Part shown: one piece after another, positions 1 through 64,000 of the stretch | Numbering within the stretch: position 1 is the first letter of the stretch | Layout of the letters: each line of letters begins with the position of its first letter | IMG/VR virus record: IMGVR_UViG_3300047548_001509 | Coordinates: 1-64,000 of that record | DNA length: 64,000 nt | Strand: one strand, 5' to 3' | Origin: a virus | Made by a program: the position numbers and the translations under genes | The notes under the pieces: model-generated | The model's database searches: none | What the model was told of the DNA's origin: nothing | The model's input: the letters and a program-made list of their open reading frames with translations, nothing else

Positions 1-1
1 T

Positions 2-265
2 AAGAGAAAGAAAGAATACATTTTCAAAATCTTCGAAAATAAATCTGCAAAGATTATCGAAGAAAACTTTGATTACACCTCAAAGCTCTTTGATAAGAAA
101 GAGCAAGAGAGATTAGAAGTAATCAGAGAAGAAGCTTTCACATCTCGAGTAGCTCAACATGATGCACCAAAAGTCATCAAAGAGAGCACTCAAGGTAAGA
201 AAAAAGAGGTTTCGCCTGAACCGCTTATGAATGAGTACGTCTCAGTCCTAGGAGGAGGAAGGTAA
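2..265 (+). CDS. gp22: Prohead core scaffold protein, C-terminal part (runs off window start)
   Basis: Open frame 2..265 (KRKKEYIFKIFENK...EPLMNEYVSVLGGGR*), charged and helical, ending in an M-x-x-Y motif directly upstream of gp23 as in T4-like gene order. Confidence 0.6.
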   Translation, partial: KRKKEYIFKIFENKSAKIIEENFDYTSKLFDKKEQERLEVIREEAFTSRVAQHDAPKVIKESTQGKKKEVSPEPLMNEYVSVLGGGR

Positions 266-340
266 AATTTCCAACATGAGGTCAATAGACCTGAGCTGCT
301 TGGGGTAAATCCCATGAGATAAAGAAAAGATAAATAGCCT

Positions 341-1819
341 ATGAAAAACAAATCAGACTTCATCAACAAAGATATGGCAGATGTGCTTCTCGAAAAGTGG
401 AAACCAGTTCTTGACTATAAGTCAGACACGGTTGCTCCTATCGAGAATGATTACAATCGCTACGCTACTGCAGTTCTCCTTGAGAACCAAGAGCGCTGGT
501 GCTTGAACGAAGCTAATATCGCAGGTGGTACTTCATCAGTATTTGGATCAGTTAACTCTGGTGCTTATGGTGGTGCTGTTAATACTGGCGACAATTACGC
601 TACGGGTGATCAACGTCTTCCTAAGATTCTTATTCCGATGATCCGCAGAACGTTCCCAGAACTCATCACAAATGAGCTTGTGGGTGTTCAGCCTATGACT
701 GGTCCAGTTGGCCTCGCATTTGCTCTTCGTTACAAGTATGGTTCTACTACCCTCGGTGGTGGTAACTATACCGACGGATACAATAGCGGTGGTTCTCCAG
801 CTTCTGTTTCAGGTGCAGCACACAACCAACAAGCCGTCTCGTACGGTTCTGGTAACGGCGCAAATGAACTCGGCTGGCAACATCTTGACACACGCTTCAC
901 TGGTACTTCTGCTGCTGCCCTCTCGGGTGATGCAACGTACTGGGATTTCGTGAACCAAGATATGGGTGTCGCAGAACTTCTTAAGAACTACGAGATCAAT
1001 TCCAACATTCCTACAGTAGAGGTTTCTTTCGAGAAAACCGCTGTTGAAGCTGGTACTCGTCGTCTTGGAGCTCGTTGGTCTATCGAACTTGAACAAGATC
1101 TCAAAAATATGAATGGTATCGATATCGATGCTGAACTTACAAATGCAATGTCATATGAAGTTCAAGCAGAAATCGATCGCGAGATGATCATTCGTATGAT
1201 CCAAGCCAGCTTAAATGGTGGTTTTGGACAAGGTTTCTCAGTTTGGTCACCAGCATCTGCCGACGGTCGTTGGCTCGCTGAGCGTAATCGTGACTTCTAT
1301 CAAAAGCTTATCATCGAAGCTAACCGCATTGCTGTTCGTAACAGACGTGGGGCAGCAAACTTCATCGTTGCAACACCACGTGTGTGCGCAATTCTTGAAA
1401 TGCTCCCTGAGTTCCAGTGGATGTCAGTAAACGGATCCGTCAATACCCAAGGTATTGGTGTTTCTAAGGTTGGTAACCTCGGTGGTCGCTTTACAGTTTA
1501 TCGTGATACCCGTACAGAGGCACAGAACTCTACGTACTATGGTAACAACGGTTATACTGGTGGTGGAACAACTCCTGAATACGCATTGCTTGGATACAAA
1601 GGTCCAGAATTCTATGATACAGGTATTATCTATTGCCCATATATTCCAATTATGGTTCAACGCACAATCGGTCCTAACGACTTCGCACCACGTGTGGGTC
1701 TTATGACACGTTATGGTGTTGTCAATAATATTTTTGGAGCGGCCCTATACTACCACACTGTTTTCGTAACTGGACTCGGTGTCGCGTTCACGCCTGGTAG
1801 TACTTCGGTTTATATGTAA
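341..1819 (+). CDS. gp23: T4-like major capsid protein
   Basis: Motifs LLEKWKPVL, AVLLENQ, LIPMIRR, GVQPMTGPVGLAFALR, WSIELEQDL, YCPYIP, PRVGLMTRYG. Confidence 0.98.
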   Translation: MKNKSDFINKDMADVLLEKWKPVLDYKSDTVAPIENDYNRYATAVLLENQERWCLNEANIAGGTSSVFGSVNSGAYGGAVNTGDNYATGDQRLPKILIPMIRRTFPELITNELVGVQPMTGPVGLAFALRYKYGSTTLGGGNYTDGYNSGGSPASVSGAAHNQQAVSYGSGNGANELGWQHLDTRFTGTSAAALSGDATYWDFVNQDMGVAELLKNYEINSNIPTVEVSFEKTAVEAGTRRLGARWSIELEQDLKNMNGIDIDAELTNAMSYEVQAEIDREMIIRMIQASLNGGFGQGFSVWSPASADGRWLAERNRDFYQKLIIEANRIAVRNRRGAANFIVATPRVCAILEMLPEFQWMSVNGSVNTQGIGVSKVGNLGGRFTVYRDTRTEAQNSTYYGNNGYTGGGTTPEYALLGYKGPEFYDTGIIYCPYIPIMVQRTIGPNDFAPRVGLMTRYGVVNNIFGAALYYHTVFVTGLGVAFTPGSTSVYM

Positions 1820-1854
1820 GCTTTAGAACTGTATAACAAACATTTATTGTTTTG

Positions 1855-1887
1855 TGCTAGAGGGATTGCTACCTCTAGCATTTTTTT
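1855..1887 (+). terminator. Rho-independent terminator after gp23
   Basis: TGCTAGAGG-gattgcta-CCTCTAGCA stem followed by T7. Confidence 0.9.
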
Positions 1888-1900
1888 CAACACATTGCAG

Positions 1901-1928
1901 TTGAATAATATGTTTGAGACTATATAAT
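1901..1928 (+). promoter_or_regulatory. Sigma70-like promoter, 16-nt spacer
   Basis: TTGAAT-N16-TATAAT, 5 nt before ATG 1934. Confidence 0.6.
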
Positions 1929-1933
1929 ATTAT

Positions 1934-3547
1934 ATGCATTTTATAATTAAAACGAAAATTGAAACGTATTTAATCAATAATAATAGATCTTTTACTACAC
2001 CTCGTATACAAAATATAGATAAGATTTATAAATTACTAACACCTGAAGAGATTATATTCTTTGATGATTTTACAAAGGAATATAATGATAATTCCCGAAA
2101 GGTTGTTGCGTTTATCACAAACCAACCTAATAGACATAAATGTATTTGTGGTTCCTTTACTAAGTGGAATTCATCAACAGGTGAATATATGAAATATTGC
2201 TCTAGAAAATGTACCTGGGATGATAATGAAAATGTCCAGAAAGTGAAGAAAGAAACAAACATTAAGAAGTACGGGACTACAAATGTTCTAGCTAGTGCAT
2301 ATGGTAAAGAGAAAGCAAAGAAGACTCATCTTGAAAAGTATGGTGTAGAACATTATAACAAGACCCAGGAATATAAAGACCGGTTAGCATCAGGTGAAAT
2401 CATTAGACCTGAGACTTCTTATATTAAACAAAGTATTACAAAACGACGTAAGCATTATGATAATGTAATTACAAAGCACCCGAACGTTGAATGTATGTTT
2501 TCTTTTGATGATTATAAAGGATCTGGAGGATACAATAAACATCCCTGGCGGTGTAAAAAATGCGGTAAAGACTTTCAGTGTTATATTAACCCAAATACAC
2601 CTTTAGAGTGCCCATTTTGTGCCCCGAAAGGAACCAAACATGAGCAATTAATTAAGGATTTTCTTACAAAGCATGGTATCAGACATTATGATAGATACCG
2701 CAAACTACTACGTACTGTCGATGGTAAAACCAAAGAGTTAGATTTCTATCTTCCTGATCACAATTTAGGTATCGAAGTACATGGTCTTTATTGGCATTCA
2801 GAATTAAAGATCAATAAAAATCACGATGTAAACAAACTTAATTTATGTGAACAAAATGGCACTCGTTTGATATCAATATTTGATGATGAAATTTTTAATA
2901 AACAGCAAATTGTGTTTAACCGATTGAAATCAATTCTAGGTAAAACAAAATATAAGATATTTGCCCGTAAATGTGTAATTAAGAGTTTAAACTTTAAAGA
3001 AAAAGGCCGGTTTCTTAATAAGTATCACATTCAAGGAGATACAACCTCAACACATAACTATGGTCTTTACTATAAAAATAGATTAGTTGCTGTGTGTACG
3101 TTTAATAAAACCAGACAAATGTTTAAAACAACTACCAATAAGGTTGAAAACGAATTTGAACTTGTACGATATTGCACGGTCGGTTCTTTTTCGATAGTGG
3201 GTGGTTGTGGTAAAATGTTCAAACACTTTCTTAAAGATATAAACCCTTCTCAGGTTATATCCTATTGTGATCGTCGGTGGTCTCAAGGTAATATGTACAA
3301 ACAATTAGGCTTTAAATTACAAACTATTACACAACCTAATTACTGGTATACACATATGAGCTCTTGTAAAGAGAGATACTCACGATATATGTTTCAAAAA
3401 CACAAATTAAAGCAAATTCTTGAAAATTATAACGAAACACTCTCAGAACATCAAAATATGAGAAATAATAAATATATCAGAGTATACGATTGTGGGTCTT
3501 ATAAATTTGTCTATAAGACCCACAATCAAACTTCTGCGGGAGATTAA
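1934..3547 (+). CDS. Putative free-standing homing endonuclease (Vsr/PD-(D/E)XK-like) with KYG repeats, Zn ribbon and C-terminal GNAT/Mom-like domain
   Basis: KKYGTTNV/EKYGVEHY repeats; CKKC..CPFC; ELDFYLPDHNLGIEVHGLYWHS; C-terminal FARKC..FLNKYHIQG..ELVRYC..ISYCDRRWSQGNMYKQLGF. Confidence 0.7.
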   Translation: MHFIIKTKIETYLINNNRSFTTPRIQNIDKIYKLLTPEEIIFFDDFTKEYNDNSRKVVAFITNQPNRHKCICGSFTKWNSSTGEYMKYCSRKCTWDDNENVQKVKKETNIKKYGTTNVLASAYGKEKAKKTHLEKYGVEHYNKTQEYKDRLASGEIIRPETSYIKQSITKRRKHYDNVITKHPNVECMFSFDDYKGSGGYNKHPWRCKKCGKDFQCYINPNTPLECPFCAPKGTKHEQLIKDFLTKHGIRHYDRYRKLLRTVDGKTKELDFYLPDHNLGIEVHGLYWHSELKINKNHDVNKLNLCEQNGTRLISIFDDEIFNKQQIVFNRLKSILGKTKYKIFARKCVIKSLNFKEKGRFLNKYHIQGDTTSTHNYGLYYKNRLVAVCTFNKTRQMFKTTTNKVENEFELVRYCTVGSFSIVGGCGKMFKHFLKDINPSQVISYCDRRWSQGNMYKQLGFKLQTITQPNYWYTHMSSCKERYSRYMFQKHKLKQILENYNETLSEHQNMRNNKYIRVYDCGSYKFVYKTHNQTSAGD

Positions 3548-3624
3548 TATTATGTTCTCACAACTTCGGTTATTTTATATCCAATTCTCCAAAAGTATAC
3601 ACCGAAGAAATTATTCAAGGCATT

Positions 3625-3663
3625 AATACCACCTATAGAGATATTAGCCCTATAGGTGGTATT
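3625..3663. repeat. 14-bp perfect inverted repeat, possible bidirectional terminator between convergent genes
   Basis: AATACCACCTATAG-N11-CTATAGGTGGTATT. Confidence 0.7.
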
Positions 3664-3759
3664 CAAATATCCTCGTATCTTTTATTTCTTTACTTAGATT
3701 AATTTCTAGAGAACATGCACACGAATTCAAAATAACAATACTATTGTATAGATTATTCT

Positions 3760-3975
3760 TCATTTTAATAATAAATGCGCACGTATTTCTTCGCTTATAT
3801 CGTAATACATTAGCTTACATGGTATTCCTATACTTGTCTCAAATTTTGAGCATACTGGAAGACGTACATTACTAGCCGATTTTGCAATAATGTAATTATC
3901 TATTTCATGTAAAACCTTTTTATAATTTACAATGCATATACCAAGAGACTTATATAAATTATTTTTATTTTTCAT
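3760..3975 (-). CDS. Small hypothetical protein
   Basis: ATG-started 71-aa ORF overlapping the next small ORF. Confidence 0.5.
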   Translation of the reverse strand: MKNKNNLYKSLGICIVNYKKVLHEIDNYIIAKSASNVRLPVCSKFETSIGIPCKLMYYDISEEIRAHLLLK

Positions 3976-4168
3976 ACCATTTTGTTGTTATGCATGATCT
4001 TACCCTGAGATATACTTCATCTATACCGGTTCGCACCACATCAAAAACATCATCTAAAACATCATCCATTAATGGTCTATTATAGTACTCATCAATAAAC
4101 TTCATATTTGGTCCGAGTACATGATAATATATTTGTGGGTATAAGTCTAAACTTGCGTATATTTTCAT
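3965..4168 (-). CDS. Small hypothetical protein
   Basis: ATG-started 67-aa ORF. Confidence 0.5.
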   Translation of the reverse strand: MKIYASLDLYPQIYYHVLGPNMKFIDEYYNRPLMDDVLDDVFDVVRTGIDEVYLRVRSCITTKWYEK

Positions 4169-4210
4169 AAGAGTTTATTTTGTAGGGTTCGCTAAAAAAA
4201 GAGTTGAATC

Positions 4211-4218
4211 TATAAATA
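4211..4218 (+). promoter_or_regulatory. T4-type late promoter
   Basis: TATAAATA 5 nt before ATG 4224; gp55 is encoded in the window. Confidence 0.75.
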
Positions 4219-4223
4219 TATAC

Positions 4224-4598
4224 ATGACAAATTTTACATCGCAAGTTTTCGACCCTGTTCGTTTTAACCCAGCACCGACAACTATTTCTCTCTCAGCTAA
4301 TTCAGTTCATCTTGTTTCAACAGGTACTGTAAATAGTGTTCAAGTTAAAGGTGTTGCTTTTAATCCGGTTACACCTACGACTGGTATTTACAGAACATTA
4401 TCAGCATTTAATGGTACGCAAATTAATGTTGATCAAGCATATTTTGGGTCTCAAATGGCTCTTATATTTGAAAATGGTACATCATCACTTTTTACGGTTG
4501 TAACCGGTGCATCGACAACCGTTCAGGTTCTTACTGCAGCACAGTCAAGTGATGTAAATTACCCTGAATTGCGCCGCAAGAGATTACTTGAGTTTTAA
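4224..4598 (+). CDS. Probable small virion protein
   Basis: Late promoter; S/T/V/G-rich beta-type composition. Confidence 0.6.
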   Translation: MTNFTSQVFDPVRFNPAPTTISLSANSVHLVSTGTVNSVQVKGVAFNPVTPTTGIYRTLSAFNGTQINVDQAYFGSQMALIFENGTSSLFTVVTGASTTVQVLTAAQSSDVNYPELRRKRLLEF

Positions 4599-4602
4599 TT
4601 AT

Positions 4603-4914
4603 ATGGCAGTATTAAGGCATGTATACTCATTTATTGTGTCACCTCTCATGAGGCTGATCGTATATGTCTTACTTGCTTTAATTACTACTCTTCTTGGTGA
4701 AATTCAAGATATTACTTCAGAGCAAGCTCTACTATATACCTGGTGGGATTGGTTTAAAACCTTTTTAGTTGTTACCGTTCCACCGCTCATTGTAGTAAGA
4801 GCTTTTATTGATAGTTCTTTAGCTCGAAAAGATAACGAGCTAGCTCCATTACCTGAACCGGTTTCTGAAAAGCTAGCCCGTAAGAAGACAACTAAAAAGA
4901 CACCAACGAAGTAA
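4603..4914 (+). CDS. Two-TM membrane protein (holin-like candidate)
   Basis: Two hydrophobic segments and a basic C-terminal tail; ATG at 4603 preferred over the TTG at 4588. Confidence 0.5.
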   Translation: MAVLRHVYSFIVSPLMRLIVYVLLALITTLLGEIQDITSEQALLYTWWDWFKTFLVVTVPPLIVVRAFIDSSLARKDNELAPLPEPVSEKLARKKTTKKTPTK

Positions 4915-4915
4915 T

Positions 4916-5836
4916 TTATTGCCGTGGTGTTTTAATGTGGTATCGCATTGGATCGCATAACTCGTAGTTTAGTAGATCTTCGCCTGTTGCTCTCTGTGGA
5001 CAGATATCAATTCCTCCGCGACGAGTATAAAGACACATTACATGTAGATCTGTTACATTTTCAAACGCGTTCAACCTTGTAAATATTGTTTCACAAATTT
5101 CTTCATGAAAGTGACATTCGTCTCTGAATGAAACAATATACTTTAAGAGTGAAACGTAATCAGGTTCCAAAGTAGATGTAAAAGAGATATAAACATCACC
5201 AAAATCTGGTTGAGAAGTTACACGACAATTACTCTTCAATAGAGAGCTATGAATTTTATAATGCTTTTTCTTTCTTTGAGATAAAAGGTTGAAAGCAATT
5301 AAACCAGGTTCTTCTTTGAAAACTGTAAATTCAACTCCTTCTCCAAGATTATCTATAGTAGTATAACCACTTTGCCATTCTTCTTGAGGTGAGCTAGTTC
5401 CAGATGCAAAAGCTTCTTGTGATGAATATACCGCAACAGATACTTGAGTTTCTAACAAATCAGACAAATCTCTTTCAGCATAGTATTTGATATTTTCAAA
5501 CACACTATTAATTGTTGGACCCATCTTTGTCATATTGAATGAATTAAAGTACAACTTAATAGACTTTGATTCAACAATATATGGGTTATCACAGCTGTAA
5601 ACCAGTTTAATGATACCAGTTACAGGCAACCCACTATCAGTTAATGCTGAAATTTCATATGCATTCCATGTATCGTATCCAACAAATGGAAGTTTATCTT
5701 CTTTGATACCTAGATGAACTCTATTAGAAGAGCGTGGTTCACGAACTAATAGAGTTGGGTCGTATTGAGAAGCATAAGCAGAAGATTTACCAAGGTGCTT
5801 TGAGATGTTTGAATTGTCTAATTCTTTAAGAGCCAT
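4916..5836 (-). CDS. queF: NADPH-dependent 7-cyano-7-deazaguanine (preQ0) reductase, bimodular QueF
   Basis: QueF motif VESKSIKLYFNSF; LKSNCRVTSQPDFG with catalytic Cys; FHEEICE; YTRRGGIDI. Confidence 0.95.
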   Translation of the reverse strand: MALKELDNSNISKHLGKSSAYASQYDPTLLVREPRSSNRVHLGIKEDKLPFVGYDTWNAYEISALTDSGLPVTGIIKLVYSCDNPYIVESKSIKLYFNSFNMTKMGPTINSVFENIKYYAERDLSDLLETQVSVAVYSSQEAFASGTSSPQEEWQSGYTTIDNLGEGVEFTVFKEEPGLIAFNLLSQRKKKHYKIHSSLLKSNCRVTSQPDFGDVYISFTSTLEPDYVSLLKYIVSFRDECHFHEEICETIFTRLNAFENVTDLHVMCLYTRRGGIDICPQRATGEDLLNYELCDPMRYHIKTPRQ

Positions 5837-5842
5837 ATAGAT

Positions 5843-5870
5843 ATTATATAATATTATTTGAGATATTCAA
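5843..5870 (-). promoter_or_regulatory. Sigma70-like promoter of queF, 16-nt spacer
   Basis: TTGAAT-N16-TATAAT, 6 nt before ATG. Confidence 0.6.
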
Positions 5871-6441
5871 TAATTGTTTTCATTCTTTTATCAATTGATC
5901 CTTTTAATCTCACCACTTCAGTATGCCTTGAAACTTCAATAATAGAATTTTCAAACATTTCAATGATTTGATCTCTAAATGTTTTAGATGATGATCTCTC
6001 TCCATCATCAACTAGTTTTACATCAGTCGGGTCAGTATAAAAAATACAGTCGTAGCCGCCAATAAGTAGGTCAAATGTTTCGTATGCATAATCTAGCGTT
6101 TCTTTTGATACTTTTTCTTCATCTTCATGATATAGCCAATTTGTGTAAATTACACCATCCCATATACATCTATCCATCACAACACTCTTTGGTGTGAGAT
6201 AATTTGTACCAGCTGTAATAACATTTGCAACATCCATGTTGTCTTCATGTTGATTGATAATTGCACGTTGTGTCTTATCGTCTCCATCTTCATTGATTGT
6301 AAATCCTTTAGATCTCAGCTGTCTGGTGATTTCTGGAAAGTAAATAAGTCGATCTCCAAATTGCTTTTCAATGAGATCTAGAAGAGTAGATTTACCTGTT
6401 GATTGTGCCCCTGAAAAGGAGAATATTTTTCCTGTGTTCAT
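5854..6441 (-). CDS. P-loop nucleotide kinase (AAA_28 / dNMP kinase-like)
   Basis: Walker A SGAQSTGKST; MDRCIWD; DDGERS lid-like segment. Confidence 0.8.
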   Translation of the reverse strand: MNTGKIFSFSGAQSTGKSTLLDLIEKQFGDRLIYFPEITRQLRSKGFTINEDGDDKTQRAIINQHEDNMDVANVITAGTNYLTPKSVVMDRCIWDGVIYTNWLYHEDEEKVSKETLDYAYETFDLLIGGYDCIFYTDPTDVKLVDDGERSSSKTFRDQIIEMFENSIIEVSRHTEVVRLKGSIDKRMKTIIEYLK

Positions 6442-6442
6442 A

Positions 6443-7015
6443 TTAACAATATTTTTCGTATGTTCCTCTAATAAATTTTAGAAAATTGGTTGTATAAAAT
6501 GCTAAGCTTGGTCCTGATGATTTGGTATAACATACCATATACAGTGTATTGCTATCATCTACCATGGGGCATAACATCGGCGCAACAACAAACCAATACT
6601 TTTCATCTTTTGTCTTCATGAAAGGTATGAATTTCAATTTACTCCATACCTCCCAATTTTCAATATCACAAAACAAATAGATTGATCTGCAATTCAATTC
6701 AAAAGAACGCAACCAAATATCATTGAAAAGTTCTCGGAATAGTCCTTGTTTTCTAAATTTCGGAACCGTATAAGTGCGTTGGATATATAGAGATTTTTCT
6801 CCCGTGTAATCAGAGTGTGTTGTGTAATTATAAAATATAATACTTGCTAACTCTCCATCAATAGTTATACATCTCGGCGGGTAAGAAAACCACATATGCT
6901 TCTCATCCCAATTTGGTATATAATCTTCCTGAAATATCTGCTTCGTTTCATCGTCGCAGCTCTCTAACAAAAAGAGAAGCACATCTTTTTCTAAATGCAA
7001 AAACTTCTTACCCAT
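6443..7015 (-). CDS. GNAT-family N-acyltransferase
   Basis: Acyl-CoA-binding motif A LYIQRTYTVPKFRKQGLFREL; motif-B-like WSKLKF. Confidence 0.75.
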   Translation of the reverse strand: MGKKFLHLEKDVLLFLLESCDDETKQIFQEDYIPNWDEKHMWFSYPPRCITIDGELASIIFYNYTTHSDYTGEKSLYIQRTYTVPKFRKQGLFRELFNDIWLRSFELNCRSIYLFCDIENWEVWSKLKFIPFMKTKDEKYWFVVAPMLCPMVDDSNTLYMVCYTKSSGPSLAFYTTNFLKFIRGTYEKYC

Positions 7016-7016
7016 A

Positions 7017-7802
7017 TCAACGAACTATCTCTCTAAACTTCATAATGTTGAAATCGATTAATTTCTTCTGTTCATCTGTTAGAACAATTTCCAGATTATC
7101 AGCAAGAAGTCCTTTTGGCTTTTGATTTACTCCAAGTCCAGGTGCATATCTCATATTGTTAATACCACACATAATAGGGTTAGATGTATCTACACTTCTA
7201 ATAGACTGCGTAACATTTTTGTATATAGAAAACTCCTTAGGAAGGGAACATCCGAGAAGATGATGCGGTTTATTAGCTCTCCATATCCCATGTGTAATAA
7301 GATCTGAGATTAATCTTTGGCGTCCGGTACACATTTTTTCAAGCTTAGTACTACCCCGCCCCGTATATTGATAATAAGAATAATCAAAAGAAATAGCGAT
7401 GTAATCACAATTGAATGCCATAAACTCATAGCACTCAACAATCTCTTGATATGTTTTTCCTTGTACAACACCAATTTTAAATCCTGGAAGATCAGGATAT
7501 GTACTAGTGAACTGCTTATATAATTCAATAGTATGTTTAGTATCTTCTAAACTATCTGGTACAATGTAATGAGTGGGTCTGAGTTCTTTAATAATCTCTG
7601 CATATCTATTCAAATCAAATGCAACTCCAAGTTCAAAAATTGAATTATCAAGAAGTACCTCAATATTGTTTTGAACGCATCTCTTAAAATGGCTATAGTA
7701 TTCTGGATACTTATCACACAAATGAACGAGGCAATACTGGTAGTCGTTATAAATTATCGACTCTCTTAGAAGTTCTAGCGGCGATTCGTGTGATATAAGC
7801 AT
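7017..7802 (-). CDS. dpdA: TGT-fold guanine transglycosylase, DpdA-like (7-deazaguanine insertion)
   Basis: TGT barrel motifs LLDNS, IVPD, GVVQG, YIAISF, HHLLG, RSVDTS; same run of genes as queF. Confidence 0.75.
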   Translation of the reverse strand: MLISHESPLELLRESIIYNDYQYCLVHLCDKYPEYYSHFKRCVQNNIEVLLDNSIFELGVAFDLNRYAEIIKELRPTHYIVPDSLEDTKHTIELYKQFTSTYPDLPGFKIGVVQGKTYQEIVECYEFMAFNCDYIAISFDYSYYQYTGRGSTKLEKMCTGRQRLISDLITHGIWRANKPHHLLGCSLPKEFSIYKNVTQSIRSVDTSNPIMCGINNMRYAPGLGVNQKPKGLLADNLEIVLTDEQKKLIDFNIMKFREIVR

Positions 7803-7856
7803 ATTATAATTATAACAAATTTCCTAATTAAATCTATTGGTCTTAAATATGTTTAT

Positions 7857-8471
7857 ATGGGTTTGACAAATAGAGTAGTAAATTATAGTAGACAGATTAA
7901 TAATACATTTGATCAGTTTACATCTGTGGCCGCTGGAGCTCTTTGTTTGGGACGGTCTATTGTCTCTCTTATTACAAATCCTGGAGCAGCTATTGGTGGT
8001 ATAGGGCAGATTATTGCTAACTCTGTAATGGGTTCTATATCCGTGTTTAGTAATTTCTTAAGAGGTCAGCTAAACAGAATATTATATTCAACGTTTGGTA
8101 TAATTGTGGGTGCTCAGCAACTCATTATTGATGTGGCTCGTAGTATAAATTTCATTACGTCTGTTGTAACTAGTACCATACAATCTATATTTGCACGAGC
8201 TGATTATCTTAGAGGTTTAATTTCTGGTCAAGAAAATTGTCAGCATATTTTATCTTACATGATTTCTTGCTTTATGAATAAAACAAGCGGAATCACTAAC
8301 GATAAAAAGGCTTTACGAGCACTTAGTGACATTAATAACATTGAACAGTCAACATTAAATCTACTTTACGACACGTTCAAGCAAGATGATTTTAATAGGT
8401 TCGTTGATAAATACGAAAACGAAGCTTATAAGCTTCAAACACAAATCACAAAAACGAGACAGATTTTATAA
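7857..8471 (+). CDS. Hypothetical helical protein, probably tail/baseplate associated
   Basis: TAAATA 7 nt upstream; coupled to the gp5-like ORFs. Confidence 0.55.
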   Translation: MGLTNRVVNYSRQINNTFDQFTSVAAGALCLGRSIVSLITNPGAAIGGIGQIIANSVMGSISVFSNFLRGQLNRILYSTFGIIVGAQQLIIDVARSINFITSVVTSTIQSIFARADYLRGLISGQENCQHILSYMISCFMNKTSGITNDKKALRALSDINNIEQSTLNLLYDTFKQDDFNRFVDKYENEAYKLQTQITKTRQIL

Positions 8472-9106
8472 TGAATCCATCATATCTAACAAACGATACA
8501 GGGATAACAACTTATGGTGGTCTCTATAAGGGTATTATTATTGATACAAATAGTGAGCTTGGTCTTGTTAAATGTTTTGTTCCAGAAATTTATGGATATG
8601 ATATTAATGACATTGTGTCTCTAGACCAGCTGATACCATCCTTTGTTTACAAATTTCCTGGTAAAAATATTCAATCAAATTTAGACAGAAAAACCCTAGA
8701 CCAAATTAAAAATATACCCTGGGCCAGAATATCTGGTCCAATTATTGGTGATTGTTCTCCAGGTCGATATATTCCAGAAATAGACGCAGCTACTGTTGGT
8801 GATGGAACCAACCCTCTCAAGCTTATCACACCCGGGTCTGTTGAATCTGCAAAAGCTAAATCCTATAAACAGAACCCCCCAAAAGGTTCATCTGGGTTAG
8901 AAAATATGCTACCAAAACGCAATCCATATGAATATGCTTTTGGTCCAGAAAATTTTGATAATCTTCCAAAAGGTACATTTGGTATTCCTAACATTGGTGC
9001 TCAAGTTTGGGTTATGTTTGTACGTGGAGATCATAATTTTCCAGTCATTATGGGAAGTGCAAATAGTACTTTAGAATATTCACAAATTAATTACGATGCC
9101 AGATAA
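8471..9106 (+). CDS. gp5: Baseplate hub gp5-like N-terminal (OB-fold) protein
   Basis: YKGIIIDTN..GLVKCFVPEI..IPWA..FGIPNIGAQVWVMFVRGDHNFPVIMG. Confidence 0.8.
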   Translation: MNPSYLTNDTGITTYGGLYKGIIIDTNSELGLVKCFVPEIYGYDINDIVSLDQLIPSFVYKFPGKNIQSNLDRKTLDQIKNIPWARISGPIIGDCSPGRYIPEIDAATVGDGTNPLKLITPGSVESAKAKSYKQNPPKGSSGLENMLPKRNPYEYAFGPENFDNLPKGTFGIPNIGAQVWVMFVRGDHNFPVIMGSANSTLEYSQINYDAR

Positions 9107-10979
9107 AACACAATTTGATTCATTTGAAAATAAACCACCAGCAATAATAGTAAATGACCATGGTGGTTCAATATCAATAACAAATAAAACCGGAAAAGAA
9201 AAGGTAAATATAACCCACAGAAGCGGTGCTTCTATTGAATTGAACCCCGTACAGACTTCTATATTTTCTCCTGAGAATAGAAGTGATGTAACAAATAACG
9301 ATGAGTTTAAAACCATAAAGGGTGACTTAGTTGAGTATGTAAACAGTACAAAATCTGTATCTGTTAATAGAGATCTAGTTACAACTATTGGTAATGCAAA
9401 AGCTTTTCTTTCAAATGCACCTCAACAATTTTTAAATAAGTGGGGTGAAATTGCTGCTCCTTTTGTTAAGGGGGATCTTAATAGACCGCTAAGATATGTT
9501 GTTGCAGGTTTACCTATTGATCAATATCCAGAAGACTCCGGAGAGGCAGTAACAATAAGATTGAATGACGCGCTCGAGCAATTAAAAAACAATTTCTGCT
9601 CATCACTCACTTCTAATTTAGATAACCCACCGGTATTAAATGACTTCTTAGTGGATTTTGATGAACTGTTTACACTGATAAAAGAAGCAATTACAGTAAT
9701 AACCGGTTCTATCTACACAGCAATTGACGATCTTATTACAACAATTACTCAAGAAGCAATTGACGCGTTTTATGAAATATTAAATGAACTAGTTGCTGAG
9801 TTAAAGCAATTACTATTTGAGGTATTATGTCAATTTTTGACTGTACCAGCCCAACTTGTTGAATTTGTGAATGCATATCTTAATAGCATATCACAAGCTG
9901 TACGTAGCGTTATTGACCCATTAATTAAAGAAGAACCTCAATCATCTGAAGGTAATACATATACTCAAAATGATAAGTCTTCTCTTCATGAATATCTCAT
10001 ACAAAAGAATGAAGAGCTTCTTGCATATGAGCAGGCTCTTGGTGTCGGTGGTAATTCAACTACAAATATTCTAAAGAATAAAATGGTTAATATTGGTGGT
10101 GGGTTTAATATGACCTCACCAATATCTATTGACCCACATGGGACAGAAGTTGCTGCTGCTCCTTTAATTGATAAGTGGCAAGGTGTAACAACATTAAATG
10201 GAGGTATACCAAAACTAGAAAGATCAACAATTAATGATGCTTGTGATGTTGGTAATTACACTATCACTATTGGAAACAAGTTTAATATACTAACAGGTGG
10301 TGGTGGTGTTAGAATTGACACAAATGGACCTCTTGATCTACAAGCTCCAATGATCAATTTAGTTGGCCATGGAGTTGATATGTCAGGAGAAGTAGTAAAG
10401 GTAAATGCTTCGAGTGGTATATTATTTGACTCAAAGAATTTTCTCACTCTTAGAGCCCCATTTTCAATTGCACTAGATGGTAACTGCCAAGTTACAAAAA
10501 ACATGGTTGTTCAAGGCGGTTCATACATTAATGGTGAGTTATATGTGAACCATATAACAGCTCCTCTTGAAATGCAAGAGACTATGGAACAAGAAAGTGC
10601 AACTGGTATTTTTACCCCAGAAGCTACGTTCATATTTACTAACTTAACACCTCTTATTGGTACTGAAGCAGGTGGTGTTGTAACTATTCCGTCACAAGCT
10701 ATAACATTTCAGGTTACTGCTAATATACCAGGTATTGATCCTGTCACAGTTAAACCACACATTCACAAATTTCCAAATATACCTCTTCGACTCACAAAAG
10801 GTACTACAATTAATTCTGAAACTGGTTTAGATGCATTTGATGTAAGTGACCCACTTGCACTTGGATTTAATTCAGCCCATTCCAAACTTCGTGAACTTGC
10901 TCAAGCAACTCTTTCAACCGAAACTGCTAATGCTTACAAAATAAATGAAGGTAACAAATGGGATCAAGCATTAACTTGA
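9096..10979 (+). CDS. Baseplate central spike, gp5-like C-terminal part
   Basis: TGKEKVNITHRSGASIE, beta-helix-like repeats, late HxH motif (PHIH). Confidence 0.65.
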   Translation: MPDKTQFDSFENKPPAIIVNDHGGSISITNKTGKEKVNITHRSGASIELNPVQTSIFSPENRSDVTNNDEFKTIKGDLVEYVNSTKSVSVNRDLVTTIGNAKAFLSNAPQQFLNKWGEIAAPFVKGDLNRPLRYVVAGLPIDQYPEDSGEAVTIRLNDALEQLKNNFCSSLTSNLDNPPVLNDFLVDFDELFTLIKEAITVITGSIYTAIDDLITTITQEAIDAFYEILNELVAELKQLLFEVLCQFLTVPAQLVEFVNAYLNSISQAVRSVIDPLIKEEPQSSEGNTYTQNDKSSLHEYLIQKNEELLAYEQALGVGGNSTTNILKNKMVNIGGGFNMTSPISIDPHGTEVAAAPLIDKWQGVTTLNGGIPKLERSTINDACDVGNYTITIGNKFNILTGGGGVRIDTNGPLDLQAPMINLVGHGVDMSGEVVKVNASSGILFDSKNFLTLRAPFSIALDGNCQVTKNMVVQGGSYINGELYVNHITAPLEMQETMEQESATGIFTPEATFIFTNLTPLIGTEAGGVVTIPSQAITFQVTANIPGIDPVTVKPHIHKFPNIPLRLTKGTTINSETGLDAFDVSDPLALGFNSAHSKLRELAQATLSTETANAYKINEGNKWDQALT

Positions 10980-11959
10980 TACCACCGAACTGAATTATAA
11001 AGTTGGTCCACTCTTCTAACACCAGCATATGATATACCCGATTGTATATCTTGTTTGATCTCTTCGAGTTTCTCTAAATATGTCATTCCATTAGAATCCA
11101 CAACAATTAATGTACCTTCTACATTATTGTTATGCCCTTTATTGTGAAAGCTTGCTGAACCAAAGTATGATTTTTTGTTACCTGATTCTGTTCGTATTTC
11201 AGGAGAAGGGGAGTCGATACATTCTGCAAAAAGTTTACCAGACATAACCCAATCTGCCCCAGCTACTAATGCTTTGACAATATCACCATTATGTTTAATG
11301 CCACCATCTGCAATAATCATACAATTCTTTACCTGTTCATTACAACACATCTCTCTTCGTAATGCTATATTGGTTATGCAAGAAAACATAGGCATTGTAA
11401 ATCCTGTTTTGAGTTTCGTGGTGCATGCGGCCCCTGGTCCTACGCCACTCTTAACGGCATGACAACCCCACGTAGCAAGATCAAAAAATCCCTCAAACGT
11501 ACATACATTACCACCAATAACAAAACATGGTAACTCTTCTCGAATAAATTCTACCATTTTTTTGACAAGCTCATGATGACCATGAGCTACATCAACAGTT
11601 ATGTGTGTTACGCGTAATCTTGAATTTTTGATTTTGTTGATTAGATCAAAATCTTCCTTTTTAACACCGACTGATATTGATATTACGTCCCAATTTTCTC
11701 TGTTAGCCTTTTTAACGAAGTCAAAAACATCACCGAATCTATGCATTATATAGAAATAACCTCCCTTATATAACATTTTTGCAACATGTTCATCGACAAC
11801 ACACTTCATATTTGCAGGTATTACCGGGATATTATAACTGCTAACCCCCATACGTTGTGTTGTTATTGCATTAGATCTGGTATCTAAGTTTGAAAAATTG
11901 GGAATTAGACATACGTCATCATATGACAACGCCAAGGTTGGCGGATTCGAAATAGACAT
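10964..11959 (-). CDS. guaC: GMP reductase
   Basis: YDDVCLIP, PANM, VDVAHGH, GVGPGAACTTKLKTGF, IADGGI, YFGSAS; no CBS domain. Confidence 0.9.
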   Translation of the reverse strand: MSISNPPTLALSYDDVCLIPNFSNLDTRSNAITTQRMGVSSYNIPVIPANMKCVVDEHVAKMLYKGGYFYIMHRFGDVFDFVKKANRENWDVISISVGVKKEDFDLINKIKNSRLRVTHITVDVAHGHHELVKKMVEFIREELPCFVIGGNVCTFEGFFDLATWGCHAVKSGVGPGAACTTKLKTGFTMPMFSCITNIALRREMCCNEQVKNCMIIADGGIKHNGDIVKALVAGADWVMSGKLFAECIDSPSPEIRTESGNKKSYFGSASFHNKGHNNNVEGTLIVVDSNGMTYLEKLEEIKQDIQSGISYAGVRRVDQLYNSVRWYQVNA

Positions 11960-11995
11960 AATTTATATTAGCTTCTTAAATTACAAAAACAACAA

Positions 11996-12997
11996 TTAAA
12001 AGTCGTCTTCGATTAGAGCACCAGCGGATTGATAAGCTTGTACTTTACTCTCAAAGAAGTTTTTCATCTTTTTGAGATCTTGGGTTTCAGATAAGAAGTC
12101 AAATGGATTTTCTTTTTCAGGGAAACGAAACTTCATATTAACACCTTCAAGTCTTCTGTTGCCAATATATTGCATATAGTCAAGAAAACTCTCTGATTTT
12201 AGCCCAAGAATACCACGAGGTAAAACATCCTGCGCATACTTTATCTCAAGTTCAACAGCTTCTTTTAGATAACCTGTAAGCTCTTGTTCGAATTCATCAG
12301 TCCATGCAAGTGGGTTTTGCTCTTTAATTTTGTTAATAAGCATTGTTCCAAATTTAATATGGTTAGATTCATCTCGTAACGTATATTCAATTTGTTCACC
12401 AATGCCTGGTATTTTCTTTTTCATCGCAAGTAACATTGCAAATCCAGAGAAAAAGAATGTGCCTTCACAAATAATCCAATAAAGGAATGCAGCTTTAAGA
12501 ATTTCCCTAACCCCTTCAATAGTTGAAACATCAATATCAACTTTGAGATTTTTTGTGACGTTCATTAAGAACTCGTCTTTAGCTTTAATAGCTGGAACTG
12601 TTGCATAAGCTTCATACACTTCTTCAATATTAAGGTTTAAAGAATCACAAATATAAACAATAGTGTCGTTATGCAGGCATTCTTCCCAGATTTGCCGAGA
12701 CATATATTGTCTACATTCTGGGTCCGTAATATGTCTAAACAATGATACAAGATTATTACCAACTAATGATTCAGAGCCTGCAAAGAATCCAAGCGTACGT
12801 TTAATAACAAGTTTTTCGTCTTCAGTTAATTTATCCGAACGCCAGTTACTGATATCAACATTCATTGGAATCTCTTCAGGGTTCCAATTATTATTTTTAC
12901 CAACCTTATATAAATCCCACGCCCATTTATGAACATGAGGTAGAATTTGATTTACGCTTTCTTTTTTATCGCCTAGAATTTTTCCGTCTTTTTTCAT
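11996..12997 (-). CDS. nrdB: Ribonucleotide reductase beta subunit, class Ic (R2c)-like
   Basis: FFAGSESLVGNN, EECLH, EGTFFFSGF, RDESNH, KNFFE; radical Tyr position occupied by Ile. Confidence 0.92.
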   Translation of the reverse strand: MKKDGKILGDKKESVNQILPHVHKWAWDLYKVGKNNNWNPEEIPMNVDISNWRSDKLTEDEKLVIKRTLGFFAGSESLVGNNLVSLFRHITDPECRQYMSRQIWEECLHNDTIVYICDSLNLNIEEVYEAYATVPAIKAKDEFLMNVTKNLKVDIDVSTIEGVREILKAAFLYWIICEGTFFFSGFAMLLAMKKKIPGIGEQIEYTLRDESNHIKFGTMLINKIKEQNPLAWTDEFEQELTGYLKEAVELEIKYAQDVLPRGILGLKSESFLDYMQYIGNRRLEGVNMKFRFPEKENPFDFLSETQDLKKMKNFFESKVQAYQSAGALIEDDF

Positions 12998-13227
12998 AAG
13001 TATTGTTCTTTAATTTTTTCAATTAGACTATCACGAACCTTAACACCATCATCATTTAGCCCTGATAATGATTGCACATTATTTATAGTTGGTATAATCT
13101 GACAGTATCTTGGGTCTCTAAAATTTGAGCTAAGACCCTCATTAAGAGTATAACACAAAAGAGACATCTCATCCTCATCAAGGATGTCATATATTACTTC
13201 TGAGAATATCATTGGCAAGATGTACAA
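12994..13227 (-). CDS. Small hypothetical protein between nrdA and nrdB
   Basis: 77-aa ORF overlapping both neighbours. Confidence 0.5.
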   Translation of the reverse strand: MYILPMIFSEVIYDILDEDEMSLLCYTLNEGLSSNFRDPRYCQIIPTINNVQSLSGLNDDGVKVRDSLIEKIKEQYL

Positions 13228-14558
13228 TCTTCACCGAGTGTGCAAAATGCTACACCAAGTTCTTCTTTTTCATCTCCAATAGAAGAAAGAACTTTATCAC
13301 TTACAACTGATGCCTTTTCAATCTCAGATGCACCTTCGTTGCGAAGATAGTAGGTCGTCTTCAATCCAAGGTTCCAAGCTTCAAAATACAAATCATTAAG
13401 AAACTTCAATGATGTAGTATTATTGAATAAATTCACTGACATACCCATATCAATCCACTTACCACGGGCCTGAGCTTGCTTCAGAATATTTGATTGATTA
13501 ACTTGGAATGATGTTTTGTGTCTTCTTCTAAACCAATCTCTATCACCCTGATTTGGTAGACAATCTAATGAGAGCTTATATACATCACCATCAGCTGCTT
13601 TTAATTGCTGTGACATTTTATAATCCCATGCATTAAACTTTCTAAGATCTTTTACAATCCATTTATTGATCATAGTAAGATCACCTGACATTGTGGTATA
13701 AACAAATACGTTTGAAAAATATGGCTCTGTTGTTGGTGAACACCCAGCAATTGTTGAGATTGAAGCTGTTGGTGCAATAGCCATGGTGTTAGAGTTTCTC
13801 ATACCATATTCTCGCACATGATCTCTTACGATATCCCAGTTAAGAGTCTCGAGAGTATCTCTCGTTTCATTAAATGAGTCATCACGTTTTCTCATTAAAG
13901 TAATGAATGTATCAATAGGGAATATATCTTGAGACCACAATGAATTTTCATAAGAAGAGTACCTACCTTTCTCTTTTGCTAATTCAGATGAACCAAGAAT
14001 AGCATTATAGGAGATATACTCATACAATTTATCTGATAGTTCAATTGCTTCTTTACTATCATAATCAATATTAAGAGTGTTAAACATATCATGCCAACCC
14101 ATAGATCCAAGACCAACTGGTCGGTGACGCATGTTTGATAATTTTGCTTCTTGTGTTGGGTAGAAGTTAATATCGATTACATTATCCAACATTCTCATTG
14201 CAGTTTTGGTAACGTATGTAACTTTAGCCCAATCAATATCATTATTACCATCTTGATCAACTACAATAAATTTGGAAAGATTTAAAGATCCAAGATTACA
14301 CACTGCTGTCTCTCCGTACTCTTTAATTTCACGATCATTATTGGGTTTGAATGACGTTGCTTTAGAAGGAAGTAAAATTTCGGTACAGAGATTGCTGCTT
14401 AGAACAGTACCTATTTGAGGGTTTTGATGTCGTATGTTTGAAGCATCCTTAAACGTACAATTATGTATTAATATATTATTTGCATAAAAATTTTCATTCT
14501 TATGCACTTGTATATCATATACGTTTGCCACATTTTCTAGTTTTTTAATTTTAATCAT
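13209..14558 (-). CDS. nrdA: Ribonucleotide reductase alpha, C-terminal fragment preceded by split-intein IntC
   Basis: 33-aa IntC (VYDIQV..NFYANNILIHN/C), then SNLCTEI, CNLGSLNL, AIAPTAS, GLKTTYY and C-terminal CxxC. Confidence 0.95.
   Translation of the reverse strand: MIKIKKLENVANVYDIQVHKNENFYANNILIHNCTFKDASNIRHQNPQIGTVLSSNLCTEILLPSKATSFKPNNDREIKEYGETAVCNLGSLNLSKFIVVDQDGNNDIDWAKVTYVTKTAMRMLDNVIDINFYPTQEAKLSNMRHRPVGLGSMGWHDMFNTLNIDYDSKEAIELSDKLYEYISYNAILGSSELAKEKGRYSSYENSLWSQDIFPIDTFITLMRKRDDSFNETRDTLETLNWDIVRDHVREYGMRNSNTMAIAPTASISTIAGCSPTTEPYFSNVFVYTTMSGDLTMINKWIVKDLRKFNAWDYKMSQQLKAADGDVYKLSLDCLPNQGDRDWFRRRHKTSFQVNQSNILKQAQARGKWIDMGMSVNLFNNTTSLKFLNDLYFEAWNLGLKTTYYLRNEGASEIEKASVVSDKVLSSIGDEKEELGVAFCTLGEDCTSCQ
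14460..14558 (-). mobile_element. Split intein C-fragment (NrdA)
   Basis: Blocks F/G ending His-Asn followed by Cys+1. Confidence 0.92.
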
Positions 14559-15289
14559 TATTTTTCTTTTTTTGGTTTTATAGATTTAATAAACTTCCAT
14601 CCGGATTGAATTTCCCTGGTTTGGTTTACCAATGTGGATATATTGTAGTTTGTTAATTTAAACTCTCTTTGCCACACATATCGAGTGTTTGTTATAATCT
14701 CCCCAGTTGTTATATTTTGCAATGTTATTAATGGACTCTTTGACAATATTACCTGCTCACTTATCTTTTTTTTATGTTCTTGTGAATGTTTTGTTCCGGT
14801 TTTTGGGTCAACCCAGGTAGGGTCCCCTATTCTGTCTCTCATTGTTTTTCCTGTTTGAAATTTTTTCTTCCTCTCTTTTAGATCTTTTGATCTTTCAATT
14901 CCATGTATTTCATCCCATGTTTTACCTTTTAATTTTCTACTACAGAAATCACCATATTTCAGATATCTAGTCTTGAGAGCTTTTTGTCTTGTCTCGGGTG
15001 TGTTTATTATGACATGACCAGCGTTGCCGTTGTAACCTATAGGCCATAGATTATTTTTCGTAATATCATCTTCCCATTTTTTAACAACCGATAAATCTCC
15101 TTCGATTAGTAATTCACATGTAAATTTTTCTTTTCCAAATTTAAGTATACCTTCTTTGAATAAGATTTTCCCACCTTTACCACAAATATGTTCATGAAAC
15201 CTATCCAAATACGTTTTATTTTTCCTATAAACTATTCCATAATATTTCATATTATTAACCGTGTTTATTATAACATATCCTTGAGCCAT
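14558..15289 (-). CDS. Free-standing GIY-YIG homing endonuclease between the nrdA halves
   Basis: GYVIINTVNNMKYYG, RF..H, GYN; NUMOD3-like KHSQEHKKKIS. Confidence 0.85.
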   Translation of the reverse strand: MAQGYVIINTVNNMKYYGIVYRKNKTYLDRFHEHICGKGGKILFKEGILKFGKEKFTCELLIEGDLSVVKKWEDDITKNNLWPIGYNGNAGHVIINTPETRQKALKTRYLKYGDFCSRKLKGKTWDEIHGIERSKDLKERKKKFQTGKTMRDRIGDPTWVDPKTGTKHSQEHKKKISEQVILSKSPLITLQNITTGEIITNTRYVWQREFKLTNYNISTLVNQTREIQSGWKFIKSIKPKKEK

Positions 15290-15294
15290 GTAAA

Positions 15295-15302
15295 TATTTA
15301 TA
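15295..15302 (-). promoter_or_regulatory. T4-type late promoter of the GIY-YIG gene
   Basis: TATAAATA 5 nt before ATG 15289. Confidence 0.7.
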
Positions 15303-15315
15303 CGTAATCCAAGGA

Positions 15316-15639
15316 TTATACATCTGTTTTTTTGACCAAAATATCAGTACTAACTAAATCTTTAACCTTAACATAACCACGATTTTGTGTAAATATAAGA
15401 TGATCCCCTGTGCAGCAAAGTATATTACCACACTCATCTTCTATTTCATATATCTCTGATTGCATTCTCATCATGGCCGCAGCAACAATCGGTTGGTATT
15501 CTTCTTTTTGTGTTTCTGTATCAAATGACAACGCACAGATCAATTCATTATTTGAGAATCTCTCAGCAATTTCAATAATTGCCATATCTTTATATATACC
15601 ATCATGTATAACTGGTACCAATGTCGTACCATGTACACA
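15316..15639 (-). mobile_element. Split intein N-fragment (NrdA)
   Basis: Block A Cys1 (CVHGTTLV) and block B TxxH (CTGDH). Confidence 0.92.
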
Positions 15640-16875
15640 CCATGGTCCTCCAGTCTCGAACAGCATTTTAAGCATCTTCTTCCAGAGGTCTTTTGCATTA
15701 ACTTCCCTGAAAAGTCTGATCTCTCCTTTCTTTCCTTTCTCTACATATTCCCAATACAGCTTTTCAAATTCTTCACCATAAGCACTATGAAGATTGGGTA
15801 CCTCTTCGGGTGAAAACAAATACCAACTACCATTAGCTTGAACCTGTTTCATGAAAAGATCTGGGATCCAGTTAGCTGTATTCAGATCATGACATCTTTT
15901 TCTTTCATCTCCTGTATTTTTCTTAAGTTCAAGAAAGTCTTCGATATCATAATGCCATGTTTCAAGATAACCACAACCAGCACCACGTCGCTTTCCTCCC
16001 TGGTTGATAGAGACAAGCATATCGTTAAACAATTTCCAGGTATATACAGCACCTGTCGTTTTACCACCTGTTGAATTAATCAAAGCATTACCAGCACGGA
16101 ACGGGGTAAAGTCCATTCCAAGACCACCAGCAAATTTTGACTTCTGAGCTTCTTGATGCAAACCATCAAATATACCAAACACAGAATCCTCAAAGGTGTT
16201 TAAGAAACATGAAGATAACTGACTACGTGATGTACCAGAATAAAATAATGTTGGTGTTGAAGGAACATACAACATCTCTGATAACACTTCATAGAATTGT
16301 ATTGCATATTCTGTACGGTTCTCTGGTTGTTCTCCAATTGCAAGACCCATTGCAATACGCATCCATAACGCTTGTGGAGACTCAACAATTTCATTATCCA
16401 ACTTAATGAGATATCTGTCTACAATAGTCTGTAATCCAGCATATTCAAACAACTCATCTCTTTTGATATCAATATGTTCAGCTAACCTCTTAAGGTCAAA
16501 CTTAAGCATTTCTTTTGCAAGAACACCTTGTTTGACAAGCTTCTTAACATTCGTAACAAACGCTCTTTTATATTGGTATTGAACAGCATCAGAGTCTACT
16601 GATTCACCAAAAACCTCTTTGTATAGAGAATTTAGAAGAATCCGAGCAGCCACTAAGGAGTATTCTGGTTGTTGCTCAATAAGAGCTCTTGAAGACTTAA
16701 TTAATGCTTCGTCTATCTCTTCAGTCTTAACCCCATCATATAACTTCAAAGTTGAGTTATATACAATTGTCTTTGGGTCTACGTTTTCAATTCCTTTACA
16801 AGCTCTCTCGACTCGCTTGTGAATCTTTTTATCGTTAAAGGTTTCTTCTTTACCGTTTCGTTTTAAAACTCTCAT
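15316..16875 (-). CDS. nrdA: Ribonucleotide reductase alpha, N-terminal fragment ending in split-intein IntN
   Basis: ATP cone VLKRNG, PSTPTL, QLSSCF, NQGGKRRGA, ETGGPW, then 107-aa IntN (CVHGTT..CTGDHLIFTQNRGYV). Confidence 0.95.
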   Translation of the reverse strand: MRVLKRNGKEETFNDKKIHKRVERACKGIENVDPKTIVYNSTLKLYDGVKTEEIDEALIKSSRALIEQQPEYSLVAARILLNSLYKEVFGESVDSDAVQYQYKRAFVTNVKKLVKQGVLAKEMLKFDLKRLAEHIDIKRDELFEYAGLQTIVDRYLIKLDNEIVESPQALWMRIAMGLAIGEQPENRTEYAIQFYEVLSEMLYVPSTPTLFYSGTSRSQLSSCFLNTFEDSVFGIFDGLHQEAQKSKFAGGLGMDFTPFRAGNALINSTGGKTTGAVYTWKLFNDMLVSINQGGKRRGAGCGYLETWHYDIEDFLELKKNTGDERKRCHDLNTANWIPDLFMKQVQANGSWYLFSPEEVPNLHSAYGEEFEKLYWEYVEKGKKGEIRLFREVNAKDLWKKMLKMLFETGGPWCVHGTTLVPVIHDGIYKDMAIIEIAERFSNNELICALSFDTETQKEEYQPIVAAAMMRMQSEIYEIEDECGNILCCTGDHLIFTQNRGYVKVKDLVSTDILVKKTDV

Positions 16876-16905
16876 TGTATAATTTATAGATATTTTCCTA
16901 TATAA

Positions 16906-17154
16906 TTACTTACTGATTTGGATAGATTTTAGAAGTGAACAACCAGGAAGAGAAAAATAATTCATCATTGGTTGGTTATTTACTTTAACTTCACATACTA
17001 CTTGGTTTTCTGTAACGATTGGTTGATTTATTAATTGACCACCTGCAGGGAAAGTTCTATATAATGAACCTGTTTCAGCATCAAAAAGTTTAACTGTATT
17101 ATTCGGCCCTGTTGTAACTGTAAATCGTTTTCTTCGTTCAAATTTGTTATTCAT
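16906..17154 (-). CDS. Hypothetical protein
   Basis: 82-aa ORF coupled to the upstream gene. Confidence 0.55.
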   Translation of the reverse strand: MNNKFERRKRFTVTTGPNNTVKLFDAETGSLYRTFPAGGQLINQPIVTENQVVCEVKVNNQPMMNYFSLPGCSLLKSIQISK

Positions 17155-17509
17155 ATCCTTGTTTCTTGATTGTATTTAAGAAGATCTTCACCTCTTCATC
17201 TGATGTTTGTTGGTTAAAATTTAAGGAAGATTCAAATCGTCGCATCTGTGAAGTCTTCTTTTTTGAATGGTATTCACAGATGTGTATAAGTTCTTCATCT
17301 TTTGGTAAATCTGGGTCTGTTATAGATAATAATCTACGTATCTCTGTTACAGTAAACCCTCTTCCAAGAAGAGATTTACACTTTCTAGCTACATAGAATG
17401 TCTTAAGATTTTCTTCTGAACCAAATTCTTTAACTTTTTTCTCCCAATATTCTTTACCAAATATAAGAGACTGTCCGGTGATTGGGCATGTACATTTTCT
17501 ATCCGCCAT
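17147..17509 (-). CDS. Hypothetical protein
   Basis: 120-aa ORF in a tight minus-strand run; N-terminal CPITG. Confidence 0.6.
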   Translation of the reverse strand: MADRKCTCPITGQSLIFGKEYWEKKVKEFGSEENLKTFYVARKCKSLLGRGFTVTEIRRLLSITDPDLPKDEELIHICEYHSKKKTSQMRRFESSLNFNQQTSDEEVKIFLNTIKKQGYE

Positions 17510-17512
17510 ATT

Positions 17513-18022
17513 TTATTCCCAAGGCATTATAATCCACTTATTGTTATTAACATCAATTGCTTGCTGAGCAATTTCTACTTCATCTAATGCATAATCACTG
17601 TAATCTATTTTTGGAGAACCAAATTTTGATGTATTTCTTCTGAATATAGACCAAAAGTGGAGGTATATAGTTGGAGAAATATTTAGTATATAATTTTCAA
17701 CAAATGTAAATGTATCACCAGAATCGTTGATATCATCAACCACCAATACATTAAAATAGTCATCCTTATCGATTTTTAGATCTAAATGCTGATATACCTC
17801 AATTTCTGATTTGAGGTTATTATTTGTGTATGAATTTAGTCCTAAATTTAGTACGTTACATTTAATACGATTTGCAATTATTGTAGCGGGTATTAATCCT
17901 CCCTTGCCAACTGCAATAATATATTCAAATTTATATCTATGTCTTAGGATTTCATCTGCAAATTCTTTACATGCTTTTTCTACTTCTAACCAACTAACAT
18001 ATGTTTTTTCAAAGCCATCCAT
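17513..18022 (-). CDS. Type I purine phosphoribosyltransferase (Gpt/XGPRT-like)
   Basis: IIAVGKGGLIPA; PRPP-binding loop VLVVDDINDSGDT; C-terminal WIIMPWE. Confidence 0.88.
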   Translation of the reverse strand: MDGFEKTYVSWLEVEKACKEFADEILRHRYKFEYIIAVGKGGLIPATIIANRIKCNVLNLGLNSYTNNNLKSEIEVYQHLDLKIDKDDYFNVLVVDDINDSGDTFTFVENYILNISPTIYLHFWSIFRRNTSKFGSPKIDYSDYALDEVEIAQQAIDVNNNKWIIMPWE

Positions 18023-18032
18023 CTTAACATAA

Positions 18033-18069
18033 TTATACCCGATGAATCATTAAAATCCATCGGGTATAA
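18033..18069. repeat. 12-bp inverted repeat overlapping the PRTase promoter
   Basis: TTATACCCGATG-N13-CATCGGGTATAA. Confidence 0.7.
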
Positions 18070-18086
18070 AATCAATTTTTAGATAA

Positions 18087-18605
18087 TTACAGTTTTAGAT
18101 CTTCGTCCGATACTCTCTTGAATGGATTGGGCTCAAGAGCGTCTTTAATAGACAACCCTTTAATGAGAACGCTATTAACTGCTTCATCCATTCCATTACT
18201 AATTGACTTCAAAACAAGCACAACGCGGTAATCAACACGACCATCGATGTTATTAACTTCATAGAATCTCTTGTATGTATCAATGATTAAATTAATACCA
18301 ACTTCAAAAAATGGATAAAACTCATCGTTAATTTTATCTCCCATTGCTGCAACAATCTGATTTTTAACATCTTCTGGGGACAACTTCTTGACATCTACAG
18401 CTGCTTTAATAGCAGTTGATGCTGCCTGAAAATATGGTACTGTATTGATATTATTTGCTACAACTCTTTGTGTTGTTACTCTTGCTCCTGTTTGGAATAA
18501 GAATGAAACAGAGTCAATATTACCCGGGTCTTCTAAAAGAGTTGAACTACAATTGGTTAAAAGTGATAAACCAAACAAACAACTTACGAATTTTAATCTT
18601 GTCAT
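18087..18605 (-). CDS. Putative lipoprotein
   Basis: Basic N-terminus, hydrophobic stretch, lipobox-like LLTN-C. Confidence 0.6.
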   Translation of the reverse strand: MTRLKFVSCLFGLSLLTNCSSTLLEDPGNIDSVSFLFQTGARVTTQRVVANNINTVPYFQAASTAIKAAVDVKKLSPEDVKNQIVAAMGDKINDEFYPFFEVGINLIIDTYKRFYEVNNIDGRVDYRVVLVLKSISNGMDEAVNSVLIKGLSIKDALEPNPFKRVSDEDLKL

Positions 18606-18614
18606 GTATGTAGT

Positions 18615-18622
18615 TATAAATA
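18615..18622 (+). promoter_or_regulatory. T4-type late promoter
   Basis: TATAAATA 5 nt before ATG 18628. Confidence 0.7.
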
Positions 18623-18627
18623 CAATT

Positions 18628-18963
18628 ATGGGTAATCCACTAAGAGATATGGAAAAAATTTATGAAGCTTATACAGGCCAATCTGTAGAATTTTCAAAAT
18701 CAGCAATTGGTCAACGCTCACCTATTCAAGATAGACATTCTTATTCAAGACCTGTTCCAACAACTGCACCTGATAATCCATCTTATGTTGAGTCTCCAAT
18801 GGCCCTTCAGCCTGTAGAATCTGAGGAAGAAGAAAAGAAAGGTAATGTTTCTAGATCCAAACTATCAGAATATGTCAATGCTGAGATACATAAAGCATCA
18901 ATGTTTGGAATGGATTATTGTGTTATGGTTCTTTCTGAACTTCAGAAGAAGTTTCGTCTTTAA
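18628..18963 (+). CDS. Hypothetical late protein (possible internal head protein)
   Basis: Start re-assigned to ATG 18628 behind the late promoter; N-terminal IYEAY motif. Confidence 0.6.
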   Translation: MGNPLRDMEKIYEAYTGQSVEFSKSAIGQRSPIQDRHSYSRPVPTTAPDNPSYVESPMALQPVESEEEEKKGNVSRSKLSEYVNAEIHKASMFGMDYCVMVLSELQKKFRL

Positions 18964-19252
18964 TAGAGCGAATAAGACCCGGTAAATTTATTATGGTGTT
19001 AAAGATATTATCAACACCATAGCAAAATGCAGAAGAAATAAACGGCATCATTAAATGAAACCAAAGCTGTTTATCAAGGAAAAATTGCCAAAACAAACCA
19101 ACCCACCAACCTGAACACATTGCACAAGTTAGTAATTTTCGGAAGAAGTCGTATTCAAATAGCCTCTCCCTAATTGGCTCAAGGATTGACCCGTATTTAA
19201 TAATCCAGGTCAACCCCAAACAACCTAATAGTATTGCAAATAGATCAGCCAT
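18923..19252 (-). CDS. Small membrane protein, DUF1360-like
   Basis: Hydrophobic helices with LLTCAMCSGWW (CxxC). Confidence 0.6.
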   Translation of the reverse strand: MADLFAILLGCLGLTWIIKYGSILEPIRERLFEYDFFRKLLTCAMCSGWWVGLFWQFFLDKQLWFHLMMPFISSAFCYGVDNIFNTIINLPGLIRSIKDETSSEVQKEP

Positions 19253-19481
19253 TGATCAATACATCTCCGGGCATATAAACTTTATTTTCAGCAACTTTTA
19301 ATTGTTGTGATTTAAAGTGTGTATTTGCTCCTTCAACCATATCAAGTTCTTCTTTTGAGAGAATTACTTCTCCACCGAAATCATCAGTGATCTTAAATTT
19401 ATTATCACCAATTTTTTCAACGACTGGGCAATTTTGTCCATTACAACATAGCTTTACTCTGTTTTTATCTAAGATTTTCAT
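19245..19481 (-). CDS. Small hypothetical protein
   Basis: 78-aa ORF, CC-x4-CP motif, TAAATA 5 nt upstream. Confidence 0.55.
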   Translation of the reverse strand: MKILDKNRVKLCCNGQNCPVVEKIGDNKFKITDDFGGEVILSKEELDMVEGANTHFKSQQLKVAENKVYMPGDVLING

Positions 19482-19496
19482 ATTCTTATTTATGTA

Positions 19497-21260
19497 TTAT
19501 TGTTGCTGTGGTTGTTCAACAGGTTCATTTTCTGTAGTTTGATCTTGTGGTTCTTCTCCGGTTTCAGCTGCTGTAATTACACCACCACCTCCGAAAGCTG
19601 GCGGGGCTGCGCTGCCAGCACCTCCGCCACCCATATCCATTCCACCTTCACCTGGTGCTGCACCAGCTTGCATTGCTTCTTGCCAATTTGGACCCAATGC
19701 GGTAATCTGGCTAATCTCCCACTGAAACTCAGCATCTTTTCTAATATATTCCCTATTAGCTAGAATATCTAAGTCAGAAAATCCGAGATATTTCTTTTGC
19801 GCAAACGTCTTTGATATCATTGGATCAGACGTTAAGTTAGTATAGTTTTGAGCTTTTAGTTCAAGCTTCTGATTTTCACGTAAATCATAAAAGTTTGTTG
19901 GTGGGTTAAACTCAATAACCATATTAGGTTCTATTAACTCATACTCACTCCAGAGATTTTTTAATTTGAGATGAGTTATAAACCCCTTTTTAATTGCATT
20001 TGCAAATCTATTTTGATGTCTAATTACAAAACGTGCAAATTTTAACTCTTCACGAAGAATATCACCCCCATCACGGAATGCATCCTGTGGGTCTAATCTT
20101 GTTGTTGGTATTTTTAATGATCTGTATAACTTCTTAATGAAGTGCATCAAATCATCAAGTTGACCTAAATTTTGACCACCTGGGAGGGTCGTGACATCTG
20201 TACCTTGTCCATTACGCTTTGTAAACCAATATGCATCAAGCATAGATTGGGGATTATACTTTTGAACAACGTCGTTCTGGTCTAAGTCAAAGGTCTTTGT
20301 TGACCAATATTGTTGTATTAACTTTCTTAAATGAGCTTCGGCTTTTGGTGGGGGTAAGTTACCGACATCAACGTTAAAAACAAGTCTCTCTGGTGCTCTC
20401 ACAAGTCGATATATAACAATACTATCTTCAATAAGAGATAATTGTCTATATGGTCTGCGAGCGTTTTCTAAAATTGGGAGGACGAATGTTTTTGATTCAT
20501 CATATATACCACTATTGATATATACGCATTGGTTTTCTTGAAGTGGTATAAAATCAAACTTTTCAATTTTGTTTGGATTTTTTGGATCCATAATAGGCTT
20601 TCTATATAGAAAACCTTTCACTATTAAGTTCTGTAAATTATTATATACTGGATCAATTAGTTCCGTTGGTACGTTTACCAGACCCAACACACCTTCATCC
20701 AAGTAATCTTTATGAATAATGTTTTCAAAAAATACCTCCCCTTCGGTTAGATATTGTCTTACATATTGCCACCCTTTTGATTGAAAATCAAAGTAGTCAA
20801 CATACTTAACAAACTCCTTTTGTAAAACTGAATTTTGAACATCTGTTAACTTTATGTTTCTAAATTTTAGTTTACAAACGTCGCCATTATTATCAGGGTT
20901 GATAAATTCGTCACAAATCTCATCTAATGCATCAGCAACTTCACTAAATGCTGCCATTACTCTATAATCTCGTAATCTTGCTCCTTTATCTTGATTGATA
21001 GAAGCATACAATATATGTTGAAACGAATTATCTCTTTGTAATTCTACAATTGGTGAATTGTTATATTGGTTGCTTAGTGCAACAGAATGTTTTGTTAGTA
21101 CTTCAGCTCGTCTAACACCTGCTCCTTCAAACGTTTTATATTTTGGATTATGGTGAGCAGCTTTATCAACAGTCTGGAATGAATTATATGGCAGCTTTTG
21201 TGAAACATAGTCCATCATGCTTCGACCAAAAGTTGAGCTCTTATCTTTTGTATTAGACAT
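19497..21260 (-). CDS. gp20: Portal vertex protein
   Basis: LIEDSIVIYRLVRAPERLVFNVDVGNLP, TTLPGGQNLG, ILREELKF; TATAAATA at 21270..21277. Confidence 0.97.
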   Translation of the reverse strand: MSNTKDKSSTFGRSMMDYVSQKLPYNSFQTVDKAAHHNPKYKTFEGAGVRRAEVLTKHSVALSNQYNNSPIVELQRDNSFQHILYASINQDKGARLRDYRVMAAFSEVADALDEICDEFINPDNNGDVCKLKFRNIKLTDVQNSVLQKEFVKYVDYFDFQSKGWQYVRQYLTEGEVFFENIIHKDYLDEGVLGLVNVPTELIDPVYNNLQNLIVKGFLYRKPIMDPKNPNKIEKFDFIPLQENQCVYINSGIYDESKTFVLPILENARRPYRQLSLIEDSIVIYRLVRAPERLVFNVDVGNLPPPKAEAHLRKLIQQYWSTKTFDLDQNDVVQKYNPQSMLDAYWFTKRNGQGTDVTTLPGGQNLGQLDDLMHFIKKLYRSLKIPTTRLDPQDAFRDGGDILREELKFARFVIRHQNRFANAIKKGFITHLKLKNLWSEYELIEPNMVIEFNPPTNFYDLRENQKLELKAQNYTNLTSDPMISKTFAQKKYLGFSDLDILANREYIRKDAEFQWEISQITALGPNWQEAMQAGAAPGEGGMDMGGGGAGSAAPPAFGGGGVITAAETGEEPQDQTTENEPVEQPQQQ

Positions 21261-21279
21261 TATTACACCTATTTATAAT

Positions 21280-22413
21280 TTATTCCACAAGATTAAAGTA
21301 TATATCTTTATTGGTGCCTGTTGATTGCCAACTGACAAAGTTATGTAACACAAGATCATATAACCCTGGTACACAACCATTTGGTATATCTACAGTCATT
21401 ATATTATCAGATAATACTGTATAGCTCGGAACAGGATAAGCACTGAGCGTCTGACCATATTCACTTGTTAGTTGCTGTTGTGTGGTGAATGTGTTTATTT
21501 GATTGGAGCTAAGTGCAACTGTATCTAATATATCAAAATTCTTACCATATAGTAATACATTTGTATTTGCACTACTTAATACAATCGTTTGTGTATCAAA
21601 TAACTCATATCTTAATCCCTGCTTTGCATAATAAACGTTTGTTATCTGTGGGAATGCTGATAGGGTCACACCGGGTGTGTCTCCTGGATAGCTACCAGAA
21701 AGAAGGGTAGATGACGTGTAATTAAACAGGTCATTTGGCATGTTTGTTGCTTCATAGAAGTCAGCATTAATAAAGTAAATGTTGCTTGTATCTTCTCCAA
21801 GATCTTTAAACAACCACGTCTTTATTGTAAATGTGGTGTCTGCAGATACTTTATATCTGTCGCTTGCAGTCAGATCAACAGGTTGATCCAATGCAATATT
21901 ACCATTCCATAGTACCTCTGTTCGTAACTCTTCAGTATACTCTAATCCAGCTTCTGTTGGTACTTTCCAAGTTAGTATGATATATGGATTAGAATAAACA
22001 ACAAAGTTTGATAATATTTGATATATATCAAGCTCAAACTTTGTAATTATTGACATATTAACGTCAATATTAATTGGTACAGGCTGGGGTATCTTTTGAG
22101 TATTTTTTGTAGATAAATTCTTAACGGGATAATAACCCGTTAGCTTATTAAACACCCTATTTTCATCCCTAGTAATATTTGTAACAGTAAATGCAACAGC
22201 AGGTAATATTAATTCATGAGGTTCTTCAGATATGATATCATGCAGCACCCGACCTTTTGGGGCGTTTATATATCTTACTTTGATTATATCTTGAGGTCTT
22301 TTATTGTTATTAAACCTCTTGACAACGACGTTATCAAACGCAGCAACAAACTGCTTTAAGATGTCTTGGATTTCATGATAATAATTGTAGTTATCCACTA
22401 CATTATTTATCAC
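21280..22413 (-). CDS. gp15: Tail sheath stabiliser / terminator with C-terminal Ig-like extension
   Basis: YYHEIQDILKQFVAAFDNVVV..LPAVAF..PQPVPINIDVNMSI..QILSNF..FTIKTWLF. Confidence 0.8.
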   Translation of the reverse strand: MINNVVDNYNYYHEIQDILKQFVAAFDNVVVKRFNNNKRPQDIIKVRYINAPKGRVLHDIISEEPHELILPAVAFTVTNITRDENRVFNKLTGYYPVKNLSTKNTQKIPQPVPINIDVNMSIITKFELDIYQILSNFVVYSNPYIILTWKVPTEAGLEYTEELRTEVLWNGNIALDQPVDLTASDRYKVSADTTFTIKTWLFKDLGEDTSNIYFINADFYEATNMPNDLFNYTSSTLLSGSYPGDTPGVTLSAFPQITNVYYAKQGLRYELFDTQTIVLSSANTNVLLYGKNFDILDTVALSSNQINTFTTQQQLTSEYGQTLSAYPVPSYTVLSDNIMTVDIPNGCVPGLYDLVLHNFVSWQSTGTNKDIYFNLVE

Positions 22414-24032
22414 ACAAAGCGATCAATGAAGTACTTTGGTAAAATGGATTTGTTATCAAGAATTTCTTCTGATATTTTACCATCTAAAATATACGTAATA
22501 CACTTATCATCTTTTGATCGAACACCTCGGCCACACGCTTGTATTAATTGTGATAACATTTTATTGGTATACCACTTTTGATCCATTTCAGTTAGCTTTT
22601 TAACTCGCTGATTTAGTAATGGTGGGTATGGAGCTTTAACAATAATTTGGAATCTAGCAAGATCATCTTTTAAGTCAACACCAAAAGTCATTGATGGTGA
22701 GACAATAATTGAATCATCATCTGTGTTTAGATGTTGATATAAAATTTGTTCGTTATTTGTACCTGCTTCTCTAAAAATATACCGCCCATATCGAAGCTTA
22801 TTTTTTAGAAACATTGTGATCTCATTTGTGTGGGTATGAATAATACCTTTTTGACCTTTATGAGAATCACAAATTTGCTGAACCATATCTGCAATTGAAG
22901 GCAATGCTTTTTGAAGTGTGTACCTACTCAATTTAAACTTATTAGAGCAAAATATAGGCCCATTTTTTGGATCAAATGTTGACCCTACTTCAATATACCC
23001 ATAGTCTTCAATACCAAGTGTTTTAGCAAAATTCTTGTGATCAATAATAGTTGCTGATAACAGTATAATTCTATCACCATAATCAAATAGATATTTTGAC
23101 AGTTTATCAACCTTCAACGGATAAAATTTGATGGTATCTTTATCAACATCAAAAAGGTACTCACAATCACTCCAAGTATCTAAAACAATTCTAAGTTTAT
23201 GCAAAACGTTTGAGAGATATACAACTCTTAGCTTGAGTGTATTCTCTCTCGATTTCGATGCAGATCGCTTAAGTTCTTCTTTAAATTTATCAATGTTGCT
23301 AGCAATCTGGCCACTAACATTATTAATCCAACCGGGTATCTTACCAACATCGTCATTAAATTGTGGTATCTTTATCTCAGAAGCTCTCAATACTTTAAGA
23401 TTGAGATCGCATGTAAACTGCTTCACCAATACATCTTCAAGTTCAGAAGCTTCATCACATACAATATACTTTCGTCTCTTAACAATATCTGGAAGACTAA
23501 AGAACATATTGTAGTTCAGAGCTGCTAACGTAGATGTAACAGCTCTATTACGTTGTGAGTAGTATGGACATGAATTATTCTTCCAGCATTCCTGCTTAAT
23601 AGATTTAACATGCACACACGGAGCTGTCTCTACAGAGAAGTTAGGATCAACCTCACATGTATAATTTGACTTACCTTTAAGGTCTTCACACTCTTTAAAT
23701 AGTTCAGTATATTGATCCTGCAGAGTTTTTGTAATTGTTAATGCATAACAACCAAAAGACTTTTGCCCATTTACTTCATCTTCATTACTGTATCCACCCA
23801 TTCCATCTGATTTGTATACAGCGTATGAATCAACAAGATCTTTAAAAATTGCAGAACATTTACCTGCTTCGTTAGCAAGTGTTGCTGGTATGAATGACTT
23901 TCCTGAACCGGTCGGTGCACTTATAATAACGAATTTTTTACCCTCTTTAAAATAATTCTCAGCTGATTTGAGAATATCAACTTGCTGTTTGAGAGGAGTA
24001 AAAGTCTTTGGAAAGTAATCAATATAATTCAC
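22410..24032 (-). CDS. DinG/XPD-family SF2 helicase with probable Fe-S cluster
   Basis: APTGSGKS, four Cys, DEAS, LSATI, GVDL, QACGRGVR. Confidence 0.9.
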   Translation of the reverse strand: MNYIDYFPKTFTPLKQQVDILKSAENYFKEGKKFVIISAPTGSGKSFIPATLANEAGKCSAIFKDLVDSYAVYKSDGMGGYSNEDEVNGQKSFGCYALTITKTLQDQYTELFKECEDLKGKSNYTCEVDPNFSVETAPCVHVKSIKQECWKNNSCPYYSQRNRAVTSTLAALNYNMFFSLPDIVKRRKYIVCDEASELEDVLVKQFTCDLNLKVLRASEIKIPQFNDDVGKIPGWINNVSGQIASNIDKFKEELKRSASKSRENTLKLRVVYLSNVLHKLRIVLDTWSDCEYLFDVDKDTIKFYPLKVDKLSKYLFDYGDRIILLSATIIDHKNFAKTLGIEDYGYIEVGSTFDPKNGPIFCSNKFKLSRYTLQKALPSIADMVQQICDSHKGQKGIIHTHTNEITMFLKNKLRYGRYIFREAGTNNEQILYQHLNTDDDSIIVSPSMTFGVDLKDDLARFQIIVKAPYPPLLNQRVKKLTEMDQKWYTNKMLSQLIQACGRGVRSKDDKCITYILDGKISEEILDNKSILPKYFIDRFV

Positions 24033-24039
24033 AATTCAA

Positions 24040-24067
24040 ATTATATCTTAAGAAATTAGGATTTCAA
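24040..24067 (-). promoter_or_regulatory. Sigma70-like promoter, 16-nt spacer
   Basis: TTGAAA-N16-TATAAT, 7 nt before GTG 24032. Confidence 0.6.
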
Positions 24068-24397
24068 GATCTCAATTGTTGAATTATAAAATTTCAATGG
24101 TTTATTTGTAATTTTGAAATTTTTTAGCATTGAAAATATAGGTTTTGATCCATGTGATAGAGACTCAATGGTGTAATCTAACACACATCGATCTGCTTGC
24201 TTTAATAGCTTATATGGGTATGGGAGTTCAAACACCTTAATAACCCCATCTATTTCTATATTAAGCTTTATAAAGAATTGTTTGATATTAACAAGTTTGA
24301 GGCGTCCTTGTTTTACAACTTTGTTATCAACTTTTATAATAATATCTTTGAGTAAGAAATCCATCAAAAGATTTTCAATGTTCTCTTTTTGTTTCAT
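24056..24397 (-). CDS. Hypothetical protein
   Basis: 113-aa ORF, coupled to neighbours. Confidence 0.6.
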   Translation of the reverse strand: MKQKENIENLLMDFLLKDIIIKVDNKVVKQGRLKLVNIKQFFIKLNIEIDGVIKVFELPYPYKLLKQADRCVLDYTIESLSHGSKPIFSMLKNFKITNKPLKFYNSTIEILKS

Positions 24398-24768
24398 GAG
24401 TCCATATAACTTGTTTTATCTCTTTGAGACATTAACCTATATTGCTTATTAAACTTCTCCCAGAATTGCTCTGGATCTAATGCTTCAATAACCGTACAAG
24501 ATTCAACTGGGATATTTCTATAATCTTGCATAAAAATATCCCACACCCCAACAAGATTTTCATATAGGGGGTTATATTTTGGCTGCTGCGTAGGCGGTTT
24601 ATAGTTCAATATCAACCGCCCATTATTAGAGTTCAAAATTTCAAGAGATTTTGTACATAACATCCTCCTTGTAGAAGGGTGGTTATCTTTTAGAAGTCGT
24701 CTTGTAAATCGTACATCTAAAACCTTTTCTCTTAAAAGTTGATCCAATTGAGATTTTAACATTATCAA
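24394..24768 (-). CDS. WYL_2/DUF2693-like SH3-fold protein
   Basis: VRFTRR..RRMLCT..VWDIFMQDYRNI pattern. Confidence 0.55.
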   Translation of the reverse strand: MIMLKSQLDQLLREKVLDVRFTRRLLKDNHPSTRRMLCTKSLEILNSNNGRLILNYKPPTQQPKYNPLYENLVGVWDIFMQDYRNIPVESCTVIEALDPEQFWEKFNKQYRLMSQRDKTSYMDS

Positions 24769-25160
24769 TTAACTTTTGTGCATACACCAAACAAACGTTG
24801 CTCGTTTAAGAATTTACCATTCTTCACAATACCGTAATCTGCAATAGCTGCGTTTGTTAATGCAATTCCCCTGTCGTGTGGGAACATTACAACATCACCA
24901 ACTTTACAGTGCTTTACGTCTGGACCTGCAAGAATTACTTTTCCTCGTCGCCAAAGAGATCGGGTTGCTGCAACAGGAACGAAAAGAGAACCCCTTTTAA
25001 CCATATCTCCAGTTTCGTCTGTATCATTATATTCAACAAGAACAATGTCACCAAAAACTTTTGATAAAATGTATTCATTATCAAATGAAAATTCTGCATT
25101 ATCATAACGTTCAATATCAAGTCCAACAGTTACTGGACCAAGCATGTCAATATCAGCCAT
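24765..25160 (-). CDS. GroES-like co-chaperonin (gp31 analogue)
   Basis: GDIVLVE..GSLFVP..GKVILAGPDVKHCKVGDVVMFP..LNEQRLFG. Confidence 0.8.
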   Translation of the reverse strand: MADIDMLGPVTVGLDIERYDNAEFSFDNEYILSKVFGDIVLVEYNDTDETGDMVKRGSLFVPVAATRSLWRRGKVILAGPDVKHCKVGDVVMFPHDRGIALTNAAIADYGIVKNGKFLNEQRLFGVCTKVN

Positions 25161-25165
25161 ATTGT

Positions 25166-25540
25166 TTAGTTATATTGTTTAAAATATTGTTCAACCTCTC
25201 TCTTAGAGATTTCTCGAGCTTTTGCAATTAACCCAATATTTTTTTCTTGCTCCTCTTGCTCTTTATTGGGCTTTTCTTTCTTCACCTTTTTAACATAATT
25301 GATTTTTTTGAATCTACAACTTGGTATAATATTCATTAAAAATGACAGTTGATCATCTTTTGAGTCAAAAGCCTGACCGTATTTATTGGTTGTATCATCA
25401 ATAAGATTGTTAATACCCGGTGAGTACATTGAGCACCATCTATTGATCATATATAGATTGAAGATATTTTCATCATCAACATTTATACTAAGGGGCTTCT
25501 TTGTATAGAGAAGTGAATTAAGAATAGAGAATATAGTCAT
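25166..25540 (-). CDS. gp62: Clamp loader small subunit
   Basis: FSILNSL..FNLYMINRWCS..Q..FLMNIIP..YVKK..ISKREVEQY pattern. Confidence 0.7.
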   Translation of the reverse strand: MTIFSILNSLLYTKKPLSINVDDENIFNLYMINRWCSMYSPGINNLIDDTTNKYGQAFDSKDDQLSFLMNIIPSCRFKKINYVKKVKKEKPNKEQEEQEKNIGLIAKAREISKREVEQYFKQYN

Positions 25541-26121
25541 TAAAGAGAAATTTTTGTAGTTGCTTTAAAAATATCTGCAACCATTTCGTCAAATAAACCA
25601 CAAACATCATTCATAAAAGACAACACCTTATCATTTGCCATCTTAGTTGAATATGCAAAACCAGGAGCTGTTAGACCGGCATCAATATTAATGCCAAGAT
25701 GACCTATTGCTACATTGTCTTTGGAGTACGTTATAGATACCGAACACTTACCAACATCATATTCTTTTCCGTCTGAACCAACAAACTTATCAACAACCAT
25801 AATATCATCACCTTTCACAGATATAGGTTTTTGAATATATTGGAAGATAATATTAGCAACATTGGTATTGAATAGTCTTTGAAAAGCAACAGCACCTAAT
25901 GGACACATATTTGGAATTTCCCAACAGAAGTTAATAGCATCGTCACTTGCAATAAAATCATTTGTTAGGGCGTCTTCAAGGTCGATAAGATTATCAGATA
26001 CATTCATTGGGCTTCTAAATGCGACAATATTACCATATGGACTAACATTTTCACGGAAATATTTGTAAGCAAATCTTGATTTTAAGAATGAACCGTTGTA
26101 ATCTTTTTGTTTGATTATCAT
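25540..26121 (-). CDS. DUF366-family protein (BPL/LplA-like fold)
   Basis: YNGSFL..IVAFRSPM..LIDLED..QRL..GDDI..KCSVSI..HLGINI. Confidence 0.7.
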   Translation of the reverse strand: MIIKQKDYNGSFLKSRFAYKYFRENVSPYGNIVAFRSPMNVSDNLIDLEDALTNDFIASDDAINFCWEIPNMCPLGAVAFQRLFNTNVANIIFQYIQKPISVKGDDIMVVDKFVGSDGKEYDVGKCSVSITYSKDNVAIGHLGINIDAGLTAPGFAYSTKMANDKVLSFMNDVCGLFDEMVADIFKATTKISL

Positions 26122-26146
26122 ATCTAATTATATAATGTTTTGAATT

Positions 26147-26947
26147 TTAATCAATACTGTAATTAAAAAGTTCTTCAATTTGCTGCTTATATGGTTTTAT
26201 TATTCTTGTCCCATAATGTATAGATTGTAAAGCTCTATTAATCGGTTGCTCTGATTCAACGGGTATAACTTCATTGTTTAGTTTATATACATCATTTATT
26301 ATTTTAACCAGACTGTACTTTGTTATATGTTGAGATGTATAATAATGCTTTACTCCGTTCCAAAGGATTCCCTTATTAATAATTTTATCTATCTCTCTAC
26401 ATAACTCCAAACAAGTAACCCCGTTCCATATATGATTAATATATCCATTTATAGATGAATTTTTATTGGACTTTACCCACTCAATTAGAGAGAGTTTACC
26501 TTTATTTTCTTCTCCAATTATGGAAGTTCGTATAATTGTAAGGTTTGTATATTCTCCATTATACTTAGTGATTCCATACACATCTTTTGCATTTGCAATA
26601 CTTAGTTCATTATACCAACCGGACTGACCATCAAAAACACAATCGGTTGTGATATGAATTATATTACAATCAAACATCTGCTTTAGTATAGACAAATGAA
26701 GGGGTATTACTGAATTAAGATTAATACTCTCTGTTATGGAATAATCCTTTTGTTTAATTGCGCCTATGCAGTTTATTATGACATCTTTTACAGAGACTTT
26801 ATCTTTAAGAAAATCTATAATAGACACAGATGTTGCTTGATCTCCATAATCAGCTCTTGTTAGTGGAATAACATCATATTTACTTTTTAGAAATTTTGAT
26901 GCATAAGTGCCAAGCATTCCATTCGCACCTAAAATAAAAACTTTCAT
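26147..26947 (-). CDS. rmlD: dTDP-4-dehydrorhamnose reductase-like SDR
   Basis: GANGMLG, HITTDCVFDG, YGITK, RTSIIG. Confidence 0.85.
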   Translation of the reverse strand: MKVFILGANGMLGTYASKFLKSKYDVIPLTRADYGDQATSVSIIDFLKDKVSVKDVIINCIGAIKQKDYSITESINLNSVIPLHLSILKQMFDCNIIHITTDCVFDGQSGWYNELSIANAKDVYGITKYNGEYTNLTIIRTSIIGEENKGKLSLIEWVKSNKNSSINGYINHIWNGVTCLELCREIDKIINKGILWNGVKHYYTSQHITKYSLVKIINDVYKLNNEVIPVESEQPINRALQSIHYGTRIIKPYKQQIEELFNYSID

Positions 26948-27498
26948 ATGTATATTATTTGTTTGTTTCTTTTTATTTTTTTTACCATCGTCACTCCCGG
27001 ATTAAAAGGAAGGGTGAGTATTTCAAAATCATCAATGAAATATGTTTTTATGTGTAATGCAGTTTTATATACATCATTACACATTCCAGGGTCGAACATT
27101 TTTGAATCATGAGGGTATGTATCATGTAAAAAAATAAACCCATCTTCTATTACTCTATCTTTAACATTGTTGAAATCTATTAACGACTGTTCATAAGAAT
27201 GGTCAGCATCAATAAAAACTACATCAAATACTGTAATAGGATCTAGTTTACTAAAATATTCATCAGTTGTCATTTGGTGGTATTCCATATTAGACTTCAT
27301 CGGTCTCTTAGGGGGTATGATATCCACACCTATAGCTCTCTTGCAATGCTTTGCACATACTTCAAAATTTACCCCTTCTCTAACACCTAATTCAATATAA
27401 CATTCAGGCTTTATCCAACTCAACATCATATCAAAAAAATTAATATGATCGAAAGTTTCAACTGGCGGCGGTAGATTACGTAAGTGTATTGGAGTCAT
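26944..27498 (-). CDS. Class I SAM-dependent methyltransferase (Methyltransf_24-like)
   Basis: YIELGVREG, FIDADHSYE, FLHDTYP. Confidence 0.85.
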   Translation of the reverse strand: MTPIHLRNLPPPVETFDHINFFDMMLSWIKPECYIELGVREGVNFEVCAKHCKRAIGVDIIPPKRPMKSNMEYHQMTTDEYFSKLDPITVFDVVFIDADHSYEQSLIDFNNVKDRVIEDGFIFLHDTYPHDSKMFDPGMCNDVYKTALHIKTYFIDDFEILTLPFNPGVTMVKKIKRNKQIIYI

Positions 27499-28231
27499 AT
27501 TCTGGCTTTGGGGTATAATTTTTTGTAAATATAGTTGTTATAGCTCTCTCAATCATGTGAGCTTCAGCATTTAATACGTTCCATGATAATATATGTCTTA
27601 TTTTTTCATAGAACTGCTTTGTATACCTAAGAATTAAATGCTTAGGTATGATATAGCAACCGCCAGGAGAGAATTGAAGATATTGTTCTATAGGTGGGTC
27701 AATGTACATATCATTAAAAAAATCATTTATATTTGTATAATACTTTGATGGTTGTAAACCAAAATACCAACTATTATTAAGTTCTAAGTACTCACCATTA
27801 GGTCCTTTTTTGTTATCATAACCAGAAAATCTCCAATCTTCTTTGAAAAAATCATTAAGCTCTGTAAATGTTGTATTGTTGCAATTTTCCTTGAAAAATT
27901 CTTCAGTGCAATTTCCATTAGATAGTCTGTTGCCTTTATTATCATATCTAGGGGTACCTGTATCTTTTGGGAAAAGAAACGCTGCTCTACAGAAGATCAT
28001 ACAATCTGGAAGATTATTGTATCTTGTAACAATAAAATCAAATATGTCGTATATATTTTGACCGACATTGTTTTGGTGTATTACCTTATCTGTCTGTCTA
28101 AACCTATGTGCTCTATCATAGATTAAGTAATTATCTGTTGATCTACAAACCCATGAATTTTCTAAGTCTTCGTCCAACCAGTTGTAATCACTAACAACGA
28201 GAAAATTTTTTTCAATATTAAAATTTATCAT
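27476..28231 (-). CDS. DUF3431-like glycosyltransferase-related protein
   Basis: LVVSDYN..YLIYD..NVG..FIVTRYNNLPD..FSPGGCYIIPK..AHMIER. Confidence 0.6.
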   Translation of the reverse strand: MINFNIEKNFLVVSDYNWLDEDLENSWVCRSTDNYLIYDRAHRFRQTDKVIHQNNVGQNIYDIFDFIVTRYNNLPDCMIFCRAAFLFPKDTGTPRYDNKGNRLSNGNCTEEFFKENCNNTTFTELNDFFKEDWRFSGYDNKKGPNGEYLELNNSWYFGLQPSKYYTNINDFFNDMYIDPPIEQYLQFSPGGCYIIPKHLILRYTKQFYEKIRHILSWNVLNAEAHMIERAITTIFTKNYTPKPEYDSNTLT

Positions 28232-29021
28232 AAAACAAATTAATCCACTTCTGTTTATTGTCTTTAAGATATTGAGGCAATCTACTAAAATCTGTAGATA
28301 TTACATCACTACTATTAATTTCTATATGATTCTTAGCTCGATTAAATCTTCCAATATTATCTGGATGGCTATCTCCCCATTTATCTGCATGTTTAATAAG
28401 CCAAGAAAAATGCCATCCAGCTGGCTCAGACTCACCTAGCATTGCAATGCTAGGGCATTCTCTTTCTGTTCTAAAGTGATTTGGACCAAATTGATTTAAA
28501 ATTTTAAATTGCCCTATTCTTGTACCGGTCCAATCACTAAAATGTTGAGTTGTTGGAACATCTACCCATAATGCTCTGCCTTCAAGGATTGGCTTATATA
28601 CCTTTCCATTAAAATCTAACCCCTCAAAAGATATTTTTGGGTTCCATATTTCATCTACATCTGACACACATATAATATCGTCATCATTACAAATAGGTAG
28701 TAATGGAATTATAAGTTCTTCTTTTTGATAAAATTCTCTTACCCAGTAGTGTTCTTTATTTGGTCCAGTATTAGGACTAGCTAAAGCTTTTTGGTATATA
28801 TGTTCATTTGTATGAAAATCTGTAGTTATATAATGTATAATTTTATCTTCCCACTCTTTAAACCTGTCTCTATTTTCGTTAAAGAATAATGGTTTTTCTT
28901 TACCATTAAAGGTTTGATTAGACTCTACAACTATAAATCTATCAACAACGGGGCTTAATATGTTAAATCTTATTTCAAGTAAATCTAACTCATCAAAAAA
29001 ATTGAAACAATCGTATATCAT
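28218..29021 (-). CDS. Glycosyltransferase family 17-like
   Basis: IYDCFNFFDELDLLEIR, VVESNQTFNG, SDVDEI, GWHFSW. Confidence 0.85.
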   Translation of the reverse strand: MIYDCFNFFDELDLLEIRFNILSPVVDRFIVVESNQTFNGKEKPLFFNENRDRFKEWEDKIIHYITTDFHTNEHIYQKALASPNTGPNKEHYWVREFYQKEELIIPLLPICNDDDIICVSDVDEIWNPKISFEGLDFNGKVYKPILEGRALWVDVPTTQHFSDWTGTRIGQFKILNQFGPNHFRTERECPSIAMLGESEPAGWHFSWLIKHADKWGDSHPDNIGRFNRAKNHIEINSSDVISTDFSRLPQYLKDNKQKWINLFYDKF

Positions 29022-29905
29022 CCGTAAATTCTTGTTTTAGTTTTATAATTCTCAAATTCTTCAACACATTGATCATATGTAAAAAGTTTACCATCTCTAT
29101 CTATATACGTATGGTTTCTGAAAATATTATAACCACATGACCAATATCCATCAGAAACATTATGTCTTGCCCAATATTTTGGAGCTAATATATACTCATT
29201 ACGATCACTAATAAGTGTAGCAAAATATGGAAAGCTGGAATTTGAAAGTATTAAATACTTTGCATTTTTTATAATTGTAAAGTCGTCAGATATATTACCA
29301 TGATAAATTATAAAATCAGGAAAAAACTGCTTAGCAGCTTCTGGATCATCTGTTACTACAACAAATCTCATTTTCGGGTTAATGAATTTCATTTGTTTTA
29401 TTGCATCTTCCCAGTACTGCTTTCTTAAAAAGAATCCACTTACTGCTTTATATTCACCCCCTCTAAAATTAATAATACATGTATTATCATCAGCAAAGTT
29501 AAAATTATCCTTATCAGGCAATACTTGCAGCCAATCTTTTATTTCTTTTTTTCTATGTATAATCTTATTTTCAGATTGGAATATCCCATCAATTTTTGTA
29601 TTGTCCGGTAACCTATTTAAATTGGGGTCGTCTATTGTTATATTTGCCCCGTTATAATATTGCCACTGCTCCTTATAATAATATTTTATACCATCGGGAA
29701 GAGTAGTCGGTGGTCCACCCTCTGGTCCGTCGCCACCTGATACGGGTATACCGCTATCTAACTTAATAAAGTCATTACATTTAAACTTATATGAATTCAT
29801 TATGCCATATTCATACCCTAGGTCTTTTGCAATTACTCTTGTAGTTACATAACATGCTAATTGATTACCTAACCCCTGACCATTATAAATTTCAGTTACT
29901 AACAT
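29018..29905 (-). CDS. Glycosyltransferase family 11-like
   Basis: GQGLGNQL, FQSE, NFRGGEY, VVTDD, ILSNSSF. Confidence 0.8.
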   Translation of the reverse strand: MLVTEIYNGQGLGNQLACYVTTRVIAKDLGYEYGIMNSYKFKCNDFIKLDSGIPVSGGDGPEGGPPTTLPDGIKYYYKEQWQYYNGANITIDDPNLNRLPDNTKIDGIFQSENKIIHRKKEIKDWLQVLPDKDNFNFADDNTCIINFRGGEYKAVSGFFLRKQYWEDAIKQMKFINPKMRFVVVTDDPEAAKQFFPDFIIYHGNISDDFTIIKNAKYLILSNSSFPYFATLISDRNEYILAPKYWARHNVSDGYWSCGYNIFRNHTYIDRDGKLFTYDQCVEEFENYKTKTRIYG

Positions 29906-31187
29906 ATCTTTTTAATATAGTCAATCCATTATTATTATCAAATTTTTCCACTAAGACCCATTCTTGTGTGTTAATTAATTCTTCAATAGGTTTCCATATT
30001 CCGTCTTTACCTTTTGTTTCACCACTAGTTGCGAATGTTGTGGTATCATGAAATATAATATACTTTTGAACTTTGTCTTTATGGTTCTTAATTTCTTCTC
30101 TAATTTGATCTTCATCATGTAAAGTATCAATAAACAATAGATCACATTCTGGGATATTAACTGTTCTTGAATCTGATAACTTAAATTCAAAATCAATTCC
30201 GTTTTGTATACATAATGATTCAACGTCTTCTAATTTTGACGCTCCTGGTATAAACGAATATGAGTCAGGATGAGCAATATCAACAGAAACCATTCTTTGA
30301 GGCTTACCGGCAAGGAATGCCCATGTTGATACAATAGATCTCATCCCTAGCTCCACTATAGTTTTACACTTTGATGCGTAAAATGTTAGAGTATCTAGAT
30401 GTTCTCTTATATCTATTGCCGCTGTTGGGTGTCTCTTTAAGAACAATACCTTTTGTTCGAATTCATTCATCTTACTCAGTATGTACTCTTGTTCTTTTTT
30501 CTTAACATCTTCTGTTATTAGTGTATTTGTTACTTGTCCAGACCATAAAGTATTAACAATGCTGTCATGCTCAATAACGACAGGTTTACCATATTTGATA
30601 AACATTCGATGGTAAAATTCAGTATCCATGTACCATATTAAATTTCCATCAAAAAAGTTACCCTCATTTGGAAATACAATACAAGAAGGAGGTCCTATGG
30701 TATTATTACCAGACTGTATATCAGCATTATAATATGGTGTTCTGTGTCTAAAATGTTCACCATTACTCATATGATAATGGTGATAGCTTTGAATGGCCCA
30801 ACATTTGATGTTATTATCTATAACATCAAAAATATAACTCAGAGCTTTATTATTACTAAAATAATCATCCTGGAATATAGGCTTGATATAATCACCTTTA
30901 CTATTTTTGATACAATTATTAATATTGTGTGATGAAGAACCCCTTTGTTCAGTATTTTTTACATAATTAATAGCAAGAGCTTTCTTGCCAATATAATCAT
31001 CAACAAGTTTATATATTCTATCATCTTCAGAATGGTCACTTATTACAATTTCTGTTCGATATCTTTGATCATCAGATACTAATTGAGTTACAATCGATTG
31101 AAGAAGAATATCTAAAAATGTAGTACCAGATCCATGCATTTCATAGCACGGAATACAAATTGATAATGTTGGTTTTAATTTTTCCAT
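29892..31187 (-). CDS. GT2 glycosyltransferase fused to a SAM methyltransferase
   Basis: N: SICIPCYE, ISDHS, FQDD; C: VELGMRS, LLFIDTLH, IFHDT. Confidence 0.8.
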   Translation of the reverse strand: MEKLKPTLSICIPCYEMHGSGTTFLDILLQSIVTQLVSDDQRYRTEIVISDHSEDDRIYKLVDDYIGKKALAINYVKNTEQRGSSSHNINNCIKNSKGDYIKPIFQDDYFSNNKALSYIFDVIDNNIKCWAIQSYHHYHMSNGEHFRHRTPYYNADIQSGNNTIGPPSCIVFPNEGNFFDGNLIWYMDTEFYHRMFIKYGKPVVIEHDSIVNTLWSGQVTNTLITEDVKKKEQEYILSKMNEFEQKVLFLKRHPTAAIDIREHLDTLTFYASKCKTIVELGMRSIVSTWAFLAGKPQRMVSVDIAHPDSYSFIPGASKLEDVESLCIQNGIDFEFKLSDSRTVNIPECDLLFIDTLHDEDQIREEIKNHKDKVQKYIIFHDTTTFATSGETKGKDGIWKPIEELINTQEWVLVEKFDNNNGLTILKRYVSN

Positions 31188-31987
31188 GTCTTAATATAAT
31201 TTTCTAATTCTTCTTTTGTGCAGTGACCAACAAATTCACTATGTTGGTAATTTTGTTGATAGAACGGGTGTTTTTCTCTCACTGTATTATCATGTGGTAG
31301 ATGCCAAGCGATCGCCTTTGGGTCTTTAACTCTCTCAAGTTCGAATCCGAGCTTTGTATATCTATTCGATATTTCGTCATCTTCAAATCCCCAACCAATA
31401 AAATTCGTATTATACCCACCGCAATACTCGAATGCTTCTCTAGAAAACATAACAGAACCACCTTTACTCATTGGATGAGCTACAAGAAAATTTTCTGTTT
31501 CAAAATATGGCACTGGCTTTAGAGTATGTATTAAATCTTCAAGTGGTGTAATATCAAGTGTTTTATCAAATTCTTCACTATTATGTTTCTTGAGATGAAC
31601 AAACATCCCACTGTATGGATAAACAACACCAACTTTTGGATTTTGTTCAAATATCTTTATTGCGTCTAGAATATATTTTGGATTTATAAAGACATCTGTA
31701 TCACCAGCAATGAGATATTTTCTTTTTGAGAACTTCGCTGCTTCGTTAAACGCTTTTGTTCTCCAGTAAGTACCACTATTTTGCTGAAATAGTACCCAAC
31801 AATTATATGTTCTATGAAGCCTATCAAGATCTGGATCTATATCTTTATCATCATTAACAATAATAATGCTGAGGTTGGGTGCATATTTTCTATAGAACTT
31901 CATTACAGTTTCCAAATTAGTAAGACGTTGTTCAACATCTCTTCTAAAATGAATCATTAATGCTACATCACTTAAGTCAATTTTCAT
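31175..31987 (-). CDS. GT2/GT7-like glycosyltransferase
   Basis: AGDTDV; GGYNTNFIGWGFEDDE; WHLPH. Confidence 0.8.
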   Translation of the reverse strand: MKIDLSDVALMIHFRRDVEQRLTNLETVMKFYRKYAPNLSIIIVNDDKDIDPDLDRLHRTYNCWVLFQQNSGTYWRTKAFNEAAKFSKRKYLIAGDTDVFINPKYILDAIKIFEQNPKVGVVYPYSGMFVHLKKHNSEEFDKTLDITPLEDLIHTLKPVPYFETENFLVAHPMSKGGSVMFSREAFEYCGGYNTNFIGWGFEDDEISNRYTKLGFELERVKDPKAIAWHLPHDNTVREKHPFYQQNYQHSEFVGHCTKEELENYIKTWKN

Positions 31988-32823
31988 ATCTTATACCAAA
32001 AAGGGTCGTATAAATCATCTGTATCTTGAGGCCCGTTTGCTCCAAACCATTTTTTTGGAGCAACAACTGAATTACCTCGGTGTTTTCCTAAAAACGCACC
32101 CCACCATGAGAATGTACTGTTACTTATAATTAGTCTCTTACACATTGAGAGTGTATATAGATCTTGTAGCTCAGTACTACCTTCTGTTGAATAATATTTG
32201 TGACAAACAGTAGAGTTAAAAATATTTTCTTCATTTAGTGAATACCAATCATCACAACAAATTATAATATTATCAACAACATAATCAAGAGTTAGTGTGT
32301 TAGAACTATCAAGATAGTGAATAGCTTTATCGTAATAATCACGATTTAGACAGGGATGTATATTTTCATAATGAACATAATCACCTCTTCTAACATGACA
32401 ACCGATAATTGTTGCTGGGTCTAATTTTTCAGTTATCTTATTCCACTTCTCTTTATCGTTATCAGAGAAATAAAATAATTCTCTTACCTCTTCACGACAT
32501 TCTTGGAAATATTTTTCTGATTGCCAATAACCGTCAATAAGTATGTCTCCCTCAATTTTAGGAAGTTCTTGATATACAAATCCTTTCTCAATTACTGACT
32601 GTTTGGGTACTATATCAGTTGTTGGAATATTTTTGAATATAGTACTTTTATATTTGTCTGGGGACTTTCCTTGACCACCATGGTGTGGAATGTTATAATT
32701 AATTGCAAATTCAGTACCCAATTGTTTCGCATATGCATAAGCACATGCTATCTGAAACATTTGATTACCTAATCCACCTTTAAGATTTGGTACTACCATA
32801 TTTTTGCTTAATGAATTTAACAA
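31984..32823 (-). CDS. Glycosyltransferase family 11 (alpha-1,2-fucosyltransferase-like)
   Basis: GGLGNQMFQ, GYWQSEKYF, HVRRGDY, SNSTFSWWGA. Confidence 0.9.
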   Translation of the reverse strand: MLNSLSKNMVVPNLKGGLGNQMFQIACAYAYAKQLGTEFAINYNIPHHGGQGKSPDKYKSTIFKNIPTTDIVPKQSVIEKGFVYQELPKIEGDILIDGYWQSEKYFQECREEVRELFYFSDNDKEKWNKITEKLDPATIIGCHVRRGDYVHYENIHPCLNRDYYDKAIHYLDSSNTLTLDYVVDNIIICCDDWYSLNEENIFNSTVCHKYYSTEGSTELQDLYTLSMCKRLIISNSTFSWWGAFLGKHRGNSVVAPKKWFGANGPQDTDDLYDPFWYKI

Positions 32824-33592
32824 CTTCTTCTTCTGGTGTATCTTTTACGCCTTCAGGTCCAAAAGGTAAGACACCAAACTGCTCTTTAAAGAGCTGCATT
32901 GATTGTTGTATGTTACTTACCCATTTATCATGTTGCTCTGGTGTCTTTATAGATGATGATTCTTCAGAGCATTTTTGTTCTCTAATATAATCTGTTGACT
33001 TCCATACATCTGACCACCACCAATATGGTGTAGATAATCCATTAAGTGCAAGCTTATATGAGTGTGATACATGATCAAATGCGTTTTTATACTTTTCATC
33101 TATTAATCCTGTTTGAACTAAAGACCCTCTTGTATAGTAACAAAATGCTCCAACGCAATGTCTGTTTAAGGCTAATTTAGTATCTTCTGAATATTCTAAA
33201 ATTAATCGAGGAGCCGGAGAACCTTTTGATATATTATTTTTGTTGGCTGGCCCATGGTAACCAAACATTAAATGCTGTATGCCTGTTTCTTTTGATGTGT
33301 TAATATATTTATCAAAAATATCTTCGCGAAGAAGTTCCATGTCATCTTCTATGATGAATATATGTTCACATTTTTTATCAATTAGGTATTTTAGAGCTTC
33401 GTTTTTACTTCCACCCACACCAACATTTGTCAGATGATTTATCGTTTTACAGTCGTATATTTCTTCTAGTGGAGACCCATCATTAATTATAATGAGTTCA
33501 TCTACTTTATTTTTTGGAATAGAATTATAACAGACCTTTAACATATCTGGTCTATTACAAGTGATTATCCCAACACCAACCTTTTCAATCAT
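32780..33592 (-). CDS. GT2 glycosyltransferase
   Basis: GIITCNR, IINDGS, NVGVG..KN, IIEDD. Confidence 0.85.
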   Translation of the reverse strand: MIEKVGVGIITCNRPDMLKVCYNSIPKNKVDELIIINDGSPLEEIYDCKTINHLTNVGVGGSKNEALKYLIDKKCEHIFIIEDDMELLREDIFDKYINTSKETGIQHLMFGYHGPANKNNISKGSPAPRLILEYSEDTKLALNRHCVGAFCYYTRGSLVQTGLIDEKYKNAFDHVSHSYKLALNGLSTPYWWWSDVWKSTDYIREQKCSEESSSIKTPEQHDKWVSNIQQSMQLFKEQFGVLPFGPEGVKDTPEEEVVKFIKQKYGSTKS

Positions 33593-33625
33593 TACATTAT
33601 AATAGAGACTAAATAATGTAAATCC

Positions 33626-33964
33626 ATGTCTAAATTTACCAAAATACTAGAAAACGCTGATCCTCAACTGCAAGATAATGATGATATGAAGCTCCTAAAT
33701 GCTCTTCATAAAGTATGTAACGGTTTAGGATATAATTGCAGCCTTGAAGGTAGTACATTAACCATTTCCCTCACAGAAGAAGAACAAGAAACACAAGCTG
33801 ATATGATAAGTACAATATCTGCAATTGCACAGCTTCCGGACCAGGGAATGGGGAAGCAGTTAATGTCTGCAACAGCACGTAAGCTTCAAATGGCAAAACG
33901 AAAGATGGCAGACGGAGCTGAAAAAATTGCAGATAAATTTCTTAGAGCAGCTTCTCAGCGTTAA
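33626..33964 (+). CDS. Hypothetical late protein, capsid-targeting-like N-terminus
   Basis: MSKFTKILEN; TAAATA upstream. Confidence 0.6.
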   Translation: MSKFTKILENADPQLQDNDDMKLLNALHKVCNGLGYNCSLEGSTLTISLTEEEQETQADMISTISAIAQLPDQGMGKQLMSATARKLQMAKRKMADGAEKIADKFLRAASQR

Positions 33965-33967
33965 TTT

Positions 33968-34309
33968 ATGAAATCAAAAACCGTACAGCTAATAAACACT
34001 TTTTTTGAACAGGTTGATCCATCACAGGTGCAACCTGATGATAATTTAATGCCTGATGCAACTAATGTTCAAGATACAGAAGAAGTTTCAAATGAAATTA
34101 CTGCAAATCAAATTGTAAATCTTGCAACAATAATGAGAGATTTTATTGTTAATATGTCTCAATTTGGTAATAAATTAGATACTGATGAGGTTGCAAGACT
34201 ATCTGGAGATAAAATAACAGCAGAAAATGCAATGCAAAAAATCTCAGAATATTCAAGAATTGCGACTAGTAAGCAACCTGACATGGGTGTAAATATTCCA
34301 TTAACATGA
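33968..34309 (+). CDS. Hypothetical protein
   Basis: Coupled ORF; LINTFFEQ N-terminus. Confidence 0.6.
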   Translation: MKSKTVQLINTFFEQVDPSQVQPDDNLMPDATNVQDTEEVSNEITANQIVNLATIMRDFIVNMSQFGNKLDTDEVARLSGDKITAENAMQKISEYSRIATSKQPDMGVNIPLT

Positions 34310-35742
34310 TCAATACATTATATGACAGAATGGTTTCAACACAACCAACAAAATCATTAGTAGACGCATATAAGTCTATTAATGAAGCAACAGTTGTTGT
34401 AGATTTTGGTCAAGGTCATATTAAGCAATTAGAAGTAGATAATAATGTTGCTCGTGAAATATTATCACATAGTCAGAAAATTACCACCGACTATGATAAT
34501 CTAATTGATGAGTGGATTAAGACCGGGGGGTGGAATACATCTGAAGAGATTAATATTATCAAACCAATAATCATCAAAGCTCTTGAAGGTAGTATAAGAT
34601 TAACAAACAGGGGTGTTTTCTCACAGGTCATAAAAGAGATACAAAAGCTAACTAAGTTAAAGCCATCTCTTACAAATTTCGAAAGTAAGTTTCACTCAAA
34701 AAACTTTCTTGCGTTTATTGAAGATCTACGTACAAAGCACGATATTAAGATCATCACTAATCCTTCGGTAGTTTCTGTTATCAAAAATTCTAAGTTTCTG
34801 GTTGGTACCGTATCAGTAGGCCCTGGAGAATTATTAATCACTTTATTTTCTGGTTCACAAAAATCTGACATCGGTGATATTAAATTACTAAACGGTCAGA
34901 TGGTTGAAATTAAAGGATCTGGTGGTAGAGCTGGTAAAGGCCCATGGAATGATAGGGCTCTAAAATCAGCTGCTGATATAGCAGGACTACTAAAAAATAA
35001 TACATATATACAGCAACACCTTTCCAACATTACAACAAAAATCAGTAAAGTTGCAAAAAATTTATCTTCCAAATTATCTAAGTTTACTCCTGGAACAAAA
35101 CAAATTGTGGGTAAAAATGACGCTGTAAGAATTAAAGCATTAATAGACTATATCTATTATAATGCTAATAATTTACATCAAAAAAATATTGAGAAGATTG
35201 TATCTTTTAATCATCTCAAGCCTGAGAACCTCAGAAATGCAAGTAGTTATTTCACCCAAACTCTAAACATTAATATTCTTCCAGAGCTTCAAAATCTAAT
35301 CAATGATTTGAATTTGCTATTCAAAGATAGGACACAGGGTGGCCAGACAGCAATGTTCAGACAATTTTTTGAATTGTTTAATCATAGTACAGGTTCAAAA
35401 CCTATTGAAGAACTAACAAAAATTATTTCTCAGTATTCAATGAGACCAGAAGTAGTTACAAAAGATATCAAAAAATATCTAAGCTCTAATTTTGGCTCTA
35501 TACCTATTGAGAGACTTGCAAGTCAAATAATAGCATCACTACAATTAACAGATTATCAAAATAAAGAAAAATTTACATATCTGCTTTTCTACGATAAATT
35601 TTCAGACAAGCAGCTCGTAATTGGGGAGTTTACAGATGATTATCATGACAACTTTAAAAAGATATTAACTAAGTCAAAATTCTTCAATGTTGATCCAACT
35701 ATTGTCAGAGGTGATGGATTTGGTATTACTATTAATATATGA
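34306..35742 (+). CDS. Protein with PD-(D/E)XK nuclease-like core
   Basis: VGPGELL..GDIKL..MVEIKG. Confidence 0.5.
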   Translation: MINTLYDRMVSTQPTKSLVDAYKSINEATVVVDFGQGHIKQLEVDNNVAREILSHSQKITTDYDNLIDEWIKTGGWNTSEEINIIKPIIIKALEGSIRLTNRGVFSQVIKEIQKLTKLKPSLTNFESKFHSKNFLAFIEDLRTKHDIKIITNPSVVSVIKNSKFLVGTVSVGPGELLITLFSGSQKSDIGDIKLLNGQMVEIKGSGGRAGKGPWNDRALKSAADIAGLLKNNTYIQQHLSNITTKISKVAKNLSSKLSKFTPGTKQIVGKNDAVRIKALIDYIYYNANNLHQKNIEKIVSFNHLKPENLRNASSYFTQTLNINILPELQNLINDLNLLFKDRTQGGQTAMFRQFFELFNHSTGSKPIEELTKIISQYSMRPEVVTKDIKKYLSSNFGSIPIERLASQIIASLQLTDYQNKEKFTYLLFYDKFSDKQLVIGEFTDDYHDNFKKILTKSKFFNVDPTIVRGDGFGITINI

Positions 35743-36458
35743 TCAAATTTAAAGACTTTTTTTTACTCAAAGAAGGTGGTAATGTTTTTAAAACACACCC
35801 AACCTCGAGAATTTCTCTCCAACATATACCTCAAACACTCAGTTTTTTGAGTAGTATTGTTGGGTGGGACGTATCTAAGAATTTATTAGGTTCAACAGGT
35901 AAAAAACCAACATCAGGAGACATTGATATTGCTGTTGATCAGCAAAAAATATCAAAGAAAAATTTTGAACAACTTTTAATAAAGTGGTGTGAAGATAGAA
36001 ATTTAAATCCGAAAGATTATGTTGCAAAATCTGGTATAAGTGTACATTTTAGAACACCAATTGCAAATACAGAAGATTTTGTACAGACAGATTTCATGTT
36101 TTACGATGATGTAAATTTTGCTCAATTTGCAGCGAGTAATGATGAGACACCTCCTCTAAAGGGTGTTCATCGCCATATGGTACTCTCAAATTTGGCAAAA
36201 AATTTGGGATATAAATGGTCTGTCACTGCAGGGTTAAAAAGTAGACAAACGGATCAAGTTATTGAGTCACATAATCCAGATAATGTTGCTCGACTCATTT
36301 TAAATGATAAAAGTGCGACAGCTAAAAATATTATAAACATACCAGCAATCTTTGAATTTCTAAAGCGTAAATATAGTGTTGATATGATTCAAGATATGGT
36401 TAGAGAAGCTCATGATACAATTTTAAAAGAAGGGATAGATATATATGATCAGCTTTAA
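35739..36458 (+). CDS. DNA polymerase beta-superfamily nucleotidyltransferase
   Basis: LGSTG..SGDIDIAVD and third Asp in VQTDFM. Confidence 0.8.
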   Translation: MIKFKDFFLLKEGGNVFKTHPTSRISLQHIPQTLSFLSSIVGWDVSKNLLGSTGKKPTSGDIDIAVDQQKISKKNFEQLLIKWCEDRNLNPKDYVAKSGISVHFRTPIANTEDFVQTDFMFYDDVNFAQFAASNDETPPLKGVHRHMVLSNLAKNLGYKWSVTAGLKSRQTDQVIESHNPDNVARLILNDKSATAKNIINIPAIFEFLKRKYSVDMIQDMVREAHDTILKEGIDIYDQL

Positions 36459-37428
36459 GAGTTTTTTTATTGAAAATAATATTGGTGATCGTGTTGGTAT
36501 ACAACATTTGTATTCAGATTATAAACCAACAGAATACTCTATGTCTTTCGAAAACCTGGAGACTCTTATAGATTCTCTCAAAATGTCAAGGGGGCTTATA
36601 CAGCCTGGTAATTCACAGTTATCTGAAAAAGCTGATGGTATGGCTGTTAAATTTGGATTAGATCCTAATTTTAATTTCTTTCTTCAGTCTAGTTATAGTG
36701 GTCCTGTTTTTGATGGTAATTTTGATGGTAAAATAAAACATCCACCTACAAAAGTGGCTTTTGAAGAAGAGTTTCCAAAACTTAAAAAGCTTATATCACC
36801 GGTATTAAAAAGAATAGCTAAACAACACAAATTAAAAGGAATAAGGGTGAACTGTGAATGGTTATACTCTCCATTTGCTATTCATAGAGAAAATAAACCT
36901 GGGTTTGTTTATTTTGTCGCAACAAATTATAGTTTGGATAAGATTGGTAAGTGGTCAACTTTTCCAATTATTAACGCAACAGACTTTCAGGGTAATCCTA
37001 TTGATGATAGTATTTTTACTGAAATTGTACACAGCTTAAGTAGCTTATCAAATGATGACATTAAATTTGTAGATCTCAATGTAGTAGAGTTTCCTGTTAT
37101 TGATTTACGTGCTGAAACTATTGAAGCTGAAAAAGTTATAAACTCTTTCAAACTTAATAATCCGGATTACGAAGAGGTATTATATTCGGGTTCTAGAAAA
37201 CGTGAAGACCATGTTAAGAAAAAACAAATGAGACAAAGTCTTATTAATTCACTCTTACACATCCAAAAAGCAATGCATGTTAAAATACAAGAGGTTATTA
37301 CAAATATTGAAGGTAAGCTTGGTGAGTACGAAGGTATGGTGTTTAAACTACAGACACCATCAGGTAAGCCATTTTTGTTTAAAGTTATATCACCATCTTT
37401 TCACGAACAAAAAGGGAGAACTATATGA
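36445..37428 (+). CDS. ATP-dependent ligase-like nucleotidyltransferase (DUF6267-like)
   Basis: Motif I SEKADG, motif IV YEGMVFK, motif V-like FKV. Confidence 0.6.
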   Translation: MISFKSFFIENNIGDRVGIQHLYSDYKPTEYSMSFENLETLIDSLKMSRGLIQPGNSQLSEKADGMAVKFGLDPNFNFFLQSSYSGPVFDGNFDGKIKHPPTKVAFEEEFPKLKKLISPVLKRIAKQHKLKGIRVNCEWLYSPFAIHRENKPGFVYFVATNYSLDKIGKWSTFPIINATDFQGNPIDDSIFTEIVHSLSSLSNDDIKFVDLNVVEFPVIDLRAETIEAEKVINSFKLNNPDYEEVLYSGSRKREDHVKKKQMRQSLINSLLHIQKAMHVKIQEVITNIEGKLGEYEGMVFKLQTPSGKPFLFKVISPSFHEQKGRTI

Positions 37429-37970
37429 ACTTCAAAACATTCTTCGAAAATTATAAACAAAAATCCATCGCCGTTTTTCCCGGGGGTTCAAAACCCCCAC
37501 ATAAAGGTCACTTTAAAGCTCTTGAATATCTCCTTCAAACATGTGATGAAGGGGTTGTGTACATTGGTAACCAAGTGAGAGACGGTATAACAGCTGCAAT
37601 GGCTGAGCAAATTTGGGAAATTTATAAGAAGTATCTTCCGGTACCAGTAAGTGTATATATCTCCCCAGTAACACCCGTTAAATCTGTATATGATTTTGCT
37701 GATAACAATTTAGATAAACGAATCGTTGTTGGAGCAGGGGATAAAGATGATGATATTAAGCGGTATGCATACTTTATGAAGAATGTTCAGAAGTATCCTT
37801 TCGTTGAAGTTGTAAAGATTCCAATTCAAGAAGGTGGTATTTCTGGTTCAGTAACCCGACAAAGAATACAATCTGGTGATCCAAATGTTGTGGATTATTT
37901 TGTCCCTGATGTTGTATCTCCAGAAGATCGTGAAAAAATTAAACAAATTTTAGGACTAAATAGTAGATGA
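37425..37970 (+). CDS. HIGH-motif cytidylyl/adenylyltransferase-like protein
   Basis: FPGGSKPPHKGH; ISGSVTR. Confidence 0.8.
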   Translation: MNFKTFFENYKQKSIAVFPGGSKPPHKGHFKALEYLLQTCDEGVVYIGNQVRDGITAAMAEQIWEIYKKYLPVPVSVYISPVTPVKSVYDFADNNLDKRIVVGAGDKDDDIKRYAYFMKNVQKYPFVEVVKIPIQEGGISGSVTRQRIQSGDPNVVDYFVPDVVSPEDREKIKQILGLNSR

Positions 37971-38332
37971 CCAGAAAAGAGATCAATACAATGGGTAAAC
38001 TTTATGAGTCTGTTGTTTTTGTTGCAAAACAACAAGACCTATCAAGCGAGCCTTCCCCTGCTGATAAATTTCATACACAGTTAAAGTCAGTTCTTGGTCA
38101 AACAACAAATCCAGATGAATGTGGTGACCCAGGAGATATTGAATTAGCTTTATCCGACTTAAAAAAACTTCATGAATACTCCAAAAAACTGCACTCTTTA
38201 ATTCAAAATAAACAAGATGTTGATGGGTGGATGCAATCAAAAATTACTAAAGCAGCTGATTATGTTTCAGAAGTCTATCATCGTTTAGATTCTATAGAAT
38301 CAGAAGGAGATATGTGTTGTGATGAATTTTAA
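37967..38332 (+). CDS. Hypothetical protein of a T4-like phage family
   Basis: WMQSKITKAADY segment; KLYES N-terminal motif. Confidence 0.6.
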   Translation: MTRKEINTMGKLYESVVFVAKQQDLSSEPSPADKFHTQLKSVLGQTTNPDECGDPGDIELALSDLKKLHEYSKKLHSLIQNKQDVDGWMQSKITKAADYVSEVYHRLDSIESEGDMCCDEF

Positions 38333-38756
38333 AGAATTCTACATTGAAAAAACAATTATTGGGCTCGTTGAAGAAATAACAATTGACGAGCTTGGTCCTG
38401 TTCCATGTAAGGTTGATTCAGGTAATGGTGCTTATAATGTTCTTCATGGTGAAAATATTAGACATGGATCTGGAACAGTAAAGTTTGATACTGTTCATAA
38501 TAAAACTCTTCAAAAAGATGTTGTTGATACTATTGTTATCAATGTTGGAGCTGGTAATACAGAAGAGAGACCCATAGTACTGTTCGATATCAAGCTTGGT
38601 GATAAGGTGTTTAAGAATGTAAAATTCTCTATTGGTAATAGAACCACAAACGAATATCCTGTATTAATCGGTGCTACATTTATCAAAGAACTTGACGCGC
38701 TTATTGATATTTCCCAAAAAAATATATTTTCTCAAAATTTGACAGTTGATTTATAA
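38319..38756 (+). CDS. Retropepsin-like aspartic protease (RimK-associated type)
   Basis: IGLVE..KVDSGNG..ERP..NR..YPVLIG. Confidence 0.75.
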   Translation: MMNFKEFYIEKTIIGLVEEITIDELGPVPCKVDSGNGAYNVLHGENIRHGSGTVKFDTVHNKTLQKDVVDTIVINVGAGNTEERPIVLFDIKLGDKVFKNVKFSIGNRTTNEYPVLIGATFIKELDALIDISQKNIFSQNLTVDL

Positions 38757-38864
38757 TCCGCGGAGACTAACTATTCTTAGAATAAGAAAATTGGGAAGCT
38801 GGGAAGCCAAAAGCAAAAACAGTATTTCAGTTGTTTTTCATAAATTCTAATAAATAGTTAGAAT

Positions 38865-40643
38865 ATGAGAACGTTAATAGCAACTGCAATTATCTTGGTA
38901 TCATCAGTATATGGACAAGATTACAATAAGCTTAATAATTATTCACAAGCTATTGATAATATCTTAGAGTCTCAATATCAGAAAGTTAAGCTTAAGGGTA
39001 ATCCAATAATCAATGATGATCAATTTGTACGAAGAGCATATCTAACAATTATAGGAAGAATTCCAACAGTTGATGAATATGATGCATTTATTACAAATAA
39101 TCTTCCAACAAAGAGACAGGAATTAATTAAACATCTTCTTAAACACCCGGGTTATACATCTCATATGTATAATTTCTGGGCAGATGCTCTTAGATTGAGA
39201 GAAAGATTATCACCAGTTAACAACTTCAATGGTGGTCCTTATATTCAATACATTAAAGATCAAATTAAGAAAAACGTTCCGTATACACAATTTGTTAAGG
39301 ATCTTTTACAGTCATCGGGGTTATATTACACTAATCCAGCAACGGGTTATTATTACAGAGATCTTGGAATGCCTCTTGATAATTTAATCGCAACAATGAA
39401 AGTATTTGGTGGTACAGACATTTCATGTGCTCAATGTCATGATGACCCTTTCCAAGATTTCTCTCAATTAGAGTTTTATGAACTTGCAGCATTTTTTGTA
39501 CAGACAGATCTAAGAAATAAAACTGATAAAGAAATGCAAGAGAAAGTTGCTTCTCTACGAAAAGAAGTTGATGAACTAATTAAGCAAGATCCAATGAAGA
39601 ATAGAGGTCTCAACAATCAGATTAATAATTTCGTTCGAGCAACTCAAACAGCTGTTGAGGTAATCGAAAATAAAACAATTAAGCTTCCGCATGACTATCA
39701 ATATACAGATAAAAAGCCAAATGAAGTAATACAACCAAAGTTTCTTAAATCATCTGGAGAAATAAAGAATAAACACGACTTAAGAATTGATGCTATTAAT
39801 TGGCTAACATCACCACAACATCCAACATTTACTAAAAATATATCTAACAGATATTGGAGACTCATTTTTGGCCGTTATATTATCGAAGAATTTGACAACA
39901 TTCAAGATTCTGCTGTACTATCTGGAGATTTAATGACCATGCTTCAGAAAATAATGATAGATTGTGGATATAATACACAGCAATTTTTATATGTACTTCT
40001 CAATACAAAGCTTTTCCAAAGAGAAATGTATGATGGTGCATATGCAAATTCTGAATCATTTGTCTTTATTGGTCCTGTAAAGCAAAGACTTTCAGCTGAG
40101 CAATTGTGGGATTCTGTTCTGTCTCTTACATTGGAAAAGCCAGAACAATTTCAAACAACATTCCAGATTGAATACTCAAAAATTATGCAGACTTATTTGG
40201 AAGACATGACAATTGAAGGTATCAAGAAAAAGCTTGATCAATACAATAAGGTCATGCAAACAAAATATGATGGTGCTCCTAAGTATAAAAATTACATGTT
40301 AGTCCGCGCTTCTGAGGTTAATGATTTAACAGGTTCTAACAATGTGATAAGTCAACTTGGTAGATCAGATAGAGAATTAATTCAAACATCTTCTCTCGAG
40401 GGATCTGTTACGCAAGTAATATCTTTCATGAATGGACAGATTGGGGAGATTGCAACATCAAAAGACTTGAGATTAATGCAATTACTACAGGGTAAATCAC
40501 CTGCTGATAAAATTGAGATTGTTTTCAAAGCAGTTCTTTCTAGAAAGCCAACTATTGCTGAGAAGTCTCAATTTGCTGGTGTTCCGGACGATGATATCAT
40601 CTGGGCGTTGATTAACACAAATCAATTCAAATTCACTAAATAA
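38865..40643 (+). CDS. DUF1549 + DUF1553 secreted protein
   Basis: Signal peptide; DDQFVRRAYLTIIGRIPT; CAQCHDDPF; NRYWRLIFGR; RLSAEQLWDS; DIIWALIN. Confidence 0.88.
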   Translation: MRTLIATAIILVSSVYGQDYNKLNNYSQAIDNILESQYQKVKLKGNPIINDDQFVRRAYLTIIGRIPTVDEYDAFITNNLPTKRQELIKHLLKHPGYTSHMYNFWADALRLRERLSPVNNFNGGPYIQYIKDQIKKNVPYTQFVKDLLQSSGLYYTNPATGYYYRDLGMPLDNLIATMKVFGGTDISCAQCHDDPFQDFSQLEFYELAAFFVQTDLRNKTDKEMQEKVASLRKEVDELIKQDPMKNRGLNNQINNFVRATQTAVEVIENKTIKLPHDYQYTDKKPNEVIQPKFLKSSGEIKNKHDLRIDAINWLTSPQHPTFTKNISNRYWRLIFGRYIIEEFDNIQDSAVLSGDLMTMLQKIMIDCGYNTQQFLYVLLNTKLFQREMYDGAYANSESFVFIGPVKQRLSAEQLWDSVLSLTLEKPEQFQTTFQIEYSKIMQTYLEDMTIEGIKKKLDQYNKVMQTKYDGAPKYKNYMLVRASEVNDLTGSNNVISQLGRSDRELIQTSSLEGSVTQVISFMNGQIGEIATSKDLRLMQLLQGKSPADKIEIVFKAVLSRKPTIAEKSQFAGVPDDDIIWALINTNQFKFTK

Positions 40644-40647
40644 TACT

Positions 40648-40854
40648 ATGACAAAAACTGACCAGCGTTTAATTTGGGAAGCTTATGTGGATTCATTTGA
40701 AGATAGTGAACTTCAAATGGGTATTGAAGTAGAAATGGAGCATACAGATGACCCAAAGATTGCTGAGCAGATTGCCAGGGACCACCTTGCTGAAAATCCA
40801 ACGTATTATACAGACTTAAAAAGATGTGAAGATCAAACAGGAAAAAAATTATGA
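40648..40854 (+). CDS. DUF5661-like small protein
   Basis: LQMGIEVEMEHT..IARDHLAENPTYY. Confidence 0.7.
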   Translation: MTKTDQRLIWEAYVDSFEDSELQMGIEVEMEHTDDPKIAEQIARDHLAENPTYYTDLKRCEDQTGKKL

Positions 40855-42086
40855 ATAAACTAAATCGTCGCGAATTCGTTCTCAACCTAGCTGCTACAGG
40901 GTTGGGTGTTACTGTATTACCAACCATTAATGCTGCTCCAGCTCCACGAAAAGCTGAGCATATCATTTACTTGTTTATGAATGGTGGTATGTCACATCTT
41001 GATACATTTGACCCAAAAACAAATGAAGAAGTAAAAGGGGAATTTAATACCATTAAAACTAATACTGGAGCTGATATTAGCGAACATCTACCTAATTTAG
41101 CTAAACTTGGAGATAAAATGGCTATTATCCGCTCAATGATGGTTACAACTGGAGCTCACGAACAAGCTCAATATCTTCAGAGAACATCTTATAAAAAGAT
41201 TGGTACAATTGTTCATCCAAATTTAGGTGCATGGATGTGTAATGTTCAAGATGATAAGAAACTTCGTGCTATTCCACAGAATGTTCTTATTTCAGGACCA
41301 GCAGATCATCCAGGTTCAGGTTGGATGCCAAAGAAATATGCACCGGTTCCGATCCAAGATCCAATGAGAGGTCTTGAAAATTCTGCTTTGAAAAATAAAG
41401 ACGAGTTTTCAAAGCGTATTCAAATCCTCCAACAACTTGAAAAAGATTCTCTTAAAGCTATAAACCCACAACAAAAAGCTTACAGTGAGTTTTATGATCA
41501 AACAATTAGACTGCTCAATTCAACTGAGTTAGATGTATTTGATCTTTCAAAAGAAACAAAAGAAACACGCGATAAATATGGTGATAACCGTTTTGGTCAA
41601 GGTTGTTGTCTTGCAAAACGCCTTATTGAAAAAGGTGGTGTGAAGTTTATTGAAGTTCAAGATGGTGGATGGGATACACACGTTAATAACTTTGAAGCTC
41701 TTGAAACAAAACTTAAGATTTTTGATACAGCTATTTCTGCTCTTGTTGAAGATCTCAAGCAGTCTGGTTTGCTTGAAAAAACATTAATTGTCATTTCAAC
41801 AGACTTTGGTCGTACTCCTGTAATTAATGTTAATAATGGTCGTGACCACCACCCGGGTTGCTTTAGCGGATGTTTGATTGGTGCTGGAATTAAAGGAGGC
41901 CAAGTACATGGGACAACTGACGAAAAGGGAATGAAAGTTGTTGATAAGGTTGTGTCTGTGCAGGATTTTAATGCAACTATTGCAGCTGCAGCAAATATAC
42001 CTGTTGATCTTGTTCTTCACTCACCAGAAGGAAGACCATTTAAAGTCGCCGATAAAGGTGTACCAATTCAAAGTCTTCTAGTTTAA
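40851..42086 (+). CDS. DUF1501 protein with Tat signal
   Basis: NRREFV twin-arginine; IYLFMNGGMSHLDTFDPK; GGWDTH; DFGRTP; GRDH. Confidence 0.92.
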   Translation: MNKLNRREFVLNLAATGLGVTVLPTINAAPAPRKAEHIIYLFMNGGMSHLDTFDPKTNEEVKGEFNTIKTNTGADISEHLPNLAKLGDKMAIIRSMMVTTGAHEQAQYLQRTSYKKIGTIVHPNLGAWMCNVQDDKKLRAIPQNVLISGPADHPGSGWMPKKYAPVPIQDPMRGLENSALKNKDEFSKRIQILQQLEKDSLKAINPQQKAYSEFYDQTIRLLNSTELDVFDLSKETKETRDKYGDNRFGQGCCLAKRLIEKGGVKFIEVQDGGWDTHVNNFEALETKLKIFDTAISALVEDLKQSGLLEKTLIVISTDFGRTPVINVNNGRDHHPGCFSGCLIGAGIKGGQVHGTTDEKGMKVVDKVVSVQDFNATIAAAANIPVDLVLHSPEGRPFKVADKGVPIQSLLV

Positions 42087-42122
42087 TCTAGATATTTTAA
42101 TACAGTAACATAAATTAAATTT

Positions 42123-42935
42123 ATGAGCATACTTTGCTTGGGTAATGGTTTGGTTGGAAGAGAATTCCAAAGACGGGGTATTCAGTCCCTTGGAAGAGAA
42201 CTTATTAATATTACACATCAGGCTAGTGTGTTTGATAGTTATGCTTTGCAAGAACAATTAGATCAGTTTGATACTATTATAAATTGTATTGCATTTACAA
42301 ATACAAAGCCAAAAACAAAAGAAGACTTTTCATTTAACGTATTGGTTAATACCAATTTTGTTAGAGATCTTGCTATTTTTTGTGACGAACACAATAAAAA
42401 ATTGGTCCATATCTCAACCGGGGATATCTATGGAGATTCACAAAGACTTCGAATGTCTAAAGCATTTAAGGAGACAGATTCGACAATCGTGATGACAGAG
42501 TATTCTGCAGCAAAATACCTTGCAGAACAATTCATTGATAAAGATAAACATCTCATCTTAAGACCTCGTTTGATTTTTGGACCAGATAATCTGTCTAGTA
42601 ACTTAATAACAAAACTATACAAATATACATCATTTACCCCTTATATAAATTCATTCTGTTCAACACGAACATTAGTTGATGCTGCTCTCACACTAATAGA
42701 CAAGCAAGCAACGGGGGTGTTTAATGTATGTAACTCTGGTATCTCTACTATGTTGGAATTAGCAGAGATAATTAGAGATAAATTCGATAAGTCGAAAAAA
42801 ATAGAACATGCTCAGATTGATTCAATTAATAATGTTCTTGATATTAAGAAACTTTCACTATACTATAAACCAACTCCTATTGTTTTTGAATTTCAGGATA
42901 TCTATCCAAAATTTCTTGAAACCATAAAGGCTTAG
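42123..42935 (+). CDS. Second RmlD-like NAD(P)-dependent sugar reductase/epimerase
   Basis: GNGLVG, HISTGDIYG, YSAAK. Confidence 0.75.
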   Translation: MSILCLGNGLVGREFQRRGIQSLGRELINITHQASVFDSYALQEQLDQFDTIINCIAFTNTKPKTKEDFSFNVLVNTNFVRDLAIFCDEHNKKLVHISTGDIYGDSQRLRMSKAFKETDSTIVMTEYSAAKYLAEQFIDKDKHLILRPRLIFGPDNLSSNLITKLYKYTSFTPYINSFCSTRTLVDAALTLIDKQATGVFNVCNSGISTMLELAEIIRDKFDKSKKIEHAQIDSINNVLDIKKLSLYYKPTPIVFEFQDIYPKFLETIKA

Positions 42936-43446
42936 ATTTGTTTGTCCATGTAGCAAAAGGTTTGTCAAACACATAATAGTGTCTATATTTTTCTTTAGCA
43001 GAAAAATTTTCAAAACCACTAATCTTCCAACAATTTTTATCTTTGTTGATTGCTATTGCATAAGGTGTAATTGAACCACCTTCAACGCATGCATTACTTT
43101 TGTTTTTATCAACCCAATTAACAAAATCCCCAGTAAAATGTTCTTCTGACTGAGGCCATCTCTCATATCGTTCTCTTAACATAGTTTTTGTATGTTCAAG
43201 AAGCCAAAAAAAGTTTGCAGAGGTTTTACGAGCCCAAACAGACGAAGGGTGATTTGCGTAACCACCCTTCGATTTTCTAATTTTACCCGTTTTGGTACGT
43301 GGGCAGCTACTATGACTAAGTTGATCTTGATCAAAGCATGATTGAAGTGCAATTGCACTCTCAATAATCATTTTTGATCTAACATGCTTATCACATAGAT
43401 CTTTTGCTGCCTTGACTGGGTCATCGTCAAGGATAAAGATATTCAT
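42877..43446 (-). CDS. Pyrimidine-dimer DNA glycosylase-like protein
   Basis: MNIFILD..AA..CDKHV..KMIIE..NHP..W..YRHYY..K. Confidence 0.75.
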   Translation of the reverse strand: MNIFILDDDPVKAAKDLCDKHVRSKMIIESAIALQSCFDQDQLSHSSCPRTKTGKIRKSKGGYANHPSSVWARKTSANFFWLLEHTKTMLRERYERWPQSEEHFTGDFVNWVDKNKSNACVEGGSITPYAIAINKDKNCWKISGFENFSAKEKYRHYYVFDKPFATWTNKSKPLWFQEILDRYPEIQKQ

Positions 43447-43455
43447 CTTGTATAA

Positions 43456-44076
43456 TTACAATACGCCTCGGTTATTCTGAGCAAATTCAACGAATTTATA
43501 AAATTCAGCCCGGGATGCTCCATCAATATCATGGAAAGCTCCAGACACTCTCGCTGTGCGCATGCAACTAGGGTGCTTAATTCCGCGTGCTGAACAACAT
43601 GTATGATTTGCTTCAATCATTACTGCAACACCTTTATTATCAATGCATACACTATCGATAGTCTCGTGGATCTTCTTAGTAAGAGATTCTTGAACTGATG
43701 GTCTACGACTAATGTGGTCAACAATTCTATTTAATTTTGACAATCCTATCATTTTGCCATCTCGAGATGGGATATAAGCAACATGCGCATACCCAGAAAA
43801 GGTAAGCAGATGATGTGCGCAAAGTGATACTAATGGAATATTAGTTTGACATACCATTCCATCGTATTGTTCATCATTTGCAAAAGATGTAATAGTTGGT
43901 GGATCAGTAAAAAGGCCTTTCATAAGGTCATTAATCCAGGATTTAATAACTCTTTTAGGTGTGTCCTGCATATGTGGATCAGTATCCCAATTAATATTGA
44001 GAGACTTAAGTACATGACCCATATGGGTAGTAGCATCTATAATATTTTGTTCTGTAATATTAATTTTATCGATCAT
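43456..44076 (-). CDS. folE: GTP cyclohydrolase I
   Basis: DTPKRV, SLCAHHL, GLSKLNR, RRPSVQE, HTCCSARG. Confidence 0.95.
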   Translation of the reverse strand: MIDKINITEQNIIDATTHMGHVLKSLNINWDTDPHMQDTPKRVIKSWINDLMKGLFTDPPTITSFANDEQYDGMVCQTNIPLVSLCAHHLLTFSGYAHVAYIPSRDGKMIGLSKLNRIVDHISRRPSVQESLTKKIHETIDSVCIDNKGVAVMIEANHTCCSARGIKHPSCMRTARVSGAFHDIDGASRAEFYKFVEFAQNNRGVL

Positions 44077-44082
44077 AATATA

Positions 44083-44110
44083 ATATTATCTACTTTCCCA
44101 TAGATGTCAA
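44083..44110 (-). promoter_or_regulatory. Sigma70-like promoter of folE, 16-nt spacer
   Basis: TTGACA-N16-TAATAT, 6 nt before ATG. Confidence 0.6.
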
Positions 44111-44144
44111 ATATTTTTTTGATTGCCAATATATTATAATTGTT

Positions 44145-44297
44145 TCAGCTCCGAGTTCTTTTTAGGTTACACTCTGTATCTCTAATAGTCGATAAGTTAA
44201 ACATATTCATGTACTTTCGACAGGTTGTGTTATGTTGTCTTAGATGGGAGTTTGTTACCTCTTTAAATTCTCTGTTACATATTAAGCATCATCTCAT
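44145..44297 (-). pseudogene. Decayed zinc-finger ORF (MucR-like finger, typical of homing endonuclease N-termini)
   Basis: MR*CLICNREFKEVTNSHLRQHNTTCRKY..., stop at codon 3; TAAATA 5 nt upstream of the ATG. Confidence 0.55.
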
Positions 44298-44375
44298 CTA
44301 CATATTTACAGCGAATGGGTTATGATATCCACAACTAATACTAGTAATATTCTACTTTACTTACTAAATATCCAT

Positions 44376-44729
44376 ATGGAAAAATTCAAACAACTTTTTG
44401 AAGAAGCACAAAGATTAAATGAGAGTGATCAGATTTTTGGAAATGTTAAATTAATTCCAACACCGAATGATGTTGTTAAAGGCATTGGTAATTTATTAGC
44501 AAAACCTTTTAAAAAGGGCGTCGCACAACAATCTACACAACAATCTACTAACCAATTACAGCAATCTACTGACCAACAACAATCTCCAGTTCAAAGAAAA
44601 GAAAAAGGGACGATACTATATTTTAGAATGTATGATTCTAAATTACCAAACCCTCTTTTTATTAGATATGATAGGAGGACAAAGCATATAACCTTCATTT
44701 CAGAAAATGATTTCAAAAAAATGGTTTGA
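44376..44729 (+). CDS. Hypothetical late protein with QQST repeats
   Basis: Start re-assigned to ATG 44376 (TAAATA 5 nt upstream); MEKFKQLFEE N-terminus. Confidence 0.6.
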   Translation: MEKFKQLFEEAQRLNESDQIFGNVKLIPTPNDVVKGIGNLLAKPFKKGVAQQSTQQSTNQLQQSTDQQQSPVQRKEKGTILYFRMYDSKLPNPLFIRYDRRTKHITFISENDFKKMV

Positions 44730-44759
44730 TTTATTTAGGAAGTATCTCATAATTAATTT

Positions 44760-45437
44760 ATGAGTAATTTTATTTCAACAAAAGTTATTGAATTGGGTTC
44801 AAGTGCGTTCAGACAGTGGAGAGCAACACACAGCCATTGCCAATATATTCATGGGTACCAGCTTAAAGCAAAATTTTGGTTTACATGTAGTAAATTAGAT
44901 GAAAAGCACTGGTGTGCTGATTTTGGAGGTCTTAAGCCGTTAAAGGAAGCTTTGCAAGCAGTATTTGATCATAAATTACTCGTAGCAGCTGATGATCCCT
45001 GCCTTGAAGATTTTAAATCTCTCGAACAAAAAGGTGTTGTAAAATTGTCAATTTTTCCAAAGGGTGTTGGTATTGAAAGAGCTGCTGAATATTGTTTTGA
45101 AGTTGCACAAGATTTTATTCACCAGACGTATGGACCAAGAGTTCAAGTTAGTAGAGTAGAAGTATTTGAACACGAAGATAATTCAGCTGTTTATGAATCT
45201 TGTGCAAAATATGAAAAATATTTATCTAAAGTACAATCAATGATTGCAGAAGCAATTTCACAACCAGATGAAAACCCACAGGATGGAAGTGTAACCGGTA
45301 CTATGACCTCAATTGAAGAGTCTCCCTGGGGTACACCGGTTACAGAATTAACAGTCACACCACATCAGCCAGCACAGATCTCACAACAAGTAACCTCTGG
45401 TCGTGGTAATTGGTTTGCTGGTACTTCTTGGCAATAA
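44760..45437 (+). CDS. queD: 6-carboxytetrahydropterin synthase-like (QueD/PTPS) with low-complexity C-terminal tail
   Basis: HCQYIHGY, DFGGLK, FDHKLL, VEVFEH. Confidence 0.85.
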   Translation: MSNFISTKVIELGSSAFRQWRATHSHCQYIHGYQLKAKFWFTCSKLDEKHWCADFGGLKPLKEALQAVFDHKLLVAADDPCLEDFKSLEQKGVVKLSIFPKGVGIERAAEYCFEVAQDFIHQTYGPRVQVSRVEVFEHEDNSAVYESCAKYEKYLSKVQSMIAEAISQPDENPQDGSVTGTMTSIEESPWGTPVTELTVTPHQPAQISQQVTSGRGNWFAGTSWQ

Positions 45438-46199
45438 TTATTTTGCTAAATCAAGTACTTCAACAATGTGTTTGAGAATCTCAGAACGTACGATGTCTTC
45501 TGTAGTGAACTTTGCACAGAAGATATCATGTTCTTTTGATAGATCAGTATTAAAAGCATTAAACACCCTGCGAAATCCAGAATCTTTAATATCTGATTGA
45601 TTACAATCTCCTATTACGGCATACTTAGATTTATTACCAAAACGGGTTAGTATAGTTGCACATTCCTTAGGTGAGAAATTTTGTGATTCGTCCACAATTA
45701 CAAATGTTCTATGAAATGTTAGACCACGGCAGAAATTGACAGGTATACCTTTAATTAACCCGTGTTGAAAAAGATACTCCCCTGTACCATTTCTAGTTAG
45801 TTCATTTACTTTATCAATAAGAGGCATAGACCAAGGAAGAAATTTATCATCAATTTCACCAGGAAGTGAACCCATTTTATTATCAGCAGACTCAGCAATA
45901 GAACGAATATAAAAGATTTTATCAACATACCGCTCTTTAAGTGCTGTTAACGCGGCATAAACAGCTAGAAAAGTTTTGCCACTGCCTGCAGGACCATCAA
46001 TTAAAACCATTTTTGTTTTGTTTCTTTGCATCAAATGTAAAACATCCAGATGTCTCTGAGACAATTCAAAAGGTTGGTATATCTCAAAATTTGTTACCGC
46101 ATTTTGATTTAATGATGTGTATATGTCATCAACTAATATATCGTTAGTTTTTGACCCGTCAACTTTATGCGATTTACGTATCGCTTTTTTAGTAGACAT
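45438..46199 (-). CDS. phoH: PhoH-family ATPase
   Basis: GPAGSGKT, GSLPG, RGLTF, VDESQN, GDCNQSD, DIVRS. Confidence 0.93.
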   Translation of the reverse strand: MSTKKAIRKSHKVDGSKTNDILVDDIYTSLNQNAVTNFEIYQPFELSQRHLDVLHLMQRNKTKMVLIDGPAGSGKTFLAVYAALTALKERYVDKIFYIRSIAESADNKMGSLPGEIDDKFLPWSMPLIDKVNELTRNGTGEYLFQHGLIKGIPVNFCRGLTFHRTFVIVDESQNFSPKECATILTRFGNKSKYAVIGDCNQSDIKDSGFRRVFNAFNTDLSKEHDIFCAKFTTEDIVRSEILKHIVEVLDLAK

Positions 46200-46216
46200 A
46201 TAAGCTATTTAATAAT

Positions 46217-46244
46217 TTGACATTAGGAAACAGGTGATTATAAT
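46217..46244 (+). promoter_or_regulatory. Consensus sigma70 promoter of queE, 16-nt spacer
   Basis: TTGACA-N16-TATAAT, 5 nt before ATG 46250. Confidence 0.75.
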
Positions 46245-46249
46245 TAGTA

Positions 46250-47059
46250 ATGATTGATATTGATAAAGAGTTTTTAACTGTCGGTGGTGTAGGTGGGGAA
46301 CCAGAAATTTTTGCAACACTCGAGGGTGAAGGCAGATATGTTGGACAACCTTCAATTTTTATTCGAATGGCTACATGTAATTTAACATGTAGTGCGTGGG
46401 CTTCTCCAGACTCTCCAAATGGATGTGATTCATATGTATCATGGTCGGTTAAGAACAAAATTACATTTCGTAAGGCATTTGAAATCTTAGAAGGGTTGAA
46501 TGCAATTCAACGACTAAAAGATGGTTGGATTCTAAAACTCACAGGCGGTGAACCATTTATTAGACAAAAAGAGCTTTATAAATTTGTTCAAGCTCTTGGT
46601 CAGGAATATGGAATAAACAAACCAAAAATTGATTTTGAGACAAATGGTACAATAATGCCAGATTGTAAAATGTGGGGATGGGATGATTCCAATAGTTTCT
46701 CAAACCTATGGATTGATAATAATGTAACGTTTACTACTTCACCAAAACTATCTACAAATGGTGATCCTGAAGAAAAGACATACAAGCCAGAAGTACTTAG
46801 ATTTTTGAAGAAAAATTATGCATGTTTTAAATTCGTGATTACAGGGGAAAGAGACATTGAAGAAATTTGGAGAAAATACGTAGAAGATAAAGAAGGGATT
46901 AATATCACAAGGGATATGATTTGGTTTATGCCTTGTTGTGGTTCTCGACAGGAGCATATTGAAAGAGCAACTACAGTAGCAGAGTATGCGAAATCAATGG
47001 GTGTTAACTTTTCTCCAAGGTTGCATTTGATACTCTGGGACAAAAGTCTAAGAGTGTAA
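46250..47059 (+). CDS. queE: 7-carboxy-7-deazaguanine synthase (radical SAM)
   Basis: EIFATLEGEG, CNLTC-x11-CDS, LTGGEP, FETNGT, SPKL, SPRLH. Confidence 0.92.
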   Translation: MIDIDKEFLTVGGVGGEPEIFATLEGEGRYVGQPSIFIRMATCNLTCSAWASPDSPNGCDSYVSWSVKNKITFRKAFEILEGLNAIQRLKDGWILKLTGGEPFIRQKELYKFVQALGQEYGINKPKIDFETNGTIMPDCKMWGWDDSNSFSNLWIDNNVTFTTSPKLSTNGDPEEKTYKPEVLRFLKKNYACFKFVITGERDIEEIWRKYVEDKEGINITRDMIWFMPCCGSRQEHIERATTVAEYAKSMGVNFSPRLHLILWDKSLRV

Positions 47060-47077
47060 TTAACATCTAGGTAATTT

Positions 47078-47686
47078 ATGGTAATAACAAAAAAAATCGA
47101 TTTCGAGATGGCACATATTGTGCGTAACGCATGGTCTCGAAGATGTTCACATAGTATTCATGGTCATAGCTACACAGCAGAGATCATGATTGAATCAAAA
47201 GAGTTTGATAGTGGTGGAATGGTTATGGACTTTGGTCTTGTTAAAAAATATATTCACCCATTTATCGATTCCTTTGATCATGCAACTATGTTGTGGAATC
47301 AAGATGACCCAGAGATTATATCATTATTTGAGAACAAATTTGAACGTGTAATTGTATCACCATTTACATCTTCTTGTGAGCAACAAGCCCGGTATTTTTA
47401 TTGGATTATTAATGAAATTATTGAATATGTAAAAGTTATAGACCCACAAGTTTCAAACCGATATGTATCAGTTCGTGGTGTGAGAATACACGAAACCAAA
47501 ACAGGAAGTGCATTTTATACGTCACATAATGCAAAATCAGAAGATAACAAATTTAAGTATACAGATGTGTATAATGATATTGTAAGTATTAAATTTTCTG
47601 ATGGTATAATTAGTGAATGGCCTAAAGAAATACAACATATCTATCATGATATTTTTGATATAGATCCACAGAAACTAGGAAATTGA
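47078..47686 (+). CDS. queD: Second QueD/PTPS-family protein
   Basis: FEMAHIVR..CSHSIHGHSY, GMVMDFG, FDHA, IHET. Confidence 0.85.
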   Translation: MVITKKIDFEMAHIVRNAWSRRCSHSIHGHSYTAEIMIESKEFDSGGMVMDFGLVKKYIHPFIDSFDHATMLWNQDDPEIISLFENKFERVIVSPFTSSCEQQARYFYWIINEIIEYVKVIDPQVSNRYVSVRGVRIHETKTGSAFYTSHNAKSEDNKFKYTDVYNDIVSIKFSDGIISEWPKEIQHIYHDIFDIDPQKLGN

Positions 47687-47714
47687 TTACAATTGATAAA
47701 AAGTAATCAAAAAG

Positions 47715-48341
47715 ATGATTAAGCACAAAAGTAAAATACTTAAGCTAAATGCTAACTACATGCCTATTGATGTGGGTGATTGGAAAGATATTATGGTTAA
47801 TATCGTTTCTGGTGCCGCATATCCTGTAGATGTGCAGTATGCTCAAGATGAAGATGGAAAGTATACCAATAAAATTGAATCTTTCTTCCCAGTAAAATCT
47901 TGGAAAGACTGGGAAGAACTTTCTATTAGAGAATGTGACGAGTATGTTATTGGCGCTACAAAGACTTACAGGTTACCTGTTGTTGTAATTTGCTCAAGAT
48001 ATGATCAGGTTAGATGGGGACATTCAGTATTCCCAACTAGTAGAAACATTTATAAGAGAGATAATTATACATGTCAGTATACTGGGAAAAAATTACAAAA
48101 ACATGAGCTGTCTGTAGACCACATTATACCAGTCTCAAAAGGTGGTCAAAATACCTGGACTAATCTTGTTTGTTGTGATAGGGAATTAAATAGTTGGAAA
48201 GGTTCACGTACCCTAAAAGAATGTGGTCTTAAGCTGATTAATAAACCTATTCAACCAACAAATGGTGTTAATAGGGTGTTCGAATTCATGAAAGATGAAT
48301 GGAATATTTTTCTTGGTGGAGATTACGACAGTACATATTAA
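47715..48341 (+). CDS. HNH endonuclease
   Basis: RDNYTCQY..SVDHIIPVSKGG..WTNLV..N..K. Confidence 0.88.
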   Translation: MIKHKSKILKLNANYMPIDVGDWKDIMVNIVSGAAYPVDVQYAQDEDGKYTNKIESFFPVKSWKDWEELSIRECDEYVIGATKTYRLPVVVICSRYDQVRWGHSVFPTSRNIYKRDNYTCQYTGKKLQKHELSVDHIIPVSKGGQNTWTNLVCCDRELNSWKGSRTLKECGLKLINKPIQPTNGVNRVFEFMKDEWNIFLGGDYDSTY

Positions 48342-48350
48342 AATAAGGTT

Positions 48351-49082
48351 ATGAGAATTTGCGTTTCTGGTCCCCAATGTACAGGTAAATCAACATTCAT
48401 TAAAGATTTCTTGAGTGAGTGGCCAAAGTATAAGACAACAAAAAAGACATATAGGGACATTATTACTGAGAATAATTTAACACATTCATCGGTAACAACA
48501 GAAGAAACACAACGAAAAATTCTCGATTGGATGGTCATCGAGGGGAGGAAGTACTCCCCTCGTGACAAAATTATCTTTGATCGTGGACCGCTTGACAATT
48601 TAGTTTATACAATGTGGGCAGCTGGCAATGGGTTGGTTTCTGAAGAATTCTTTAAAGAAACGACAAAGCGAGTAAAGAATGCGCTAAAATATGTAGATTT
48701 AATTATCATCATTCCTACAGACCCATCTATTAAGATGGAAGATGATAATCTAAGAGATACAAATATTCAATATCAAAAAGATATTAATGACATCTTTCTG
48801 TTTTTGCATGATCAATACAAAAACAACTTTGAATCAGATGTTTTCTTCCCATATAATGACTCCCCGGGGGTAATAACCATTAGTGGCACGAGAGAGCAAA
48901 GAATATCGTATCTTAAACAGAACTATTTTGATAGTAGTGGTGATATCTACGGTGATGAGCATTCTATTCTCAATCCAGATCATCTTGATATGATTGAAGA
49001 TTTGATTGAATATCAAGAAGGTAGTCTTAAAGCTGAAAAAGAGATCGAAGAAAAGATCAAAAAGCTGAAAAACGGACTTTAA
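48351..49082 (+). CDS. P-loop nucleotide kinase (AAA_28-like)
   Basis: SGPQCTGKST, FDRGPLD, DDNLRD. Confidence 0.8.
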   Translation: MRICVSGPQCTGKSTFIKDFLSEWPKYKTTKKTYRDIITENNLTHSSVTTEETQRKILDWMVIEGRKYSPRDKIIFDRGPLDNLVYTMWAAGNGLVSEEFFKETTKRVKNALKYVDLIIIIPTDPSIKMEDDNLRDTNIQYQKDINDIFLFLHDQYKNNFESDVFFPYNDSPGVITISGTREQRISYLKQNYFDSSGDIYGDEHSILNPDHLDMIEDLIEYQEGSLKAEKEIEEKIKKLKNGL

Positions 49083-49833
49083 ATCCACTGTCCCCAGTTC
49101 CAGGGCCTTGAGTTGATACACTCACATAATATGTATCATTTGGTGTTTGGTTCGTTGATAGCATAGGCATACTCACATCAAATCTACGGCTTTGTGAATA
49201 TGATATATTTGCTAATTGTATATCAACGTAATTAATTTCGATATTACGTGCAAATACAATATTCCAAACTCTCAAATACGGGCTTATACTTCCAACGATT
49301 GGTATGGTTGTGGAAAAACGTACGTGTTGATAATACTGTACGTTATATTTACCAAGGTCTGTAAAACTTGTAATATATGTAGGGGCACCGCCGCTACTCA
49401 TACCTACATACCCATAAGCTTTAATACCACCAGATTCAACCACAGCACTAATTGTTGTGACGTCTGTTTGGATCTGGGTAATTGTTTCATTTGTTGTTTC
49501 AACAGATGCTTCTAAGCTTGTTATACTTACAGTATTAGCATAAATCTGCGCTGAAAGTGCATTAAATGCAGTACCCCCAAGAGCGTCGACTGTAATTTGT
49601 AGGTCTGCTAGGTCTTCTTCAAGCTCAACAATAGCATTATCAAGAGCAAGATCATTAGCTGTTAAGACACTGTAAAAAGTGGTTTGGTATGTATCAATGA
49701 CGAGGTCGTCAAAGTCCATAATATTTGTTCCATCTTCTGTTTCGACAATGAGCAGATCACCACTTTCGATACCACCTATTTGTGGTAATTCTTTGATGTT
49801 TACAAATATATTCTCGTTACTGATCTTAGCCAT
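49057..49833 (-). CDS. Probable virion fibre/decoration protein
   Basis: TATAAATA at 49840..49847; IKELP..GDLLIV head-attachment-like start, coiled coil, beta-rich C-terminus. Confidence 0.6.
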   Translation of the reverse strand: MAKISNENIFVNIKELPQIGGIESGDLLIVETEDGTNIMDFDDLVIDTYQTTFYSVLTANDLALDNAIVELEEDLADLQITVDALGGTAFNALSAQIYANTVSITSLEASVETTNETITQIQTDVTTISAVVESGGIKAYGYVGMSSGGAPTYITSFTDLGKYNVQYYQHVRFSTTIPIVGSISPYLRVWNIVFARNIEINYVDIQLANISYSQSRRFDVSMPMLSTNQTPNDTYYVSVSTQGPGTGDSGFKVRFSAF

Positions 49834-49848
49834 TTATTTTATTTATAA

Positions 49849-50388
49849 CTAGGTCGTTAGTATAAGGTAGTTGATATTTTTGAAATGGTTTTCATAGAGA
49901 TATTTTAAACCATATTTTTGGAAAAATTTTTGTTGCTTCTTTTTATCACTTTTACACGATCTTAGCGTCCACCCTTTTGAAATAGCAGATGCAGATCCAC
50001 TGTTATATTCTTCGTAGAATTTCTTTGCACCTCCAGGAAATTCATAGATAATAATACCAATAGTGGTTATACATGTTTTGATAAATTCTTCCAAAAATAG
50101 TTTAATATCCGCAGCTGTATCAATAAAGATAGTATTTAATTTTGTAAAGGATAACCTATGTGAAGAATATATAAAGTATATTCTCTGAAAATTGTGTTGT
50201 ACGTGAATTTCACACAATCTTTTTATAAGATGGTGATATACAATCTTTTTACTATCCTTATGGTTTATCGATGTCGATAACAGTCCATATTGTATGATAT
50301 CTTTCTGAATGTCTAATGCAATCTCATTTATCGAATCAATGAGATCTGTAAATGAGAGATTTTCAATGGGTATGTAATAGGGATTCAT
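49849..50388 (-). CDS. Hypothetical protein
   Basis: 179-aa coupled ORF. Confidence 0.6.
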   Translation of the reverse strand: MNPYYIPIENLSFTDLIDSINEIALDIQKDIIQYGLLSTSINHKDSKKIVYHHLIKRLCEIHVQHNFQRIYFIYSSHRLSFTKLNTIFIDTAADIKLFLEEFIKTCITTIGIIIYEFPGGAKKFYEEYNSGSASAISKGWTLRSCKSDKKKQQKFFQKYGLKYLYENHFKNINYLILTT

Positions 50389-50814
50389 TTAGAATTTTAC
50401 TTTACCGAGACGGCAATTTATAATCCCATTGTAGTATTCTTCCTTTAGAAGTACATCTTCAATTATTTGAAGTTTAATTTCTTCATAAGCTAGATGTGAC
50501 TTACTGTTACAAAATTTAAGTATATCAAAGGAAAAATTTTCTTTTCCTAACTTCTTAATGTCACTATTGAGTTCATTTGATGAACCAGTATATGTTTTCC
50601 AGTCTGTTTCCTTTTCTACCCGTCTGGATTTTTTCTTTCCCTTTAGGGGTTTAAGCTTACGCATAGTAAGCATTTGCTTTTTTCCAATATACTTTCGATT
50701 TGTAACGTTATTTGTTATTTGGTATATAAAACCAAAAGCGTGTTCCACAAAATCAGTCTTCAGATTCCAATGGCCCAGGTTTTTGAGACTTTGATTTTCG
50801 TTTTTTTCTTCCAC
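50389..50814 (-). CDS. GIY-YIG endonuclease
   Basis: FGFIYQITN..KYIGKK..WKTYTGS..E..YYN. Confidence 0.85.
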   Translation of the reverse strand: MEEKNENQSLKNLGHWNLKTDFVEHAFGFIYQITNNVTNRKYIGKKQMLTMRKLKPLKGKKKSRRVEKETDWKTYTGSSNELNSDIKKLGKENFSFDILKFCNSKSHLAYEEIKLQIIEDVLLKEEYYNGIINCRLGKVKF

Positions 50815-51010
50815 GCTTAGTATTTAATCCTGGTCTGCGTTGTATTCCAGACCCTTTTGGTGTGCGTGTATCACCAGGGGCGTATGAATCTGTAGAGTAT
50901 ATTGAATGAGGTGGTTCAAATCCTGGTGAATAATCTCCGAAAACACCCCCATCACCGGATATCATTTCTTCTTTAATAAATTTGTTATAAAACTCTTGAA
51001 ATCTATCCAT
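50753..51010 (-). CDS. Small late protein with capsid-targeting-like N-terminus
   Basis: MDRFQEFYNKFIKEE; basic tail; TAAATA upstream. Confidence 0.55.
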   Translation of the reverse strand: MDRFQEFYNKFIKEEMISGDGGVFGDYSPGFEPPHSIYSTDSYAPGDTRTPKGSGIQRRPGLNTKRGRKKRKSKSQKPGPLESED

Positions 51011-51034
51011 GTAGCTATATAGTATTTAGGTCAG

Positions 51035-51430
51035 ATGGAACTACTCAAGCAATATATTGAAGAACTTAATAGAGATCTTATAATTAACGACCTCAATGTA
51101 AAAGAGGTACAAATGAGATTACCAGCACGTAAGCATTTTTGGATAGGTCGATCTATTAATGCAAAAATTGAATTAGCAAAGCTGGAGAAAAAAGAAAAGC
51201 AAATGAGAGAAGAAATATTTGCAAGAATTTCGGCAACTTCTCCAATTGCAATGTCACATAGTCAGGTAAATATTGCTGTCAATAATACTGCTGAAATGTC
51301 AAGGATTATGGAGCAAATTAAGGAGTATAAGTATATTGTTGAGTATCTTGAAAAAATTGAGAAAGTTTTTTCTCAGATGACATTTGATATTGGTAACATT
51401 ATTAAAATTATACAACTTGAGCAAAACTGA
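51035..51430 (+). CDS. uvsY: Recombination mediator
   Basis: Size, helical pattern, C-terminal FDIGNII, position before uvsW. Confidence 0.75.
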   Translation: MELLKQYIEELNRDLIINDLNVKEVQMRLPARKHFWIGRSINAKIELAKLEKKEKQMREEIFARISATSPIAMSHSQVNIAVNNTAEMSRIMEQIKEYKYIVEYLEKIEKVFSQMTFDIGNIIKIIQLEQN

Positions 51431-52854
51431 TGGTCACAGTTGATTATAATTCTAAAACCCGGATGGGTAGACTTATATGTGATAGTGTAATTATAGAAAC
51501 TGTCCGTAATAACTTTTCTCAAGAACGCAAGGGTATATTTTACATAAAGAAAGTGAACAAGCATGTCTCACAGAGAGAATATGTGTTAACACCGGGTGGT
51601 CAATTTAAGATAGGTTTATATAAGTTGATTATATCATACATAAGACATGAACTGGATCTAACCGTATCATTAACAGATAATTTTAAGAGCTATATATCAA
51701 AAAAGTATGGTCATGATATAATTGAGTATGAAAAATACCCGCTAAGATATTATCAAAAAGATATAGTAAATAATTGTCTCAACACCATTAATGGTGTTGT
51801 TGTATTAGGCACAGGTGGCGGCAAAACACTAACAATGTGTACTTTGTTAGAGACAATTTATAAAAACTCTAAAGATCCAAATCTCTTTAAATGTTTGATT
51901 ATAGTTCCAGATCTAGGTCTTGTAACACAAACATATAATGATTTTAAAGAATATGGATGTACATTTTCGCTTCAAAAATGGACAGGAAGTAATGATCTTA
52001 CTATGGATTACAATGTGGTAATTTGTAATATGCAGATACTGCTTCGTCGATTTAAAAATGAAGAATGGCTAAAATATGTCGATCTATTAATGGTAGATGA
52101 AGTACATAGAATCACTGCAACAGAACTACAGTCTGTTGCCATTAAAATTAAAACAGAGAATCGATTTGGGTTTACTGGTACATTACCAATAGATAAGATT
52201 AATTATTGGAATGTATTGGGTATCATTGGCCCGCTTATATATGAAAAAAGATCAAAAGAGTTAAGAGATGACAAATATCTTGCAAATGTAGAATGTAAGA
52301 TATTAAACATTGAGTACAACGATGTTACTGATCTTATCTATAATAGTTCATTTGAAAATGAAACTAATTTTATTATCAACAATGAGTTTAGAAACAATGT
52401 TATATTAAAATTATGTACCAATGTAAAAAATAACATATTGGTAATGGTTAATAGGATTGAACATGGTGAGATATTAGAGAACATACTGAAGCGTTCTGGT
52501 AAGCGAGTTTATTTTATTCGGGGCTCTGTTGATGTTGAAACAAGAGAAAAAATAAAGAGTATTATTGAAAATGAAAATAATGTAGTATGTGTTGCAATAA
52601 GTAAAATATTTTCAACAGGTATTAATATTAAGAATATACATTATATTATGTTTTGTGCCGGTGGAAAAGCATTTATACAAATAGTTCAATCAATTGGGCG
52701 GGGATTAAGATTACACCCCAATAAATCTAAACTAACTATTTTTGATGTTGCAGATAACCTTAAACATGGTACAAATCATTCGGTAGAGAGAAAGAAAATA
52801 TATGAATTGGAACAAATAAAATTTACTGAAACAAATATCATTGAAAAATCATAG
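51430..52854 (+). CDS. uvsW: SF2 DNA helicase
   Basis: RYYQ, GTGGGKT, DEVH, GFTGT, FSTGINI, QSIGRGLR. Confidence 0.93.
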   Translation: MVTVDYNSKTRMGRLICDSVIIETVRNNFSQERKGIFYIKKVNKHVSQREYVLTPGGQFKIGLYKLIISYIRHELDLTVSLTDNFKSYISKKYGHDIIEYEKYPLRYYQKDIVNNCLNTINGVVVLGTGGGKTLTMCTLLETIYKNSKDPNLFKCLIIVPDLGLVTQTYNDFKEYGCTFSLQKWTGSNDLTMDYNVVICNMQILLRRFKNEEWLKYVDLLMVDEVHRITATELQSVAIKIKTENRFGFTGTLPIDKINYWNVLGIIGPLIYEKRSKELRDDKYLANVECKILNIEYNDVTDLIYNSSFENETNFIINNEFRNNVILKLCTNVKNNILVMVNRIEHGEILENILKRSGKRVYFIRGSVDVETREKIKSIIENENNVVCVAISKIFSTGINIKNIHYIMFCAGGKAFIQIVQSIGRGLRLHPNKSKLTIFDVADNLKHGTNHSVERKKIYELEQIKFTETNIIEKS

Positions 52855-52866
52855 AAATAACATAAA

Positions 52867-53340
52867 ATGAAATCAAAGCCAAGAAAACAAAGGTCAAAAG
52901 AAGAAGAAAAATTTTATATTTCACCTGCTGAATTCAGAGATGAATTACGAAAATTTTACGAATCAGGTAGTGAAATAGTTCCAGATATTTTAGCGGAAAA
53001 CATTAAAAAGATAGCGTATGGTTTAAGTTATACACATCAATTTAAAGGTTATACATATATTGAGGATATGGTTGGTGATGCAATTCTTAAAATGTATGCA
53101 GCTTTAAAATACAAGAAGTATTCATTTAACACTGTTACAAATCCCTTTTCATATTTTACTACTATTGCATGGCATGCTTTTATTAACAGAATTAAGAAAG
53201 AGAAAAAATGTCAAGAGACGCATGAAGCATATAGAGAAAAAATGTATAGTGAACTTCTTATTGATGACCCTGATGGTGTTGGGTGTATATACGTAAGACC
53301 AACACATTGTGATGATGATTTTATAGATGATGGAGATTAA
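52867..53340 (+). CDS. gp55: Late transcription sigma factor
   Basis: FKGYTYIEDMVGDA..NPFSYFTTIAWHAFINRIKKEK. Confidence 0.93.
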   Translation: MKSKPRKQRSKEEEKFYISPAEFRDELRKFYESGSEIVPDILAENIKKIAYGLSYTHQFKGYTYIEDMVGDAILKMYAALKYKKYSFNTVTNPFSYFTTIAWHAFINRIKKEKKCQETHEAYREKMYSELLIDDPDGVGCIYVRPTHCDDDFIDDGD

Positions 53341-54376
53341 TGAAAAAGAAATAGCAATATTTTCTGACCTTCACTTAGGGGTCCATGGAAACTCAACAAA
53401 GTGGCACGATATAACACTTGAGTGGGTTACATGGATAAAGGATGAACTAAACGACAAAAAAATCAAAACCATTTTCTTTTTAGGGGATTGGTTTGATAAT
53501 AGGAGTGAAATTGCAGTTAATACTTTAGATGTATCAAGCAAGGTATTAGACATTCTAAAAGATTTTAAACTGATCATGATAACTGGTAACCATGATCAGT
53601 TTTTTAAATATAGAACCGACGTACATTCTCTTTCAATCTTAAAAGGTAGAGAAAATGTTACTATATTAGACAAACCTTCTTATATTACGGTTAATGGGAA
53701 GAAGTGCGTTTTCATTCCGTGGGGTTATAATTTAAGCGATATTGAACCAGGAGATTGCTGCTTTGGTCATCTTGAGGTTGAGTTGTTTAATATGAACAAC
53801 TCTGTTATATGTGAGCATGGAATTAAAATCCCAGAGCTATTAAGCAAGTATAAATTATCCTTTTCTGGACACTTTCATACCAGATCAGAAAAAGCCTTTA
53901 AAGAAGGTAAAATTGTTTACGTTGGTAACCCATTTGCAACGACATTTAATGACACTGATAATCAAAAAGGTTATTATATTCTTAATACAGATACACTTAA
54001 TTATTCGTTTTTCGGTAATAGTGTATCACCAAAATATTATAAGCTTCTTTTATCAAATATTATAAAGGAAGAAGGGATAACAACAAACTTAAAGAACATA
54101 TTTTGTAATAATTTCATAACCATCAAGATTGACAAAAATGTATCATCTGATGACATGCACACACTTCAAACTGTGTTCTCCCAATTAAAGGCAGAACAAA
54201 TAGTGTATGATTATGACACATCTTATAATAAGATACAAAATGATACAGCAGATCAAGATTTTAGTGGAGTTGACATCCCACTAGCATTTGAGCAATTTAT
54301 TCAAATGCTAGATATAGATGATAAAAAGATGATGGTAGAGTTCATGGTTGATTTATACAAAAAGCACAAAAAATGA
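53327..54376 (+). CDS. gp47: Recombination endonuclease subunit (Mre11-like)
   Basis: SDLHLG, LGDWFD, GNHD, GHLE, SGHFH. Confidence 0.93.
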   Translation: MMEINEKEIAIFSDLHLGVHGNSTKWHDITLEWVTWIKDELNDKKIKTIFFLGDWFDNRSEIAVNTLDVSSKVLDILKDFKLIMITGNHDQFFKYRTDVHSLSILKGRENVTILDKPSYITVNGKKCVFIPWGYNLSDIEPGDCCFGHLEVELFNMNNSVICEHGIKIPELLSKYKLSFSGHFHTRSEKAFKEGKIVYVGNPFATTFNDTDNQKGYYILNTDTLNYSFFGNSVSPKYYKLLLSNIIKEEGITTNLKNIFCNNFITIKIDKNVSSDDMHTLQTVFSQLKAEQIVYDYDTSYNKIQNDTADQDFSGVDIPLAFEQFIQMLDIDDKKMMVEFMVDLYKKHKK

Positions 54377-56187
54377 AGCAGGTTATTTTTAAGAAGCTAA
54401 CTATTAGAAATTTTTTATCAATTGGGGACGAACCGGTTTCTATTGATTTTGGTCCGGGGCTACATGTTATAACAGGCTCTAATATTGATAAGCCAGAAAG
54501 AAAAAATGCTGTTGGGAAGACTACTATTCTCAATGGTTTTTACTGGAGTATATTTGGTAATACAATTGATGGTCTCAAGAAGGATCTTATCATAAACAAT
54601 GTAGTTGGTGGTACGGCAGAATGCAAATTAACATTTGATGTAATAACATCGACATCTAATAATTCTTATGAAATTATAAGAAGGTTAAATCCATCTAACT
54701 TAACATTTACATGTAATGGTGTTGATAAAACAAGAGATTCTATTGCAAATACAAATGATTATATTTGTGAAGTATTATCAGCTTCCCCTCAATTGTTTCA
54801 GAATTGTGTTGTTATGACTATCAATAATACAATTCCGTTCATGGCAAAGAGTAAGACGGATAAAAGAAAGTTTATTGAAGATATTTTTAGCTTAGAAATA
54901 TTTTCACAAATGGTACAGACCGTTCGTGGTCAATATAATGAAATTACGAAAAAACATGAGATTGAACGGTCAAAATATACAGAGCTATGTCTATCACTAA
55001 ATAATTTAAATGAGCAAAAACAATCACTGATTGAACAGAAGAAACAAAAAGTGGAGTTATACAAAAAGAGGCAGAAAGATAATGAAGCTCAGCTAAAACT
55101 ATACAATAAAGAGATCAATAGTATTGAGGTGGTAGAGATATCTGTTCTTGAAGAGAAAAAAGCTGCACTAGAAGCCGGGGAGAAAAATTTAGAATCGCAG
55201 ATAAGCGATATGACTAGTAAAATTACTGCAAGTAAATTGAGTAGAGCTCACGAACAAACCGTGTTACAAAATATTGGTACAGATAAAGATCTTTGCCCGA
55301 CATGTTTAAAACCAATAACAAGTGATGATATTGACCACATTAAAGAAGAAAAGGTTAAGATATCCAAGAAAATAGATGATATAACTAATGCGCTGGAAAA
55401 GTTAGAGATAAAAAAGAAACACCTTACAGATAAAAAAAGTAAGATACAAGCAGCATTACAGCAAGTAAACAAAAAAATAACGCAAAATTTTGTAAATTCT
55501 ATGAAGATACAAAATTTGACTGAAAAGATTGAACAGATTAAAGAGTGGCAGAAAACTCTTGTTGATGATATTGCAGAATGTATTAGTGATAGTACTGAGT
55601 TTGATAGTGCTCTTGCAGATGTTGAATCTCGTATAAAGGTTATTGAAGGTGCTTGTGTTGAGTTAAAGAAAGAAATATCAAAACTTGATGTTGCTAAATT
55701 TATTCTTAGCGATGAAGGAGTGAAGTCCTATATTGTGAAGATACTTTTAGATCAACTTAATTCTAGACTTTTATATTATCTTAATAAATTGGATTCAAAT
55801 TGTATTTGCTACTTTGACGAGTTTTTTGAAGAAGAAATTCTCAATGAGCGTAAGAGAGCATGTTCATACTTCAATTTCTCTGGTGCTGAGAAGAAGTCGA
55901 TTGATATTGCATGTATGTTTGCATTCTCAGATATCAAAAGAATGCAAGGCGGTGTAAAATATAATGTAACATTTTACGATGAATTATTTGATACATCTTT
56001 TGATGAAAAGGGTATTGAATTGGTTGTTGGTGTATTAAAAGAAAGAGTTGAGAAATATAATGAAGGATGTTATATTATTTCACACCAGAAGGGATCTGTT
56101 AAGAATGTAACCGGGCAGGTTATATATCTTGAAAAGATGAATGATATAACTCGTCGAGTTGAAATTCCTGAAGGTATGTTTAATTAG
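54373..56187 (+). CDS. gp46: Recombination ATPase subunit (Rad50-like)
   Basis: RNFLSIG, NAVGKTT, CPTC hook, FSGAEK, YDE, ISH. Confidence 0.95.
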   Translation: MKQVIFKKLTIRNFLSIGDEPVSIDFGPGLHVITGSNIDKPERKNAVGKTTILNGFYWSIFGNTIDGLKKDLIINNVVGGTAECKLTFDVITSTSNNSYEIIRRLNPSNLTFTCNGVDKTRDSIANTNDYICEVLSASPQLFQNCVVMTINNTIPFMAKSKTDKRKFIEDIFSLEIFSQMVQTVRGQYNEITKKHEIERSKYTELCLSLNNLNEQKQSLIEQKKQKVELYKKRQKDNEAQLKLYNKEINSIEVVEISVLEEKKAALEAGEKNLESQISDMTSKITASKLSRAHEQTVLQNIGTDKDLCPTCLKPITSDDIDHIKEEKVKISKKIDDITNALEKLEIKKKHLTDKKSKIQAALQQVNKKITQNFVNSMKIQNLTEKIEQIKEWQKTLVDDIAECISDSTEFDSALADVESRIKVIEGACVELKKEISKLDVAKFILSDEGVKSYIVKILLDQLNSRLLYYLNKLDSNCICYFDEFFEEEILNERKRACSYFNFSGAEKKSIDIACMFAFSDIKRMQGGVKYNVTFYDELFDTSFDEKGIELVVGVLKERVEKYNEGCYIISHQKGSVKNVTGQVIYLEKMNDITRRVEIPEGMFN

Positions 56188-56190
56188 AAT

Positions 56191-57399
56191 ATGTTCAACA
56201 ATTTGTACCAATCAAACCTATTTGCTCCTAAAAAAAATTTACAGGGTGTTTTTAATCCTCAGATACAAAAACAGCAAATTGAAGAACCAAGAGAGTTAAG
56301 CTACCCTAGAGTCGTTCAATATATTGCAGATCAATCAGGATGTGCACATTATAGAATGATTTGGCCGGAGCAGTTCTTGAATGCTGAGAATAAAACAATG
56401 TCTTCATCTCTTACTTGTATGGTGTTACAACCGCAGTGGTATAAAGGTGTTAAAGTTGTAAAGGTACAAAGACAAGCTACAGGGATTCAAAAACAGTTCA
56501 TGCAGTTTCTTAAGAGTGTTCAAAACGAACATGGTTTTCGACTTATATATGAAGTAGACGATGTTGTATTCTCTGAAGATATTCCTAATTACAATAAGTT
56601 TAAGTTTGCGTTTGATTCAGAAGAGATAAGAAATAATTGTATTGACATGATTAACATGTGCGATGAAGTCACCGTCACGTGTCAGTTCATGAAGGACTTA
56701 TATCAGGAAAAAACAGGTAAAAAAGAAATAAGTGTTATACCAAACTTCCCGCCAAATTGGTGGATGGGTTATCTTTATAATAAAGATAAAGTGTTGAGAG
56801 ACTATTCACAAAATTATAACAAGCCTAGAATTTTATATACAGGATCTGGAGCTCATTTTGATGTTGAAAATAAAAATGGTGGTGTTGATGATTTTTCCCA
56901 TGTTGTTGATGCAGTGAGAAAAACTGTTGATAAGTTTCAATGGGTCTTTATTGGTTGCTTTCCACCAAGCCTTATTGACTTAGTTAAAGCAAAAAAGATT
57001 GAATTTCACCCCTGGCAGACACTTTACAAATATCCTCAATTGGTATATAGACTAAATCCTACAGCCACAATAGCACCTCTTCACGATAATAATTTCAATA
57101 GAGCTAAATCAGATATTAAATTTATTGAATCATCTATTATGGGCATACCAAGTTTCTGTCAAGATATGTGTACCTATGAGAATGCAATGTTTAAATTTAA
57201 GACAGGGGATGAGTTAGTAGATTCAATTAACTGTTTGGTCCGCAATAAAGAAAGATATAAAAAAGTTGTACCACAACTAAGGGAGGTTGGAGCAAAGCGA
57301 ATTCTCGAGCAAGATGAAAATATTTCATGTTATGAGGAGCTTGTGTTACACCCGTATGGATCTCCGGAGAGAAAAAATATATTAAAGTGGAATGCTTGA
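56191..57399 (+). CDS. GT-B glycosyltransferase (GT4-like)
   Basis: GCAHYRM..YEVDD..IPN..APLHDNNFNRAKSDIKFIE. Confidence 0.75.
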   Translation: MFNNLYQSNLFAPKKNLQGVFNPQIQKQQIEEPRELSYPRVVQYIADQSGCAHYRMIWPEQFLNAENKTMSSSLTCMVLQPQWYKGVKVVKVQRQATGIQKQFMQFLKSVQNEHGFRLIYEVDDVVFSEDIPNYNKFKFAFDSEEIRNNCIDMINMCDEVTVTCQFMKDLYQEKTGKKEISVIPNFPPNWWMGYLYNKDKVLRDYSQNYNKPRILYTGSGAHFDVENKNGGVDDFSHVVDAVRKTVDKFQWVFIGCFPPSLIDLVKAKKIEFHPWQTLYKYPQLVYRLNPTATIAPLHDNNFNRAKSDIKFIESSIMGIPSFCQDMCTYENAMFKFKTGDELVDSINCLVRNKERYKKVVPQLREVGAKRILEQDENISCYEELVLHPYGSPERKNILKWNA

Positions 57400-57421
57400 G
57401 GAAATATTCTAAACTTTAGTT

Positions 57422-59530
57422 GTGTTTAGAAACTGTTTTTATAACTCTTTTGAAAGAGAAATTGTATTATCGACTTGGGACAAAGATGGTAAGCGGGTAA
57501 AATATAACATACCCTTCGAGCCATATCTATATGTAGAAGATCCAAAAGGTGAATATAAGTCGATATTCAATACTAATTTAGCAAAGAAAACTTTTCGTAA
57601 TGGATACGAAAAGAATAAATTTTTACGGGATACTGGAATCAAACGAGTGTTTGGAAATTTCCAACCGGTTCAGCAATTTCTGATTGATACATTCTGGAGA
57701 GAAAATGAAACTAGAGAATTTTCGCAACACCCATTAAATGTATTGTTTCTAGATATTGAGACAATTTCTGAAACTGACCAAACATTCCCAAACCCAGAAG
57801 ACCCAAATCATCCCATTGTATCACTTGCATGTTACTCAACTCTGTACAAGGAGATGATGTGTTTTGGTATTGGACCATATACAGGTAATAAAGCTCATGA
57901 GTTCACATATGTGAACTGTAAATCTGAGAAAGAACTTTTCCTGCGATTTATAGAATATCTTCAGAAGGATTACCCTGATCTGATGACTGCATACAATGGA
58001 GAGATATTTGACTTTCCATATATTATTAATAGATGTACAAGAGTGTGTGGAGAAGATGTAACAAAAAAACTATCACCATTTGGTAAAATTCGAATCTCTG
58101 TTATACCTCCATCAGCTGCTTCCTTTGGTAAAGAGCGAAAGAGATATTTTATTGAAGGTATTGCTGTTGTAGATTACCTGGAGATTTACAAGAGATTTCA
58201 ATTATCACCAAGAGACTCATTCAAACTTGATAATATTGCAGAGATTGAACTCGGTGAAAATAAAGTAGATTTTGGGATGATGTCGCTAACATCATTGATG
58301 AAAGAGGACTGGAATAAGTTCATTGAGTATAACGTTCAAGACGTTAATCTTCTTGTTAGATTAGATAATAAGCTTGGGTTTGTTAACTTACTTAGAATGT
58401 TAGCATACACAGGACTTACTAATTTGGATTCTGCAATGGGTTCAATTGTGGTAAATACCGGAGCTTTTGCTATTAAGGCAAAACAGCTTGGACAAATATT
58501 ATCAACATTTGTAAGAAATGATCCAGACAGTACAAACCCCGGGGCATTCGTAGCGGAACCTCAACAAGGATTTCAAGAGCAATTCATTTATTTCGATGCA
58601 AGTTCCCTATATCCAAATACGATGATTACTCTTAATCTATCCATGGAGACAAAGGTTGGTAGACTTATCGAGAATGATAATAATGTGATATTCAGACATG
58701 TATCTGGAAAGGAATACCCGATGTCTAGAGAGAAATTTGACATGCTTTGTAATAAAGAGCAGCTTTGTATTTCTAAAAATAATATCATTTTTAGTCAAAA
58801 AAAGCGTGGAATTATACCAATGTTTCTTGAGGAGAAATATAATGAACGGATCCAAATTAGAAATAAGATGAAGGATCTAAAAAAGGAGAAACAAAAATAT
58901 AAAAAGGGAGCTACTCGGATTGATGAAATTGATAGTGAGTTGAAAATTTTAGACGCAAAACAACTATGTATAAAAATTATTATTAATTCTGCGTATGGGC
59001 TTTTAGGGAATAAGAATGCTGCTGTTGGTGATGATGATCTTGCAGCTGCAATTACTTTAACAGGTCAAGGTGTAATTAAAAAAGCCGCAAGTATCTACAG
59101 CAATTATCTCAAGTTAAATGGAGTTAATATGTCCGACGAACAATGCCGTATCACCGGAGATACTGATAGCTACTCTGGTGATACACTAATTAAAACTAAT
59201 AAAGGGTTATTTGATGCTGCATCTCTGTGGGATCAATATAATATTTCTAGAAAAGTAGAAACACAAAAATCTGGGCACGAAATAATCGATGTTTTTGATT
59301 TAGATTTACAGGTTGATACATATGAACATACCACAGGTAATGTTAAAAAGGTCAAGATAAAGAATCTTATTCGACATAAGGTGAGTAAGCGCAGATTTAA
59401 GATTAAAGCCGGTGATAAAGAAATTATAATGACGGAGGACCATGGTTGTATGGTGGTGAGAGATGGTAATTTGATAGAAGTTAGACCATATGATATTTTA
59501 ACAACAGATAAAATGGTATTATTGGATTAA
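57422..59530 (+). CDS. gp43: Family B DNA polymerase, N-terminal fragment ending in split-intein IntN
   Basis: Exo DIET, FDFPY, YNVQD; pol DASSLYP, KIIINSAYG, GDTD; then 120-aa IntN. Confidence 0.95.
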   Translation: MFRNCFYNSFEREIVLSTWDKDGKRVKYNIPFEPYLYVEDPKGEYKSIFNTNLAKKTFRNGYEKNKFLRDTGIKRVFGNFQPVQQFLIDTFWRENETREFSQHPLNVLFLDIETISETDQTFPNPEDPNHPIVSLACYSTLYKEMMCFGIGPYTGNKAHEFTYVNCKSEKELFLRFIEYLQKDYPDLMTAYNGEIFDFPYIINRCTRVCGEDVTKKLSPFGKIRISVIPPSAASFGKERKRYFIEGIAVVDYLEIYKRFQLSPRDSFKLDNIAEIELGENKVDFGMMSLTSLMKEDWNKFIEYNVQDVNLLVRLDNKLGFVNLLRMLAYTGLTNLDSAMGSIVVNTGAFAIKAKQLGQILSTFVRNDPDSTNPGAFVAEPQQGFQEQFIYFDASSLYPNTMITLNLSMETKVGRLIENDNNVIFRHVSGKEYPMSREKFDMLCNKEQLCISKNNIIFSQKKRGIIPMFLEEKYNERIQIRNKMKDLKKEKQKYKKGATRIDEIDSELKILDAKQLCIKIIINSAYGLLGNKNAAVGDDDLAAAITLTGQGVIKKAASIYSNYLKLNGVNMSDEQCRITGDTDSYSGDTLIKTNKGLFDAASLWDQYNISRKVETQKSGHEIIDVFDLDLQVDTYEHTTGNVKKVKIKNLIRHKVSKRRFKIKAGDKEIIMTEDHGCMVVRDGNLIEVRPYDILTTDKMVLLD
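59168..59530 (+). mobile_element. Split intein N-fragment (PolB), Ser1
   Basis: SYSGDTLI block A after GDTD; block B MTEDH. Confidence 0.9.
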
Positions 59531-59531
59531 T

Positions 59532-59739
59532 TACTGGGCATGGTAATCCTCGGTTTTTTAATGAGAATGAGATATTGAGAGGTAATGTAACTGTTAAAGA
59601 AAAAAGAGAATGGGATAAAATTAGACTAGATAAAATACATGAAATAACAGGATTTGATATATTGGTTGTATGGGAAATAGATTATAGATCAAATAGAGAC
59701 GAAGTAATAAATCAGTGTAAGAAGTTTTTATATGAGTAA
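59532..59739 (+). pseudogene. Remnant of Vsr/DUF559-like homing endonuclease
   Basis: TAC TGG G CAT GGT AAT CCT = YW(+1)HGNP..DKIRL..GFDILVVWE; no start codon. Confidence 0.75.
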
Positions 59740-60700
59740 TGTTTTACTAACAAATGTTGAAGTAGAGGAGTTAACACCTTTTGAGGATGAGTATGTATAT
59801 GATATGGAGGTTGATTCAGAAGAACATACATTTTTCGCGAATGATATATTAATACATAACTCCTGTGTGTTGAAAATGAAAGAGTTGCTAAGTCTAAAAG
59901 GTATAAAATTTCAGAATGAAGATGGTACCCTCACAAAGGAAGTATATGAAGAAGCTCAAAAAATTGAACAGTATCTTAATACAAAAATCAATGAATGGGC
60001 GAGAGCAGAACTAAAATCTAATGACCCTAGATTCTCATTTAAGAGGGAATTAATTGGATCTTGTGGGTTGTTTCTGGCCAAGAAAAGATACGTTCTTCAT
60101 ATGCTTGATGACGAAGGTATACCATGTAGTAAATACAAGTATACTGGTGTTGAGGTTGTAAGAACAACAATGCCAAAGCAAATTAAGCCGTATGCAAAGA
60201 AGATTATTGAAACAATGATTTCAACAAAGTCTAGAGCAGAAGTAGATAAAGTTGTTCAGGAGTGTTATGAGATATTCAAAACACTTCCAATTAAAGATCT
60301 TGCTTTTGTTATGGGTATTAAAGGATACAGAAAATACACAAGCAGCTTAACAGATTTTAACATCCCTTCTGGTACAGGTACACCGGTTCATGTTAAATCA
60401 GCGTATTATTATAATAAATTCCTAAAAGAGTTTAACATTGAAAACAAGTACGAAACTATTAATGATGGTGATAAGTGTAGGTTTTTTTATGTTGAACAAC
60501 CAAACAAATATAGAATTGAGTCATGTGGTTTTAAGTATGAATGGCCTGAAGAATTAAACGATATTATAAAAATTGATCATGAGAAAATGTTTAACAAAAT
60601 TCTATTCTCAATGATTGAAAGATTTTATGATTGTGTATCATGGCAAATAAGAAAACCAAGCGAAAATGTTAGAGTAGAACTAGTGGATTTGTTTGGTTAA
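59732..60700 (+). CDS. gp43: Family B DNA polymerase, C-terminal fragment preceded by split-intein IntC
   Basis: 43-aa IntC (YVYDMEV..FFANDILIHN/S), then KRE, KKRY, GVEVVRT, PVHVKS. Confidence 0.95.
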   Translation: MSNVLLTNVEVEELTPFEDEYVYDMEVDSEEHTFFANDILIHNSCVLKMKELLSLKGIKFQNEDGTLTKEVYEEAQKIEQYLNTKINEWARAELKSNDPRFSFKRELIGSCGLFLAKKRYVLHMLDDEGIPCSKYKYTGVEVVRTTMPKQIKPYAKKIIETMISTKSRAEVDKVVQECYEIFKTLPIKDLAFVMGIKGYRKYTSSLTDFNIPSGTGTPVHVKSAYYYNKFLKEFNIENKYETINDGDKCRFFYVEQPNKYRIESCGFKYEWPEELNDIIKIDHEKMFNKILFSMIERFYDCVSWQIRKPSENVRVELVDLFG

Positions 60701-60719
60701 TAAGCTATAATATTCATAT

Positions 60720-61061
60720 ATGAAAAAGAAATTAGTAACTCTAATTGATTCGGTTGGTCGCTATATTATCGGTGAGCTTAAAAGTGAAGACGAGTCGTCA
60801 ATTACTCTAAAAACACCCGTAATGCTTAATGTTCAACCTGATCCAAACACAGGTAAGCTCCATGTACAAACATATCCACTTTTCTTTAAGGAGTTCCTTG
60901 TTAAGGGTTCGGATAATCTTTGGACCTATGCAAAGTCTTCTGTTGTTATTGGAAATTTAGAACTTGATGCGCAGCTTGTGCAGCAATATAATAATATTGC
61001 AAACCCTCAAGAACTTTCTAAACCAACCGATTCTAAAGTAATTAAACTTTTTGAAGATTAA
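60720..61061 (+). CDS. Hypothetical protein (Sm-like fold candidate)
   Basis: 113-aa ORF, GRYIIGE..LKTP..QY pattern. Confidence 0.6.
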   Translation: MKKKLVTLIDSVGRYIIGELKSEDESSITLKTPVMLNVQPDPNTGKLHVQTYPLFFKEFLVKGSDNLWTYAKSSVVIGNLELDAQLVQQYNNIANPQELSKPTDSKVIKLFED

Positions 61062-61374
61062 TATGTACAGAGACCCATACAAAGATTGTACAATAAAAAA
61101 ATCTAAATTAAATCCCTTAACACCCTGTTCTTCTTGGGATGAAATAGCAGGTAGAATTGCAGTTCTTAAAGAAAATCTCTGCATAATATCTGAACTAGCA
61201 CATTTTGTTGATGAAAGAACGATACAGTATAGATCACAGGGAGTAGAAAGTGTATTACCTGAAGAGCTACCACAAAAGTATATAGATATACCAATATGCA
61301 AAACTATTCAGGAGCTGATTGATATTGCTATTCGAATAAAAGAAAAACTTAGTTATATTAACGATACTTTATAA
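61051..61374 (+). CDS. Hypothetical protein
   Basis: ORF coupled to uvsX-N. Confidence 0.5.
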   Translation: MKINMYRDPYKDCTIKKSKLNPLTPCSSWDEIAGRIAVLKENLCIISELAHFVDERTIQYRSQGVESVLPEELPQKYIDIPICKTIQELIDIAIRIKEKLSYINDTL

Positions 61375-61622
61375 TGGAAAAAGATGTATTACAAGCGCTA
61401 AGTTCAATTGACGAAGTAAATCCATACGCTTCGTTTTTGAACGAGAGTACACTATCAAATATTGATGGGTATATTGATACAGGTTCATATGTCTTAAATG
61501 CATTGATTTCTGGATCGATTCATGGTGGTATCCCTATGGGAAGGGTTACAATTTTTGGAGGCCCAAGCCAATGTATAACAGCTTCACAAAAAATAAAAGT
61601 ATATGAGATGAAAACCATGTAG
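61374..61622 (+). CDS. uvsX: RecA-like recombinase, N-terminal fragment with 16-aa IntN
   Basis: IDTGSYVLNALISGS..GRVTIFGGPSQ then CITASQKIKVYEMKTM*. Confidence 0.9.
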   Translation: MEKDVLQALSSIDEVNPYASFLNESTLSNIDGYIDTGSYVLNALISGSIHGGIPMGRVTIFGGPSQCITASQKIKVYEMKTM

Positions 61623-61838
61623 TCGCAGGACAATCCCTTTATTACTGTAGAGGAGAGTGTCAGAAAAGATACATATAAACAACAACTAGCAAACAAAAAT
61701 GGGTTTTTAGTTATAACAGTTTGGGAGAATGACAATTTAACACACAAACTTAAGGAACTGGTGGAATTAATAGAAAAACACATTATAATTAATAATGGAG
61801 ACAATTCAGAAACTAAAAGAACTACAATACTACTATAG
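61623..61838 (+). pseudogene. Remnant of Vsr/DUF559-like endonuclease
   Basis: Start-less frame NPFITVEESVRKDTYKQQLANKNGFLVITVWEND. Confidence 0.65.
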
Positions 61839-63222
61839 TATTGAAAAAATTAGTGAAATTACAAATATACATCACCAAACATTATTAAAATCTATAAAAA
61901 ACAACAGGTTTACAAAAAAACTATCACAATTGATTGATATAGCTTTTAACCATCATTGTGATAGTTTTGGGGTTTTTAAGTCTATTCCAGAAATTATGGA
62001 TACATCTGCTAAGTATGTAGTAGACACACCTGATGGTTTTCAACTAATAAAGAATTTTATAACCAAAAATGTTCAGCCATGTGTTCGACTAACAACCTCT
62101 AAAGGTGCCATGATTGAATGTTCGTCAAAGCATCTAATTGAATGTATTGGTGATGAAAGATGGGTATTTGCTGGTGATCTTAGAGAACAACAGGTAGTAA
62201 CACAACTCGGTCCTGATTTTATTACGCTTTTGGAACCGATTGAAGATCAGGTTGTATATGACTTTGAAGTAGAACACCCGGAACATCGCTATTGGAGCGG
62301 TGGGTTTAGTAATCACAATACCGGAAAATCGCTCTTTGTTCTCAAGATTCTTGCTAATGCACAGAAACGAGGTTTAATACCCGTTATATTCGATACTGAA
62401 AATGCTATTGATTCTGTTTCTGCAGAAAGAATTGGTCTTGATCCATCGAAAATTAAATACGTTCCTTGTGTTACTATTGAACAAACACGAAATGCAATTT
62501 TTAAATTTCTCAATTCTGTAAAAGAAAAAGGTTTAGAAGGGAAGTTTATTATTGCTATTGATTCATTAGGTAATTTACAATCACAACAAGAGATGTCTCG
62601 GATGGAGAAAGAATCTTCTTCAGCAGACATGGGGTCAACAGCACGTGCAATGAAATCATTGATGAAGACCCTTACAAACTTGTGTGGTCTTACAAAGACA
62701 ACTGCTATTTGTACAAATCATGTTTATGATGATCCAAGTGCAATGTTTCCGTCATTAGAGAAAAATATGCCTGGTGGTAGATCTGTTGTATATCTTCCAT
62801 CAGTTACTGTTCAGTTAGCCCGCAAACCTGTAAAAGCAGATGGTGGTAAAACTATTGATGATGAATTAGAAGCAGGTCAGAAAAATTATTCTGGTGTCGT
62901 GTTGAGAGCACTTACAGTGAAGAATAGATTTATTAGACAATATCTTGAAGGTGAGATGTACTTATCATTTACATCCGGTCTTGATAGATACTATGGTCTT
63001 TTAGATCTCTGTGTTGGTTTTGGAATCATTTTACAGACAGGATCAACATATACTCTTGCTGATGGAACAAAGCTTGGTTTCTATAAGAACTTTCGCAAGA
63101 ACGTTGATTTGTGGGAAAAAACTCTTCTTCCAGAACTTGAAAAGGTAATTAAAGAAAAGTGGGCTTATTCACAAGGTGAGCAGATCCCAGACGAAACTGA
63201 AGACGTACCAGACGAAGAATAA
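61795..63222 (+). CDS. uvsX: RecA-like recombinase, C-terminal fragment preceded by long IntC
   Basis: 175-aa leader with intein blocks (VDTPDG, CSSKH, VYDFEV, SNHN/T), then GKS, FDTE, IDSLG, NHVY, PGG, KNRF. Confidence 0.92.
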   Translation: METIQKLKELQYYYSIEKISEITNIHHQTLLKSIKNNRFTKKLSQLIDIAFNHHCDSFGVFKSIPEIMDTSAKYVVDTPDGFQLIKNFITKNVQPCVRLTTSKGAMIECSSKHLIECIGDERWVFAGDLREQQVVTQLGPDFITLLEPIEDQVVYDFEVEHPEHRYWSGGFSNHNTGKSLFVLKILANAQKRGLIPVIFDTENAIDSVSAERIGLDPSKIKYVPCVTIEQTRNAIFKFLNSVKEKGLEGKFIIAIDSLGNLQSQQEMSRMEKESSSADMGSTARAMKSLMKTLTNLCGLTKTTAICTNHVYDDPSAMFPSLEKNMPGGRSVVYLPSVTVQLARKPVKADGGKTIDDELEAGQKNYSGVVLRALTVKNRFIRQYLEGEMYLSFTSGLDRYYGLLDLCVGFGIILQTGSTYTLADGTKLGFYKNFRKNVDLWEKTLLPELEKVIKEKWAYSQGEQIPDETEDVPDEE

Positions 63223-63238
63223 ACACATAATTAAATTT

Positions 63239-63270
63239 AGGGAGGTGGTTTATATCACCTCCCTTTTTTT
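63239..63270 (+). terminator. Rho-independent terminator after uvsX
   Basis: AGGGAGGTG-loop-CACCTCCCT followed by a T run. Confidence 0.9.
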
Positions 63271-63271
63271 G

Positions 63272-63279
63272 TATAAATA
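63272..63279 (+). promoter_or_regulatory. T4-type late promoter
   Basis: TATAAATA 5 nt before ATG 63285. Confidence 0.75.
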
Positions 63280-63284
63280 TCAAT

Positions 63285-63557
63285 ATGCAAATTTTAAAGA
63301 TTTTGATGCTGGTTCTAGTGGTTGGTTGTACAACTACAAAACCACAAGGACTTCAAAGTAACTTTGTTTTTTCAAAAGCATATGTTGAATTGTCTTATAT
63401 TTCAAGAGACAAAACTGAGTTACAACAACTATTAACTATTGTGGAATCAAATGCAACACCACAAAAGAAATTTAACGAGTGGGATTCAAAATTTGATGAC
63501 AAAGTTAAGGTTGAAGTTTTGAAAAAATATATCAAAGAAGGACACAGAGGATTATGA
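63285..63557 (+). CDS. Putative lipoprotein
   Basis: Hydrophobic signal with VVG-C lipobox. Confidence 0.65.
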   Translation: MQILKILMLVLVVGCTTTKPQGLQSNFVFSKAYVELSYISRDKTELQQLLTIVESNATPQKKFNEWDSKFDDKVKVEVLKKYIKEGHRGL

Positions 63558-64000
63558 GAGTAAAATTAAAAAGTGAAAATTTCCGGTTTGTAAGACCATC
63601 TCTACCAGATAGTAGAGACATTGTTTATAAAACATCAGTGACAGCAGTATCAGAACATTCTCTAGAAGAGTTTAGAGGTCCTATATTAGACCAAGGCTCA
63701 TATGGTGCTTGTACAGGGTTTGGTACTGCAGGAATGTTAAGATCAACGTTTAAGAGACTAACAGATCTCGAAGTTGACTTTAATCCATGGTTCATTTATT
63801 ATAATGCTCGTTCTCGTTCGGGATGGCGTTATAAAGATGAAGGAGCTTACCCGCGAGAAGTGTTTAAGTCGTTGGTTAGGGATGGAGTTATTGAAGATTC
63901 GAAGTGGAACCCACAAAATAAAATTAAGGAAGATCCTCCTAAATTTAGCGATGCTGATTTAATTAAGTTTAAGTCATATAAGAGATTTGAGCTTAAAAAC
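63554..64000 (+). CDS. Papain-like C1 cysteine peptidase (partial, runs off window; absent from ORF track)
   Basis: MRVKLK..PDSRD..ILDQGSYGACTGF..FIYYNAR..DEGA. Confidence 0.85.
   Translation, partial: MRVKLKSENFRFVRPSLPDSRDIVYKTSVTAVSEHSLEEFRGPILDQGSYGACTGFGTAGMLRSTFKRLTDLEVDFNPWFIYYNARSRSGWRYKDEGAYPREVFKSLVRDGVIEDSKWNPQNKIKEDPPKFSDADLIKFKSYKRFELKN

Follow-up and report, generated by a model that had tools for sequence, protein, structure and literature searches.

A GNAT-fold protein in the DpdN position of a phage DpdA3 cassette, a candidate N-acetyltransferase of the preQ1 base

The cassette and its genomic context

The viral DNA considered here, referred to as the window, is a stretch of 64,000 nucleotides (positions 1 to 64,000 of IMG/VR record IMGVR_UViG_3300047548_001509). 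Positions 4916-7802 hold four co-oriented genes on the minus strand with intergenic gaps of 1, 1, and 17 nt, exactly as a preliminary description of this DNA had placed them, and the first junction reads TGA-T-ATG, the GNAT start lying 1 nt past the dpdA3 stop. That description had also named a GNAT, a P-loop kinase, and QueF in the cassette, for which Pfam gives the corresponding matches (Acetyltransf_1, AAA_28, and QueF_N with QueF), and folE, queD, and queE elsewhere in the window, all three of which were located. QueC can be added at 64345-64980 of the contig, just past the window end. The relevant genes are:

7017..7802, minus strand: DpdA3-type 7-deazaguanine transglycosylase homologue, cassette gene 1 (261 aa; PHROG 19058, homology to immuto and CP220)
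6443..7015, minus strand: GNAT-fold acyltransferase in the DpdN slot, candidate preQ1 aminomethyl N-acyl(acetyl)transferase (190 aa; PF00583, AlphaFold2 and Foldseek)
5854..6441, minus strand: P-loop kinase of the AAA_28, nucleoside/nucleotide kinase type, conserved DpdA3 partner (195 aa; AAA_28, PHROG 2107)
4916..5836, minus strand: two-domain QueF, predicted preQ0 to preQ1 nitrile reductase (306 aa; QueF_N and QueF)
43456..44076, minus strand: FolE, GTP cyclohydrolase I, first step to preQ0 (PF01227, E 2.3e-47; 50% identity to immuto FolE)
44760..45437, plus strand: QueD (6-carboxytetrahydropterin synthase) orthologue with a C-terminal extension (PF01242; PHROG 2389, E 2.7e-35)
46250..47059, plus strand: QueE-like radical SAM enzyme (CDG synthase) (PHROG 2076 "QueE-like", E 3.4e-42)

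The QueD orthologue has 39-40% identity to QueD of the phages immuto and phiST. The top NCBIfam matches of the QueE-like protein are all QueE models, yet they fall far under the model cut-offs. A second QueD-like gene (47078-47686) was considered as a DpdL decarboxylase, but is without BLAST similarity to phiST CGPG_00067 and is ruled out at the BLAST level only. An HD-domain dGTPase (compare the HD/P-loop protein beside the CP220 DpdA3) was not found on the 82.8-kb contig, which is 39% complete. No RNA sequencing runs matching the sequence were listed, and the two strong matching runs represent one freshwater sample, possibly the one from which the contig came. The best explanation for the cassette is a single, tightly coupled operon in a freshwater T4-like phage whose DNA carries a tailored 7-deazaguanine in place of guanine.

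The transglycosylase homologue, the kinase, and QueF

The 261-aa protein matches PHROG 19058 (E 4.5e-54), and tblastn finds 45% identity over 98% to the immuto "DNA guanine transglycosylase," 43% over 99% to CP220 gp056, and 27% over 78% to the CGPG_00065 region of phiST (E 2e-6). By homology to the founders phiST CGPG_00065, CP220 gp056, and immuto gp206, it is assigned to the DpdA3 subfamily. It is encoded together with QueF in the cassette, FolE, QueD, and QueE in the window, and QueC on the same contig. The closest ESM Atlas clusters are viral, one being auto-named transglycosylase and one having PF23859 DpdA in 17% of its members. A profile search with the homologue found no TGT among PDB sequences, and Pfam returns DUF6610 alone, at 23.6 bits and under the cut-off. 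The 2023 paper describes CGPG_00065 as a distant TGT/DpdA homologue (HHpred 98.8% to PF01702), names the family DpdA3, and lists both immuto and CP220 as carriers. Replacement of G is complete in the three DpdA3 phages analysed in the literature. A TGT-like fold of the window's homologue would rest on the HHpred result published for CGPG_00065.

The 195-aa kinase has an AAA_28 match of 55 bits (E 1.4e-14) and a match to PHROG 2107 (E 7e-24). Its family profile finds the deoxynucleoside kinase 8puu (8.7e-5) and the NadR ribosylnicotinamide kinase 6gye (1.3e-4), followed by thymidylate and guanylate kinases. The protein is 32% identical to immuto gp203, and likewise to CP220 gp057. The 5-hmdU-type DNA kinases were rejected as specific relatives, with only the P-loop (27 columns) aligning with PaMx11 gp49.

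QueF proteins carry the motif E(S/L)K(S/A)hK(L/Y)(Y/F/W) and a catalytic cysteine. The 306-aa protein scores over the Pfam cut-offs for both QueF_N (105.9 bits) and QueF (64 bits) and reaches 234 bits with TIGR03138, under the equivalog cut-off of 293, and it matches Vibrio cholerae QueF (3bp1) at E 9e-41 with ESKSIKLYF and LLKSNC aligned. From its sequence it is a two-domain QueF of the YqcD type and, with motifs intact, a predicted preQ0 reductase.

The GNAT-fold protein

The 190-aa protein scores 21.9 bits with Acetyltransf_1 (PF00583), barely over the cut-off of 20.7, and its family profile finds Gna1 (E 3.8e-7) and PaiA (E 2.7e-6) in the PDB. An AlphaFold2 model from an eight-sequence alignment has a pLDDT of 92.7; it supersedes an earlier model from three sequences (pLDDT 67.5), the fold search of which agreed with the later one. 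All matches listed by Foldseek against the PDB are GNAT-type acyltransferases, the AtaT toxin included, with PaiA (1tiq) as the best (E 4e-8, TM 0.57/0.64), and most of the listed neighbours are primary-amine N-acetyltransferases (PaiA, SpeG, Ard1, RimI, and Naa50/60). The model and the profile matches together assign the protein a GNAT fold. The protein has no match to PF00551 (Formyl_trans_N); it corresponds to DpdN in position, and presumably in function, but does not belong to the DpdN family.

Motif A of GNATs is the pyrophosphate-binding loop R/Q-x-x-G-x-G/A, and a tyrosine in motif B is the general acid in many of these enzymes, including Gna1 and PaiA. Motif A of the window's protein is R88-K-Q-G91-L-F93, in which R88 and G91 are shared by all 14 family members; the DpdA3-linked members end the motif in Phe, and Ala occurs there solely in P0009 and L010. 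The motif-B position is W124, with Trp also in the two closest homologues (P0002 and P0003), and is a Tyr aligned with that of Gna1 and PaiA in the other 11 of the 14. Since this tyrosine is not universal and many GNATs work without it, its loss only weakens the case for catalysis. Pairwise identity among the three Trp-bearing proteins is 49-54%, and they keep all other family-invariant residues, including R80, R88, G91, and Y140. A C-terminal two-helix extension past the GNAT core is conserved in the family. The gene is under purifying selection, like its neighbours: dN/dS is 0.16 between the loci L006 and L008, and 0.07-0.18 for neighbouring genes.

Distribution of the GNAT family and occupancy of the slot

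A word search of 5.8 billion proteins returned three members including the query, and seven matches at E<=1e-3 were found among 1.84 billion representatives. There was no match by tblastn in 50,697 phage records, that is, no cultured phage with the gene. A degenerate DNA pattern for GNAT homologues gave 0 matches in metagenome contigs, a search with alignment A1 gave 0 confirmed of 402 pattern stretches in metagenome contigs and 0 of 59 in viral contigs, and a single-protein search of viral contigs for the loci of P0002 and P0003 confirmed none. The loci in IMG/VR were found with the wider alignment A2 only.

The linkage to dpdA and queF on which the preliminary description had staked its reading was present. 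DpdA3 is immediately upstream of the GNAT in five of the seven IMG/VR loci, with the kinase and QueF downstream in four of these five; the viral contigs L005-L008 repeat the four-gene order of the window, an arrangement that is not due to chance, and L009 has DpdA3 and the GNAT up to the contig end. Genes in the DpdA3-linked loci overlap by 4 nt, and the GNAT appears to be translationally coupled on both sides. The remaining two loci, L010 and L011, encode relatives of 25% identity that follow nrdB, with no DpdA3 in the available DNA. All of the GNAT loci belong to one related phage group, with capsid and RNR proteins 60-78% identical to those of the window, so the recurring linkage largely reflects shared ancestry and is not independent evidence. 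None of the five records with a GNAT has PF00551, and neither does the window's contig; among the five is G001 (184.5 kb), the single complete GNAT-bearing genome, which has QueC and FolE and no formyltransferase.

A synteny check proposed in the preliminary description was run, and the GNAT and DpdN do alternate in one slot, between dpdA3 and the kinase. The survey covered the best 80 by similarity of at least 526 confirmed related IMG/VR stretches and is not a census. In these 80 loci the slot is empty in 56 (DpdA3 abuts the kinase), holds a DpdN-like formyltransferase in 13, and holds a GNAT in one; the rest have a kinase without adjacent QueF (4), no adjacent kinase (4), or are cut by the contig end (2). 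Where the slot is empty (56 loci), DpdA3 and the kinase are spaced by -50 to +5 nt, which makes the GNAT a precise insert. The order in immuto is DpdA3, a 50-aa ORF, DpdN (YP_010114479), kinase, and QueF, while in the window it is DpdA3, GNAT, kinase, and QueF; by gene order, the GNAT fills the DpdN position of related phages. Unrelated cargo occupies the slot in other contigs (GIY-YIG and NUMOD3 homing endonucleases, a HIT protein, and an OCD/mu-crystallin protein), which may mark the slot as a hot spot for insertions in general. The best explanation is that it behaves as a swappable tailoring module that is empty, formyl, or acyl. A quick DpdA3 tree, built without L085 and L091, which lie on the contigs of L008 and L004, and without L010 and L011, which lack DpdA3, has six GNAT rows in two places and 14 DpdN rows in up to four, with long-branch warnings that allow no conclusion on the number of gains of either gene.

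Comparison with known systems

The cassette of the Flavobacterium phage immuto is like that of the window in gene order and orientation and in having a tailoring enzyme for the preQ1 amine in the slot after dpdA3, with orthologue identities of 45% (DpdA3), 32% (kinase), 43% (QueF), 50% (FolE), and 40% (QueD). The 2023 paper reports 345,000 fdPreQ1 per 10^6 nt in immuto DNA and, in the same analysis, no dG peak. Immuto tailors with a PurN-like formyltransferase to give a formamide, whereas the window has a GNAT-fold protein and a predicted acetamide. The Campylobacter phage CP220 also has DpdA3 (gp056, 43%) directly followed by a kinase of the same family (gp057), but lacks both QueF and a tailoring gene; the 2023 paper gives its base as dADG, with synthesis ending at CDG. 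The methyl-tailoring enzyme DpdM acts on the same preQ1 amine in phage DNA, but is unrelated in fold and chemistry and is found in DpdA1/DpdA2 systems with low modification levels, according to the same paper. PaMx11 gp48 is another small phage GNAT beside a P-loop kinase, and acetylates the major-groove aminomethyl of a hypermodified base (PMC8989533); that base, however, is modified at thymidine C5 rather than 7-deazaguanine C7, and the pathway is separate. A specific relationship between the two GNATs was rejected, with an hhalign probability of 36.8% over 61 columns that cover motifs A and B only, a similarity at the superfamily level.

Proposed pathway and alternative explanations

The phage FolE, QueD, QueE, and QueC, for all of which genes are present, would make preQ0, and QueF, judging from family membership and intact motifs, would reduce it to preQ1 and expose a primary aminomethyl group. 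The DpdA3-type enzyme would insert the base into DNA. As the GNAT stands where relatives have DpdN, it would acylate that amine in turn, with acetyl from acetyl-CoA as the most probable group. This would yield 7-(acetamidomethyl)-7-deazaguanine, for which a nucleoside [M+H]+ near 338 is expected (dPreQ1 296.1 + 42). N-acylation of the preQ1 aminomethyl group, most likely with acetyl, is on balance the probable function of the GNAT, by a modest leaning. The acceptor could be the free base, a nucleoside or nucleotide, or DNA; the adjacent nucleoside/nucleotide-kinase-like protein and the small-molecule amine acetyltransferases as best sequence and fold matches lean toward a soluble one. A precedent for such chemistry is the GNAT gp48 of PaMx11, which acts on DNA oligonucleotides and turns their 5-aminomethyl-dU into 5-acetylaminomethyl-dU (Lee et al., NAR 2021/22, PMC8989533).

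The GNAT could be cargo of a recombination hot spot with another target, such as a host or phage protein, a polyamine, a tRNA, or an antibiotic-like molecule. Homing endonucleases, the HIT protein, and the OCD-family protein in the same slot of other contigs are consistent with this, as are the frequency of GNATs as phage accessory genes (159 BFVD matches at E<=0.001) and the position of the distant relatives L010 and L011 beside nrdB instead of DpdA3. It is nonetheless unlikely, for the family is almost confined to the slot (the window and five of seven loci), the gene is coupled on both sides and selected like its neighbours, DpdN is absent from the one complete GNAT-bearing genome, and DpdN, which is known to occupy the slot, is predicted to tailor the amine in a phage with fdPreQ1 measured in its DNA. 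Loss of catalysis in the subclade of the window, with the Tyr to Trp protein kept on to bind DpdA3 and the kinase or to serve as their scaffold and with plain dPreQ1 in DNA, would fit W124 and its restriction to this protein, P0002, and P0003, as well as the marginal Pfam score. This seems very improbable given an intact ORF coupled to its neighbours, the retention of every other family-invariant residue among proteins 49-54% identical, and the many GNATs that function without the tyrosine.

The donor may also differ, in that the GNAT would act on the preQ1 aminomethyl group but transfer another acyl (from a different acyl-CoA) or an aminoacyl group, making the base a different N-acyl-preQ1. 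The GNAT fold does not fix the donor, and the unusual R-x-x-G-x-F motif A of DpdA3-linked members, the motif-B Trp that replaces Tyr within the subclade of the window, the conserved C-terminal extension, and the presence of AtaT, which acts on aminoacyl-tRNA, among the fold neighbours all point in this direction. The best sequence and fold matches, however, are plain acetyl-CoA enzymes (Gna1, PaiA, SSAT2, and SpeG), the protein is small with no added domain for a large donor, and the formyl counterpart DpdN suggests simple amine capping, so a non-acetyl donor is judged quite unlikely. The N-acetyl-preQ1 interpretation of the preliminary description stands in part: the alternation with DpdN in the slot and the linkage to DpdA3 favour it, while the Trp in place of the motif-B Tyr, the Phe at the end of motif A, the marginal Pfam score, the unrelated cargo in the slot, the two loci without DpdA3, and the lack of independence in the linkage count against it. 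The preliminary description also knew of no earlier account of this base, and an acetylated preQ1 base appears in no paper found by a literature search of limited coverage; Supplementary Data S1 of the 2023 paper, which lists all DpdA3 and DpdN phages, may show whether GNAT neighbours had already drawn attention.

A broader and doubtful scheme is that DpdA3 systems are not post-replicative only. The guanine nucleotide pool would be rewired by DpdA3, its conserved kinase, and a phage GMP reductase encoded nearby; a soluble nucleoside or nucleotide of preQ1 would then be the substrate that the GNAT (DpdN elsewhere) tailors, and the phage polymerase would build DNA directly from an acylated deazaguanine dNTP. 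Related phages would exchange the slot (none, formyl, or acyl) with the aid of homing endonucleases, as part of an arms race against side-chain-specific defence glycosylases and restriction enzymes.

Significance

Eight 7-deazaguanine derivatives are known in phage DNA according to the 2023 paper, and tailoring of the preQ1 amine described so far is limited to methyl and formyl. From the presence of a GNAT where relatives have the formyltransferase, one more natural DNA base, N-acetyl-dPreQ1, can be predicted, together with a new family of enzymes to make it; the enzyme is small and could derivatise aminomethyl-deazapurines in DNA. The position after dpdA3 would be a modular tailoring slot in an abundant phage group, with at least 526 related IMG/VR stretches. 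Host glycosylases that attack 7-deazaguanine DNA are reported to discriminate between side chains (bioRxiv 10.1101/2025.10.29.685425), which makes side-chain swapping a plausible form of counter-defence.

Gene content of the cassette

The window makes up the first 64 kb of an 82,782-bp IMG/VR viral contig rated 39% complete by CheckV, has a G+C content of about 33%, and includes a T4-type capsid gene (Gp23, 341-1819). Strong matches among public runs came from one freshwater metagenome sample only, possibly the one from which the contig was assembled. The preliminary description reported four tightly packed, co-oriented genes at 4916-7802, with folE, queD and queE elsewhere in the window. The ORF listing confirms the four on the minus strand, with gaps of 1, 1 and 17 nt (the dpdA3/GNAT junction reads TGA-T-ATG); the other three genes were all found, and queC is additionally present on the same contig.

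Cassette genes and 7-deazaguanine synthesis genes
7017-7802, minus strand: DpdA3-type protein, 261 aa (PHROG 19058, E 4.5e-54)
6443-7015, minus strand: GNAT, 190 aa (Pfam, 21.9 bits; cut-off 20.7)
5854-6441, minus strand: AAA_28 P-loop kinase, 195 aa (Pfam)
4916-5836, minus strand: two-domain QueF, 306 aa (Pfam; V. cholerae QueF match, E 9e-41)
43456-44076, minus strand: FolE
44760-45437, plus strand: QueD
46250-47059, plus strand: QueE
64345-64980 of the contig, immediately beyond the window end: QueC

FolE, QueD, QueE and QueC make preQ0 and QueF makes preQ1; the QueF motif and active-site Cys of the 306-aa protein align to the V. cholerae enzyme. Several further genes lie near these clusters.

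Neighbouring genes
1934-3547, plus strand, on the cassette side of the capsid gene: probable homing-type endonuclease of 537 aa, in which DUF7487 and, weakly, a Vsr-like endonuclease are matched
11996-12997: RNR small chain (Pfam)
47078-47686, plus strand: another paralogue of the PTPS/QueD family, sharing 26% identity with the first; it has no BLAST similarity to DpdL of phage phiST
47715-48341: HNH endonuclease gene, between the second QueD paralogue and the second kinase
48351-49082, plus strand: second AAA_28 kinase, 243 aa, adjoining the queD/queE cluster

The family of the 261-aa protein was named DpdA3 in a 2023 NAR paper, which describes phiST CGPG_00065 as a distant TGT/DpdA homologue by HHpred and reports that complete replacement of G accompanies DpdA3 (PMC10516641). 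A profile search of PDB sequences returned no TGT match to the protein. In the ESM Atlas it neighbours viral clusters, of which one is auto-named transglycosylase and another has PF23859 DpdA in 17% of its members. The kinase is an almost invariable partner, found downstream of DpdA3 in 76 of 80 loci (the best 80 by similarity of at least 526) as well as in the Flavobacterium phage immuto and the Campylobacter phage CP220; copies include L001 9472-9996 and L002 6819-7361, and most of L012-L091 have one. It is mentioned nowhere in the available text of the 2023 paper (PMC10516641). A profile of nine kinase homologues matches deoxynucleoside kinase, NadR ribosylnicotinamide kinase, thymidylate kinase and guanylate kinase, and these nearest solved relatives, all nucleoside or nucleotide kinases, hint that DpdA3 systems include a nucleotide-level step.

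The slot between DpdA3 and the kinase

The immuto annotation lists, in order, DpdA (gp206), a 50-aa ORF, a "phosphoribosylglycinamide formyltransferase" (gp204, YP_010114479.1), a "thymidylate kinase" (gp203), and QueF (gp202). YP_010114479.1 has been named DpdN, and immuto DNA is reported to contain 345,000 formylated dPreQ1 (fdPreQ1) per 10^6 nt and to have lost its dG peak (PMC10516641). Since DpdN lies between DpdA3 and the kinase in immuto, the GNAT of the window occupies the DpdN position. An IMG/VR scan with a DpdA3 alignment matched at least 596 stretches, at least 526 of them confirmed by tblastn, and ORFs were called and labelled by BLASTP in the best 80, which were ranked by similarity and so do not give population frequencies.

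Arrangement downstream of DpdA3 in the best 80 of at least 526 loci
56 of 80: empty slot, DpdA3-kinase-QueF
13 of 80: DpdN-like formyltransferase in the slot (4 of the 13 with extra genes)
1 of 80: GNAT in the slot (L085, the same contig as GNAT locus L008)
4 of 80: kinase present, no adjacent QueF
4 of 80: no adjacent kinase
2 of 80: cut by the contig end

GNAT and DpdN thus alternate in one slot, as the preliminary description had suggested asking, both between the window and immuto and among these 80 loci. Where the slot is empty (56 of this best 80), a spacing of -50 to +5 nt separates DpdA3 from the kinase, and neither GNAT nor DpdN was found elsewhere in the 5-kb flanks of these loci. 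Pfam checks of DpdN-like genes found PF00551 in L004 and L082.

The extra genes in DpdN-bearing slots are those of L004/L091 and homing-endonuclease-type genes; other arrangements were also seen. Five genes separate DpdA3 from the kinase at L004 6791-9133 (a contig shared with L091), namely genes for a protein of the HIT family, a DpdN-like formyltransferase, and an ornithine cyclodeaminase (OCD)/mu-crystallin protein (E 2e-67), an ORF of 68 aa before the DpdN-like gene, and a gene weakly matching DUF1599 ("nucleotide modification associated"); tailoring at this locus may follow a more elaborate route that has not been described. Homing-endonuclease-type genes lie between DpdA3 and DpdN at L061 5842-6648 (GIY-YIG), L063 2533-3339, and L089 5817-6590 (NUMOD3), the Pfam scan covering the L061 and L089 copies, and it is possible that such genes drive cassette exchange at the slot. 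In L038, whose slot is otherwise empty, the kinase is broken into ORFs of 105 aa and 72 aa (3117-3668) by a frameshift or else by an assembly error. L073, L077, L081, and L083 lack both the kinase and QueF next to DpdA3; downstream, on the opposite strand, is a gene coding for about 685 aa, and the L073 copy has CHASE2 and adenylate/guanylate cyclase domains by Pfam. DpdA3 and the kinase lack an adjacent QueF in L057 (which has a weak SprT-like match on the opposite strand), L069, L071, and L072, which a quick DpdA3 tree places nearest to the window and L009; these phages may make a base other than preQ1.

Distribution and history of the GNAT

The GNAT family is small. Apart from the query, a word-based search of 5.8 billion proteins picked up two relatives, P0002 (54%) and P0003 (49%), and an exhaustive HMMER search of 1.84 billion representatives returned seven proteins at E<=1e-3, one of which, a 1152-aa repetitive protein aligned over 25 residues, was left out. 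The gene was not found by tblastn in 50,697 phage records, so no cultured phage among them appears to carry it. Searching IMG/VR with alignment A2 gave seven GNAT-relative loci. The expected linkage to dpdA and queF is borne out in most of them: DpdA3 is directly upstream in five of the seven (L005-L009), and kinase and QueF are directly downstream in four of those five, L009 stopping at the contig end. Gene overlaps of 4 nt occur in the GNAT loci. The other two relatives (L010 and L011, both 7905-8477) are a near-identical pair sharing 25% identity with the GNAT of the window; they directly follow an RNR small-chain gene in related phages, on contigs that end before any DpdA3 cluster could show. 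Pfam scores them higher as GNATs, and their R-x-x-G-x-A motif is canonical. In L011 an Hsp20 gene comes next.

The contigs with GNAT loci are kin of the phage of the window, with capsid and RNR proteins 60-78% identical, and the recurrence of the arrangement therefore reflects the history of one lineage and not independent events. Between L006 and L008 (dS 0.65), GNAT dN/dS is 0.16, where DpdA3 and the kinase both have 0.07 and QueF has 0.18; the GNAT value indicates that the gene is kept within the lineage. Between the window and L009, DpdA3 is 64% identical but GNAT only about 30%, which suggests that GNAT alleles are exchanged or fast-evolving.

Features of the GNAT protein

A 14-sequence family profile matches Gna1 (E 3.8e-7), PaiA, and SSAT2. 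The AlphaFold2 model, built from eight sequences, has a pLDDT of 92.7, and the Foldseek PDB matches listed for it are all GNAT-type acyltransferases, most of them with primary amines as substrate. D21, D31, W36, W42, P47, R80, R88, G91, Y140, P146, and N156 are invariant in all 14 members; R88-x-x-G91 fits the start of motif A, whose last position is Phe in the DpdA3-linked members. The motif-B position aligned with the Tyr of Gna1 and PaiA, in which this residue is the general acid, is Tyr in 11 of the 14, the L008 homologue among them, but Trp in the GNAT of the window (W124), P0002, and P0003. Loss of the Tyr in this subclade is a real caveat, as it would count against catalysis there; many GNATs work without it.

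Proposed chemistry and comparison with known systems

Judged by gene content, the system of the window is a DpdA3-type 7-deazaguanine modification with a different predicted tailoring enzyme. CP220, with the base dADG, has DpdA3 followed by the kinase but neither QueF nor a tailoring gene. The GNAT has no PF00551 domain and so is not a DpdN; PF00551 was absent from all five GNAT-bearing records searched. One of them is G001, which spans 184.5 kb, has terminal repeats and a completeness rating of 100%, and encodes QueC and FolE. The phage GNAT PaMx11 gp48 is reported to acetylate 5-aminomethyl-dU in DNA oligonucleotides (PMC8989533). A specific relationship to gp48 was rejected (hhalign probability only 36.8%); what DpdN, gp48, and the GNAT of the window would have in common is the predicted action, capping of an aminomethyl group as an amide.

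The GNAT would acylate the preQ1 amine, most simply with acetyl, and the expected product in DNA would be 7-(acetamidomethyl)-7-deazaguanine, with a nucleoside [M+H]+ near 338, a gain of 42.01 Da on the 296.1 of dPreQ1. Acetylation of this amine, as proposed in the preliminary description, agrees with the position and distribution of the gene, while W124 in place of the motif-B Tyr speaks against it, and the chemistry stays a prediction; on balance, position and distribution tip us somewhat towards N-acylation of preQ1, with acetyl the likeliest group. No description of an acetylated preQ1 base, or of a GNAT in a dpdA cluster, was found in the literature searched, supplementary tables aside.

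The stage at which the GNAT might act is a separate question. The 2023 paper does not choose between the two substrates in calling DpdN a "preQ1 or dPreQ1" formyltransferase, and it argues for post-replicative insertion; its authors had no success in getting DpdA3 to function in E. coli, where the preQ1-inserting VH7D DpdA2 gave 2765 dPreQ1 per 10^6 nt (PMC10516641). A soluble, pre-replicative route for the GNAT substrate is worth testing because the kinase resembles nucleoside and nucleotide kinases, the top GNAT matches are of small-molecule type, and a GMP reductase-like gene lies 3 kb away. The product of this last gene (10964-11959, minus strand) scores 307.9 bits against NF003966 (cut-off 344) versus 138 bits for IMP dehydrogenase, has homologues of 47-55% identity in L006-L009, and could deplete guanine nucleotides in a G-replacing phage.

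Defence glycosylases that attack 7-deazaguanine DNA have been reported, and most homologues tested restrict a 7-deazaguanine phage and not preQ0 or G+ phages (bioRxiv 10.1101/2025.10.29.685425). Such side-chain specificity would favour phages that alter the side chain of the base in their DNA.
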